From the human T2T-CHM13v2.0 reference genome, Homo sapiens: a DNA stretch of 64,000 bases. The stretch lies in assembly GCF_009914755.1 (NCBI RefSeq), contig NC_060934.1. One strand, given 5' to 3'. The translations under genes were made by a program, and so were the position numbers. The notes under the pieces are model-generated. The model made no database searches and was not told the DNA's origin. It saw only the letters and a program-made list of their open reading frames with translations. Shown here piece after piece: positions 1 to 64,000 of the stretch. The first letter of the stretch is position 1; each line of letters begins with the position of its first letter.

Positions 1-2292
1 GGTAAGAAGAGATTAAGTAACTTACATTCACAATTTTTAGTGGTAGAGCCAGTAGGAAAGGAATTGAGCCCAGGATTAGGGAGCTGATGGAAAATAGAGA
101 AATTTTAGGTCTGGAGATCTCTCTGAGGATAGTGGAAATAAAGGCATGAGAGATGTAGAAGGGGAGAAAGTTATCATCAGAGAGTAAAATGGTGGAGGTT
201 ATGATTTTTTGAGATAGGGTTGTTCAGTGTTATGACAAAGGGTCAAGTCTTAGCAGTGGAGTAAAGGATGTTTATTATTGAATCTCTGTAGGCGTCGATG
301 TAGATGTTGAAGGCTCCTAAGGTTATACTAGAAGTTTGAATAGAGAGGAACATTATGATACCATCCTCATAAATGAAGTGGTATAATTGGAGATCTATAG
401 ATAAGAAGCAGCAGAGAGTGGAATAGATAAGCTTTCTTATTTCAATTCTAGCTTTTTAAACGTAGATTGAGGTTAGATCTGGTTTGCTGAAAAGACAGGA
501 ATAAATTGGGCTTGCTGCATATAATTTATTTCCCCCATATGGATAAGCTCGTTGGAAAGCTCCAGAAATATTCAGAATATAAATACAAAAGTTTCAAATT
601 TTACCTGACATGCCAGCTCTACTTAAGGTATGAATTCTAAATCTTGTATCTCTCCCCTGCAAGAAAAGCTACCTCCTCCTTTTTATATAGTAGTAGAACA
701 AAATTTTTGTTTGTGTTTGTGGCAGCACATCTCACCTCTTTGTTTCATAGCTGTTGGGTACACATTCCAAGGACGGTAAAAACAAAATGCACTTGCTCTT
801 CTAAATCTTTAGCCACTGGCTAGTGGATTGCATTTATTCTCAGTTTCCTTGCCGATCCTTTTACCCTTCCCCTCCCCCATTTTTCTTTTTGAATGGTTTT
901 GTTTCATGAAGCTCTTGAGAGCTTTCTATGTTATATTGTGGCACAGGAAAAAGTTTATTCATTTTAGCACTAAACTGTAGTTAACATTTTAAGTTAATCA
1001 TTTTTAGAATGTTTTGATGAGCAATCCTGTTTCATTTTTAGAGATGATTCAATCTGATATTTCATTTGCTTTTAAAGTCTCTAATTTCTTTTCATCTATT
1101 TCCATAGCATTGTAATTTGTATCCTGAACGTTTCTCTTCAGAGAAATATAAAAATCCAGCAATCCATTATAGTATTGTATTAAGCCTAAGATTTCATTAT
1201 TTATCATACACATTTATTTATTTATTTTTATTTTTTATCATACACATTTAAAGTACGGCCTTTGATTTATAGAATTTTTCATTTTGTGGTTGTGCCTGCT
1301 TATCTTTGTTTTTGTGTGTGTATGTCTTTCACAGAAATTAGTATCATTCTGTCATAGCTCTTAGGAAATTCAGAGTTAATCAAATATGTTATAAAATGTG
1401 TTTGTATAATGAAAAGGTTGGAGGAGATGATTCTGAAGGTGCCATTTAGAGCAGGTGTGCTATGGTTTGGTGGCTCTCTATTCTCTGCCCGCTTTAAATC
1501 TTAGTAGGCAGCAGATGAAATACTACTAAGTGACCTTTGACACAGAACCCATGAATGCTCCAAGTATGATTTCATTTTACCGTGTTCTTTGTAAACTCAA
1601 ATGCCTGTCAAATCAGATGTGTGTTTCGATGTTTTTACTGAATGCGCCTTGAGGAGGAGACTAAAGCTTGGGGTCAATTTGGCATAATCCCCACGTTTTT
1701 CTTTTTCTATTATAGAGGTTTCTTGGGGAAGGGGTGACATTTCTTTCTGAGGAAAAGGTGCAGGCTAAGTGTAGGTGGACTTTCTGTCTTCTCCATACTT
1801 TTTCTGACAGCCTCACTGGATCCTGGTGATATCATACATAAATGCAGAGCAGACTAGATGGGTTGCTGGTTGGTATTTTTGGTTACCATTTGATCTGGTG
1901 TCTTTGGTTATGTAATAGGCACATTAACTGACAAATTATATTAAGTAAATATATAGCCATGGGCTTTTTAAAATCTCACTTTTTAAAGTCAATAATTAGA
2001 TTAGATTGTCTCCCAGTAATTAAGTTTTTCATATGTTCATGGATATATGTAGTATATATTAAAAGATTATTTGTGTATTTTTTACATTAATTTGGTAATT
2101 TTGACAATTTGTCAACTCAAGTATAAAATACTTACATATAAATATACTTAAATAAGTATTTAAGATTTAATGTCAACTTTACAGTAATGAAATAGAAAAT
2201 TCTTGAATGTTACTCATTTAAATTTTCTGATTTGAGTTCTGATAATCTGTTAGAAAATTAGTAATATGCTTAGGCTCACTTCAATTTCCCCA

Positions 2293-2547
2293 GCAGAAAC
2301 TATTGTATCCTTACTGGTTAGAAGCTGCCAATAGTCATTAATTGTTAAAATATAAGAAGGTTGTAGGGGACCATATGACAAAAGAACTAGTTACCTTTAC
2401 AGTTTGTTCGCTGTACCTCATACACTTTGTGTTAGAAGAAAAGCTCTATTCAGTGCCTTGAGTGAAAAGATCCTTACCTCCTTTTAGACTCCGATTGTGG
2501 GAATTTTCTTGCTATCCTGGACATTTTAACTTGTTCTGGGTTATTTT
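2293..2547 (+). repeat. Copy 1 of a diverged ~250-bp local duplication
   Basis: Aligns colinearly with 3796-4046, e.g. tttacagtttgttcgctgtacctcat vs tttacaatttgttcactgtagctcat, and shared cttacctcc, tttcttgcta and gggttatttt. Confidence 0.8.
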
Positions 2548-3795
2548 GAACATATTAAGGTGGACTCCTGGAATAGTTGAGAACTAATTCATGTTTGTTT
2601 GTTTTTCTGAATCAGCAGTTTAGTGATTAAAGCTTAAGATTCTTTTAATAGATTTAATGAAAAAGAAATCTTAACTTGAAATTTAAATTAATGAAAAATA
2701 TTACCAGAGGAGATGTCTGATATTTTGATACGGGAAAATACAGAAAATAAAAACATTTAAAAATTTATCCAGATGTTAATGTTTGACTGGAAGTTTTCTA
2801 CTGGAAGAATTAGTTTGGATTTTACAATTTGGGAGAGGCAGAAGGGAGTTGGGGAGGTGGTCAAGCCCAAATTAGCATGTTGAATATCCAGATTCACAGA
2901 CATTTCACTAAACCATTTATGTACTTAGCATTTTTGTTGACTAGTCTTTTCATTTATAGTGCTCTTAAATCACTCCATTTGTCAGTTACTCCATTTACCT
3001 GAAGATTAAAGTATACACTGTGATAGAAAAAAATAGATTGGCAGGGGCGGGGGTTGTATTATATAATGTAATAAATCCTATTAAACCTGTTAAAGTAGAA
3101 ACATTAATTTTACGTTTTAGAATTTTCTTAATGACAGGAAAGTAAACTGGTAACTAAAATTCATTTTGTTCTGTAGGTTTGTGGCATTTTATGTGGGGAA
3201 TGTAGATGCTAAGTGTTATGAGTTGTCCACCTGTATAAAACTACTTCCCAGAAGCCTTGATGTTCCCATAAAGAGCTAAAGACAAAACCAAATCAACTGC
3301 TAACACCTTTTATGGGAGATCAACTTGTGTGGGTTATGAGGCCCACCTTGACTAAGCAGGATATGTAGGTAAACCTGCCCAGTTGGAATTAGTAGCTGAT
3401 ACTCTAAAAGGAGAATGGTGAACAGGAGGCCATTAGCAGAAACAGCCTCATTCATTTATAGAGATCATCTTGTTAAAAGGGAAATCAGCTTCCCTAGATC
3501 CCAAGGGGGTATTGAAAATGCTAGGAGAGAGCCTAGAAAACTTTTCTGTGCAGATTGTCAGAAAAAGGTGAAAATATTTTCTTTTACTGTAAAAAGAAAG
3601 AAATTCTTTTCCTTCTTCCAAAGATGCCTTACCACCTTTGAAAAAGATTTTTAAAAGTCTCAGAGAAAATGAAATATAGATTCTTAAAGTGGAAAGGGAC
3701 CTTAAAAATCCATCTGGTCTGGTTCATTTTATAGATAGAACTGAGAACCTCAAAAAGTTATGTAATTTGGCTTACATCACAAGAGCTAGTTTGAA

Positions 3796-4046
3796 GCAGA
3801 AGCTACGATTTTCTTACTGTGTCCAGTTGTTTGGAAGTATGAATAGTCATCATTAAAATGTAGGGAGTTTATAGGGAAGCTTATGACAACTATTAGTTAA
3901 TTTACAATTTGTTCACTGTAGCTCATCTGCTTTGTTTCAGAAGAAAAATTCTATGTCTTGTGTGGAAAAACTCTTACCTCCCTATGAACAGAACTATAGG
4001 AAATTTCTTGCTAACTTGGATGTTTCAGCTACTTCAGGGTTATTTT
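3796..4046 (+). repeat. Copy 2 of a diverged ~250-bp local duplication
   Basis: See 2293-2547; roughly 70% identity by eye. It follows a MIR-like segment (~3665-3810). Confidence 0.8.
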
Positions 4047-5123
4047 AAGTAACTGGATAGTTGGTTTTCAGAATTCTAGTTACAGAAACTAGTAAAAGAA
4101 TATGAGTTGTTGATACGTGGAAACTTTAGACCCAAAATAAAGGTAGGATGATGTGAGTTTAGTGCTTACAAATTTGAATGAAATAGTACCTTTTTGAGGT
4201 GTTTTAGTAGTTGCCCTTAATGATTTATTTTAAATTAGATGGCTTTGGGAGTAAAAATACTGCTTTTAGCAAAAAATAAATATAAAATTGAAACTTTTGC
4301 ACGTAGAGTTTTTTTTTTCTTTTTGAGATAGATAAAGCCATCTAATGTCCTTTTCTATCATGTCTTGATAAGTCAAGAGCAGACCACTTGATGAAGAAAA
4401 ATGAAATATCATCTAAAATAGAAAAATATCCTGTTAGGAAAAATACCACCGTTTTTTCGCTGCCTTTAGTCTGGTTGTTCTTATTGTGTGAAGGGAACTT
4501 AAATCTTGTCAAATTACATACATTGTAAGTCCCATTTCTGTCTTAAAAGTATAACCATGCATGCTCAATTAAGTCAGTTATCGTCTTCAGACTGTACTTT
4601 TGCTAATTAAGTCTTTTCCTTGGGGTTAAGATAAGACAAGATTTACAGATTTTTAAGTTTAAGGCCTGTAACTACTGAGGATGGTTTAAAGCTTTGATAA
4701 GTGAGATGTGGTGCTTTAAAGGAGGACTTTCCTTTAGTCTCTTAAAAACACTTGGAAGATATTTATTACAGTTTTCCAAAGTAAGATAAAGCTCAGCTTT
4801 AATAATGAGGACCTTGAAGTTTTTTTATGTGGTGGGGAGGTGTTAGGAAACTCATTTTTTAACTACCTTCAAGTGATTATCGAGGCAGGTTTTTCTTCCC
4901 TATGAGGAAGAAAATGAATTGTGCAATGCCAGTTTAAAGAAACTAAAGCAATGTATTTCTTACATAAAGTAGATCATTCTCTCTCCCTGTGTAACTGCCA
5001 CCTGTTTAAAATAAGATTCCAGTCTTGCCTCTGTCAGTCTTAATGTGATAGACTCTCACTCAGTGAAGATCTATGGATTTATTTTATTGAAAACATTTGT
5101 TTAGCATATATCTGTGTTATTTT

Positions 5124-5253
5124 AATTTTAATGTTTTTAGAGATGAGGTCTAGCTATTTTGCCCAGGCTGGCCTTGAACTCCTGGGTTCAAGTGATCCTC
5201 CTGTTTGGCCTCCTAGGTAGCTGGGACTACAGGCATGAGCCACCATGCCTGGG
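5124..5253 (-). mobile_element. FLAM (free left Alu monomer)
   Basis: Antisense left-monomer sequence gagatgaggtct...gcccaggctggccttgaactcctggg...gagccaccatgcctggg. Confidence 0.85.
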
Positions 5254-6026
5254 TAAGATCTAATGATTTATTTGATTGAAAACACTTATTTAGCATACAT
5301 TCATGTATTTTTGTAACTTGTTGCCTCCTGACAGGTCACTAGACATAGGAAAGTGCCTCTTTTAACACTTTCATAAACCTTTAACATAAACATTTTAAAT
5401 TTCTTCATTATAGTGGAAATAGCGTCTCCCCTTATTATTGGACATTTTGAAAAATTAAAAAAATTTTAAAACAATTTTTATCATAAATACTAGATGGGAA
5501 TAATTATATATGAAGCTTGTCTGACAAGTTGGATTTTTATGATAGGATAGAATCCCAGGAGTAGAATTATTGGGCATACCCTTTTAAGCCTCACAGTAAA
5601 TTATTACTAAAGTGTGTTGCAAAGATTTTATCAGTTGTATAGACTCCCAGATATGAATTCCAGGGCCCTTCAGGGGAATTAGTGGGGACATTTTGCAAAG
5701 AGCAACAGATGGTGTCTGGAAACATGTTCTTTAATCTTTGCTGTGCCACATACTAGTTGTAGATATCTGGGTTAGTAACATAGGTTGTGTGGGCCTTACT
5801 TTCCTCACCATAACTCAGGTGAATTTTAACTATTCTACTGGCCTTAATTCTCATTCTGTAAAATATGAGTATAATCAAGGAGAATCAGTGCCTATATATT
5901 ACCAAGTGATTTGTCTGGGAAAAAAGCAGAAGCAGGGAATGTCAGATGTACCTAGAAAAAGGAGCAAGTTAGGGGAAATGCACAAAACATGATTTGCTCT
6001 TCTGGTTTTTTTAAGAATAGAGTCTA

Positions 6027-6349
<323 letters not shown>

Positions 6350-6559
6350 TTATGTCAGATAGACACTCCTCCTGAGACTTAGGGATTTTCAAACCATTTC
6401 AAATAGAAAATGAAAGTGTAAGGAGACAAGTGTGTAACTTTCCAAAAGAAGTTGTGTTCTGTGTCCGTTTTAGGTTACAGAATGACTCAAGCCAAAAAAA
6501 AAGTATGTTATTCATTCATTTACACAAAATACAAAATATTTTCATTATCTTCTGTTATT

Positions 6560-7990
6560 TGTTTAAATTGATAAAATTATATTTATGGTGTACAACTTTA
6601 TTTTTTGATATATGTACACATTGTGGAATGGCTAAATCAAGCTAATTAACATATGCATTACCTCACATACTTTTTGTTGTGAGAACACCTAAAATCTACT
6701 CTTCACAATTTTCAGGTGTACAGTATATTAACTGTAGGCCTATGATTTACCATGGATCTCTTGAATTTATTCCTCCTGTTTAGATGAAATTTTGTATCCT
6801 TTGACCAACATTTCCCCACCCCTTCTACACCCCAGCCTCTGGTTACCACCATTCTACTCTCTGCTTCCATGATTTAGACTGTTTTAGATTCCACGTATAA
6901 GTGAGATCATTGGCATTTCTCTTTCTGTGCCTTAGCTTATTTCACTTATTATAATGTCCTCCAGGTTCATCCGTGTCGTTGCAACTGACAGGATTTTCTT
7001 CTCTTTGAAGGAAGAATAGTATTCTGTTGTGTGCGTATACTACATTCTCTCTATCAGTTCATCTGTTGATGGATACTTAGGTTGATTCCATATCCTGGCT
7101 CTTACGAATAATGCTGAAATGAACAGGGGAGTACAGATACCTCATCAACACACTGATTTCATTTCTTTTGTATTTATAACTATTGGTGAGACTGGTGGAT
7201 CATATGATAGCTCCAATGTTAGTTTTTGAGGACCCTCCATACTGTTTTCCATAGTGGCTGTACCAATTTACATTCCCAGCAACAGCGTACAGGGGTTTCC
7301 TTCTCTCTGCATCCTCATCAGCACTTGTTCTGTTTCATCTTTTTGATAATCACCATTCTAACAGGTGTGAGGTAGTCTCTCATTGGGTTTTAATTTGCAT
7401 TTCCCTGATGATTAGTCATGCTGAGCACTATTTCATATACCTGTTGGCAATTTGTATGTCATCCCTTATGAAATGTCTGCACCCTTTGCTGTTTTTTTAT
7501 TAGGTTTATTTATTTTCTTGCTATTTAGTTGCTTTAGCTTTTTACATGTTTTGGATACTAATGTCTTATCAGTTGTATGGTGTGTTTTCAAATATTTTCT
7601 CCCATTCTGCAGGTTGTCTCTTCACTCTTGATTGTTTTATTTGCTGAGCAGAAATTTTTAGTTTGATGTAATCCTATTTGTCTATTTTTGTTTTTGTTGC
7701 CTATACTTTTAGGGTCATATTTAGAAAGTCATTGCCCATACCAGTGTCAGAGAGCTTTTTCCCTATGTTTTCTTGTAGGAGTTTTATAGTGTCGGGTTTC
7801 ATGTTTAAGTATTTAATCAATTTTGAGTTGATTTTCGTAAATGATGTGAGATGAGGGTCTAATTTCATTCTTCTGCATGGGGACATTCAGTTTTCCCAAC
7901 ACCATTTATTGAGGAGACTGTTTTTTCCCCATTGTGTGTTCTTGGCATCTTTATTGAAAATCAATTGACCATAAATGTGTGGTCTCTCTA
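6560..7990 (-). mobile_element. L1MA-type LINE-1, 5'-truncated (3'UTR plus ORF2 end)
   Basis: Minus-strand ORF2 remnants (CRRMKLDPHLT..TKINSK; [28 protein letters not shown]) and an L1M-like 3'UTR. Confidence 0.9.
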
Positions 7991-10179
7991 TTATATTCAT
8001 ATTTTTTAAGTAAATTATTTTATGATGAGAAAGGTGGCAAAAATTCTGCATTATCTTTGATATGTAAGAAAAGGCCATTTGGGCACAGATTGGACCTGAT
8101 TATTTCTCTTTTCAAGAAGCAAGTACCTTATCTCTATTCTTATTCCAAAGTGATTTAATCTCTATTAATAATTTAGGCAACTAAACATCATTACTGATTG
8201 TAGGAGAAATCTGAGTCTAGTCTGTCTATACTGATCAAGAACCAGGACTACCTCATGGAGACTTTGGTAAAATAAATCTCAACAGCACTCACCAGATGAA
8301 TAAAGGTTTTCTTGAACTAGTTTAAGATACTTGGTTATCAGTTGAACACAAATAGTAATAATTTAAGGTTTCATGAATTGACATGTCTATAATTAGCTTC
8401 CTAAACTAAGAATAACAAAAAATGAGTAGTTTGTTAATTCCTAATAGCCTGTGATGAAAGTTATTATCTGGGGTTTTTTTTGGGTCTGTTTTAAAAATTA
8501 ACACTTTGGCTCTGATTATAAAATTTATAAATTGGAAATTGAAATTACTGGATAAAATACAATTTATGTTTTAAAAACATTTTCAAGTGGAAAAAATTAC
8601 AGCTTGGCTGAATAGTGATAATTTTCAAACTAAGCCTTTGAGTTCACTATTTAGAGTTCTCTGATAAATTGTTAGAGTTAGAAGTAGTGAGTTCATTGCT
8701 TGACTGAATAAATAATTCATATGGCACAAAAGCAGCTTTTTCTTTCTCTTCAGTTCCCTTCTCCCCCATTATGTTCACTTTCTCTCTTGTAAAAGGCTCC
8801 TTTGCAGCCAAATAGCAACCTTGTGTGAATATGCAGGGACTTGGGCATAGTTTCAACCTCAGTGTTAGCTGAGTATCTGGAGTCATGGAAGAGAATTAAG
8901 AATCTGTCTTGAATGTATATTTTCTAGTAGCAACTGAAAAGAAATATAGTAGTTGTAAATTGCTAGACCTTACTCTTACGGTACAGTTGCTCTGGAAATC
9001 TCTTTTTAGCAAAATAGGATTTTATTTCTGGATATAGAATCTTTCGTAGTGTCTGCGTCAAAACAAAATTAAGTTTTAAAATTGAGTAAATCATTTATTT
9101 TTTCTAGTTTTTTCAGAAATGCTTTTTTACTAGACTAAATAACTTTTCAGCATCAGTCTGATAAGCATAGAATTTTCAAAATTCTTTACTTGCTATTTTA
9201 GAATTCTTTATTTTCTAAGAATTATGAAGACTGTATTAGGTATTTATGTGGACTTCCTTTTTTTCCTACCTTTTATTATAGCACCAAAATTGGAATTACG
9301 CTAGATTATTTTCTCTCTGCTGTTTAAATCATAAGAGACTCTTTTATTGGGTCAGGGCAATTGTCTTTCTAGCACAATAATCTTCTTTGATAATGTCACT
9401 ACTGGAAATTATGTTTATCCTTCATAAATTAACTAATCCTTATTTTTGTAATAAATTATCTGATATCCTTCAGAGGTTATCTAAAAATATTCCTTTAAGT
9501 CTGCATGTATTCAGCATATTTCATGGTATAACAAGACTTTTACAGTTGTATAACAGAAATTTAAAATAAGGCAACGGACTGTAATCCAGACTTCTGTCAA
9601 CTGGAAATTTTTATGAAGTAGTATTTTGCTGGTATACTGATACTTCACCAAATACAATGTTTATCTTTAAAGAAGTTTCTAAATAAGACAAAACATTATG
9701 TTTAGTAAAATTCAATGTAGTATGTTTTACTGTATACTAATTCTTTATATAGCCCATAATCATAATACATAGGCTATATAATACATGTAAAGCATATAAT
9801 TCATAATACATAGGATACAAATCAAATATATGAGCTTTATTTTGATATAATCAGACTTTATTCTGTTACCTATTTGCCTTTCTTTTTCAAACTTTTAAGC
9901 GTTGCCCTTATTTTCATAAGACTTAGTGTTTCACTCAGTATTAAATTTATCCAAAGTCATTGTGATTTTATGAAACATTGTGATTTTAAGTGCTGAACCA
10001 TGTTGTTTTTCAATGTAAAATGAGTGTAACTTTTAGTAATTATTGAAATTTAAGCGTTACTGTGATTTTCCATAATTCTATTTCGGTAGTCACAAAAAAA
10101 CAAAAATTTGGCTTCTTATTGGCCCTTCTAGTGCCAACACTGGCATTGTTGAAATACATTTCTAAGGAAGATGGTGAGT

Positions 10180-10717
10180 GTTTCACTTCATTAGTAGCTG
10201 CATGACAAGCCACCCCAAAGTTTAATGGCTTAAAACAACAGTAATTCATTATTTCTCATAATTTTGAGAGTTGACTGAGTGAGTCTTCTGCTTTGTGTGG
10301 TCTTGGCTGGGGTGCTAGGAAAGAGGGCAGTCCACAGTGGCCTCACTTACATAGCTGGCAGTGGATGCAGGCTGCTGGCGTGGAGCACAGTTGGGGGTGG
10401 CCTGGGTGCCTCAGCTCTCCTTAAGTGTGCCTCTCTGTGAAGTTAGTTGGGCTTGCTTACAACATGGTAGCTGGATTCCAAAAAGAAATGTTCCAAGGGC
10501 AAAGAAGCTGCAGCCTTTTAAAGGGCCATATTTAGAAGTTACTTAGCATTACTTCTGCCCATTCTGTTGATCAAAACAAGTCACAAGGCCAGCCCAGATC
10601 AACAGGAAGAGAAATAGGCTTCATTTGTTAAAGATGGAGTAGCAAGATTACACTGTAGAAGAGCAAATGGTTTGGGATGTATTGTTGCAGCCATCTATGG
10701 AAATGCAAACTACCACA
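10180..10717 (-). mobile_element. MLT1-family (MaLR) solo LTR
   Basis: Typical MLT1 antisense motifs caccccaaagtttaatggcttaaaacaaca and caagtcacaaggccagcccagatc; ends in ..ccaca. Confidence 0.7.
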
Positions 10718-12888
10718 AGGAAGTGCAGTTTTTGCTGAGCATGGGTATTTGCCATTACCACATTTCAGAAACTGGTATAGTCAAGCACACATGGATTTGA
10801 CCACTGGATTTACACTAGGGTCACTTAAGAGCTATCAGCCACTGTCTTCTCATCTGTATGACAGTAGTAGTATCAACCTCACAGGATTGACAGTTAAGTG
10901 AGATAATTTGGAAGTACACAGCGTAGTGCTGGAAATTCCATTACTCCCATCCTGTTTCTTTTCCCATGTCCCTCATGTTTAATTTTTATATTTGTGATTA
11001 TAATACTTAAAGGTATGTTTTAAAGATAAATCATAATTCATCTAAAGTCTTTGTCTTACCAAGATAGTTCAATAGTTCCAATCTGAATAAAGTTTATAAC
11101 ATTAACATAATTTATAGATCTTCTAATACAAGCATCTGTCTAATGCTAGAATTCTTTATAAACCACTGTATATAGGCTACTCACAATGTAATGAGCTACT
11201 AATTGGTAGAAACAAGTGGCTATTTGCCATAGTTCTACATTCTGTTCTACCTTCTATTTTGCAGAAAAATCTTACAGCTTTCCTAAGCCATCTTTTTAGG
11301 TCAATTCCAGAATTTGTTTATGATCAAATTGACAAGTACCTAGCCAAAGAGATTAAGATACTGAATCAGAGAAAGAAGTCTAAAGAGATAATTTTCCAAT
11401 GATCATTTCTAAAGAAGGAATAGAGATAAAATATTTTAAAACAGGTACTGAATAGTCACAGTCAAAGGTTTGATTATGAGTCAGCTTTGTTGGTTTTAGT
11501 CTCATTAGTCACCAGCACCACCAACCTGTCATATTGGCAATACATAGTTTTGGTCACCAGGAGAAGGAGTCACAGAAAACCAGTACTACTACTTACAGAA
11601 GATTAACTGAAAGCACATGTCCTGATTTGTTCTTGAAGATAAGACTGAGGTGAATATTGCTTAAAACAGTATCAGCAAAATACAAAATCAAGTGAAATAT
11701 TACATTGAATATAATAATTGAAAGAATGAGGATAGACACAAAGAACTTTTGGATGCTAGTGATTAGATATTAGAATTAGTTTCTCAGAATATTTTAAAGA
11801 ATTTAACAAATGACAGTGTTATGAATTATGTGGGCAGTGCTTAAAGTGGGAACAGAGCAAAAGAAGTGGATTTAGTTTTGTCAAGTCTGTCTGTTCAGCG
11901 TTAGGGGGAACATTTTATTTCTTCTGAAACAATGATATTGGAATCCCATTTCATCTTTTCATTTTCAAACACTGACTTTATAAGTGACTTTGGGAGAAGC
12001 TTTTAAGTTTTATATAAAGCACTTTTTTTGTACTTAGCACAAAGTGGGCACCTTTAAAATTACCTGTTTGTATAGCAGTTAATTTAAAGAATATGTTCAT
12101 GCATATTACTATATTTTCTCGATTCTAAAAGCTCATCAATTGTAAGGCACATTCTTTGATTTCATAACAACTTTTTAATGTCTCTTTTTGGAAAAATAAA
12201 ACACTTTTCTTGGGGGAGGAGGAGAATTTTTCTAAGGATTATTCTGAATTCCTTTGGGCCATAGGCACTGTAGCAAATGCTGCTCTTCCTGATCTTTAAC
12301 ACTTTTAGGATTGATAGTGTCGTTCTGAGCCATGTCCAGGAATTACTTTGGCGAGGTTTCCATTTCCTATTTAATTAAAATTTTTTTACTAATTATATTA
12401 CATTTCACTAGAAGTTAAATAACTTCTCTTGAAAGTCATCCAGAAGACTTTAACAGCCAGATATTTGGTATCTGCTCAGAATTATCACTTGTGAAACCTT
12501 CATTAAACATAATTCAGCCACATGTCACAGAAAGTTCTGCATGTATAATAACTTTTTGTTTCAATGCTGCATTATAGTGATCTTTAAAAGACATTTTAAG
12601 AGGTAATTTAGGGATTTCAAATTAAGTTAAAATTTAGCTGTGCATAGTTCTGTTGATGCTGATAAGTGAACAGAAGGTAAATTCTTAGTCATGTCTAAGT
12701 TCACACAGAGATACAATAATACACGTGGGTGTAATACAAAGCATTATAGTATTTTGTATAGTATCTCCTTTGTTATTAAAAGTTCTTTTGATATCTTTGG
12801 TAAGACTCCTATTGATTTGAAAAATGTTACTGTGAAAAAAATGTGCTTTAAGAGTTGAGAAAGTAAATTATTCCTTTTTTTCTCTCAG

Positions 12889-12937
12889 CAGCTGTTTAAG
12901 GAAGACAGAGCAGGCATTGGATAATATTCTTATTAAG
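12889..12937 (+). other. Candidate non-coding cassette exon with tandem NAGNAG acceptor
   Basis: Acceptor ttcctttttttctctcAG|cAG| and donor attaag|GTaaag. Confidence 0.55.
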
Positions 12938-13089
12938 GTAAAGAATCTGGGTGTTTGAGCCCTAAAGTCATACAGCAAGTAGTCCACCTGGAATCATGAA
13001 CCAGGTCTTCAGGACTTCCAGATATTTGTGCTGTATACTATGCTGCATTTTCAACAATAATTCATTTATCTGTGGGTTTGATTTAATGA

Positions 13090-13790
13090 GACTCATTTAT
13101 TCAACAAATATTTATTAAATGCTATTCTTGCCAGTCATTGTGTTAAATGATAGTGTAACACAGTAAACAAGACAGATATCTTTCCATGTCCTCACGAAAC
13201 CAGCAGCTTTGGAACTAAACAAATAATTATAACTAAGATGAGCATTAAGGGAGAAATTGTAAGATGATAGGAAAGAATATAACAGGCGGACTTAACCTGC
13301 TCTGGGATGGTGGGGGAGTGTTGAATGTGAACTGAGGGTAGGACATGAGAAATAACTTTTGGGCTGAGATTGGAAGAATCAGCATGAGTTAGCTTAAGCC
13401 TAGGAATTAGGAGAAGGGTTAGGATGGAACATTGCAGGCAACAGAAATAGCATCTACAAAAGTAAAAGGAAGAACTGAAAAGATTCCAGTGTGAGCGTTG
13501 AAAAGAAGGATAAGTAAATGTAGAGAAGAATGTAGGAAAGAGATTATGCATTCTTCAGGATTTTTTGACCTATATCCTAAGGGATATTGGGAAACCATGG
13601 AAAGGTTTTAAGCATCGGGGTATGCCATGATTAAATTTTTCATTTGAAAATCATGAGTCTGACTATAGTATATATAGAAGCATTGTTGTTAGATGCTATT
13701 TCGGTAGGCCAGGTTGGAGATGATGGTTACAGCAGTGGAGCTGGAGAGAAGGGAATAGATTTGAAATTTGGGATGTGAACAAAGCCTTGT
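13090..13790 (-). mobile_element. L2 LINE fragment
   Basis: L2 3' end signature cattcatttattcaacaaatatttatt-like, followed by a purine-rich antisense L2 body. Confidence 0.7.
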
Positions 13791-15469
13791 ATTTGACAGA
13801 AATGTAAAACTATTAATAGTATTGTTATTGTTCCACCTATAGAATCTGATTATAAGATTATCTCTAAAATACTTTCAGGTAACTTGTACTTAATGTTAGG
13901 AGGAAGTGACTATATTATAAATATAATTTAGAAAACATCGTTCCTTAAAAAATAATTTTTGAATTGTGCTAATTCTTGTTATTGTTTGACTTCATTAACT
14001 AATATAGGGAGTATAGGGAGAACTTAGTTTTAAAAGATAATTTGACTTCCTGATTTATACATAAAACACATAAGTAATTTTGGACATATATGATGTGTAT
14101 ATATATATATATATAGTGCAGGTCATCTTGTTTACACCACTTATTAATGAATATCAGATTTGGAAGGTGACTCTTTAGGATTTTCCTATTGGTTGATTGA
14201 TTGAAACTTACATGAAGAATTTAACCCTTTTGTTTCAAATAGCTTTCTATTAAGAAACACTTTTTTCATGATTATTCAGAGAATTTATTGCTGGATCATT
14301 GGCTCTAGAGATAGACTGCTGGTTAAATTAAAAGATGCCGGAGGAAACATTTTGGAAACAGACTTCACAGAATTCCTTATGAACTTCTGTACTTTCTTAA
14401 CCAATCTTATTTCTTTCATGTACCTATGGCTGTTACTAGCCTGTTGTATCAGGGATACCATAGTCAACTACCTATACGGGCCTTAACTATAAAGAATTAG
14501 GCCATTTAGGGAAATAATAATGAGACTGGGGCTTTAGAGAATTTGTGCTCATCTAACTGAGTAGAGGGACAGCTAATATTCTGCTCCATCTGATGGTGAT
14601 CATGGGAGTATTCAGGCTGATTGTTACCCAATATTTCAGTTTTTCCAAAGGATCCTAAAATACAGATTTTTATGTAAATTAGTTGGTAATTAATTTAGGT
14701 GTTTTTAAGATACTCTGTGACAATAACTCTACAGGGCAAAATCGACCTGTTAAATATATTTGGCCCATAGGCTGTTGTTTTATAGCCTTGACCATATAGA
14801 AATCTTCAATATCTATTTAAAAGTAAGAGGTCAAAAGTATTTCTAGGAAAAGTGAATGCCAAAAGAAGGGAGGAAGGGAAGGCATAAATGAGATACTTTT
14901 TAAAAGAAGTACAAAACTAGTTATCTAGGTTATATTTTTAAACTAAGTTCAAAAAGAAATTCACTGTCCTGAGAATAATTTTCATATGCTTCAGAACATA
15001 CTTCTAGCAACTTCAGCCATCTGCGTGTGTATAACTGGGAACTCAGAGTAGGATGAGAATGCACAGGGCGTAGAGAACCAATGAACTGTAGATGAGAGTG
15101 TAGTGGTTCTCTGAAACTGTTGTGAGCAGAGTACAGCAGGAACAAGAGACAGTTGATATTGGAGCAAAATCAGGCTATAAGAACATAGCGATCTGAGTAC
15201 ATCATGGGCCCCTGAAAGCATTACTAGACTAAAAGCATAATTTTTTATACTGATGATCAAGAAGAGGTCATATTGGTACACTAAGATTGAATAACTCTGC
15301 TCCCAATAGCACATGTAATACACAATCACTGTAGGAAATCAGGAAAATATACAAAAAGTAGCATATGGTTTTTTTTTAAAGCTAGGAATGGGTAAAATTC
15401 TAAAGTTTTCTAAAAGTAATGAAAATAGAACTTGGCAATTGTTAGTTTCCTAATAGCTAATTAGTTTCC

Positions 15470-16010
15470 AAATTAGTCTAATTTGGCTTAAATAAAAAGA
15501 ATATTGGTTAGCTCACATAAGAAAATACATATATTAGGATTAGTTACGCCAGTGGCTCAGTGATTTTTTTCAAGGACTCAGTTTGTCGTCTACTCTACTC
15601 TTTATCCATAATATTTCCTTTATCCCAACACTGTAGTTGCCAAATGGCTGCTGGCTGCAATCAGGATTGTGTGTTTCCTCCTTCAGATCCAAAGAGAGAA
15701 ATAAACTTCTCTTGGCGTTCTCATGGGCAATATAGGTTCTTTTCTCTGAGAAGTCCTTATGCACTCCTGCCCCCAACTTGCTCCTTATTGTCCTAAATTA
15801 GCTTAATTCTAAATATGCCTTAACTAATCGTTGGCAAAAGGGATGAGCTTACCATAATGGATTAGATTAATTGTGGTCTACCCTTGCAGCTCAGGACAGT
15901 CAGCTTACCCTGAGGCGCATTGACCACTGGGAGAGATGTGGATATAGAAATCCAATCATGGATCATTAGGAAGAAGGAAGCGTTGGATAGGCTCTCAGCA
16001 TGGTCCACCA
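15470..16010 (-). mobile_element. Old MLT1-like LTR remnant
   Basis: Contains ggcttaaataaaaagaatattggttagctcacataag and caaatggctgc motifs typical of old MLT1 LTRs. Confidence 0.5.
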
Positions 16011-17959
16011 CAGTTGCATTAAGGATTGTGTATTACGTTTTTTACTTATGTGAAACACCACCTTCCCCCATCAAGCCTGTAAGTATGAAGTCGAGTCCCT
16101 AGTGAATCTACTCTCTGACTCCTGTGTTTCAAGCACCCTCATTAGCAGAGCTTATATAGTTCGGAGTTGAAGAATTTTTTTTTCCCAAAAATTCTCTTCT
16201 CATTTAATAGACACCTGTCTGTAGAGTAAACTATGCAGGCCATAAATGGAACAAAGATAGTTTAGGAAAATACAGTTTCTTAAATAAATTACTTTTAAAA
16301 AGTATATTTTCTCTCAGCTCTTCTCTCCAAAGGAGTTTTGTATCATAACCTCTGTAGTAAATAGTGTCATCTTTATTGTCTGATTATAAAGGTGAAGTAT
16401 AATTTATGGGATAATTTACAAAGCAAAAAAGAAATACTTATTTTTAAAGTTTAAAAATTTTCTGTGTAGAAAATACTATAATAATGCATGATTTTAAGAA
16501 TCTGTTATTTTGGCTAAAATATTTAACCAGCCAACCATATATCTTATTTCTTTCAGTTGCTAGATTTCTGAATGTTAGCCAAATATTTTAGTATCTGGGT
16601 CACATAGTCATTACAAACAAATGTAGGCCAAAATGGTTTATGCTTCTCAGTTGCCAGCTCAGTTCTCTCTTTGACTTTTTATTATTTGTTTCTCTTTGAA
16701 CTAAACTTTATTTACTTATATTAGCACAGTACTGTGTTAATTCTTTGTGTAGAACTGGTCTTCTTGTGTCGTTTTGCCCCAAATCAAGGTAACAAACAAA
16801 TAAATGACTGTGCTCTTGGCTGTTATTTAGAATTGTTACTATACAAAAGGTCACACATGTTAAATTACCTACTGCAGTGCTAATTATTGTGAAACCTTGT
16901 TCAAAATGCTAGAGAGACTGTGTTTTGGCACTTCTGCTGTAACAGTTTTTAAAGATCCAACCTGTATGCATTTTGGTATTGAAATCCTCAAAACTCCTAA
17001 AGACCCTATGTTAATTTAAAATGCAAAGTTGTCTCACCTTTTTATACTAGATGAGATAGCATTTTTCTTAAAGTAAAATGAGAACTCTTATGTGTTATGA
17101 TATAGAGGTAAGGGCAGGGAAAGAGAGGGAAAGAAGAAAGGAGTACATTGGAGTAACAAAAATTCCACCTTCATTTATAAAGTGCTATAGGCTCTAAAAC
17201 TCCATTCTGAAATACTCTTTTAACTTTGAAAGGGGTATGTTTACTGCCAGCTTCTGTTAACACAGGAACCATGGTTTTTCTGTTCTTAAAATTAAGAACC
17301 TTATACCTTTTGGAATTTTTAATATTTTTCTCTATGTTTGTAATGCTTTTAATTATGTTTATTACTAACTGATGTTATTAACTATATTTATAATTTGTAC
17401 ACTCTATTCTGTTTGGAAAGTACAAAATGATACCATAGATACTTCCTGAATTTTTTTAGAAAAATCAAAATTTTATTCATCTTTATTCATAGCATCATTG
17501 GACATTCAGTTAGTAAATTTTCCAGATAACAAACACCTATCTTCTTTGATTGCTAGAATAGTTAATCTCAACCCCTCTTGTTATAAAATATAGTGACTGT
17601 GGATTGTTGATGAAAATTTCTTAAGACAGTGTATTCAGGAAGACACTGCCTCAGGGCTACTGAGGTATGTCATAGGGCCATTTGTCCTTTCAAAAATAAT
17701 TCTCAGTAGCTATTGTTGCTTTGCATTTGTATAAAGTGTCTGTTTTTTCAAAGCTTGATATTAATTCTGATAGCTACTAGTGTACAGAGAAGGGTGTCTG
17801 TGAATAAAGTAAGAGAAAGAATGTTCATAATAGATTTGAAGAGCACTTCAATGAGTAAAGTACTTGGACTTTACAATGTTTGCTTTTACTTCACTAAGTC
17901 CTGCCCTGTGCCCCTGCTCCTGCCCCTTTATGCCATAGTCTCTTTTTTAACATGGTACT

Positions 17960-18180
17960 TGGCAGTGTTCCAGGTAGTTATTGTAAGAAGGATGAGCTTA
18001 GACTTGGAGCTAGACAAACATGATGGGAATTAAAACAGGATAATTTAATAGCTGTGAGACCTTAAGCAAGTTCACAACTGCAAAATGGGTTTGTATATAC
18101 TATCTCTCACGGTTGTAAGGATTAAATATAATGGATATAGTTTAGGAGGTATTTTAACAAATGCTAGTTCCTTTCCTTAT
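17960..18180 (-). mobile_element. MIR
   Basis: MIR core motifs agctgtgagaccttaagcaagtt, ctgcaaaatggg and ggttgtaaggattaaat. Confidence 0.65.
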
Positions 18181-18639
18181 ACTTTAAGATAAATGACCCA
18201 CTTACTTTGGAAATGGTATTTGCCTATTTTAGTATGATGCTATAAGGTTTAAAGGGTCAGTATCCCTAAAATATGACAGCTGTTAAGATCTCTTTAATTA
18301 TTCAGAAATGAATGGTATGTGACAAGATATTATTGGTTAATTCAGTGGATCAGATGAATAAAATGTGCTGAAATATTTTGGAGACTGAAAATATAAATTT
18401 AGATGCAAGAAATATATTTTAAATAAACATGGAAAACAGTTTTTTTATCCGAGTCTAATCACGTTGAAATATTTTATGAATATCCCCAGAGAGTTCGTAA
18501 ATTAGTGAGTGATTTTTTTAAATGCAAAGGTAAATACCTAGAAATCATATATACACTTAAAGTAAAATCTCACAGAGTTCTCAAGGCCATTTTGCATTTA
18601 CTAGTGCCACAGTAGTGGCGTTACAGTGAGCTGCAGTAA

Positions 18640-19164
<525 letters not shown>

Positions 19165-20488
19165 TTTTTTTAAATTAAAAAGTAAACTTTAATGTCGAAA
19201 ATGCAAACCTGGGGAGGGCAGAAAGATCACACACAAGGCTGTCACTTCACACTTGGAAGGTTGCACAGCAGCCAGGCAGAGACCCTCCTCACTTCCCAGA
19301 TGGTGAGGGGGCCGGGTGGGGGCACTCCTCACTTCCCAGACGGTGCAGGGGCTGGGCAGAGGCACTCCTCCCTTACAAATGGTGAGGGGGCTGGGCAGAG
19401 GTGCTCCTCACTTTCCAGACAGGGCGGCGGCTGGGCAGGGGCGCTCCTCACTTCCCAGATGGGACGGTGGCCGGGCAGAGGCGCTCCTCATTTCCCAGAC
19501 GGTGAGGAGGCCAGGCAGAGGCACTCCTCACTTCACAGACAGGACGGCAGCAGGGCAGAGGCGCTCCTCATTTCCCAGACGGTGAGGAGGCCGGGCAGAG
19601 GCACTCCTCGCTTCGCAGACGGGACGGCGGCAAGGCAGGGGCACTCCTCATTTCCCAGACGGTGAGGAGGCCGGGCAGAGGCACTCCTCGCTTCGCAGAC
19701 GGGACGGCGGCAGGGCAGAGGCGCTCCTCATTTCCCAGACGGTGAGGAGGCTGGGCAGAGGCACTCCTCGCTTCGCAGACGGGGCGGCGGCGGGGCAGAG
19801 GCGCTCCTCATTTCCCACACGGTGAGGAGGCCGGGCAGGGGCACTCCTTACTTCGCAGACAGGACGGCGGCGGGGCAGAGGCGCTCCTTGTTTCCCAGAT
19901 GGGGCGGCGGCTGGGCAGAGGCGCTTCTCACTTCCCATACTGTGAGGCAGCTGGGCAGAGGTGCTCCTCACTTCCCAGATGGGGTGGAGGCCAGGCAGAG
20001 GCGGCGCTCCTCCTCAATTCCCAGATAGTGGGCGGCTGGGCAGAGGCGCGCCTCACTTCCCGGACGGGGCGGTGGCCGAGCAGAGGCGCTCCTCACTTCC
20101 CAGAGTGTAGGGGGGCCGGGCAGAGGCACTCCTCGCTTCCCAGAGTGTAGGGGGGCCGGGCAGAGGCACTCCTCGCTTCGCAGACGGGACGGTGGCTGGG
20201 CAGAGGCGCTCCTCACTTCCCAGACAGGGCGGCGGCCTGGCGGAGGCACTCCTCACTGCCCAGACGGGGCAGGGCCTGGGCAGAGGCGCTCCTCACTTCC
20301 CAGACTGTGAGGCTGCTGGGCAGAGGCTCTTGTCGCTTCCCAGACAGGGCGGGGGCCGGGCAGAGGCGCTCCTCACTGCCCAGATGGTGCGGTGGCCGGG
20401 CACAGGCGCTCCTCACTTCCCAGATGGTGGAGCAGCAGGGCAGAGGCGCTCCTCACTTCCCAGATGGTGCAGGCAGAGATGCTCCTCA
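19165..20488 (-). mobile_element. SVA2 element (GC-rich ~40-bp VNTR + unique 3' sequence + short polyA)
   Basis: About 30 units like gggcagaggcgctcctcacttcccagacgg. Unique end matches the SVA2-type sequence (minus strand: gctgtgcaaccttccaagtgtgaagtgacagccttgtgtgtgatctttctgccc...cattaaagtttactttt). T-run at 19165-19171. No CCCTCT hexamer and no SINE-R. Confidence 0.85.
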
Positions 20489-20571
20489 GGTCTCAATCTC
20501 TTGATCTCCTGATCCGCCCGCCTGGGCCTCCCAAAGTGCTGGATTACAGGCATGAGCCACCACGCCTGCCC
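20489..20571 (-). mobile_element. AluSc-like element, 5' part (continuation after the SVA2 insertion)
   Basis: ggtctcaatctcttgatctcctgatccgccc...ccaaagtgctggattacaggcatgagccaccacgcctgccc resumes where 18960-19164 broke off. Confidence 0.9.
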
Positions 20572-21794
20572 TGCCGTGTCTTCTTTCTCCTCCTAAGCAA
20601 CTGTCTTAGTCTCCTGAATTTTGATATTCTACTTAACACTCTCATGTTCTTACGCATGTTGCCATGCTGGAGGCGTCCTTCTCTTTGGGAAGCCTGACCC
20701 ACCAACAGTGCCTCAGGAGATAGACATGGAAGCTTTGCCGGTGGGGGCCGCTCGTCTCTATCACACCTCAGTTGCAGGGGAGGGGTCGGTTGCAGCTGCA
20801 GCGGTGGCCCCGACAGTTTTCTTTTGTGGGACCTGTGGCCGGCAGCTCTGGGTGGAGAAGACCTACTTGATCCAAGAGCTGCAGGATCCTTGGGCTGCAT
20901 GTCCTCCCCCACCATCAGCAAGCCTGGAGAGCTGGGCAGGTGGTCTTCACCCAGCACCTTCAAGGCCGCCTTCTCTGGCCACAGGGAGCAGCCCGGAACT
21001 GGGGCAGGGAGCACTGTTGGAAGTGGGTCAGGCTTCCCAAAGGGAAGGATGCCTCCAGCAGGGCTGTGTGAACTGGCGACTCCATGGCCCTTGGAGTAGA
21101 AACTCACTGCATGCACCTGGGCCTTGTCAGTCTGATTCTTTTCTGTCAAGCTCTTGAGGTGGACATTTCCCTCCAAGGGCCTGGGATTGTACCAGGAAGA
21201 AGTGAGGTTTCCCTGAGTCTCCAGGGGCCTAGAGGTGGAGGCTGCTTCCCCATTGCTACAGGGGCCCCTTTTATTGTCCTCCTGCCCCTGGGTCTCTACC
21301 TGGTCTTTCACCTCTGTTGCTTCTTTGGGCTCTTCTGCGCTCACCTCCGTCTTCGGGAGCCTGGCTGGGATCACCTGATCATCTAATGAAGGAAGTTGAA
21401 GGTTAAACTTGCCTCTGAGACAAGGGATCCTTACGGGGCTGAGGTGTCCAAACATTATGGAGTTGTGAGGAGACAGCACGGGTTTCTTCCTTGAGGGGGG
21501 GCTCCAGACCACAGGACGCAGGACCCTCTGTGGGGTGCCCGTGTTCCGAGGGATAAGACACAGCCTCATAGGGGCGCCGTCCCACCTGACTGGAAAAGAA
21601 GGCCCAAGATGTCGCTGACGGTTGAAGAGGAGTGGGAAACGGCCCACAATTCCCCGGGCAGGCACAGGTGCAGGAGCTGCAGGGTGAGCCCGGCCAGCTG
21701 GGAAGGCCTCACGGACAAGACGAGCAGGTTGCCGATGGCATGGCCAGGACCTGCGGCAGAACCAGGAACAAAATACGCTTAGCGAGTTGCCCAT
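20544..21794 (-). CDS. Intact intronless 416-aa NPAP1/POM121-related ORF (UPF0607 family)
   Basis: Begins MGNSLSVFCSW. Motifs shared with NPAP1 as I recall it: GRAH, FGHxSxVRIP, GEAxSTSR, PLEGNV, GKPDP, KRKxS, DRxExPPPAKLPCLS. First ATG at 21794 (the track start at 21812 is GTG); the stop TAA lies inside the Alu. Confidence 0.75.
   Translation of the reverse strand: MGNSLSVFCSWFCRRSWPCHRQPARLVREAFPAGRAHPAAPAPVPARGIVGRFPLLFNRQRHLGPSFPVRWDGAPMRLCLIPRNTGTPQRVLRPVVWSPPSRKKPVLSPHNSIMFGHLSPVRIPCLRGKFNLQLPSLDDQVIPARLPKTEVSAEEPKEATEVKDQVETQGQEDNKRGPCSNGEAASTSRPLETQGNLTSSWYNPRPLEGNVHLKSLTEKNQTDKAQVHAVSFYSKGHGVASSHSPAGGILPFGKPDPLPTVLPAPVPGCSLWPEKAALKVLGEDHLPSSPGLLMVGEDMQPKDPAALGSSRSSPPRAAGHRSHKRKLSGPPLQLQPTPPLQLRCDRDERPPPAKLPCLSPEALLVGQASQREGRLQHGNMRKNMRVLSRISKFRRLRQLLRRRKKTRQGRRGGSCL
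20661..21064. repeat. Inverted repeat inside the NPAP1-like ORF (arms 20661-20711 and 21011-21064)
   Basis: gccatgctggaggcgtccttctctttgggaagcctgaccca---ccaacagtgc vs reverse complement gccctgctggaggcatccttccctttgggaagcctgacccacttccaacagtgc: 3 mismatches plus a 3-nt gap. Confidence 0.92.
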
Positions 21795-21901
21795 TTTGAG
21801 TGAGTTGTGCACAGACGAAACTAAGGGTCAGAAGCGGAGAGGATACTCCTAAGTCACCCACTTCTCTGTGGCTGGGTGCACACTGGGCATCTGGGAGTTT
21901 A

Positions 21902-21909
21902 TGACATCA
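21902..21909 (-). promoter_or_regulatory. CRE-like element ~110 bp upstream of the NPAP1-like ATG
   Basis: TGACATCA (one mismatch to TGACGTCA) within a GC-rich upstream region. Confidence 0.35.
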
Positions 21910-22424
21910 CTATGGGGCTGGTGACAGAGCCAGTGTGTGGAGGAGTGCTTAGGAGCCCAGCGAGGGTGCCTACAAGAGGAGTCAAAGGGCAAAGGGTGAG
22001 ACCCTTCCACCGGTCCAGCTGGACTCTAGCCTCAGGGATATCCTGCTCCTGGGGGCAAGTGTGTGGCCCTGGATGGGCCCCCCTGTGGGGCTGTTGGGGG
22101 TGCGAGGCTGATCCGCCAGAGCCCTTCCACCTGGCGCCTGGCCCAGGTGCTGGCTAGCACCCAGTGGCCCTGTTTTGGCCGGCCCTGTCCCCCAGGTTAC
22201 AGGGCCAGAACCTGGAAGCAGAGCGCAGGACCAGCCAGATCGCGCCAGGCTTCCCCGGGGCCTCTCCAGTGCCTCTGTGCCACCTGGAGCCAGGCCCGCC
22301 TTCTCCATGGCTGCCGTGGCCTCAAGGGCCACCAGCCTTGCTCCGCAGGTTTCCAAAGAGAGGACGCAGTGCCCTGACCTGACTGGATGCACCTCTTACC
22401 ACATGCCTCCCTGGCAGGCAGGGT

Positions 22425-22530
22425 CTCCACTTTTTACAAATTTGCCTGAGACCATTCCTCAGGTCATTCAGGTGGTCATGGCCCAGCCAGGCTTTGAACC
22501 CAGGCTGTGCGATTCCACAGCTGGCGCTCT
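22425..22530 (+). mobile_element. MIR fragment carried inside the retrocopy
   Basis: caggtcattcaggtggtcatggcccagccaggctttgaacccaggctgtgcgattcc resembles the MIR core and 3' part. Confidence 0.55.
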
Positions 22531-23188
22531 GGCCTGTGTGCCTCATGATCATGGATACAGCATCTATTCTTATTTTTTCATGTAGTCCTGGGGTACTTAG
22601 CACCGTGGCATATCTGTAATAAGCACATGCACACCTCGAAGGAGGTCTTCACTTCAACATACGAGTTGACCATGGCATGCTCTGGGCTCCAGTCCTCTAC
22701 AAAGACGTAGGGCAGGAACTACCAGTTGTCAGCACAGCACCATCCCACATTGCTCTTCTAATGGAGCCTTTCACCCCAGATGTTCTTTCTCGTCTGATGG
22801 GAAGGATCCAAGTATGTAAAGATTATGTTATAGATCAGCTTTGGTCTGTCCTAAAAGAAATTTGCCAGTGGATTATTCCATATGGATAAAAGTCAGTTTC
22901 TCTGGTCTTCCTGGAATGTGTCTAGAAAGCAAATAGATTATTTACAAGTTCATAGTAGATCAATGTATTGGATTAAAATATGACAAACATAATTTGGTCA
23001 TTGTGAGCATGCCAGCTTGGTCAACTATTCACCACACATGATGCCCTAAATATAACTCTAGGTTTTCTTATGCCCAAGAGAGGGACATACTCTTGGGTGT
23101 CTGGACTAGGGAAACATGTATGAAAAACCATTTGGCCACTCTACATCTTGTTATTGGAGAATTGAAACCATCTATATTCAAAGATATT

Positions 23189-23218
23189 ATTAAAAGGCAA
23201 GAAGTTAAAAAATAAAAA
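23189..23218 (+). terminator. PolyA signal (ATTAAA) and A-tail of the retrocopied transcript
   Basis: ATTAAA at 23189-23194; the A-rich tail starts at 23207 and runs into the 3' TSD. Confidence 0.85.
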
Positions 23219-23235
23219 AATAAATTGCATGTCTG
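23219..23235 (+). repeat. 3' target-site duplication of the composite retrocopy
   Basis: aataaattgcatgtctg, identical to 18667-18683. Confidence 0.95.
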
Positions 23236-24056
23236 TTGTTATGGAATTTTATAACTGTACATACCTTTTATTTAATCCATTCACAGGTCATATTATAGGA
23301 TATCTTTCATTTAATAAGTATACTAAATCCATACCTTATACTGTTGAGTTTTGATAGTACCAGAGGGAAAAAAGAAGAAAAGCATGGCCTCTATCTTTAA
23401 GGAGCTATTTAACAGTCATATGAATCACTCGATTGAGAAGATCCATATGTGTAATATAATGAATTCCACAAAAATTGCTTATTAAAATTTTTTGAAAAAG
23501 TAGGGGTGAGATTGAATATAGCAAAGCTTTATTGTTGATTTTTGTTGTTGGCCAGGCCAAATTTGTGAACATTTTACATGATCAGCTATATCGAAATACA
23601 TTTGTATGCTCTACTGAATATAGGGAACATAATTTAATATTTAATTTAAACTCCAGGTTACCATCATTTACAGGCATTCTGTGCATTAAACCGTTTTGCC
23701 TCTTCTTTCTTCCTCAGTAACACGTTTAGGGCCTTTTGATGCATTGGAAAGAAAAGGCAGTTGCGAGCTGCTGGCTCTAGCAAATCAGAGCTAATCAACC
23801 TGAGAATAATGTTTGCACTTTCCCGCTTTCAAGTCTTTGCTCAAACTGCTCTCTACCTTTGCTCCCACAGGTTAGTCCTTTCCCCCAATCTAAAATCTCT
23901 CTGACTAGCCCTGAACTTACTTTTTATAGCTCTCACTGTCTACCATCTCCTTCATCTTGAATATACCAGGACAGACTGGGAAGTTCCAGAAAAAAACAGA
24001 CATAATACTTAAATCATCTTTGATACCTAATTTGTCCTCACTGCCAATTAATTAAT

Positions 24057-24199
24057 TTTGTTTTGTTTTATTTAATTTTGTAAAGACAGGGTCTTGCTGT
24101 GTCACGCAGGCTCCTCTCAAACTCCTGGACTCAAGTGATCCTCCCACCTCAGCCTCTCAAAGTGCTAGGATTAGAAGCCGTGAGCCACTGCGCCTGGCC
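24057..24199 (-). mobile_element. FLAM_C-like Alu monomer
   Basis: Antisense left monomer with a T-rich tail. Confidence 0.8.
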
Positions 24200-25781
24200 A
24201 TAATTTAAATAATCCTTTAGATTCCTGTCTCTGTCCATTTTCAAAGCCAGGGTTACACTATCATAACATACCCCATGATGTACACCATTGCTAAAACAAT
24301 CTTCCTGAAGTACTAATTAGATTTTTGAGCAGAGAATAAAACCATCCTTTCCAGTGTTGGCAAATATTCAACGTACTGTCCTGAAATACCTGTAGTACTT
24401 CCAAGTTTCTGCTTTGTGCTCACACTGTTTTCTTTGACCTGAAATGCAATTTCTATCTATAAAAATCTTAGTCATTATGAGGTCTAGCAAAGATCTTTTT
24501 CTTCTATGAAGCCTTCCTATCGACCCTAACTAAAATCTCTTCTCTGAGTTCCCAGCGTATACTGCTTGAGCTGGAGCAAGACTCCAGTGATCCTTGGAAG
24601 AAAGTGGGAGGTTATTTTCCCAGTGCGATTCCAGGAAAGTTTAATGTCTTATAGTTCAGTCCCCTTTAGCATTCCACATACAGTTAGTGCTCAAATATTT
24701 GATAATTGCTCTACTCACAAATATTTTTGTGTGAAATTGCTAGCTATTCTCTATCCAAGAAGTAATGAAGTATATAAGCTTCTTCAACTCTTTGTTGAGC
24801 CCGGGACCTCTTACTTATTTCTGTATCCTATCTACTCTTGAGTAGTAGGGTCATTGGAAAGCAACCACTGGGTTTGGGGATAAGTTGTGTGTATTTTAGA
24901 GGAGGAAGTAAAGGTGTTACTGGACTTTTAAAACTGAAGCTTTTTCTGTTTTAAAGTATTTTGCTTCCCGTTACTGTATTTATAAGATGATACTGGTATA
25001 CGTAGTGTCTTGGCTATTTATCTATTCCCCTTTCTCTTTAACACAATATTCCCCAACTTTGGTGTGATACTGAATTGAAATCTCTGGGAGTGTGGCCTAG
25101 GACTCTACACTTTTACTAACAATCAGTTGAGATGCTTATGAAGGTGGTGGTAGTAGTGATAATGGTAGTGATGATGATGATGATTGTATTAGCTCTGCTT
25201 TCGAAGGCTTATGATGTACTTACTGCACTTTTCTAGGCAGTTTGCAACTATTAACCTAATGTTCACAGCAAGCCTATGTGGTAATACGCTATTATCTTCA
25301 TTATACAAATGGAGAAACTGTGGCAGATATAAATTAAGTAACTTGTCGCCAAAATGACTTTCTTATAAATAGGTCAAGAATCCATGAAAAGGATGAGGCA
25401 TATTTTTTTGGTTGATAGTTTTTAAACTCACTTTCTAAAGGATTGCTTTAAGTGATGTGAATGATATGAATGTAAACTGGTTCTTATATAAATTGAAGTA
25501 TCAATATGCTGACTCTATATAGGAATACTTCAACAACTAGACCTAAATATAGATACTTGCTCTTGCTTTTAGGAAGCCTGTCACAATTCTTGGTGAAAAA
25601 GTAAGCATGCACCCAAAAACGTAGAACATTGAGGAAAATTTTTAAATAATTACACTTTCTAAAATACATGATTTTAGGAAGAGTGCTTTATTATATACTA
25701 TATATATATATATACACACACACATAGACATACACACGTAGATGCATATATATTTACTCTATATGGATGTGTGTCTATATG

Positions 25782-26345
<564 letters not shown>

Positions 26346-26824
26346 ATGTGTGTGTGTATTGAGATGTTACTTTGTGATTTAATGTAATTCAAGTAAAACT
26401 CGTTAAGCATTTATTTTCTGTTTTAGTAGCATAAGATAAATTTGGTTTTATATGCTAAAATATTTTATCTTTTTAATAATAAATGATAAGAATATTTTGT
26501 TCCCTTTTAGTTCATAGACTATGGGAAGTGGAGTAGGGAGTGAAAGTGGTGGCTGTGGTGGTGGTATGGTGGAAGTAATTTGTTTACCATCACTGCCTGT
26601 CCAAAATAATTTTGATGAATGATTTTAGGTGTTGCCTAATAAGTGCTCTGACTTTTGAAACCAGTTGAACTAACAAGCATGTTGTGCTTTGCTAGAAACA
26701 TCTTGTAAGTTCTGACTTTGAACAGACAGTGGAATCTAAATTGAGTTAGTGGAGGACATATCTTTACAACTAAATCTAAAGTGTTTCAACTATTTCTTTT
26801 TTTAATCTCCTGTTTATTTTTCTT

Positions 26825-27885
26825 GTAGAATTAATATTTTTGATTGACCAATCATAATTGCATACATTTATGGGGTACAATGTGATGTTTTGATATATGT
26901 ATACAGTGTGATGTGCTTATGCTAATTAACATATCTGTCACCTCACCTATAATATTTCATATTGAGACATTTGAAATTTGCTTTTATTATTTTGAAATAC
27001 TTAAAACGTTATTATTGACTCTCGTCAACTTGCTACGGAATAGATCTCAAACTTATTCTTCCTCTCTACCTGAAACTTCATACCCCTTGATCAACTCCCC
27101 CCACCACCCTCCTACCCTAGCCTCTGGTAACCATTGTTCTATTCTCTACTTCTATGAATTTAATCTTATTAGATTCCACATGCAAGTGAGATCATATGGT
27201 ATTTGTTTTTCTCTGCCTGACTTATTTCACTTAGCATAATATCCTCCAGATTCATCCATGTTGTTGCAAATGACAGAATTTTCCCCTTTTTAAATGCTGA
27301 ATAGTATTCCATTGTCTGTATATACCACATTTCCTTGATTCATCCATTGATAGACACTTAGGTGTTTCCGTATCCTGGCTATTGTAAATAATGCAACAAT
27401 GAACATAGGAGTGCAGATATCCCTTTGACATACTGACTCCAGTTCCTTTGGCTATATAACCAGAAGTGGGATCACTAGATCATACAGTAGTTCTATTTTT
27501 AGTTTTTTTGGGGGAAACTTCCATACTATTTACCATAATGGCTGAACTAATTTGCATTCCCACCAACAATGTACTGTATAAGAGTTATCATTTCTCCACA
27601 CACTGTCCAACATTTACCTTTCATCTTTTTGATAAAAGCTACTCTAACAGGTGTAAAGTAATAATGCATTGTGGTTTTAATTTGTAATTCTCTAGTAATT
27701 AGTGATGCCGAGCATTTTTTCTTGTACTAGTTGGCCATTTGTGTGTCTTCTGAGAAATGCCTGTTTAGGTTCTTTGCCCATTTTTAAAAATTGGGTTATT
27801 TGTTGTTTTGTTATTGAGATGTTGGAGTTACTTAAATATTTTAGATATTAACCCCTTATTAAATGTATGATTTGCAGATATTTCT
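26825..27885 (-). mobile_element. L1MA-type LINE-1 3' fragment
   Basis: L1M 3'UTR/ORF2-end antisense motifs: tttcacttagcataat, ggagtgcagatatc, gttggccatttgt. Confidence 0.88.
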
Positions 27886-28073
27886 TTTTATATTTCCTGT
27901 TTACAAATTTCCTGAACTTCTCTGGCTGCTCATTTATATAGAATTGGGATGAGTTATGTCACCTGAAGCAGTCAAGATAAGACTGTTTCTACTGATATCC
28001 ATATGGCAGGCTTACTTTGTTACCCAATCCAATGAAAAAGGGTGCCAGGATGTGAAAGAAAAATAGATGTGAT

Positions 28074-28153
28074 GGCCGGGCGCAGTGGTTCACGCCTGTA
28101 ATCCCAGCACTTTGGGAGGCCAAGTCAGGTGGATCACGAGGTCAGGAGATCGA
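28074..28153 (+). mobile_element. 3'-truncated Alu (first ~80 nt only) with a 16-bp TSD
   Basis: ggccgggcgcagtgg...gatcacgaggtcaggagatcga flanked by gaaaaatagatgtgat at 28058-28073 and 28152-28167. Confidence 0.9.
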
Positions 28154-28627
28154 AAAATAGATGTGATGCCATGGAACATTCTAGGGAATTACCATTTTTA
28201 GAGAGAGTTTTGATAAAAATTTTACGTATTTTTAAAACTCATATTCTTAGTCTGAAGAGTTGGAAATAAGGTTGAATGTATGTCTTAAAGCTAATAGTAT
28301 AAAAAGAGAAGTGTAAAATTTAAGTTAATCATACAACTTTCTTTCCCTAACTTTATGAATTGACTTTTTGCAATTTCCGGAGCTAATGAGGTGAATGTCT
28401 GAAATTGAGTATGTAGGTTAAAAAGTTGAAATTTTCCTAATAAAATTGTATCTCTTTCTAAGGTGTAACTCTTTCTTTCTTTGATTATAGTAAAAGGAGC
28501 ATCTGTGGTTCTTAAGAGGTCTTGATTTTTCTGCCAGCTAGTTGTGTGACTTTGGGTAAATAATGTCATATGACTGGACCTGTTTCTTTATTTGTAAAAT
28601 TGTGTGTGGTGTTAAATTCTAAGACTG

Positions 28628-28763
28628 TTTTTAAAAAAATTTTTGCGGAGACTGGGTGTTGCTTTGTTGCCAAGGCTGGTCTGAACTCCTGGTTTCAAGC
28701 AGTCTTCCCCACCTTGACCTCACAAACTGCTGGGATTACAGGCGTGAGCCTCCATGCCTGGCC
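28628..28763 (-). mobile_element. FLAM_C-like Alu monomer
   Basis: Antisense monomer; TSD aattctaagact / aattgtaagact. Confidence 0.8.
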
Positions 28764-30762
28764 AAATTGTAAGACTCTTATAATGGATGAGTAGAATATA
28801 TTTAAGATTATATAAAAACACAAGTCACTTCATGATCATCGTCTGCTGGAACATGAAACCAGCTTTCTTGTGTAGATGTGTTATCAGTAATGTTATTCAC
28901 ACCGAGAGGATCATTCTGTGGTTTTTAATTCATGATTTTGTAATCTGATAGTGACTTTTCATTATGTCTCCTGATTTATAATTACATCACAGCCATTATG
29001 ATTGGAATCATTGGGAAGAGTTGAAATGAGCAATTTAGAATTGTTTCTGAAATACAGAAAGCCTTATTTTTTGGTGGGGGTTGTTGGAGGAGATATCTCT
29101 GTGTTCTGTAATTTCATTTGACTAAGGAATTTATCTTTGGTCTTCTCCCAGAGTGAGGACATGAATACTTCCATAGCTATATTCCGTATTAATCACAGTT
29201 TGCTTTGTGGGTTTCATTAGGCTAAATAAGAAAAACGTCGTTATGTATTTTCTGCTTTAAAAAATGCTTCTTGATATAAAGTCTTCTCAGATCAGTCCCA
29301 CATGTGATAAATCTATTCAAACTATTAAACTGCCTCAATGTGCTTGTTTCTCTCTTGGAAATCTATCCATTTCTGTGTCTTTATGTACCACTCACTCTCC
29401 CCCATCATATTTTAGGTTATAAGCTCCTTTCCTTTATATCTCATAGCACCCAGGAAAGAACTTTGTTAGTCTCTGAATAGTTTATAAGTGTTATTGCTAT
29501 TGAGAATTTTGGATTTAAATTATTGGAATGAATAGAATAATGCTATTTCTAGTATATCTAACTGAGGGTCAGTGTTATTAACTCAAAGACATAGCAGTTT
29601 TATTAAGCTCTAGGCTTTGTTTCTGAAGTCAGTTTCTCTTAATCATAAGTGGATTATTCACTTTATATTCTCTTATATAATGCCTTGGTATCAGGTTATT
29701 GATAGGTAAACATCAGAAATAGGCTGGATAGATATGCATGCATGTGTACACATGCACATGTATGTGAGAGAGAGAGAGAAGGATTGCACATAGAATATAT
29801 GAGAATTTGAGGTGTGTGTAATGTTTATAACTCATCTGAGTCTTACATAGCTATCTAGTTATGTACACTTAATTTTGCACCTTTTATAGTTGAAATTCAG
29901 AAACATTTTTTAAGGAAAATAAGGACGTGTTTTTCTTTCCTTCATGTTTTCAGTTTAGCTTTATTTGATTGTATTTTTGCTAAAGACTTAAATTGTCAAT
30001 AACTATTGAAATGGGCCAACTTATAGCTGAGCACAAAGTATGTTAGGACACTGAGATATATCTTAACATTTGGGAATAATTTAATGTGTCTAATACTTGA
30101 GAAGGATCAAAACAGACTGTACAACCCAATAATCATAAAGCCTATGGTCAAAAATCGTATATAAATGACAGGCCCTATGAAGAGTAGCCGTAAGAATCAA
30201 GAGAAAAAGAACCTAAATTGGTACAGAAAAGGAGCTGAGTCATTTTTATATTATAATTAGAAGTTGGTAACGATAAATTTTGTCTTCCCAGTACAAAAAG
30301 TATCATGATCAGGCAGGATTACGCTAAAGTGTAACCTCTAACTTCTTGTGGTATGTACTATTACAAGTAGTTGATGATTTAATAAATATAAATATAGATG
30401 ATACTGTCAGAGTGTTTCCAGACATTACAGTTAGCTTTTAGGTGAAGGCAGTGCTTGACAGAACCTAAGTTTGTGACTCAATAATTTATTATATAATCTA
30501 ATACCATTTTTATCTTGTATTAATTTGGGTTATAGGATAATTGGGGTAACTTTTTGGTGAGGGATTGAAATTTTCTTAAAAGCGTTTTCAGAAGATACTA
30601 GAATTTTATGGGATTCTTTTATTATAGCATGTCTTCTCAAATATAATATTAGGACTGCTTGAACAGGAGGCAAATCATATTCACGTTATTTTCCAGTTTA
30701 GAGTTATTGCTCTTATCAGTTGGTGGGTGTGGGAACAACTTAATAAAGTTTGGGTAATTTAG

Positions 30763-30918
30763 TTTTCAGTTTAAATTCTCAACTGGCAATTGGCCGAAAA
30801 CTCCCATCTGAAGACATGATCATCCAAATGTCATTTTGTGATTTGGCTACTGTCTGCTTGACATAGGAAAGCACTATCAAGAAAGACTAATGGAGTGACT
30901 ATCAAAAGGAAGTCAATG
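30763..30918 (+). other. Candidate non-coding cassette exon (156 nt)
   Basis: Acceptor aatttAG| (alternative ttttcAG| 7 nt later), donor caatg|GTaaga; stop codons in all three frames. Confidence 0.55.
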
Positions 30919-30938
30919 GTAAGAGTTTTCATTTAAAT

Positions 30939-30962
30939 TGTGTGTGTGTGTGTGTGTGTGTG
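30939..30962 (+). repeat. (TG)12 microsatellite
   Basis: Read directly from the sequence. Confidence 0.95.
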
Positions 30963-32788
30963 TAAAGCCTACCAATGTATTATATTTGAATTAAAATTTT
31001 AGAACTTTTAAAATCTAGGACATAATGACAAGTGTTTGAATTTTATATGTCTGTCACTTATATTTTAATAAAATATATGCAAAGAATGGTTTTATAGATA
31101 AGAGATTTTACATACTTAATGTTGATAAATAGTATAAAAGTATGGAAAATCAATTATATAGTTCATGTCTGGTTTAAAAATTCAATTTTTGTAGTTTTAT
31201 TGTAGTTATTTAAAATAGTATATTATAAAATTGCTTGACTGAAGTTTAACTTCTAAAAAATTTGTACTAAACTGAGTTTTTCTGTTCAGTTTCATAAGTG
31301 CTTCTTAAAATAGACATGCATTTTGTGGTAGTCTGTTGAATGCTGTTTGGTTTTTTACTTTCATTATAAAATAGGAAAGAAAAAAGTATAATATCATATG
31401 ACAAAATCCATTTAGTTTAACATTAGTTCTTTAAAAATGTATAATTGCTACTATACTTTGGCGGAAACTATTAAATTTGTAAGATAAGACGTTTATACTC
31501 TATACCCAAAACAAAGTGAAGTAGCTGTTCATAATATGGCGCAGAATCAAATTTTGGTGATAAAATCAGACATCTCTCTCCTGCCTTACACATACTCCCA
31601 CTGAGAAAATAATTTCTAAATTTGGTTACATTTTCATATACTTCAGATGACCTTAAATTTATATTTTTCTCCTGAATATATTTGATTCCTGCATATCCCT
31701 TTTTTTGGGCATCTGTGTCCAATCAGATCCATGATTAGTCATGTTAGCTTTGGACAAGAGTGGAGGTAGGATCTTAGCAAGTTTGAAATCTTTAAGATTG
31801 ATGTTTATCTGAGATTATTCCAGCATGTCCACGGACATAGTAGTTTTGTGATAACAAGGTAATGGCTGATGAAGATTAGCATATTAATAATAGATTATAA
31901 TTCTGTTAACCATTCTATTGTCAAATACGTGATTTTTGCGATTCACATAGTTTAAGTAATTTTTCATGCCCAATTAGAGATGTCAAAATTATGTTAATTG
32001 AATCTGGCCATGTTCTTAGCTGTTTTCTAGAGCTTAATAACAAACATATCAGGAAGAGCTCTTGTGACAAGCACCCAGCACAGCATCTGTCATTATGTAA
32101 TCATTCCAATGTTTACAGTGAACTAAGTACTTGAGATGGCAACATTCATACTTTAGTCCCTCTGTCTAGTAATTCATACTTGTATAGTCTGTCTACTATG
32201 TGTCACCCATTTAGGTAGGTGCTGAGAATAAAATGGTGGGGTTAAAAACAGATATTCCCTGTTATTGAACTTCCAGTGCCAATGGTAATTACAGTGTAGA
32301 TAATAATTACACACTGCAACTGGAACCAATACTATAAAATGGCATAAGTTCCTATAAGGGTAGGAACAATAAAGTTAGTGTATAAATAAAGCACAGAACC
32401 TACACATTTATTTATTAGATTGAATTGATAACTTGCTTTTGAACTTTTAAAGTTAATTCTATTAATATCTGCTAAGCTAGGCATCAGAAAGACTAAATTC
32501 TAACCATAGAGAAATACATTTTTTATGCTGCTATTCTATTTTCTTAGATTTCTTAAGAATTTACAACAAAACCCTGTCAAAGCAGCATTCTTACGTGAGA
32601 ATTTCACTTACGGGAGAGTTCTTACAGGATTTCAAGAAGGAAAGCCCTGAAGAGGGACACTGATTTCCTCAACTGAATTTAAAATTGTTACATGCAGACA
32701 TTTTTAAAGGTAGTATGATTTTCCTTAATCAAGTCAACTTTATATCTTTTTATCTTTTTAAAGAAGGGAATGTGACATTTATGTTTTT

Positions 32789-32792
<4 letters not shown>

Positions 32793-32842
<50 letters not shown>
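32793..32842 (+). repeat. (CA)25 microsatellite
   Basis: Read directly from the sequence. Confidence 0.95.
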
Positions 32843-32845
<3 letters not shown>

Positions 32846-34329
32846 AAGCATACATGTTGATTACGTTTTGGAAAATAAAATCCAAAGAGCATTTGGATGT
32901 CTGAATGTTTATGCTTCATCTCCGCAGTGACTTCTAAATTTAGTTTTTTTCTGGATATACTCAAAGTCACCAACCTGAGTTCAAGTATTCTGATTTGAAG
33001 ATCTCAACTTAGAGATCCAGGCAGTCCCCCTTGTCAGTGCTAGGAGAAAGATGTCCTTCCCATACCTTCCAGAAAGAGTGTCTTGAAGAAATATATTCCT
33101 TCCTGGGTAACGTGCTTTGGAATGTACATGATATTCATTTTTCTTTGACAGCTCTTTTTGGTTCTGTTTAGTTGGCTTTGATGGGTTCATGATGCCCAGT
33201 GGAGAATTTGGTATTTAGCCACAAAAAGATATTTAAGACACATAATTATGTAAATATTGCAGATGGAGGATGATACATAGCATTTCTTTTATCAAAATGA
33301 ATTTGAATTGACTTCTTTCTAAAACAAAATTCTACCAATAGTCATCAGTTTTTAATTATATAACTTCTCAATATAGGAAATAATCAGTGTCTGATTGGCT
33401 GTGTATGTTGGAGTGTAATGGCTTTTGTTTTGAATTTGGCAGTTTCTACTCTCAGAAGAAATGAGTTGCGAATTACAGTGGTGTTAGAAGAAATGAATTG
33501 GAAGTTCGAATGAGAAAAATTTAAATAAAAGTTATTGTTTATAGATATGGAAAGGAAAATAATGTTTTTAGTTCAATATGAGAAAGAACCTTTTAAATGT
33601 AGAAATAAAATGGGGTGCCTTTCTACATCCATTCTTAAGAATTTGGCAGAAGTTATGAAGAAGTTAAAAAGAAGGAGTTCCTGCTGATATAAGTCACGAG
33701 GATTATTTGAAGGAAATTTATGTCACATCTCGTAAAATCATCATATTGACAATTATAAATATGTAAAACTTTATGTGCAATAGTTATTACTAAAAATACT
33801 GAGCTACTATTTATAGTGAGATCATTATTAAATAAATTTAACAGATAGAATAGCAAATCACATTTATTCATTCAGTATATTCTTACCAACAACCTGCTGT
33901 ATGTCAGTCATTGCATAAGACTGATGTGATGCCATAGGTCTTGCAGGGAATGTAGACATTAAGCAAGTAATTACAATAAAGTATAGTGGCTTATGATATT
34001 ATAAAAACAAAGCAGTCCTTAAGTATACCTTGCAATTGATCTGTAGTATATTAATTTTAATCCGCTCATACTCCTCATGAAATGAGGTTGTTCATTTTGA
34101 TGTAAAAATTAGACTGACGTTCTTTGCAGTTAGTAGAGACTGAAAAAGTTCTTATTATTTGTATAACTTATTTAAAATGAGAAACTGCTGTGGAAAGATC
34201 TGCAGGTTTCTGAGATACCAAGAAACGTGAATATGAGCAGAATAAACACATGCATATTATATACATTATAAACGTCATTTAAGACAATTATATGAAGCAG
34301 TTTTACATTTAAAACTACCAAGTTGTAAT

Positions 34330-34590
34330 AGTTAAGAAGTTGGGCTCCAGAGTCATACTGGTTGGGTGTGAGTATTAACTCTGACACTTACCAGCTTTGC
34401 AGTCTTAGGAAACCTGCATAACTCTACTGTGCTTCAGTTTCCTTACCTGTAAAATGGGGATAATAAGAGTATATATCTTGTGGAAAAATATATTATTTGA
34501 TATATGAAAATGCTAGAAGAGTATCTAGCATATGGAAAGTGCATAGAAAGGGCTCCATATGTTGTTTTAGTTAATAATTACAATAATAAT
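34330..34590 (-). mobile_element. MIR
   Basis: MIR core gcttcagtttccttacctgtaaaatggggataata. Confidence 0.75.
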
Positions 34591-35630
34591 TTCCTCATCT
34601 TAAAAATATCCTGCTTCATTCATAAAGTTGTGCCAACGGAAATAATTGCAGATGATGCTTAAAATACATACAATATATATTTCAGAGTGGTATGTAAAGA
34701 GCTTTTATTATTACTGCTAAACAAAAAAAAAGTCCGTGAAATTCTCATCTAAGCTTTGGGGCCTCTTTAGCTGAATTTCAGCAGTCACTCAAAGGCTTTC
34801 TAGAGATGCCATCTAGAGATACTTTATAACCTAGTGTCTTTTTTTTTTTTTTTTTGCAATACAGAATTTTTTTTTCATTGTAAGATGCTGAATGAGAGAA
34901 AATTATTTCAGTACTACAAGTATGGTTTCCCATGACCACAATTAGTTCTAATGTAACCAGTCAACAGTTGTCTATTGAAAACCACTAGCTATTAATATAG
35001 TATCATGGTAGCCTAAAAGAATTATGCTATCCTTCTACTTAGGCTCTAGGGAGACAAGAGCCATGTAAAGAATACTTAAAGCACAAAATGTGAGACTGCT
35101 CTGCCACTAGTTCCTGCTCTGCCACTAATAAACAGAGGTATCTTAGATATATGAACCTGTTACAATTATGAGGCCATCTTAGCATCTCAGTACCCTTATT
35201 ATATATATCGTGTGTATACACACATGGCCATCCAATATTTCTTTCCCAAATTGAAATGAGAGGAATTCATTAAGGTGGTTTTAATTTCCAAATTTACTGA
35301 GTAAAAGAATTCTATTCTAAAAATTATTTTGTATAATGCCCTTCAAATTGAGTTTTACATGTACTATTTCAAGGCTTCTCAGATATTCCCACATAAATTA
35401 TCTAGTGTTTCTGCATCACTTTGCGATCTTTTCATTAATGTCAAGTGTAATGTTTTTTAACTTCACAAGGGAAACATGAAATTCCTTTAGTGTGCCTCAT
35501 TTTCAGACATTTTCTTGTTGATTAAAATTCCTTTTTAAATAAAGTTTCAACATGTACTAAATAATTTGTTTACCTTTGAATTAACTTTTTATAAATGAAT
35601 TTTAAATAATGACAGCAGTCATTACAAACT

Positions 35631-35656
35631 CTGCTGTTGGCAACACTAGAGGGCAT
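35631..35656 (+). promoter_or_regulatory. Candidate CTCF site
   Basis: ctgctgtt (like the upstream module) followed by aCACTAGAGGGCA, close to the core consensus CCASYAGRKGGCR. Confidence 0.45.
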
Positions 35657-37479
35657 TTCTAGTTCTTCAGACAGTGTCATGAGTTCTCAGAATAATTTAC
35701 CAATTCATTAAACAGCAGATTAGCATTTTAAGGGAAAGGAACTAAAACAAGCACAATACATATATCATACATATATATAGTATGTATATATTATGCATAG
35801 ACAGATAATATAAATATCCATATATAATATATACATTATATAATATATGGATAATACATATATATTGGATGTATGTATACTCACGTCTGCTTTACCAAAT
35901 GTTCTCACTGAATCACTACTCCTAAAAAGGCGGGAGAGTATTTGTGATCTGCTCACTGAAGCACCACTATATTATCCAGTTGTTTATTAGTGTCGTGGAG
36001 GTCTATGCTCTGATAGGTTTAGCATCAAGTGAACATTGAGTAAAAAAGTATATGTATATACTCATACATACATACTCATCAGAAGTTAGTTGCTGTGCTT
36101 ATTGAACTACTAGATGCTAACATAGTCATAATTAGAATAATTTTTCAGATAAAAAATGAGAGTTAAAATAGATGCCCTTTATAGGCTTAGTAGAAGATTT
36201 AAGACTACCTATATTTTGAATTACTGTATTTTAGATGTTAAAATATTTTCAAGGGTTTTGAATGCAAACATTTTTAGGGAAAAGATACAATTATGTAATA
36301 TTAAATATATAATATTAAATATTAACATGCAATGATATGAAAGAAGACAAGTTTATAAGAAAATTCAATTAGCGTAAAGAAAAACTTTTTTTTCTTGGGA
36401 GGATTTGCTTACTGCGGTGTATTGGGGAAAAAATCTTATATATCATTAAGTAATCATTAACACGGTAAAAGTAAAGTCAAGGACCAGCAAAAAATAACCT
36501 AATTGTTGTGAAAATAAGGTGACAAACAGACAATCCCATCTTACACTGTAACATACTTTGTATAAGAGGGGATACATGATAACCACTAGAACAGTGGTGG
36601 ATGTGCAGGTGGTAGATACACAAGGGATATAAGAAAGTCTTTCTAGTTCAAATGTATTTCTGCCATGTACTTTACCCAGTAGAAATGCATTTACATTTTT
36701 AAGAGGAGCGTATAAATCTCTCAAATATTTCTGTTGATACATATACCTATCATTCACTTAAATACCTGAGTACCTACTAAGTATAAAATACCCCGTTATT
36801 TTATGTTTGGCACAGTGAGGCTGTAACAGTTTATACTCCTATTATGTAGCTGAGACCAGTTGGTCTCTTTTAGAGAGGGGAGTATCAGTTAGTTACAGAA
36901 GGACTCATTTGAATCATGAGATAATTTGTGAGAATGCAGACCCAAGTAATATGCTCTAATAAAATCAGAAGGCAGCATGCTTTTGTTGAGAAATGGAGGT
37001 AGGAAGGTAACAACATAAAATAACCTACTTTGTACTGGTTCAGTATACCCCATAAACTGTCATCTCTTTTGTTTGTTTGTTTTGAGGGTACAAATTATTT
37101 CATTTTCTGATATTCTCTTTCCTAAGGTATTGTTGGACTGAAACTTAACCAATTCTCCTCTTTTTCTGTCTCTGTCTGTCTGTCTCTCTCTCTGTGTGTG
37201 TATATATATATACATATATATACACATATATTCTTTCTACACACACACAGTAACAGTATGTGCAAGTCAAATTTAATTTTAAAATAAATCTTTTAAAGCG
37301 TGGGTCAATCTGTGCCAGTCACACACAGGGCAGTCTGCCGTATCTTTTGCATCCTTGTTTTGTACTGCTCGTGAATGTTCGTTATATAGTAGAGTAGGTA
37401 ATTCCATATTTACTTGTACTAGAATATATCTGGCTTAATAGATGATGTTCCAAAGGCTTGAATTAAAAAAAAAAAACCT

Positions 37480-38460
37480 TAGTGTAAAAAATTTCAGGCA
37501 TACACTTAAGAGAGACTAGTGTAATAAACCCCATGGCCTAGATTTAACAATCAGCAAAATTTTGCCACATTTGCTTCATCTACTCTCTTCTTTTTCCTCA
37601 ACTATTTTTAAAGTAGATCCCAGACTTCAAGTCTTTTCACTCCTGCATTCTTTCATATGCATTTCTTTAAAAGAAGGAATTTTTCTTATATAACCACAAT
37701 ACCTTTATTACATCCAACAAAATTAACAATAACTACTAACCACCTCATATTCTCTCTGTATTCAGTTTCTCTGCTTTTAACTGAAAAATGTCCTTTTTAC
37801 GTTTAGATTGTTCTTTCAGAATCCAACCAAGATCTGTATAGCATTTGGTTGTTTGGACTGCTGTATAATTAAAAGGTCTTTTCTTTCCCACCACTTGTTT
37901 ACCTCACTCACCCCCAAACCCCCTTCTTCCTCCTTCCCTCCCCTTTTCCCTTTAATGTGTTAATGAAAAAACTGGGTAAACTATCCTGTAGAATATCCTC
38001 CATTCTGGATTTCTCTGTTGCCTTCTAACTTGTTCCTGTAGCCTCTGAATTTCCTGCGAACTAAAAGTTGGCTTGAAAGACTTAATTAGTTTCAGGTTCA
38101 GCTTTGGTTTTGGTGTTGAGGATGGAAGGCATGCAGGAATACTTTGCACATGGAACTGTTTCTTCATACTGCATCACATCAAGGAGCATATAATGTCTGC
38201 TTGTCATACTCTTATCAATGCTAAAATTGGGCAGTGGTGCCAACCCAATCTCTCTATTGAGAGTTTTCTACCAATCTTTCCTCCCGTGGGAAAAGTTGCT
38301 GACTGTTCTCCAAATCAATTCTGTCATTAGGGTTTGCAAGAGAATGAATTTTTAAATCTGCCACCCCTTACACATTTATTAGTGGAAATTCTTCTGTAAG
38401 AAGAAGTTTCCTTCATAAATTACACCTTTTTGATTTATCTGAAACAATGTATACTGGAAA
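37480..38460 (-). mobile_element. Old L1MC/ME-type 3' end
   Basis: Degraded motifs such as aattttgccacatttgcttc and tcttatataaccacaatacc. Confidence 0.55.
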
Positions 38461-38869
38461 GAAGCCTGGTGTCTTAAATATCATCTGTTAATACCTAGTG
38501 TAACATTCCAAAGGTAACTTGAGATACTGCAAGGACCACATAGCACCTTGAGTACCTATTTTACATGTGACTCTGAGGACTTTCACAGAATAAAGATATT
38601 TCTTATTTTAATGAACGTTGTCAGTATCAGGATAATTTTATGTAGTCAACATATATACAGTGTTGGTCCTATAGGAGTTGGAGACCTTTTGCCAGTTTTA
38701 TTTGGTCAAATACATTATTTTGTGATGAAATAACTGTGAGTGATGAGTTGAGCCTCAAAGAACATGATACTTCATTAAATCAACAAGCTGAACAGTATCA
38801 TCTAACCAAAGCTGTAGAATAAATGGTGATAAACTTAAATTCAGGAATGAAACAATCACCATTTTTGTT

Positions 38870-39420
38870 ACAAATTTGTCCACCCGTCATCACTAACCCC
38901 ATTTTTATTTAATACTGGTAATGAACAAAACCTGAAGAAGAAATAAAACTAAAATATTTCATTTGTAGATGACATGATTAATTATCTAGAAAAATCTACA
39001 GCAATCAGCTCTAAAATGATTTATTAAATAATAAAAATTTAATAAAGTACCAGATATACTGTATCTTTATACCATGTGAAAATCATTCTGGGAAAATATC
39101 CCATTCAGAATTGCAACAAACGATGTAATATCTAGCAATACATTTGAGAGAGATGTTAGATCTTTGGAAAATAAATTAACATCCAGTGTATTTGAAACAA
39201 TTTTAAGATTCAAATAAAAGCAGAGAAACTGTTTCTAAATCAAGAATATTGGCAAATTATTTGACTAAAAGTAAGATTTTTGGGTTTAACCTCTAACTTC
39301 CAAAATTTCTAGTGATTTATTTTATAGTGATTCTGTAATGAGAAGTCTCGTCCTACTAAATATCAAAAGGTTTTAAAGCAAGAATGTCTAAAACAGTGAT
39401 GATGATGTAAGAATAGGTGT
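38870..39420 (+). mobile_element. Degraded old L1 ORF2 fragment
   Basis: tttgtagatgacatgatt...ctagaaaaatcta resembles the reverse-transcriptase FADDMI-YLENP region. Confidence 0.55.
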
Positions 39421-39479
39421 GTTACCCAGATACCAGAAGAGACTTCTCTGTCTGTTGGAGATTTAAGTATACATTTTCT

Positions 39480-39785
39480 GGCCAGGCCCAGTGGCTCACG
39501 CTTGTAATCCCAGCACTTTGGGAGGCCAAGGAGGTCAGATCACTTGAGATCAGGAGTTCAAGACCAGCCTGGCCAACATGGTAAAACCCCATCTCTACTA
39601 AAAATAGAGAAATTAGCTGGGTGTGGTGGTGCACGCCTGTAGTCTCAGCTACTCGGGAGGCTAAGGCAGAAGAGTCACTTGACCCCAGGTGGCAGGGGTT
39701 GCAGTGAGATGAGATTGTGCCACTGCACTCCAGACTGGGCGACAGTGAGACTGTCTCAAAAAAAAAAAAAAAAAAAAAAAAAAAA
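39480..39785 (+). mobile_element. AluS, full length
   Basis: Dimeric Alu with a ~28-nt A tail. Confidence 0.95.
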
Positions 39786-40936
39786 CAAAGTAAATTTCCC
39801 TTGAAGCCCGACTTCATGGCCGGTGAGAGTCAAGAGACATGGCCTGGATCCCGTGACTTACACAAATCCCTGTGGCTGACTCAGACCTTAGTTTCTCTGC
39901 CTCTGCTTGCATGCCACCTTGGTTTCTGCCAGTGTCAATACATATGTGAAACCAGCCCCTTTACTAGTTTCAAACATTTAACATTTTGTGAGTTAAGAAA
40001 TCCTGAATAGGTGATAGACCAGCAAATGATTTTCTTAATTTTTGAGTGGAACATGCTATCTATGTTCATTCTTTTCTTCTACTCATACTTTACTGAATTA
40101 ATACAGTTGTTTTCTTAAGAGGAATACTGAACAAATAAGCTTGTTTTCATTTTGTAAAACATAGATTACTGGAGCACTATGAGGAATACAAAATTTGTCC
40201 CATCTGTTATCATATACAGTAACTAAATGTATGACAAAATAATCTTTCCTAAGAGAGGGGCACTTAAAGGATATTTGTTCAGTGGTGTTGGATAGTACTA
40301 TTCAGTGATATGTCTTAAAACTAATTAGACAAAAATCATCCGTATATTACACAACCATAGGAATAAAAAAGAAAAGGTAACAGAGAGAATACCTTTACAT
40401 CTCATATTTGAAGAATTAGTAGAACTCACCCAGAAGATACTTGAATATTAAAAATTTTTGTTGGACCAAAATATTATGATTAAAAGGATAATAGAAAATT
40501 GTGGAAACTACATTAAAAATTATAAGGAAAGTGATAATAGGTATAAGTTATATATTGTTGTAAATATGCAAGTTTAGATATCAAGATTATAATACATAAG
40601 TGAGAAATGAATATGACAGATTAAGAATATGAAAGTAAAGACACATGAATAATAAAGAAATATGAGGTTTTTTTCATTGTATTAAAGGACATAAATTTTT
40701 AAAAAGAGAAATCTAATATTTGCAAGTAAGCAGTGCTAACAGACCCTTTTGGGAAATAATGCAGTAATACATGCTGAGAGTCACAATAATGTTTAGAAAT
40801 TTCATAATAACATATTAGGAAACACTATGCTAATTATTTTACATATATATATATATAAAATGCCCAGCTTAAAAACTAATTATAGAACAGCAACATAAAA
40901 TATTACATTTAAATGATTATTTTTGGAGACTATAGA

Positions 40937-41137
40937 ACAACACTGTTCAGGAGAGCTTTGTGGTGATAGAAATATTCTGTGATTGCACTATCCAATATGT
41001 AGCCATTTGGCACATGTGGCTGCTGAGCCCTTAAAATGTGGCTAGGGCAACTGAGAAACTGAATTTTTAATTTAATGTTAATTATTTAAATTTAAATAGA
41101 TAAATGGGGCTAGTGGCCACAATTTTAGATAGTGTAG
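40937..41137 (+). mobile_element. MER3-like hAT MITE
   Basis: gatagaaatattctg...tccaatatgtagcca...aatgtggctag...aactgaattttta. Confidence 0.7.
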
Positions 41138-41351
41138 TTCCAGAAATAAAGAGAAATGTTTGGTATAAGTGAAAATAAAATAGTAAATTTATATGCCATG
41201 ATTACAAGTATGTACATAACTAAATGTACGTATGGAAAGTGATAGTCATAATTAAAATATTTGTGTTAGGATTGAAGGAAATAGGTAATTTTTTTAAAAT
41301 GCTAAATTTTTAAAAGGTTACATGACAATAATGTAACACTTCAGCATTGTA

Positions 41352-41556
41352 CTGGTACTGTTCAGTATGGTAGCCACCAGCCTGATGTGCAATTTAAACT
41401 TACATCTGTTTAAGTAAAATTAAAAATTCAGTACCTTAATCACACTAGCCACATTCCAAATGAGCAGTAGTCATATATGGCTAATGTTTGCCTTTTCGAA
41501 CAATGAAGCTATAGAACATTTTTGCCATTGCCAAAAGTTCTATTGTACAGTGTTGT
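41352..41556 (-). mobile_element. MER3-like hAT MITE, inverted relative to 40937-41137
   Basis: taaaaattcagt...ctagccacatt...tagaacattttt...aaagttctattg. Confidence 0.7.
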
Positions 41557-41716
41557 AGAAAGAACTGGTAAAAGGAATATACTGGAATCAGTCACTGATA
41601 GTTTATTTGTCAGTAGTTTCTAAGGGCACATGAGAATTAAAACTGGAAATTGGATTCAGTAAAAAGTATAAAGGAAGAGTAACATAAGATCCTACTCCTG
41701 TAACTTAGATTAGTGC

Positions 41717-42025
41717 TTTTTTTTTTTTTTTTTTTTTTTTTGAGATAGAGTCTCACTCTGTCGCCCAGACTGGAGTGCAGTAGTGTGATTTCAGCTCACT
41801 GCAGCCTCACCACCTCCTGTATTCAAGTGATTGTCCTGCCTCAGCTACCCAAGTAGCTGGAATTACAGGCATGTTCCACCACTCCTGACTAATTTTTGTA
41901 CTTTTAGTAGAGACGGGGTTTCTCCATGTTTCCCAGGCTGGTCTGGAGTTCCTGAGCTCAAATAATTCACTTGCCTTGGCCTCCCGAAGTGCTAGGATTA
42001 CAGGCTTGAGCCACTGCGCATGACC
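41717..42025 (-). mobile_element. AluS, full length
   Basis: PolyT followed by an antisense dimer. Confidence 0.95.
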
Positions 42026-43226
42026 TACACCAGTGCTCCTTGAAGAATGGGCTATGAACTGGTGCTGGTTTGTTAATCAATCCATGACTAAATGCTTACT
42101 CTCAATTTCTATATTGGTTTAGAAACTCTTACAGCCATGTGATATTTGTGTCATTCAGGCACATCACCTGTCTCCCCGGTTGAAGTTCAGGCCAGTAGTT
42201 TTAACGCAGTTGCCTGGAGAGTTTTATGCAAAGTGAGCTGAGTATAGTCATGACGGTAGTCCATGAACCTGGGTCCCCAAAAGGGAGAAAACAGTCTTTC
42301 ACTACAGATTGCGTGAGAAACATTGGCCAGCATTAAAGAAGGAAAGTAGATTGCTCAGGGAAGTTTTGTAGGGAACTTAAAATGAGATGTTAGTATGGCT
42401 TAGTAATCTGTATTTGCAGGTGAAATGAAAAATTCAGCCCTAAATCTCTGAATATGGTAAACTTAGACTTCATCTTCTGCAGGTGGAAATGAGGCAAGGG
42501 ATCCATTATCCACAGCATGAGTAAGTTTCTAGTCAGTTCCTCTGTCTAGGGAGTTTGTTTTCCCTTTTCGCCCTTGTTGGCCTGGGAGACTCAACCAGCT
42601 TAGTAGTCTTTTCCTTTCAGTAAGATTTCCAACTTTGGGTTGGTCTTTACCCCTTTTTAGCTCTTTTTGTCGTATTATCTGCACTTAGTACTTTGTAACT
42701 GTTTTCACCCCTTCCCCCCAAAGTTAGTTCAAAGGCTTACAGCATGTTGAAAATAGGAAAATTGTTTTTAAATTAAGTGAGTTTTTGTGTACACTTATTT
42801 CTTTAGTCTAAAGTTTTGTTTTAAATCTCTTTTTCACATTTAAACCTGATTCCCTGAGACAAGATATAAAATTGAATTATTTGTGAAATGTGGAAAGGTT
42901 TTTATTGCCTGTAATCAAAGCATAATCTGTCCATTAAAGCATTATTTTAGTGATGAAGGGTGGACATACATCCCAAGTTTACTACCTGTTTTCTTACTGT
43001 GGTTTTGACCATACAGCAAATGGTATTTTATACTCTGAAATGAAATGCACCATACACATTGTCCAGTATGTTTTGAGTTTTAATTCTACATTTTCAGATT
43101 TTGGGGTCAAATGAAATCAAGTACTTTATAAATAGTTGTTTCTTCTGATTCTACTGGCCTTACATGTTAGATTTTTTTAAAGTATACACATTCAGTCCTT
43201 TATCAGTACCATTAATCAAATGTTGA

Positions 43227-43575
<349 letters not shown>

Positions 43576-44873
43576 AGCGTTTCTTCTTTTTCTCTCTAAT
43601 TTATCAAATTTGGAAACAGTTGGAAAACATTTAAAGGAAATAAGTCTCTGTGTTTTTAATAATAGTTTAAAAGTTAAAGGAAAACAAATGAATAATATTC
43701 TGTTTATTATAGTCAGACAAAATGTACATACGAAAATACATAAGGAAATATAGAATGGCATCTTCTGATTTTAATTTAATATTATGGTAATGATTTACTT
43801 AGGCAGAATTATAGCTATAGACAACCATTTTATCACTTTATTTATATCGATCTACTCTCTATGGATGAAAACAGTTAATACTAAAGCATTAAGAAGGTAT
43901 ATTGCTTTTCATCTGTATTAATATTCTTCTTCTGATATTTGATATTTAATAATATATTTTAAAATACTCTGCATGATTTCCTGATCTTAAAGCATTCCAT
44001 TCCTTTCAAGGAATTTGGATTATAATGATTTATTTATAGTATTTTTGTCATTAATATTTTAGGATATGGCATCTTAAAATATTGTATTCCTAACAGTTAT
44101 TTAATATATAATTAAACATCTATATTAGTATTATTTTATATAACATATTTTCAAACTCCTCAGAACATTTGTAGGTTTTTGTTTAATTTTATGTAAGTTT
44201 CACCTTAAGAATATTGACTAATCGGTTAATATTCTTCTTAATCATCGCAATTTTTTAAAATGCTTTCTATGTACCAGGACCTATTTAAGGTACTACAGAT
44301 AATCAGTGTGTCAAAAAACAAAACCAAAATTCCTTTCCTCATGGAGTTTTACATTCTAGTAGATTGATTCTACTGTTGATTCATACTAAATTAATTTATT
44401 AATTATAGTAGATTATTCTGTGGCATTTAACAGAATTCAAAGGGCTACTTTTCTGTTGTTAGGAAATAGCATATGCCATTATCTTGGAAATACAAAGGGA
44501 GGACAGAATTTCCGCTGGCTCTAACCCATTGCTTTTTAATGAGTTTAGCTATGTATATATATTTTAAAATGGAATTTATAATTATGATCATTTGGCAACC
44601 TACAGTTTTTCTGTATTTTTTCAACTTCTCAACTTCCCAGTGATGGGGGTGGATGTTGAACTAGTCACTTAAGGTTTTGGGTCTAAGGAGTAATATTTGA
44701 AACATGCAGTATTTAGAGGAGATATTTTTGTGAATGAAGAGAATGTGATTTTAAGAATACTCATGATTTTATCTAATTTCTGTTCTCAAAACTTCATTTT
44801 GTAATATAGAAGATAAGCTTGATCAAAATAGTTTGATCCCAGTATAATCTTTTACTCTTCTCTCCTCCCTTAG

Positions 44874-45016
44874 GACAACCTTAAACTTCCACCACAAGAG
44901 GAATATAAAGAGGTCCCTCCTGCACCAAGAAAGATCTGCAGATCTTTTTCAGTGTTCTTGGAGGTGTGGGGTGTGAGAACTTGATCAGTTTGTGTCAGCC
45001 ACCTTGTTCTCTAAAG
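44874..45016 (+). other. Candidate non-coding cassette exon (143 nt; alternative distal donor after 45548)
   Basis: Strong acceptor cttttactcttctctcctcccttAG| and donor ctaaag|GTaagc; second donor taaaag|GTatgt at 45548. Stop codons in all three frames. Confidence 0.65.
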
Positions 45017-47394
45017 GTAAGCACTGTGTAGTGAGTGCACACTCGTGGGCCCAGGCTCCTAACCTAAGACTGGTTTTGGAATGCTCCATTGAGGGTGTGA
45101 GACCTTCAGACGTTCGCACAGAAGGGAGGCCCTACCTGTGGGTAGGACATCACACATTCATCAAGAGGTGCTTTTCGTTATTTAGAAGTGAAGCATGTCC
45201 TGGGGATGTATGGATATTTTTGTTTTGTTTTACTTTAAAAAAAATCCCAGTCATAGTAAAACCTTCCAGTTTAGTCTGCATTTATTCAGTTAATAACTGC
45301 TGGAGTTAATCAAAAATTTTTCTTGTATGTCTTGAGATATGGATTAAGAATTTTGAAACAATGACACCATTTAGGCAATCTAGTGACATAATAGCTTCAG
45401 TTGATAGAGCCAGCTGTGAAGAATTACTTTTCATGATCTTTTTGAAGCTGTATCTTATCTTTACTTCAGGGAAAGCCCCTCAAACCATTTTGTATTCTGT
45501 ATTACACTTCAGAAAGTGTGGAAGCAAAGGTCATCTAATCTTTAAAAGGTATGTAATCATAAAATTTTTTATGTCAGATCTTAATTGAAAAATATTACTT
45601 AAAACTTGAAAAAATTACTTAAAATTGGCAATTTCTTTTTCGTCTTACAACTTCTTCCTGTCTTCAGGAAATGAAGAATAAATATGTTGGTTCTATCAGG
45701 GAAACCTTATGAAGGATAAGCAAATTAATGTCTGTGCTTTACTTCCAAATTCTGACATCAGAAAACCTTATTGTTAACTAATATAATCTATAGATGTCTC
45801 TCAAAATGACCAGTCTTAAATTCAAATGTCATTTGGATATCATTAATTGACTATGGAGAAGAGCAGAAGCATGCTGATTTCGAAAATGTCATTAATATTA
45901 GGATTAGGTCAGTCTTAGGCAAGAATACTTTGAATAACAAGAGACTAAATGTCTAGTAAAACATTTTAGATTGTAATTCCCAGTATTCTGTAGTATTAAC
46001 AATGAGACTTAAAGTACTGGTGAAGAAATTAAATTTGTCCCTTTCATTTATCTTTTCTTAAAGCTCTTAAAGTGATCCTGAAGACTTTAGTTCTACAAAA
46101 TGTGAACTTCTTATGGACCATTAAAGTGGGGAGTAATCTGCTGATTTTTGTCTAGCAACCCTACCTCTGATGCAGGATAATTTTTCAAAACCGTTGTTCT
46201 TCCTATAGCTGTATAATAGAAGATATTAAAGAGGAAAAATACTTGTGTGTTTGCTGTTAGAATGAGGAAAAAATACAAATTGGACCTTTTTGAAAAACCT
46301 TGAGAACCAATTTACTTTTTTTGTATGTAAATGGTCGAGGAGTTAGAACTAGTCTTGGTTATTATAACTGCAGGTAAACTTAAAAGATTTAAATCTTCAA
46401 AACAGATATCATGTAGGTTTTATTAGAAAAGAAATATAGATTATTGGGTGTATAGAGATAATCTATATATACGTACAGTTTTTTTTAATTTTTATTTGCA
46501 AGAGCATGCTAAATATCTTAGCCTTTATAATAGCATAGAATAGAATGGACAAATATGTTATCCCTTTTTGCCAGTTGAGAAAACACTTTGAATTAAATCT
46601 CCAACCTAATGAAAATTATAAGGTGGGTTATAGAAATAACTAAACAGGTTATTATTTCTTAACCAAACTAAAGGTTTATTCTAACTAAAATACTTGTAAT
46701 CTAAGAAGTCTCCCTAAACATACACCTTTTTTAAAGTGAGTTTTGTTTTATGATAGTACATATTTTAGCAACATACTTTAGAAAAGAAAAGTTTATTTCA
46801 CTATCCTAGAACTCGTGTTCTAATTTCAGATCAGTTTTGTAGGATGTATAAATAAAATGGGGACCTATGAGATCTATGAGATCTTGCCGTCTGTATCTAC
46901 AGTATCAAAAATAAGATCATTTCCTTAACAATTCTTATTAATAACTTATCCATCTCAATTCATAGGAGGTGACAAAATCAACTGTTGTTCTATGATTTTG
47001 ATCATAGGTAGGAGGGAAAACCCAAAATAATGGTACCGAGGGCTTCTTCCATTGAAACTAATATCTGGGAGAAGATTTGATTTTCATGTGTACATATACA
47101 CATACCTATATTAGTGTTTATTTCTTTTTTCTAATCATGTAAGAATTTGTCAAAGATCAGGTTTCTGATTTGTCTTTCATCGGTATCTGTATGCCACATT
47201 TTGTTTTTGTTTTTGAAGTGTTCCTAGCCAGTTCATGCTAGTCCCTACTATAAATTTTGTTTCCCTGGCATGATCATGCTCTTTACCTACTCTGGTAGCT
47301 GGAGGGAGGTGAGAGAAGCAGTCTTATGTGTTTACCGTACTGATTTTTTTTTAGAGATGGGACAACAAAGAAATTCTAGCCTTTGGAGACATCT

Positions 47395-47715
47395 AGACCA
47401 GCACTATATGGTACAAAGATAATTCGAGCCATAAATAGAAGCTACGTATGTAATTTTAAGTTCTTAATGGCCATATTAAGAAAATAAAAAGAGGCAAAAT
47501 TAGTTTTCATTACATTTTATTTAACCCAATATATACAAAAATATTATTCCAACATATAATTAATAGAATGTTTTATGAGATTTTTTTCATACTCAGCATT
47601 CAAAATCTGTGTATTTTATACTCACAGCACATCTTATATTGGACTAGCCACAGTTCAAGTGCTCAATAGCCGCACGTGGCTAGTAGGTACCATATTCCAC
47701 AGTTCAGATCTAGAC
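47395..47715. mobile_element. MER33-like hAT element
   Basis: tatgtaattttaag...ttttatttaacccaatatat...ctagccacagttcaagtgctcaatagccgcacgtggctagt. Confidence 0.7.
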
Positions 47716-47788
47716 AATGAGTGGAATTCTCATTTTAGCCTCATACATGCCAAAATCCACTGGATGACCCTGCGAACTCCCCTTGTTT

Positions 47789-47987
47789 AGAGTTTCCAAA
47801 TTTAGCAGAAGGAAAAAACAAAACAAAACAGGATGTCCAGTGTAATTTGAATTTCAAGTAAATAACAAATAATGGTTTAGTGTAATTTTGTCCCATGCTA
47901 TATTTGAGGCAAACTTTTACCAAAGAAGTTACTGCTTATTCGAAATTCAAATTTGACTGGGTGTCCTATATTTTATCTGACAACCCT
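47789..47987. mobile_element. MER53 palindromic MITE
   Basis: caggatgtccagt..aatttgaatttc mirrored by gaaattcaaattt..actgggtgtcct; central gtcccatgctatatttgaggc; ends gacaaccct. Confidence 0.8.
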
Positions 47988-48977
47988 TCTCTGGTTTAAC
48001 TTGAGAAGAGGACATCATCAGGCTGCCTGGAATCTTGGAGGACTAGAAAATAGAGCATCTCTTTCTCTGCGCAGGATTTTAATAATCCTCCAAAAATCAG
48101 CCTGTAAACTAGAAGATATCTCTAGCCCATTTCTTCCTAATGACCTAGTATGTTTAAGACAGAAGAGGGGCTCAAATGGCAAGGATTTAGTCCATACATA
48201 TTTAAACATTTTACATCTAAATTATTACATTAAGATATAAGGTTTACGAAATTTTACAATTTTTGAATGATTACTTGAATTTATAAAATGTAGATCATCT
48301 AACAGCACAACGCTGCTATCATTTCTCTTGAAAACTAATTCTCCTTTGACAGTAACCACAGCAGTTTTCAGGGTCTTGGCCATTTCAAGGTATTTTCCTA
48401 CCATTGGTTTCCATTGCATCTGTCACATAAACCTCTGGTAGTCAAGCATGAACACAAAATACAAGGCTACTGAATGCAGGGATTAGGCTTACTTCGTTAC
48501 AAGTATTTAAGTACTTGTAATTCTTAGCTCTGGTGTTGACCATTGGATCCTGACCAGTTCAGCAATCAGTCTCCTAAGAGCTTCTTTTACAGAGGAACAT
48601 CTTTCCGTTTTCATTCTTTAACATTTTTAATGTATTGATTTTAGTACATTTTTGAAGCATACAGTCACCTCCTTAGTAGTGTGGATCTACCCTCAAGTGC
48701 TATAGAAGAGACTGTTTGTCTCGAAAGACAGTCATTGCACCACCTCTCTCCAGAGAATACTTTTCCTTCACAAGGTGCATGACTCAAGATGACAGGCTTA
48801 CATTATTATTTATGTAGGCAGGTGGATGCCAACTGCCAGTGCAGGGTGGCATAAGTTAGCGTTCCAAAGTTAAGCTATGGTGCATTCCAAATCCATTCAC
48901 ACTTAGGAGAATGTACCCAAGAGTGTGGGGATGTTTTCAATTACTGCATTTCCTTCAGAGAACAAGAACCACAGGTA

Positions 48978-48981
<4 letters not shown>

Positions 48982-49027
<46 letters not shown>
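48982..49027 (+). repeat. (TG)23 microsatellite directly after a consensus donor
   Basis: ccacag|GTAAGT t (TG)23. Confidence 0.95.
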
Positions 49028-49029
<2 letters not shown>

Positions 49030-50587
49030 ATCCAATAATTATTTCTAAATAAGAAATTTCAGAATTTGAAAATATTGCCCCTCCCCCAAAACAGTCACCT
49101 GAAAGGTCTCAAATATAGCTTTCGGTATATATTTTTCTTCCTCACTCTAAGAAGGAAGGTATTGGAGTTGGTGGTGATGGTGGAGTTGGGATGAGGGAGA
49201 CAATTTACTGTCATTTGAAAGCTGTGAATGTCACACATTTTCATGTCTAGAAATATCCTGGGTTTATGTAAGAATCTGATTTTGCCTAACCTCTAATGTC
49301 TCAGGTATGAATTATTTTGTCAGATTAACACATCTATATAAGTAAGATGTTCAGCCTTGCTTAGCTAATGTCTTCAACAGCAATGAGTAAACTAATGAGT
49401 TGTGTCTGCATTTTTCACTTTTATTCTCAAGACTGACTTCCTTTTGTTTAAAGGCTTTTGCCTTATTTCTGAAACCATAATTTAAAGCTACAAAAGACCT
49501 GAAATATAATCTAGTACCCTTTTTACCTGGGGATCCTTGGATGGATTTCAGAGATTCTGTTGAATCCCCTAAAATTACAGTCATATTTTGTATATATGTG
49601 TTTTTACTGGGGAGAATGTCCATATTTTCATCATATTCTCAGAGGATTTCATAACAAAAAATTTGGTCGACAACCACTGTGATCTAGTCTAATGTGATCA
49701 TTTTACTGATAAACTGAAGTTGAAAGAATTTAACTTATCTTCATTTGAAATTTAATACTTGTGAAAATTAAAGTTTATTTCTTTAAAATTCATACTGATT
49801 TTTAAAAGAAAAATACATTTAACTTCAACTAATTAAACTTGAAAATACCAGCCTAAATGGGAGCAGTTAGTTTGCTAATGCTTTCTTCTGTTCTGCCCTT
49901 TGAGTGGACTCTACTAGTTAACATTAAAATGGCCTTCCAATAAAGTATGAGGCTATGTGATAAGTTCTTGAAGATAGATTAAAAAGAAAAGGAATTATCC
50001 ATTATAATTTAAATCCCTTTTTCTCTCTTCAAATTCTGTCTCCAAAACTAAAACTCAAGAAAATAGGTGAATAATGTTATTTTTATATTTCCAGAATATT
50101 AAAAAAGTAGGTAATTGCCTTAATAAACATTACACTGGGCATTATTGGGACAGTTTTAGGTTCTGAACCCTAGTTAAAGAAATTCTTCAGTAGCCTATAT
50201 ACACTTCCTGTTGGTTTTCAGTGATAAGGGCATTTTAAGGTCTTTTTGATCATAAGATGCTTTTAATGTTATAGTAGGACTTTAGAAATGGTAAGTAAGC
50301 AAGTTCTGTATTAATTAGGGAAACTAATACCTTTTTCTCAAAATGAAGGAAATATTATTTTTTCTTTTTCTTGGTACTAACCAGTAAAGTCTGCCTAGTT
50401 TAAGATCTAGTGCATTTATACCATAAACTGAATATTAGAATAAAAAGAAATATAGAGGATGTTATATAAAAGACAATTATTTTCTGAAAGGAGTAGAAAA
50501 CAAGGCAACTTGGAACACTACATATATATAAATGTAAAATATATTAATATACTTTTATATAGATGATATTATATATCCATATATATA

Positions 50588-50887
50588 TTTTTTTGTTTGT
50601 TTGAGACAAGGTCTCACTCTGTCACCCAGCCTAGAGTGCAGTGGCACAACCACAGCTCACTGGAGCCTCGACCTCTGAGGCTCAAGCCATCCTCCTGTTT
50701 CAGCCTCCTGAGTAGCTGGAACCACAGGTGTGCACCAAGATGCTGAGCTAATTTTTCTGTGTTTTTTGTTGAGACGGGGGTCTCATCATGTTGCCCAGGC
50801 TGGTCTCAAACCCCTGAGCTCAAGCGATCCTCCCACCTTGGTCTCCCAAAGAGCTGGGACTATCAGGCATGAGCCACCATGCCCAGC
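50588..50887 (-). mobile_element. AluJ
   Basis: Antisense dimer with AluJ-type sequence. Confidence 0.9.
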
Positions 50888-53800
50888 TGTACTATTTATA
50901 TTTTTTATTTAAATTAAATTGTGCTTAAAGATTCTAAAATTTATAGTATAAAGCTCATTATAGAAAATGGTATTGACTTCTGAAACATTATAGTTTTGGT
51001 TTTGTTTTTATTCCTTCGGACATTTTCACTTAAGGTAGTTATCACTCATGCTTTTCTGCTATTATAAAAAGTGACCAGATTTTGCTTTTTTATCCAGGAA
51101 GAACAGTTTGTGAATGCCACTTGATAGGCCACCTGTGTTATTTTCCATGGGTATTTCTAACAAATAAAAAGTTATATTTTTACTTTGTATTCATCAAATT
51201 ATTTTATGTTTAATTTAGAAAAGCTTAAATTCTTCTTAGGAATATTTGCAAATATTTGTAAATAGTTTTTTTCAAAAAAGTTGAGGTAGATAGATATTAA
51301 ATATTTTTGTGACTTCTCATTAAAAGAAACTGAAGCAATTAGTTGACCTCACTCAATTCATTAAAACAGTGCTAGGTTCCTGGTTTTCGTGACATTAAAA
51401 ACAATTCAACATCTGTGTGTAGACAATGACTAAAACTTTATGATTTTGTTTCAGAGTTTTATTACCATAGATATTGTTTAAAATAGAACTTTCAAATACA
51501 TTTAAGAACCATTAAAAGTGACTTCTCCCTGTGCCTGAAAGATACATGCATGGCTTATATCTTTTTGTGTATAAACAATTTAATGTTTAACTTTTATTTC
51601 CTTTAAGTTTGCATATCAAACACTCTTAGCAATCTCATCATTTATACTGGAGTACTTAGACTTTGAAACTTTGCCACAGCTACCTGCCACGTCCTTGTAT
51701 AGGATATAAGTAAATATATTCAGTCATCAAATCTATAGAGAACTGTGAGAATAGAGTGGTAAACAAAACACATTGCCTGCCCTCACAGCTAAAGAGGAGT
51801 GATGGTGGGAAAGTGGAAGTGATCAGAACCCAATCTGAGGTCAGAAAACAAAACTACAATCTATTTCAGGTTGCACAAATGAAATTTTAACTGAATCTGA
51901 GGGACATTAGATTTAATCAAACCAAATGAGAAGGCAAGGTGGTGTTTTGAGCTAAGGGCACAGCAGATGTAAGAGTCATAAAGGAAGAAGAACAAAACAC
52001 ATTCAAGATAAAAGACACGGAGAGAGGGAAAGATGACACTGTACGGTGAAATATCTTGCAAGTCAATATTAGATACTAGCCTTTGGGCTTTAGCTTGAGA
52101 ACAGTGGGAAGACATTGACGCTCAGATTTTTTTTTCTAAAGTTTTTTATTAATGCCTAATACATATAGAAGCATTAGCATACTGCTTCGTGAATTTTCAC
52201 AGACTTAGCACACCTATGTGATGAACACCTAGATGAAGAAAAACAACAATATCAGCATCCTAAAAGTTCCCCTTCATTTTCCTTCCAGTCAGTCCTGTCT
52301 CTTGCCCACCAAGGGAGACCTCTTGCCTGACTTCTCACTGTATATGGAGGATATTGCCTACATTGTACTTAATATAAATAGGGGCATACAATGTGTATTC
52401 ACTTGGGTGAAGCATTACGATTATGAGATTTATCCATATTGTTGACTGTGGTTGCTAATTGTTCTCATAGCTGTATAATGTTCCGTCATATGCATGTACT
52501 ACAGATTTGCATTTTTCTGAGATTGCTGAATCTGCATCATGAAGGATGGGAGGGTGTGAATTTAGTAAGCTTCACAGTAAATCTAGGAAAGAGATACTGG
52601 GGCTTGAGCTAGTGTGGTGACAATGAGGATGAAGAGAGGTGGGTATATAGAGAGATATTTACAAGTTAGAACTTAATTGGATGAGGGGATGAAGAATCAT
52701 ACACCAGAGATAACTCCTGGGTCCTGACTTGGGCAGGGGTTAATGGCAGTGCCCTTCATTAAGTCCAAATACTGGAGAGGAAGTGGGTTGTTGCTTGTGC
52801 TTTAGTGATACAGGGGATTAACGAATTCAATTTCTGATACAGTTAAGGCATCTGTGAAACATTGCATAGATCTGCTTTATACAACTGTTTTATTAACTGA
52901 ATTAATGAATAACCTTACCTTCATTAACAACAGTGTGCTAACAAATAGTTCTACATATGGAAAACTGCAAATCTTGTCTAGTCTCACTGTTCTTCACCTC
53001 TGAATCTCACGAGATACTCTTTTCCTAAATGTGTTAGGAGTGGTTTTGTTGCATCTCATGCTTTTTTTTCTTTTTATTTATAGAATATACTTCATCTAAA
53101 CTAGTGCTAACTTTATGCAAGAAGAGTAGCACTTCCTAGGTATATGATATGAAAGGCATTGGTGAAATGCCTTCATACTTAAAGGCATTGTTTTTCCAAC
53201 ATTATGGTCTTTCCTTTAGCACAATAAAGACACCTTAAAATGAGTTTGTTTATAGGAAATAACCTACTTATTTAGTAAGACTTTAATGGACTGAAGTAAA
53301 TATTCATGAGATTTGGGCAGGGGAAAGAAAAGAAAGATAGGGATGAGGTCTGACCTGAGCACAAACCTAGGCAGGGTGCCACAGGGGGAACCCTGAACAT
53401 CAGAGAGCAGGTTGAATGCACCTGATTTTAAAGGAAGATTATGCCAAAAGAGTGACGTAGGAGCTGTAAAGGAGGGACTTCACCTCTTTTCGATGCTGCC
53501 TGGGACTAGTTATACTTGTGGAAAATTTTATGTGAAGATAACTAATAATTCTAGCACTGAATGAAACAAATGCCTGAGACCTACTGGAACATTAAATAGA
53601 CTTTTATGCCAGCCAGTTATGATTCAGTGCTATATTTAGACCACAAAATTTGAACTAAAATCAAGGCAGTTTATTCTTATCCCATCATGTCCATGGGGTG
53701 GAGAGGAACAACTAAGTAATCATGATCATGCACTTCAGTTTATAGCGTTTTCTCTAGCTTTGGGCATTGTCACTTAACAGACAATACAATTTTAAAAATT

Positions 53801-54738
53801 AAATGCTCAATTTCATTTCACTGAGGTTTTTTGTTGTTGCACAACATTGTAAGTATACAGTAAGTTGTTTTTTCTTTTAAATTTTTGCCTCTAATTCAGG
53901 TTTACATTGAGCAACCAAATCAGTATTTTCAGAAACCATTGAAGTTAATTCATTTATTTAATAATTACTTATGAAATATGTCATGTATAATAGTGCTATA
54001 GCCTAAGATGATGATGGTGAGAAGTACTCCTACCTTTTGTTACTGGCACGATGGTGGCGATACTCAGAACAAACAAAAACAGTGTGATAACACAAATTAT
54101 TATATGACTCGCTGTTTTAATAGTGTTTACAAAAGCAGTGAATCCCAGGAAAATAAACTATTGGCTACAATATCAAAAAAGAAATGATGGAAGTGGTAGA
54201 ATTTAATTTGGGTCCTGACAAATAGGCAGGATTTGAACATGTATGGCAAGAACACTGCAGGCAAGGGTAACATCTCATGAGAACTGATGCAGAAAAAAAT
54301 ACAGCATATATTGGCAGAGTGAGAAACTGGCCAGACTGTAGCAGAAATCACAAGCTGGTGTGAGGAGAGAGAGAAAAGCTTCATTAAGGAAGTTTTGAAT
54401 TACTGAAAAATTCACCAGTCATAAGGCATGGATTATTGTCTTGCTGTTTAGATTACCTATAAATGTAATTTTACTTTACTCACCACCATGTGATAATTAT
54501 GTAGGGTTTTATCTTTTTAGAAACCTGATGTGAAATTACCTGAAGGAATGAAGTTAGTGTGCTTTTAAGTTAAGAATATCTTCACTCAGTATCCATGGAT
54601 AGGCTTCAGGGAATCTGGATCTCTTTGAAATTAAAGCAAAAGTTTGGATGTATTTCTTTTTCTGGAGGAAGGATCCATTGCCTTTATGAGTATGTAACAG
54701 TCCAGAAGAAGTTAATAAAATAGCTCGAGCTCTCCTAA

Positions 54739-54997
<259 letters not shown>

Positions 54998-55357
54998 TAA
55001 TGCAGTAAATTAAAATGGGGAAATTAAAACACGTTAAATACTTTCCCTTTATTTCACTATTTACTGATACGGTATTTAAGAGATAATCCTGAAAAGTATA
55101 TCAGTTGGGTTGATTATATAACCAGAGATAGTGGCTATTTTATCAATTCCGTGGCTTTCAGTAAAAGGACAGCTCAATTGCCTTTTTAGATACAGAATGT
55201 TTCTGAATATGCTATTTCAAGTAGAAATTCCTTCCTATTTTTGGACAGGCATATGTCTGCTTTCTGCAGAATACAAAGAATTTTCAATGTGTCCAGCTTC
55301 AGTCCTGAAATTTGACTTACCTGGATCATATTTAATCTTTTGCACAACTGTTTAAAG

Positions 55358-55590
55358 CAGGAGTCAACAAATTATATATAGCCCATGGGCCAAATCCAGC
55401 CCTCAAACCTATTTTTGTATGGCCTATGACCTAAGAATTGTTTTTACATTTTAAAATTGTTAAATTTAAAAAAGGATTGTAAGGGATTAGGATTTTAAAA
55501 AGGAGAATATGCAACAGAGATTTTATGTGGCCCTCAAAGTCTATGGTATTTACTAACTGGCCCTTTTTTTAAATGCCAATCCGTGGTTTA
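55358..55590. mobile_element. MER58-like hAT element
   Basis: gggccaaatccagccc...tttttgtatggcc...atgcaacagagat..tgtggccc..tatttactaactggccc. Confidence 0.7.
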
Positions 55591-56199
55591 AAGTACAGTT
55601 TTTAAGTTCTCCTAGATGCATGTGTTATTCTACAAGCAGATACAATGCTTGTGGATAGATATTATTTTTGAAGTTGGGAGTATATTTATATAATTTTAGC
55701 AAAGTTGACTGAATAAGATAACCTGTTTTCTATACTGAATATTCAGCTAATAGTTTCGCTTTCTAAAGTCTGGATTTGAAAGTGTATGAACAAAGTGTGG
55801 ACTTAGTAATCTACTTCAAAGAACTATGTGAATATGAAAGTAGATTTTGTTTTTCATGGATATATTACACAGCAACCACAATTCAGATCAAGAAAAATAT
55901 TAAAATATAATCTTTGTTTTAGAAGACACCACTTAAGGCAAAGAAGGCAAAAGAAAACATTTGTACCTGTTAATGAGTTGGGAAGGGCAGCTCTTAAAAA
56001 TTATACTATTCATTGGTTTATTCAACATTTATACTTATTTTTAGAACCATTATATATATTGGCTTCTTTGTATTATATTTTATTAATATTATTGTATGAG
56101 ATACTATGATTCTAAATTTTGGATAAATATTGAAATTATTTTTAATGGGGGATATGTCATAATTAGTGAGTCTCAAAAAATTGGGGCAATTCTGCCTTC

Positions 56200-58040
<1,841 letters not shown>

Positions 58041-58939
58041 ATTTAAAAATAGCCAACACAAAATTTTAACATAGTTCAGGGATTTTTGAGAGCTCCTGGG
58101 ATCATTGAATAAGCATTCAAATATTCCAGTAAATGACATGCATGGAGCTAAAGGTATTAGAAATATGACTGTATACATTGGTATCATTATATATGTAGAA
58201 CTTTCTTTTTTGCACAGATCCTTAGCTTTGACCATTTATTCTATTTTTAAAGTGTGGAATACTAAAAAAAAATATTATTTGAACTTAAATATGATTACTA
58301 TTTGAGTATGCTATGATGTGAATACTTTTTAAAAGAATCTTTTATCATTAAAAGTAGTCATTTAGTACAGTAGGAATTTTTTTACAAAAAAACTTATAAA
58401 ATAATTTAAATTTCCAGAAGAGTTTCAAAGGCAGTACAGAGACTGAACTTTTCAGGATCCTTGTTCTGTGTCTTATAAGTTTTCATCTTCAAAAAGCATG
58501 GAACAAATACTAATTCAGCCTACCAACATAGCTTTTGTTAAAGTAACTGCTTTTTAAAATAATTTTTAAATACATAAAGCTACCAAATAATTAGTTTCAA
58601 ATTTCATAATTATTTTTTCTTGACTATATGCATAACTGATTTAAATAGAGTCATAATCCAAATTTTCTCAATTATGACATACATTTCTTCATGTTTCATT
58701 ATAGTCTTTTTAAATGACTAATAATAGACCATCTTGCTGATGTATCATTATTAATAAATTGTTTTCTTCCTGTTGGACATCTTAAGGCTGTTTTGTTTTA
58801 CTGTTATTAATAATATGGTAGGTGATATATTTGTGCATATAACTTCTTGCATTTGCCTAAATTATTTCCTTTAGCTAATTACCCAGAATTAGATTGGGCA
58901 ATAAAAATCATAGGGCTTATGAGGAAAATGGGGTTGGAG

Positions 58940-59450
58940 TACAGCCCACAATAATTTTGTCAGTGACACATTTTTAAAAAGACAGAAAACTAATAACAAG
59001 TGCAGCACAGTTTTACATATGTTAAATGGTTAAGAAATACATAATTACTATTATACAAGTGACACTTTTTACCTTGAACAAACCCTGATGTTTGCTTGTG
59101 GAAGTAGGTATGGAATTGTGATCTCCAAGTTAATGTGAAGTGGTAGAAGGAGGATTATCTGAAATCAGAAGGAAAGTTGTAACATTGCATGTGATGGGTG
59201 TGGCTCGTAACAGAAGCACGGTGAACTGAAGTGGCTGGTAACTTGAGATGTGTGCAGGTGTGCTTTTTGTTTATTCTTATGTGACTTAGTTAAGCTGGCA
59301 GCAATTTTCTGTGTTCACTTAGTGTTTCTCGCAGATAAAATCATGCATAAGCAAAGGTGACATTCTCTTTATGCTCATGTAGTTCTCTAATAAACCAACT
59401 GCACTGAAACAAATTTGCATTTTCAAAATAAGTGTTATGGCAGAAGAGAC
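58940..59450. mobile_element. Probable old Tigger-type DNA transposon remnant
   Basis: Resemblance by eye only. Confidence 0.35.
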
Positions 59451-59841
59451 TCCACTAATTTGTTATCCCATCAATTTTACTGCAATTTTAACATCGTGCT
59501 AGGTTTTTAAGCTTTTATATGGTAATTTTTCTGATATATTTTTAACCAGATGCCTTTAGAATACAGTTTGGTGCAGTCTTACAGATATAACTCCAACCAT
59601 AATAGGCAGTGGAGATGTTATTTTAAAATAATAATAAAGCTTGGTTAATTGCACAGAGACAAGAAAAAATGGAGGACAGGTTTCTTCCAAGAATGACTGA
59701 AGCCAGAATAGAGGTTAGAGAAAACAGAAGAAGAAAAAAAAAACCCTAAAACCTGCAAAGGGAGTTTGTACCTAGGTAGAGCAGTACCTTGAATACCAGA
59801 TTAAAGTTTCAACTTCCAGAAGGCAACCAAAAGTCAGTATT

Positions 59842-59888
59842 TTGTTGTTGTTGTTGTTGCTGTTGTTGTTGTTGTTGTTGTTGTTGTT
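59842..59888 (+). repeat. (GTT)n microsatellite with one interruption
   Basis: Read directly from the sequence. Confidence 0.9.
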
Positions 59889-60809
59889 AACAGGAAAGAT
59901 GAAAGACCAGATAAGGAAGAAAGGCCAAGGAGGAGGACATAGGAAAAGTGTAGGTTGGAGATGGTATGGTTACCATCCAATAAGAACAGAAAAGAAAGTA
60001 TAAATGTAAGGGTTTTGTTAGCAGTACTATTTGCCTTCTGATTAAATGATAAAGAAGATGTAAAATAAATGTTTGTCTAAGATTACTCCAAAGTATTATC
60101 CTGAGTGGCTAAAGAATAGCGATCCTAGAAAAAAAAAATTGATGATCAGGAAGAAGAGCTGTATGAGTGGGAGGAGAAGGTATTCCTGAAATGATGAGTT
60201 TAGTTTGAAAGGAAGCCTGACTGAGTGGACACAGCCCCTGATTGAGCATTAAGAAAATTTTTGATTAATTACTGGTGGGGCCCTGGACAATAGTATACTT
60301 CTCTGGCTTTCAGTTTTCTCACCTGTAAAATAAGTATTGAACTACTAGTGACTGCTGAAGTTTCTTCCAGCTTTGAAACAATTGCTGTGTGTTTTTTTTT
60401 TATTTGAACTTTATTACTGTTTCTTCATGATTGCTGTCTAGTGACCTTTTATGAAGACTTTGGTTTATAATGAAACAAGGATAAAGTGCTCAGTCTTGAG
60501 TCTGTTGGAGATTAAACTTTCCTGACTCCTGAAATGCTTGACTTGACACCGGAAGTGCCACAACTGCCATCTCACTTTATCTTTTTTCTGCCAAAGGAAG
60601 CTTCTTGCAGATCAAAATTGGGAGCAAGGAGAATTGGATGTATAAAGCCAAACTTGGAAAAAGCATTCTGCAATTTTTCTTAATACAATCTTTTGGGGCT
60701 CTATTTGTTATTAGCTGTTAGAAATCCCAATAAATTATTTGGAAAGAAATTCAGTACAAATATAATAATGTTATAGAAGTATATGTATATAGTAAATATA
60801 ATCTAGGAG

Positions 60810-61060
60810 AGGCTTACCATAGAAAAGGTGCAGGCTTTGGAATTAGCTTGAATTCAAATATTAGTTTTATTACTCTACTAGCTGTGTAACCTTAGGTAAA
60901 CAGAAATGAAAAGCTTTATTTTGGAGGATGATTTTATTTCTTTCTGTGTAAAATGGAAATAGTAATACTAAGTTTCAGAATTGTTGTGAGGATTAGAGAC
61001 AATGTTTGTAAAGAACTGAGTATACAACCTGATACTTAATAAAGAGTAACCTTTATCAGT
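60810..61060 (-). mobile_element. MIR
   Basis: ctagctgtgtaaccttagg...tgtaaaatggaaatagtaatac...gttgtgaggatta. Confidence 0.7.
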
Positions 61061-62659
61061 TACCAGGTAATAGTTATTGTTGCAGTATGAGGACTTGGTT
61101 AAAACTTTTTCAAATTCTTACCTGTATTAAACACTTAACCTACATTCTCCTCTTGTAATCAGAATCTCGTGTGCATGTATGTAATGATGGGTTCTCTAAT
61201 ATTCAGTTTTCTGGCAGATTAAAACATCTGACAAAACTAAAGAATTATTTTAAAAATATTTAGAGTGTCAACATATTCAATTCTTAGATGGAATAATGAT
61301 CTTTAAAGAGATGAGACTAGTATGTAAAAAGTTCATTTTTAAAAGTAAGAATCTTCATCCTAATTATCTGCTAGCTAAGACAAAATAATAGAATCAACAT
61401 TCTTACAGATTTTCGTTTACACTGCCTCCTTTAAAAGATGCCCAATACTGTGGATATTAAAGAGTGATTACTAGTATATTATGTATATTATATATTCAGC
61501 TTTCCTTTTGTAAATTGATTTTAAACATTTCCAAGAAATAGTTTCAAACTAGGTACTTCTTAACATCTCTTATACTTTTGCCTTAAATAAAAACACATTG
61601 ATAATGCTAATTATATGGTAAAACTGTTAGGTCTGCAGAAGTCATATTTTATTTCTGAAATAATAAAAATACATTTTAAAACAGATGCAGAAAATGTGAA
61701 AGGTAGATTGCTGCTGGAAATTCACATAGTCTTTAAGGAATAAACTATGTACGTGTTGACTATGAACAGACTAGTCTATATTTACTATATTAAATTTTCA
61801 CCAAGTTATAAAGATTCAGTATGTTATCCTTTTGGAAATTTAAAAAATAGTAAAACACATTCTTTTTAAGAGCAGGAACAATGTACTTGAAGCAACAAAT
61901 TTATGACTGAAGATTATATATCAGTATAATCCTTGCTTCTCTGATTGCTGTGTACCCTTTTCTGCAGCCGTTTTTTTTTTAACTCTTAAAGTCTGTGCTC
62001 TATTACAGTGATTCTTTTTCTTGTTTCTAAAAGAATAAATGAATAGTTTTTTGTTAATAATTAATGTAGGCCTCTGCTTACCTGCTTTATACATTCTTTA
62101 CCTGCCTGTACGTAGCACTTGCCTATGCAAGTATTCATTTACTGAAAAAGTTACCAACTTTGTAGCCTTGAAATCATTTAAAAAATATGTTAACTGACTT
62201 GAATACTCTGGTTAGAAGCAAAATGCATACCTTCTACTTGAAGGAATTTGTTTTCACCTTTACTGAAAAAAATACATATTTAGTTGTATTTTAAACACTA
62301 CTTATTTTGACATAGTAATCACTTTATAGTTTTCTAGGAAGTTCATCTTTGTATGCATTTTATATCTCCTATTCTTTTCTTGTAAAGATTAGGTTACAAT
62401 TAAAATAATTCAAAGATCATTGGGAGGTACTGCATTAAACTGTGGGTTGGATCTTGCCTTTTGTCTTGTTCAAACTGCACCTCTCCTTTTATTTTTTTCA
62501 ATCTGAAGATAGTAGCATGCTTAGAGCATGAATGTAAGCCATGTGGTGGCTAAGATAGAGAAGGCAGAGATGGATGACTTCAGAGGAAGTAAGTGTTTGA
62601 CAGGAGACTGGACTGGGTGATGGTGTGAACCAAAGTCAAGGTCACAGGGAGAAAAAGAG

Positions 62660-62816
62660 CAGGCTGGCTTCATGGGTGTGCAACCTGTACAGTTACACAA
62701 GGCTCAGCTTTTTTAATGTTCTGCTACTGCTATGTTGAAATTCTTAATCAATTTCACACAAGAGGCCCTGAATTTTTATTTTGCACTGAGTCTCACAAAT
62801 TATCTAGCCTGTTCTG
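62660..62816. mobile_element. MER91A-like hAT-Tip100 element
   Basis: ggcttcatgggtgtgcaacctgt...ttgaaattcttaat...attttgcactg...caaattat. Confidence 0.7.
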
Positions 62817-63458
62817 CAGATGAGAAATAACAGGAAGCAGAAATTTCTTGTCTTTTTAGTTATTAATTCCTTTTCCCAGATTAGCCAAAATGGGAATTAT
62901 TTTTTAAATGATGACTTACGGACATTTAAAAAAATGTGGAAAATTAACCTAATTTGAAAGCAGTTGTGTGTGTATGTATGTTATTTAGTAATTTACCCAA
63001 GTATTGGAGAGGGGAAAAAGGAGCTTGTTAAATTTTCTTATGGAAGTGTCAAAGGTGGTCAAACTTCCAATAGACTTTACCAAGTCAGTATGTAATATAC
63101 ATAGTTTGAGAAGTAAAAACAATTGGTATTACAGAATTGTATGTCTGAATTACCTACTACGTGCTGGGCTTTACCCAGAAAAGTGTTTCTTTACCCATAA
63201 AGCCTGATGCTTTATATTCAGTACAGTACTTTATTATTTAGTAATTATTCTTTCCTAGTATTATTTCTAAAGTGGTAATTGTTTCTTGCCTTTATAGTGC
63301 TTGTAAACTTTATTTTTTAAAGATTTTGGAAATTAAAATTTAGAAATTTATAAGCCCATTGTGGTTTTTACACAGTCCTGTCAGTTTACTAGTTTTATTT
63401 GATAGCTATCTAATACGCACCTGTTTAAAGTGGAACGTGTTTCTATTACACCTAGGCT

Positions 63459-64000
63459 CTTTTTTTTTTTAAAATTTAAGTTCTGGGATACATCTGCAGT
63501 TTGTTACATAGGTATACATGTGTCATGGTGGTTTGTTGCACCCATCAACCCGTCATCTACATTAGGTATTTCTCCTAATGCTATCCCCCACCTAGCCTCC
63601 CACACCTCAACAGGCCCCAGTGTGTGATGTTCCCTCCCTGTGTCCATGTGTTCTCATTGTTCAACTCCCACTTATGAGTGAGAACATGCGGTGTTTGGTT
63701 TTCTGTTCCTGCGTTAGTTTGCTGAGAATGATGGTTTCCAACTTCATCCATGTCCCTGCAAAGGACATGAACTCATCCTTTTTATGGCTGCATAGTATTC
63801 CATGGTGTATATGTGCCACATTTTCTTTATCCAGTCTATCATTGATGGACATTTGAATTGGTTCCAAGTTTTTGCTATTGTGAACAGTGCTGCAGTAAAC
63901 ATACATATGCGTGTGTCTTTATAAGTAGAATGATTTATAATCCTTTGGGTATATACTCAATAATGGGATTGCTGGGTCAAATGGTATTTCTAGTTGTAGA
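63459..64000 (-). mobile_element. L1PA 3' end (continues past the window edge)
   Basis: Minus-strand ORF2 C-terminus KKDEFMSFAGTWMKLETIILSKLTQEQKTKHRMFSLISGS plus a primate L1 3'UTR. Confidence 0.95.

What the first reader, a model, noticed from the sequence alone, without database searches (positions are those of the whole stretch)
20544..22400. Stowaway gene: intact NPAP1/POM121-related ORF delivered antisense with its own upstream region and polyA site
Seen: 416 uninterrupted codons in a cassette otherwise made of decayed repeats. About 1.4 kb of native upstream DNA came along because it lay inside the retroposed + strand RNA. The stop codon comes from the Alu (GGSCL*) and a polyA signal from SVA2. 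Known: ordinary retrocopies lose their promoter; NPAP1 is a primate POM121-related retrogene. Inference: antisense carriage gets around promoter loss, so each copy may be expression-competent from birth and here would be antisense to the host gene.
Basis: partly seen in the sequence, partly recalled or inferred. Interest (0 to 1): 0.82.

Follow-up and report, generated by a model that had tools for sequence, protein, structure and literature searches.

The report
Truncated NPAP1-like ORF riding antisense retrocopy
The 416-codon reading frame is real, but it is the front third of a known NPAP1-like (UPF0607) gene, copied passively and backwards inside a retrotransposed aberrant SPTLC1 transcript, and since then it has decayed about as fast as non-functional DNA.

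Summary
Window 20544-21794 (-) is an open 416-codon frame with a Pfam POM121 match (E 1.3e-21). It lies antisense in a + strand retrocopy, 18684-23218, flanked by a 17-nt target-site duplication.

The carrier RNA was SPTLC1 exons 1-3 spliced to an antisense-Alu acceptor in SPTLC1 intron 3. It ended at an ATTAAA 4.3 kb further on. The T2T genome holds 9 such retrocopies, all full length, plus the source locus and a segmental duplicate of it.

The ORF is not a whole gene. It is the N-terminal part of an NPAP1-like gene, cut short by an Alu that an SVA2 later split. It belongs to the published UPF0607 group (PMC3942032), and RefSeq calls it a pseudogene.

About 1.33 kb of native upstream DNA did travel with it. 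After insertion the copies look neutral:
- 5 of 11 frames are intact, against 3.0-3.8 expected.
- dN/dS on private changes is 1.31, not different from 1, and equal in intact and broken copies.
- Changes are spread evenly over codon positions.
- There is no CpG island upstream.

Expression could not be tested. The carrier mechanism was not found in print. The functional claim is not supported.

The parts
18667..18683 (+). 5' target-site duplication, 17 nt (AATAAATTGCATGTCTG)
   Evidence: Identical 17-mer at 23219-23235. Other copies carry TSDs of their own.
18684..18959 (+). SPTLC1 exons 1-3, spliced (part of the 5'UTR, the ATG at 18700 and the first coding exons). RefSeq SPTLC1P1.
   Evidence: The 269-nt query maps as three pieces (1-70, 68-178, 176-269) to chr9:104.275-104.282M on the minus strand. 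Exon 3 ends ..TTTCAGG before gtaaat in the source locus.
18960..19164 (-). 3' half of an Alu (sense on the minus strand). Its antisense poly-T/AG served as the splice acceptor in the source locus. It includes the SVA2 TSD copy GGAGATCAAGA at 19154-19164.
   Evidence: The source reads T(20)GAG|ACGGAGTC and the retrocopies read ..TTTCAGG|ACGCAGTC. TSD.
19165..19290 (-). SVA2 3' end: polyA remnant (19165-71), ATTAAA (19188-93) and the 3' unique sequence
   Evidence: The 121-nt stretch is a dispersed repeat. The first look found 211 candidates, and all 40 that were scored are 92-100% identical. ATTAAA is the only canonical hexamer on the minus strand from 20600 down to 18600.
19291..20489 (-). SVA2-type VNTR (about 40-nt units), antisense to the mobilised RNA
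   Evidence: Sequence. Many self-matches at 75-85% identity in all copies. The chr8 copy lacks it.
20499..20572 (-). 5' half of the same Alu (sense on the minus strand), with the second TSD copy GGAGATCAAGA at 20499-20509. It supplies the last roughly 9 codons and the stop codon of the ORF.
   Evidence: In loci L019/L020 the two Alu halves are contiguous, with no SVA2.
20544..21794 (-). 416-codon ORF of the UPF0607 / NPAP1-like group (POM121 family). RefSeq pseudogene LOC100505502.
   Evidence: Start context CAAAATGG.
21795..23130 (-). Native upstream DNA of the NPAP1-like gene (candidate 5'UTR/promoter). No CpG island.
   Evidence: Homology is contiguous in L032 and also seen in the NPAP1 locus L035 and in the NPAP1L pseudogenes. 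CpG o/e is 0.16-0.31.
23131..23206 (+). Unrelated repeat fragment that supplies the + strand polyA signal ATTAAA (23189-23194) and the cleavage site
   Evidence: Window 23123-23200 matches many dispersed loci at 77-82% identity. Hexamer. An older retrocopy, L033, uses the same cleavage site.
23207..23218 (+). Short polyA tail of the retrocopy
23219..23235 (+). 3' target-site duplication

Best explanation
Window 18684-23218 is one of nine full-length L1-mediated retrocopies of an aberrant SPTLC1 transcript.

**How the carrier arose.** SPTLC1 intron 3 (chr9:104.27M, T2T) holds, antisense to SPTLC1, a partial duplicate of an NPAP1-like gene. The duplicate consists of its upstream region plus about 1.6 kb of coding-equivalent DNA. 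An Alu had interrupted its reading frame, and an SVA2 later inserted into that Alu. SPTLC1 pre-mRNA spliced exon 3 onto the antisense-Alu acceptor and ran through the SVA2, the truncated ORF and its upstream DNA. It was cleaved after a chance ATTAAA. This 4.5-kb chimeric RNA was reverse-transcribed into new sites about 2% divergence ago. Using divergence values I recall, that is roughly 15-22 Myr, on the hominoid stem.

**What the ORF is.** The UPF0607 frame is passive antisense cargo. It arrived open, with its native upstream DNA. Since then it has drifted neutrally, and it is still open here only because the copy is young.

**Shown and inferred.**
- Shown: the anatomy, the splice junction, the TSDs, the copy number and the substitution pattern.
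- Inferred: L1 as the enzyme, the age, and the lack of function.
For: **Retrocopy anatomy.**
- There is a 17-nt TSD, a polyA tail and a + strand ATTAAA.
- The SPTLC1 exon 1-3 pieces map to three separate genomic places.
- The exon 3 donor and the Alu acceptor in the source match the junction seen in the retrocopies.

**Family size.**
- 11 copies are 95-96% identical.
- 9 of the 11 carry exons 1-3.
- 7 of those 9 show a clear TSD. One (chr2) is weak and one (chr6:23.7M) is unclear.
- A search with the 3' end found the same 11 and no 5'-truncated young copies.
- The phylogeny is star-like, with 383 private and 90 shared variants.

**Nested insertions.**
- The SVA2 is flanked by an 11-nt TSD inside the Alu.
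- A stage before the SVA2 insertion survives at L019/L020.
- The NPAP1-like body continues beyond the Alu in the source.

**Neutral decay.**
- The frame is intact in 5 of 11 copies. One has a stop at aa 407 and 5 are frameshifted, including the source.
- The neutral expectation is 3.0-3.8 intact of 11, with P(>=5) of 0.15-0.32.
- Private substitutions are N 142, S 44, stop 2. That gives omega 1.31 (p 0.12), with 1.30 in the intact copies and 1.32 in the broken ones.
- Private substitutions fall 70/62/56 over the three codon positions.
- Indels occur at 0.51 per kb per copy in the ORF and 0.68 upstream.
- Synonymous changes number 6.5 per copy, against 6.7 expected from the upstream rate.
- Upstream CpG transitions accumulate as fast (0.148 per site per copy) as in the ORF (0.129). 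There is no CpG island.
Against: - Counting all substitutions rather than private ones, omega is 1.4 (p 0.012). Nonsense changes number 2 against about 8.8 expected (by my arithmetic a Poisson tail near 0.01).
- Private changes alone give 2 nonsense changes against 5.7 expected (p 0.077).
- More frames are intact (5) than the point expectation of 3.0-3.8.
- The older paralog L031 (chr9:100.01M) keeps a 498-aa frame after about 6% divergence. Its internal gaps are in frame, and dN/dS is 1.17. This suggests the frame was preserved before the burst.
- The upstream region changes about 30% more slowly at non-CpG sites (1.08%) than the 5' block (1.39%) or the ORF (1.62%).
- Two low-stringency proteomic tables list UPF0607 proteins.
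- Expression was not testable here.
Confidence: 0.8

Rival explanations
1. One reading: antisense carriage delivered a promoter-equipped gene. On this view at least some copies, this one included, are transcribed from their own upstream DNA and polyadenylated at the SVA2 signal. They would encode a fast-evolving protein kept by selection, positive selection as reported for NPAP1.
For: - 1.33 kb of native upstream DNA is present in all 11 copies.
- The start codon has a good context, and a single ATTAAA lies downstream.
- Omega is above 1, and nonsense changes are fewer than expected.
- 5 of 11 frames are open.
- The older paralog L031 keeps its frame.
- NPAP1 is reported to be under positive selection (PMC3942032 abstract).
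- UPF0607 entries appear in two proteomic tables.
Against: - Omega is the same in frameshifted copies (1.32) as in intact ones (1.30), so the excess does not track coding capacity.
- Changes are even over the three codon positions.
- The indel rate in the ORF equals that of the flanks.
- The source copy itself is frameshifted.
- There is no CpG island, and upstream CpG decay is fast.
- The frame lacks about two thirds of an NPAP1-length protein.
- RefSeq calls it a pseudogene.
Confidence: 0.13
2. A conventional retrogene: the ORF copies are ordinary processed copies of a UPF0607 mRNA on the minus strand. This is what the label 'likely retrogenes' in the literature would suggest.
For: - The ORF has no introns.
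- An A-run follows the SVA2 ATTAAA on the minus strand.
- PMC3942032 infers retrogenes from the lack of introns.
Against: - The A-run at 19165-71 belongs to the SVA2 insertion. That insertion has its own 11-nt TSD inside the Alu.
- The TSDs and polyA tails of the dispersed copies are on the + strand. Each copy starts with spliced SPTLC1 exons.
Confidence: 0.02
3. The copies spread by segmental duplication of DNA, not through RNA.
For: Two pairs are DNA duplicates. L030 shares both flanks with the source L024. L031 shares its flank with the source beyond the polyA site.
Against: The nine dispersed copies end exactly at the cleavage site with A-tails. They begin in SPTLC1 exon 1 with the introns removed, and they have different flanks and TSDs.
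Confidence: 0.02

Closest known systems
UPF0607 group of NPAP1/POM121-related intronless genes (Neumann et al. 2014, PMC3942032)
   Same: - Pfam POM121 match.
- 43% identity to the N-terminus of NPAP1, with the same MGN start.
- Intronless, with paralogs clustered on chr9.
- The UniProt names 'Putative UPF0607 protein ENSP...' appear.
   Different: - In the parts I read (parts 1-2 of 4, the UPF0607 passages and Table S2), the paper treats the group as 'likely retrogenes' with two human members, a and b.
- It does not describe the Alu/SVA2 truncation, the SPTLC1-driven antisense carrier, or the 11 young copies.
- I could not map its accession numbers to this locus.
Exon-trapping / 5'-transducing SVA families (MAST2-SVA F1)
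   Same: - First exons of a host gene are spliced onto an acceptor in antisense Alu sequence of an intronic VNTR-bearing element.
- The chimera is then amplified by L1.
- PMC3287187 mentions SVA variants with 5' transductions. The MAST2 details are recalled, not read here.
   Different: - Here the VNTR element (SVA2) lies antisense in the mobilised RNA.
- There is no CCCTCT hexamer region and no SINE-R.
- The polyA signal comes from unrelated DNA.
- The cargo includes a gene fragment.
AMAC1 gene family spread by SVA 3' transduction
   Same: A retrotransposition event copied a cellular gene to several chromosomes (review passage in PMC9917352).
   Different: - As I recall it, AMAC1 travelled in sense orientation downstream of an SVA.
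- Here the gene fragment travels antisense, so its upstream DNA comes along.
PMCHL1/2, born by retroposition of an antisense PMCH mRNA
   Same: A retroposed antisense transcript carried gene sequence backwards to a new locus in primates (abstract of PMC2621205, seen in the listing).
   Different: - As recalled, PMCHL carries the 3' part of PMCH, not a start codon with upstream DNA.
- It arose from one retroposition plus a later duplication, not from nine.
SVA2 (VNTR plus a short 3' unique sequence)
   Same: The VNTR units and the 3' unique sequence end in ATTAAA and an A-run. The unique part is dispersed in the genome, with 211 candidates at the first look. The literature description is in the passages.
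   Different: Here the SVA2 is only a nested passenger and is not the mobilised unit.

Membership tests
POM121 family / UPF0607-NPAP1 group | Sequence match to the POM121 family profile | tested here: met
   PF15229, E 1.3e-21, 77.9 bits against a cut-off of 27, aa 154-358.
POM121 family / UPF0607-NPAP1 group | Closer to NPAP1 than a generic POM121 match, and intronless | tested here: met
   tblastn against the NPAP1 locus gives 43% identity over aa 1-364 in one frame, E 9.7e-53, starting at the same ATG.
POM121 family / UPF0607-NPAP1 group | Restricted to primates | not testable with these tools
   Only the human assembly was searchable. The statement is taken from PMC3942032.
L1-mediated processed retrocopy | Target-site duplication flanking the insert | tested here: met
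   A 17-nt TSD in the window. Among the 9 retrocopies, 7 are clear, 1 is weak and 1 is unclear.
L1-mediated processed retrocopy | 3' polyA tail after a polyA signal | tested here: met
   ATTAAA at 23189, tail at 23207-18. A-tails are present in all 9 retrocopies and absent in the source and its DNA duplicate.
L1-mediated processed retrocopy | Introns of the template removed | tested here: met
   Exons 1, 2 and 3 are contiguous here but 2.7-3.7 kb apart at chr9:104.28M. Canonical GT donor and AG acceptor.
SVA-type VNTR composite retrotransposon (SVA, LAVA, PVA, FVA) | CT-rich hexamer and Alu-like 5' region, followed by a VNTR in the sense of the mobilised RNA | tested here: not met
   The VNTR and SVA2 polyA signal point to the minus strand, while the mobilised RNA is +. 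No CCCTCT repeat lies at the 5' end. The definition comes from passages.
Functional retrogene | Open frame kept beyond the neutral expectation | tested here: inconclusive
   5 of 11 intact against 3.0-3.8 expected, P 0.15-0.32. Nonsense changes 2 against 5.7 expected, p 0.077.
Functional retrogene | Purifying selection (dN/dS below 1) | tested here: not met
   Omega is 1.31 on private changes and 1.4 on all changes, and is equal in broken and intact copies.
Functional retrogene | Locus-specific transcription and translation | not testable with these tools
   No expression data were available. There are only two low-stringency proteomic tables that name family members.

The most novel reading that the evidence does not exclude
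The SPTLC1-exon-trapped cassette acted as a true gene-dispersal vehicle. Because the UPF0607 unit rode antisense, its promoter and start codon came along. Nine ready-to-fire copies were seeded in hominoids. On this reading some of the five still-open copies, perhaps this one antisense in ZEB1, are expressed in testis or brain and evolve under positive selection like NPAP1. The omega of 1.3-1.4 and the shortage of nonsense changes would fit that.
Probability: 0.12. Interest if true: 0.7.

Novelty: new variant of a known kind. Interest (0 to 1): 0.38.

Why it matters
- It corrects how a named human gene/pseudogene family (UPF0607, 'POM121-like pseudogenes', SPTLC1P1-5) is understood. The SPTLC1 and POM121-like pseudogenes that sit side by side are two faces of one retro-element, not separate events. 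The family's expansion came from a single intronic source through exon trapping.
- It gives a clean natural example of a retroposed RNA carrying a start codon together with its upstream DNA, because the cargo is antisense. This route around promoter loss has a precedent in PMCHL, but I did not find it described for this family.
- For annotation, the five open frames held as 'putative proteins' are best read as young neutral relics until expression is shown.

Tried and rejected
- **PDB sequence search** with the ORF found 0 matches at E up to 1.
- **Literature searches for a prior description of the carrier.**
  - POM121+SVA+VNTR+retrotransposon gave 3 papers, none on this topic by title or abstract.
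  - SPTLC1+retrotransposon+VNTR gave 3 papers, on ALS and neuromuscular disease.
  - SPTLC1P1-5 gave 11 papers, which judging by their titles are association and expression studies.
  - UPF0607 gave 3 papers.
  - FLJ37424, LOC100505502 and ENSP identifiers gave 2 papers.
  - C15orf2 + 'transcription start site' gave nothing usable on the NPAP1 TSS.
  - Subscription journals and bioRxiv supplements are not covered. Supplement file 1 of PMC3942032 was not searchable.
- **Chance ORF:** rejected.
- **Minus-strand conventional retrogene and spread by segmental duplication:** both rejected.
- **Canonical SVA family member:** rejected (see the membership test).
- **Faster change in the ORF as a sign of selection:** I considered this, but the excess is confined to 21401-21794 (2.12% non-CpG). 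The rest of the ORF (1.3-1.4%) matches the flanks.
- **Bacterial promoter scanner:** not used, as it does not apply here.
Full report
**1. The observation**

The window has an ATG-to-stop frame of 416 codons at 20544..21794 on the minus strand; the stop-to-stop frame is 427 codons. It matches Pfam PF15229 (POM121 family) at E 1.3e-21 over aa 154-358. It aligns to the start of the NPAP1 frame on chr15 with 43% identity over aa 1-364, from the same MGN start. It is therefore real coding-derived sequence, not a chance frame. RefSeq annotates exactly these coordinates as the pseudogene LOC100505502 (table supplied with the finding).

**2. Anatomy on the + strand**

Reading 18400-24400 shows one insertion bounded by a 17-nt direct repeat, AATAAATTGCATGTCTG, at 18667-18683 and 23219-23235. 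A short A-tail lies at 23207-23218, and an ATTAAA at 23189.

The 5' end (18684-18959) is SPTLC1 sequence. A genome search with 18688-18956 returned three separate places at chr9:104.275-104.282M on the minus strand, matching query positions 1-70, 68-178 and 176-269. These are exons 1-3 with their introns removed. Downstream of them, and antisense to them, come these parts in order:
- the 3' half of an Alu (18960-19164);
- an SVA2 (A-run, ATTAAA, 3' unique part, about 1.2 kb of VNTR; 19165-20489);
- the 5' half of the same Alu;
- the ORF;
- about 1.33 kb of DNA that is contiguous with the ORF in paralogous loci;
- about 75 nt of an unrelated dispersed repeat that supplies the + strand polyA signal.

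The two Alu halves are each bordered by GGAGATCAAGA. So the SVA2 inserted into the Alu, in the same (minus) sense, with an 11-nt TSD. Loci L019/L020 on chr10 keep the earlier stage, with the ORF tail joined to an unsplit Alu. The 121-nt SVA2 unique part is a dispersed repeat: the first look found 211 candidates, and the 40 that were scored are 92-100% identical. This fits the published description of SVA2 as a VNTR plus a short unique 3' sequence (passages in PMC3287187 and PMC4432496).

**3. The family and its source**

A search of the T2T genome with 20598-22600 found 11 copies at 95-96% identity, plus older relatives.
- Nine copies carry the spliced SPTLC1 exons: chr10 (this window), chr2, chr9:28M, chr13, chr1, chr8:27M, chr6:64M, chr6:23.7M and chr16.
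- All nine end in A-tails at the same cleavage site. Their flanks differ.
- TSDs are clear in 7, weak in 1 (chr2) and unclear in 1 (chr6:23.7M).
- A search with the 3' end (22620-23200) found the same 11 copies and no extra 5'-truncated young copies. So 9 of 9 retrocopies are full length.

The tenth copy, L024, lies in SPTLC1 intron 3. It is about 2.3 kb downstream of exon 3, on the SPTLC1 strand, and has no A-tail. There exon 3 ends ..TTTCAGG|gtaaat, and the element begins T(20)GAG|ACGGAGTC. In the retrocopies the junction reads ..TTTCAGG|ACGCAGTC. This is canonical splicing of exon 3 onto the antisense-Alu acceptor. The eleventh copy, L030 (chr9:94.58M), shares both flanks and an exon 3 copy with L024 but has no exons 1-2. 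It is therefore a DNA duplicate of the source.

Variants among the 11 copies are mostly private, 383 against 90 shared. This fits a short burst from one master.

**4. What the ORF is**

In the source, NPAP1-like sequence continues for about 440 bp beyond the Alu/SVA2 insertion: L024 (oriented) 2963-3399 matches the NPAP1 locus at 5698-6137. NPAP1 itself reads 1155 aa. The 416-aa frame is therefore the N-terminal part of an NPAP1-like gene. The Alu cuts it short and supplies the last roughly 9 codons and the stop.

Neumann et al. 2014 (PMC3942032; I read parts 1-2 of 4, the UPF0607 passages and Table S2) describe a primate-only group, UPF0607. It is sister to NPAP1, intronless and 'likely retrogenes', with two human members, and NPAP1L pseudogenes lie on 9q21. 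The older relatives found here fit that picture:
- L034 and L036 at chr9:92M;
- L032 at chr9:99.98M;
- L031 at chr9:100.01M.

The parts of the paper I read do not mention the Alu/SVA2 truncation or the SPTLC1 carrier. UniProt-style names ('Putative UPF0607 protein ENSP...') appear in two proteomic tables. I could not link any accession to this locus.

**5. Is the cargo under selection?**

Frame status. The frame is open over all 416 codons in 5 of 11 copies (chr10, chr2, chr13, chr1, chr8). One copy has a stop at aa 407, and five are frameshifted, including the source and its duplicate.

Divergence. Per-copy divergence from the majority base (for the ORF and upstream, for the 5' block):

| Region | All sites | Non-CpG sites |
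|---|---|---|
| ORF | 2.41% | 1.62% |
| Native upstream DNA | 1.74% | 1.08% |
| SPTLC1/Alu/SVA2 5' block | 2.20% | 1.39% |

The ORF excess is confined to 21401-21794. Indels occur at 0.51 per kb per copy in the ORF and 0.68 upstream.

Substitution classes. Against a context-aware expectation, all substitutions give N 257, S 72, stop 2, with omega 1.4 (p 0.012). About 8.8 nonsense changes were expected. Using only private changes, which certainly arose after insertion, the figures are:
- N 142, S 44, stop 2;
- omega 1.31 (p 0.12);
- 5.7 nonsense changes expected (p 0.077);
- codon positions 70/62/56;
- omega 1.30 in the five intact copies and 1.32 in the six broken ones.

With neutral rates, 3.0-3.8 of 11 frames should still be open, and P(>=5) is 0.15-0.32. 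Synonymous change (6.5 per copy) equals the expectation from the upstream rate (6.7).

Upstream DNA. It has no CpG island (o/e 0.16-0.31). Its CpG sites decay as fast as those in the ORF (0.148 against 0.129 transitions per site per copy), as expected for DNA methylated in the germ line.

Taken together, the young copies behave as neutral DNA. The slight shortage of nonsense changes and the omega above 1 are noted as evidence for the rival. Omega does not differ between copies that can and cannot encode the protein.

**6. Older history**

L031 shares flanks with the source beyond the polyA site, so it is a DNA duplication. It keeps a 498-aa frame with an expanded N-terminal 21-aa repeat. Its internal gaps are in frame, and its C-terminal end is different and shorter. 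Against the young majority, pS is 0.056 and dN/dS is 1.17. The frame may thus have been preserved before the burst.

L033 (chr8:36.6M) is an older + strand retrocopy, truncated at its 5' end within the VNTR. It has its own TSD and uses the same cleavage site. So this + strand RNA was retroposed at least once earlier.

**7. Age**

A per-copy divergence of about 2% lies between the per-lineage divergences I recall for human-orangutan and human-macaque. That places the burst roughly on the hominoid stem. This is an inference; no other primate genome could be searched here.

**8. Comparison with known systems**

The mechanism works like exon-trapping SVA families (MAST2-SVA F1, recalled; 5' transductions are mentioned in PMC3287187). 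It also resembles gene dispersal by SVA transduction (AMAC1; review passage).

Antisense delivery of gene sequence by retroposition has a precedent in PMCHL1 (abstract of PMC2621205 in the listing).

The element is not a member of the SVA-type composites. Its VNTR is antisense to the mobilised RNA, and it has no CT-hexamer region.

I found no paper describing this carrier. That holds within a library that omits most subscription journals.

**9. Verdict**

The functional half is not supported by the substitution pattern and remains untested for expression. I rate novelty as a new variant of a known kind and interest as moderate.

Noticed in passing
window 20661-20711 and 21011-21064: A 51-54-nt inverted duplication lies inside the ORF, at 89-91% complementarity, and is present in all young copies. 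The C-terminal stretch of the frame, just before the Alu, is encoded by the reverse complement of an internal ORF segment. Homology to NPAP1 stops at about 20702-20711.
   Followed up: partly
L031 (chr9:100.01M) about 5650-5980; window 21718-21782: The roughly 63-nt segment that encodes the N-terminus is tandemly expanded in the older paralog. This gives about five 21-aa repeats and a 498-aa frame. The same N-terminal third is the fastest-changing part among the young copies, at 2.12% non-CpG.
   Followed up: partly
L026 (chr8:27.3M): This retrocopy lacks almost the whole VNTR: window 19264 joins about 20510 with some 37 bp between. It still keeps an open 416-codon frame.
   Followed up: no
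L019, L020 and chr10:80.73M: Three chr10 loci carry only the ORF tail (window 20489-21010, 78% identity) joined to an unsplit Alu. This is a stage before the SVA2 insertion. All three share the same 5' end, so they are probably DNA duplicates of one another.
   Followed up: partly
window 21795-23130: Across the 11 copies, the native upstream DNA changes about 30% more slowly at non-CpG sites (1.08%) than the 5' block (1.39%) or the ORF (1.62%). A lower A/T-site rate accounts for part of this. I could not tell weak constraint from a composition effect.
   Followed up: partly
window 21777-21794 (-); L035 4535: The ORF and NPAP1 both begin MGN..LS. From memory, this fits the N-myristoylation pattern (Gly2, Ser6). 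POM121's transmembrane exon is reported lost in this group (PMC3942032). A lipid anchor replacing it is only a guess.
   Followed up: no
L042 (chr1:38.88M) 1490-1625: This is a copy of the SVA2 3' unique sequence, preceded by a single VNTR-like unit and not followed by an evident A-tail. It might be a progenitor-like or heavily truncated SVA2.
   Followed up: no
all nine retrocopies: 9 of 9 young retrocopies reach SPTLC1 exon 1, and their 5' ends are scattered over about 30 nt. As I recall, most L1-mediated processed copies are 5' truncated, so this is unusual for a 4.5-kb template. Whether the antisense VNTR helps was not tested.
   Followed up: no
window 18658-18959 (RefSeq SPTLC1P1): The annotated start of the pseudogene (18658) lies within the flank and TSD. 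The SPTLC1-derived part begins at about 18684 and ends at 18959.
   Followed up: yes
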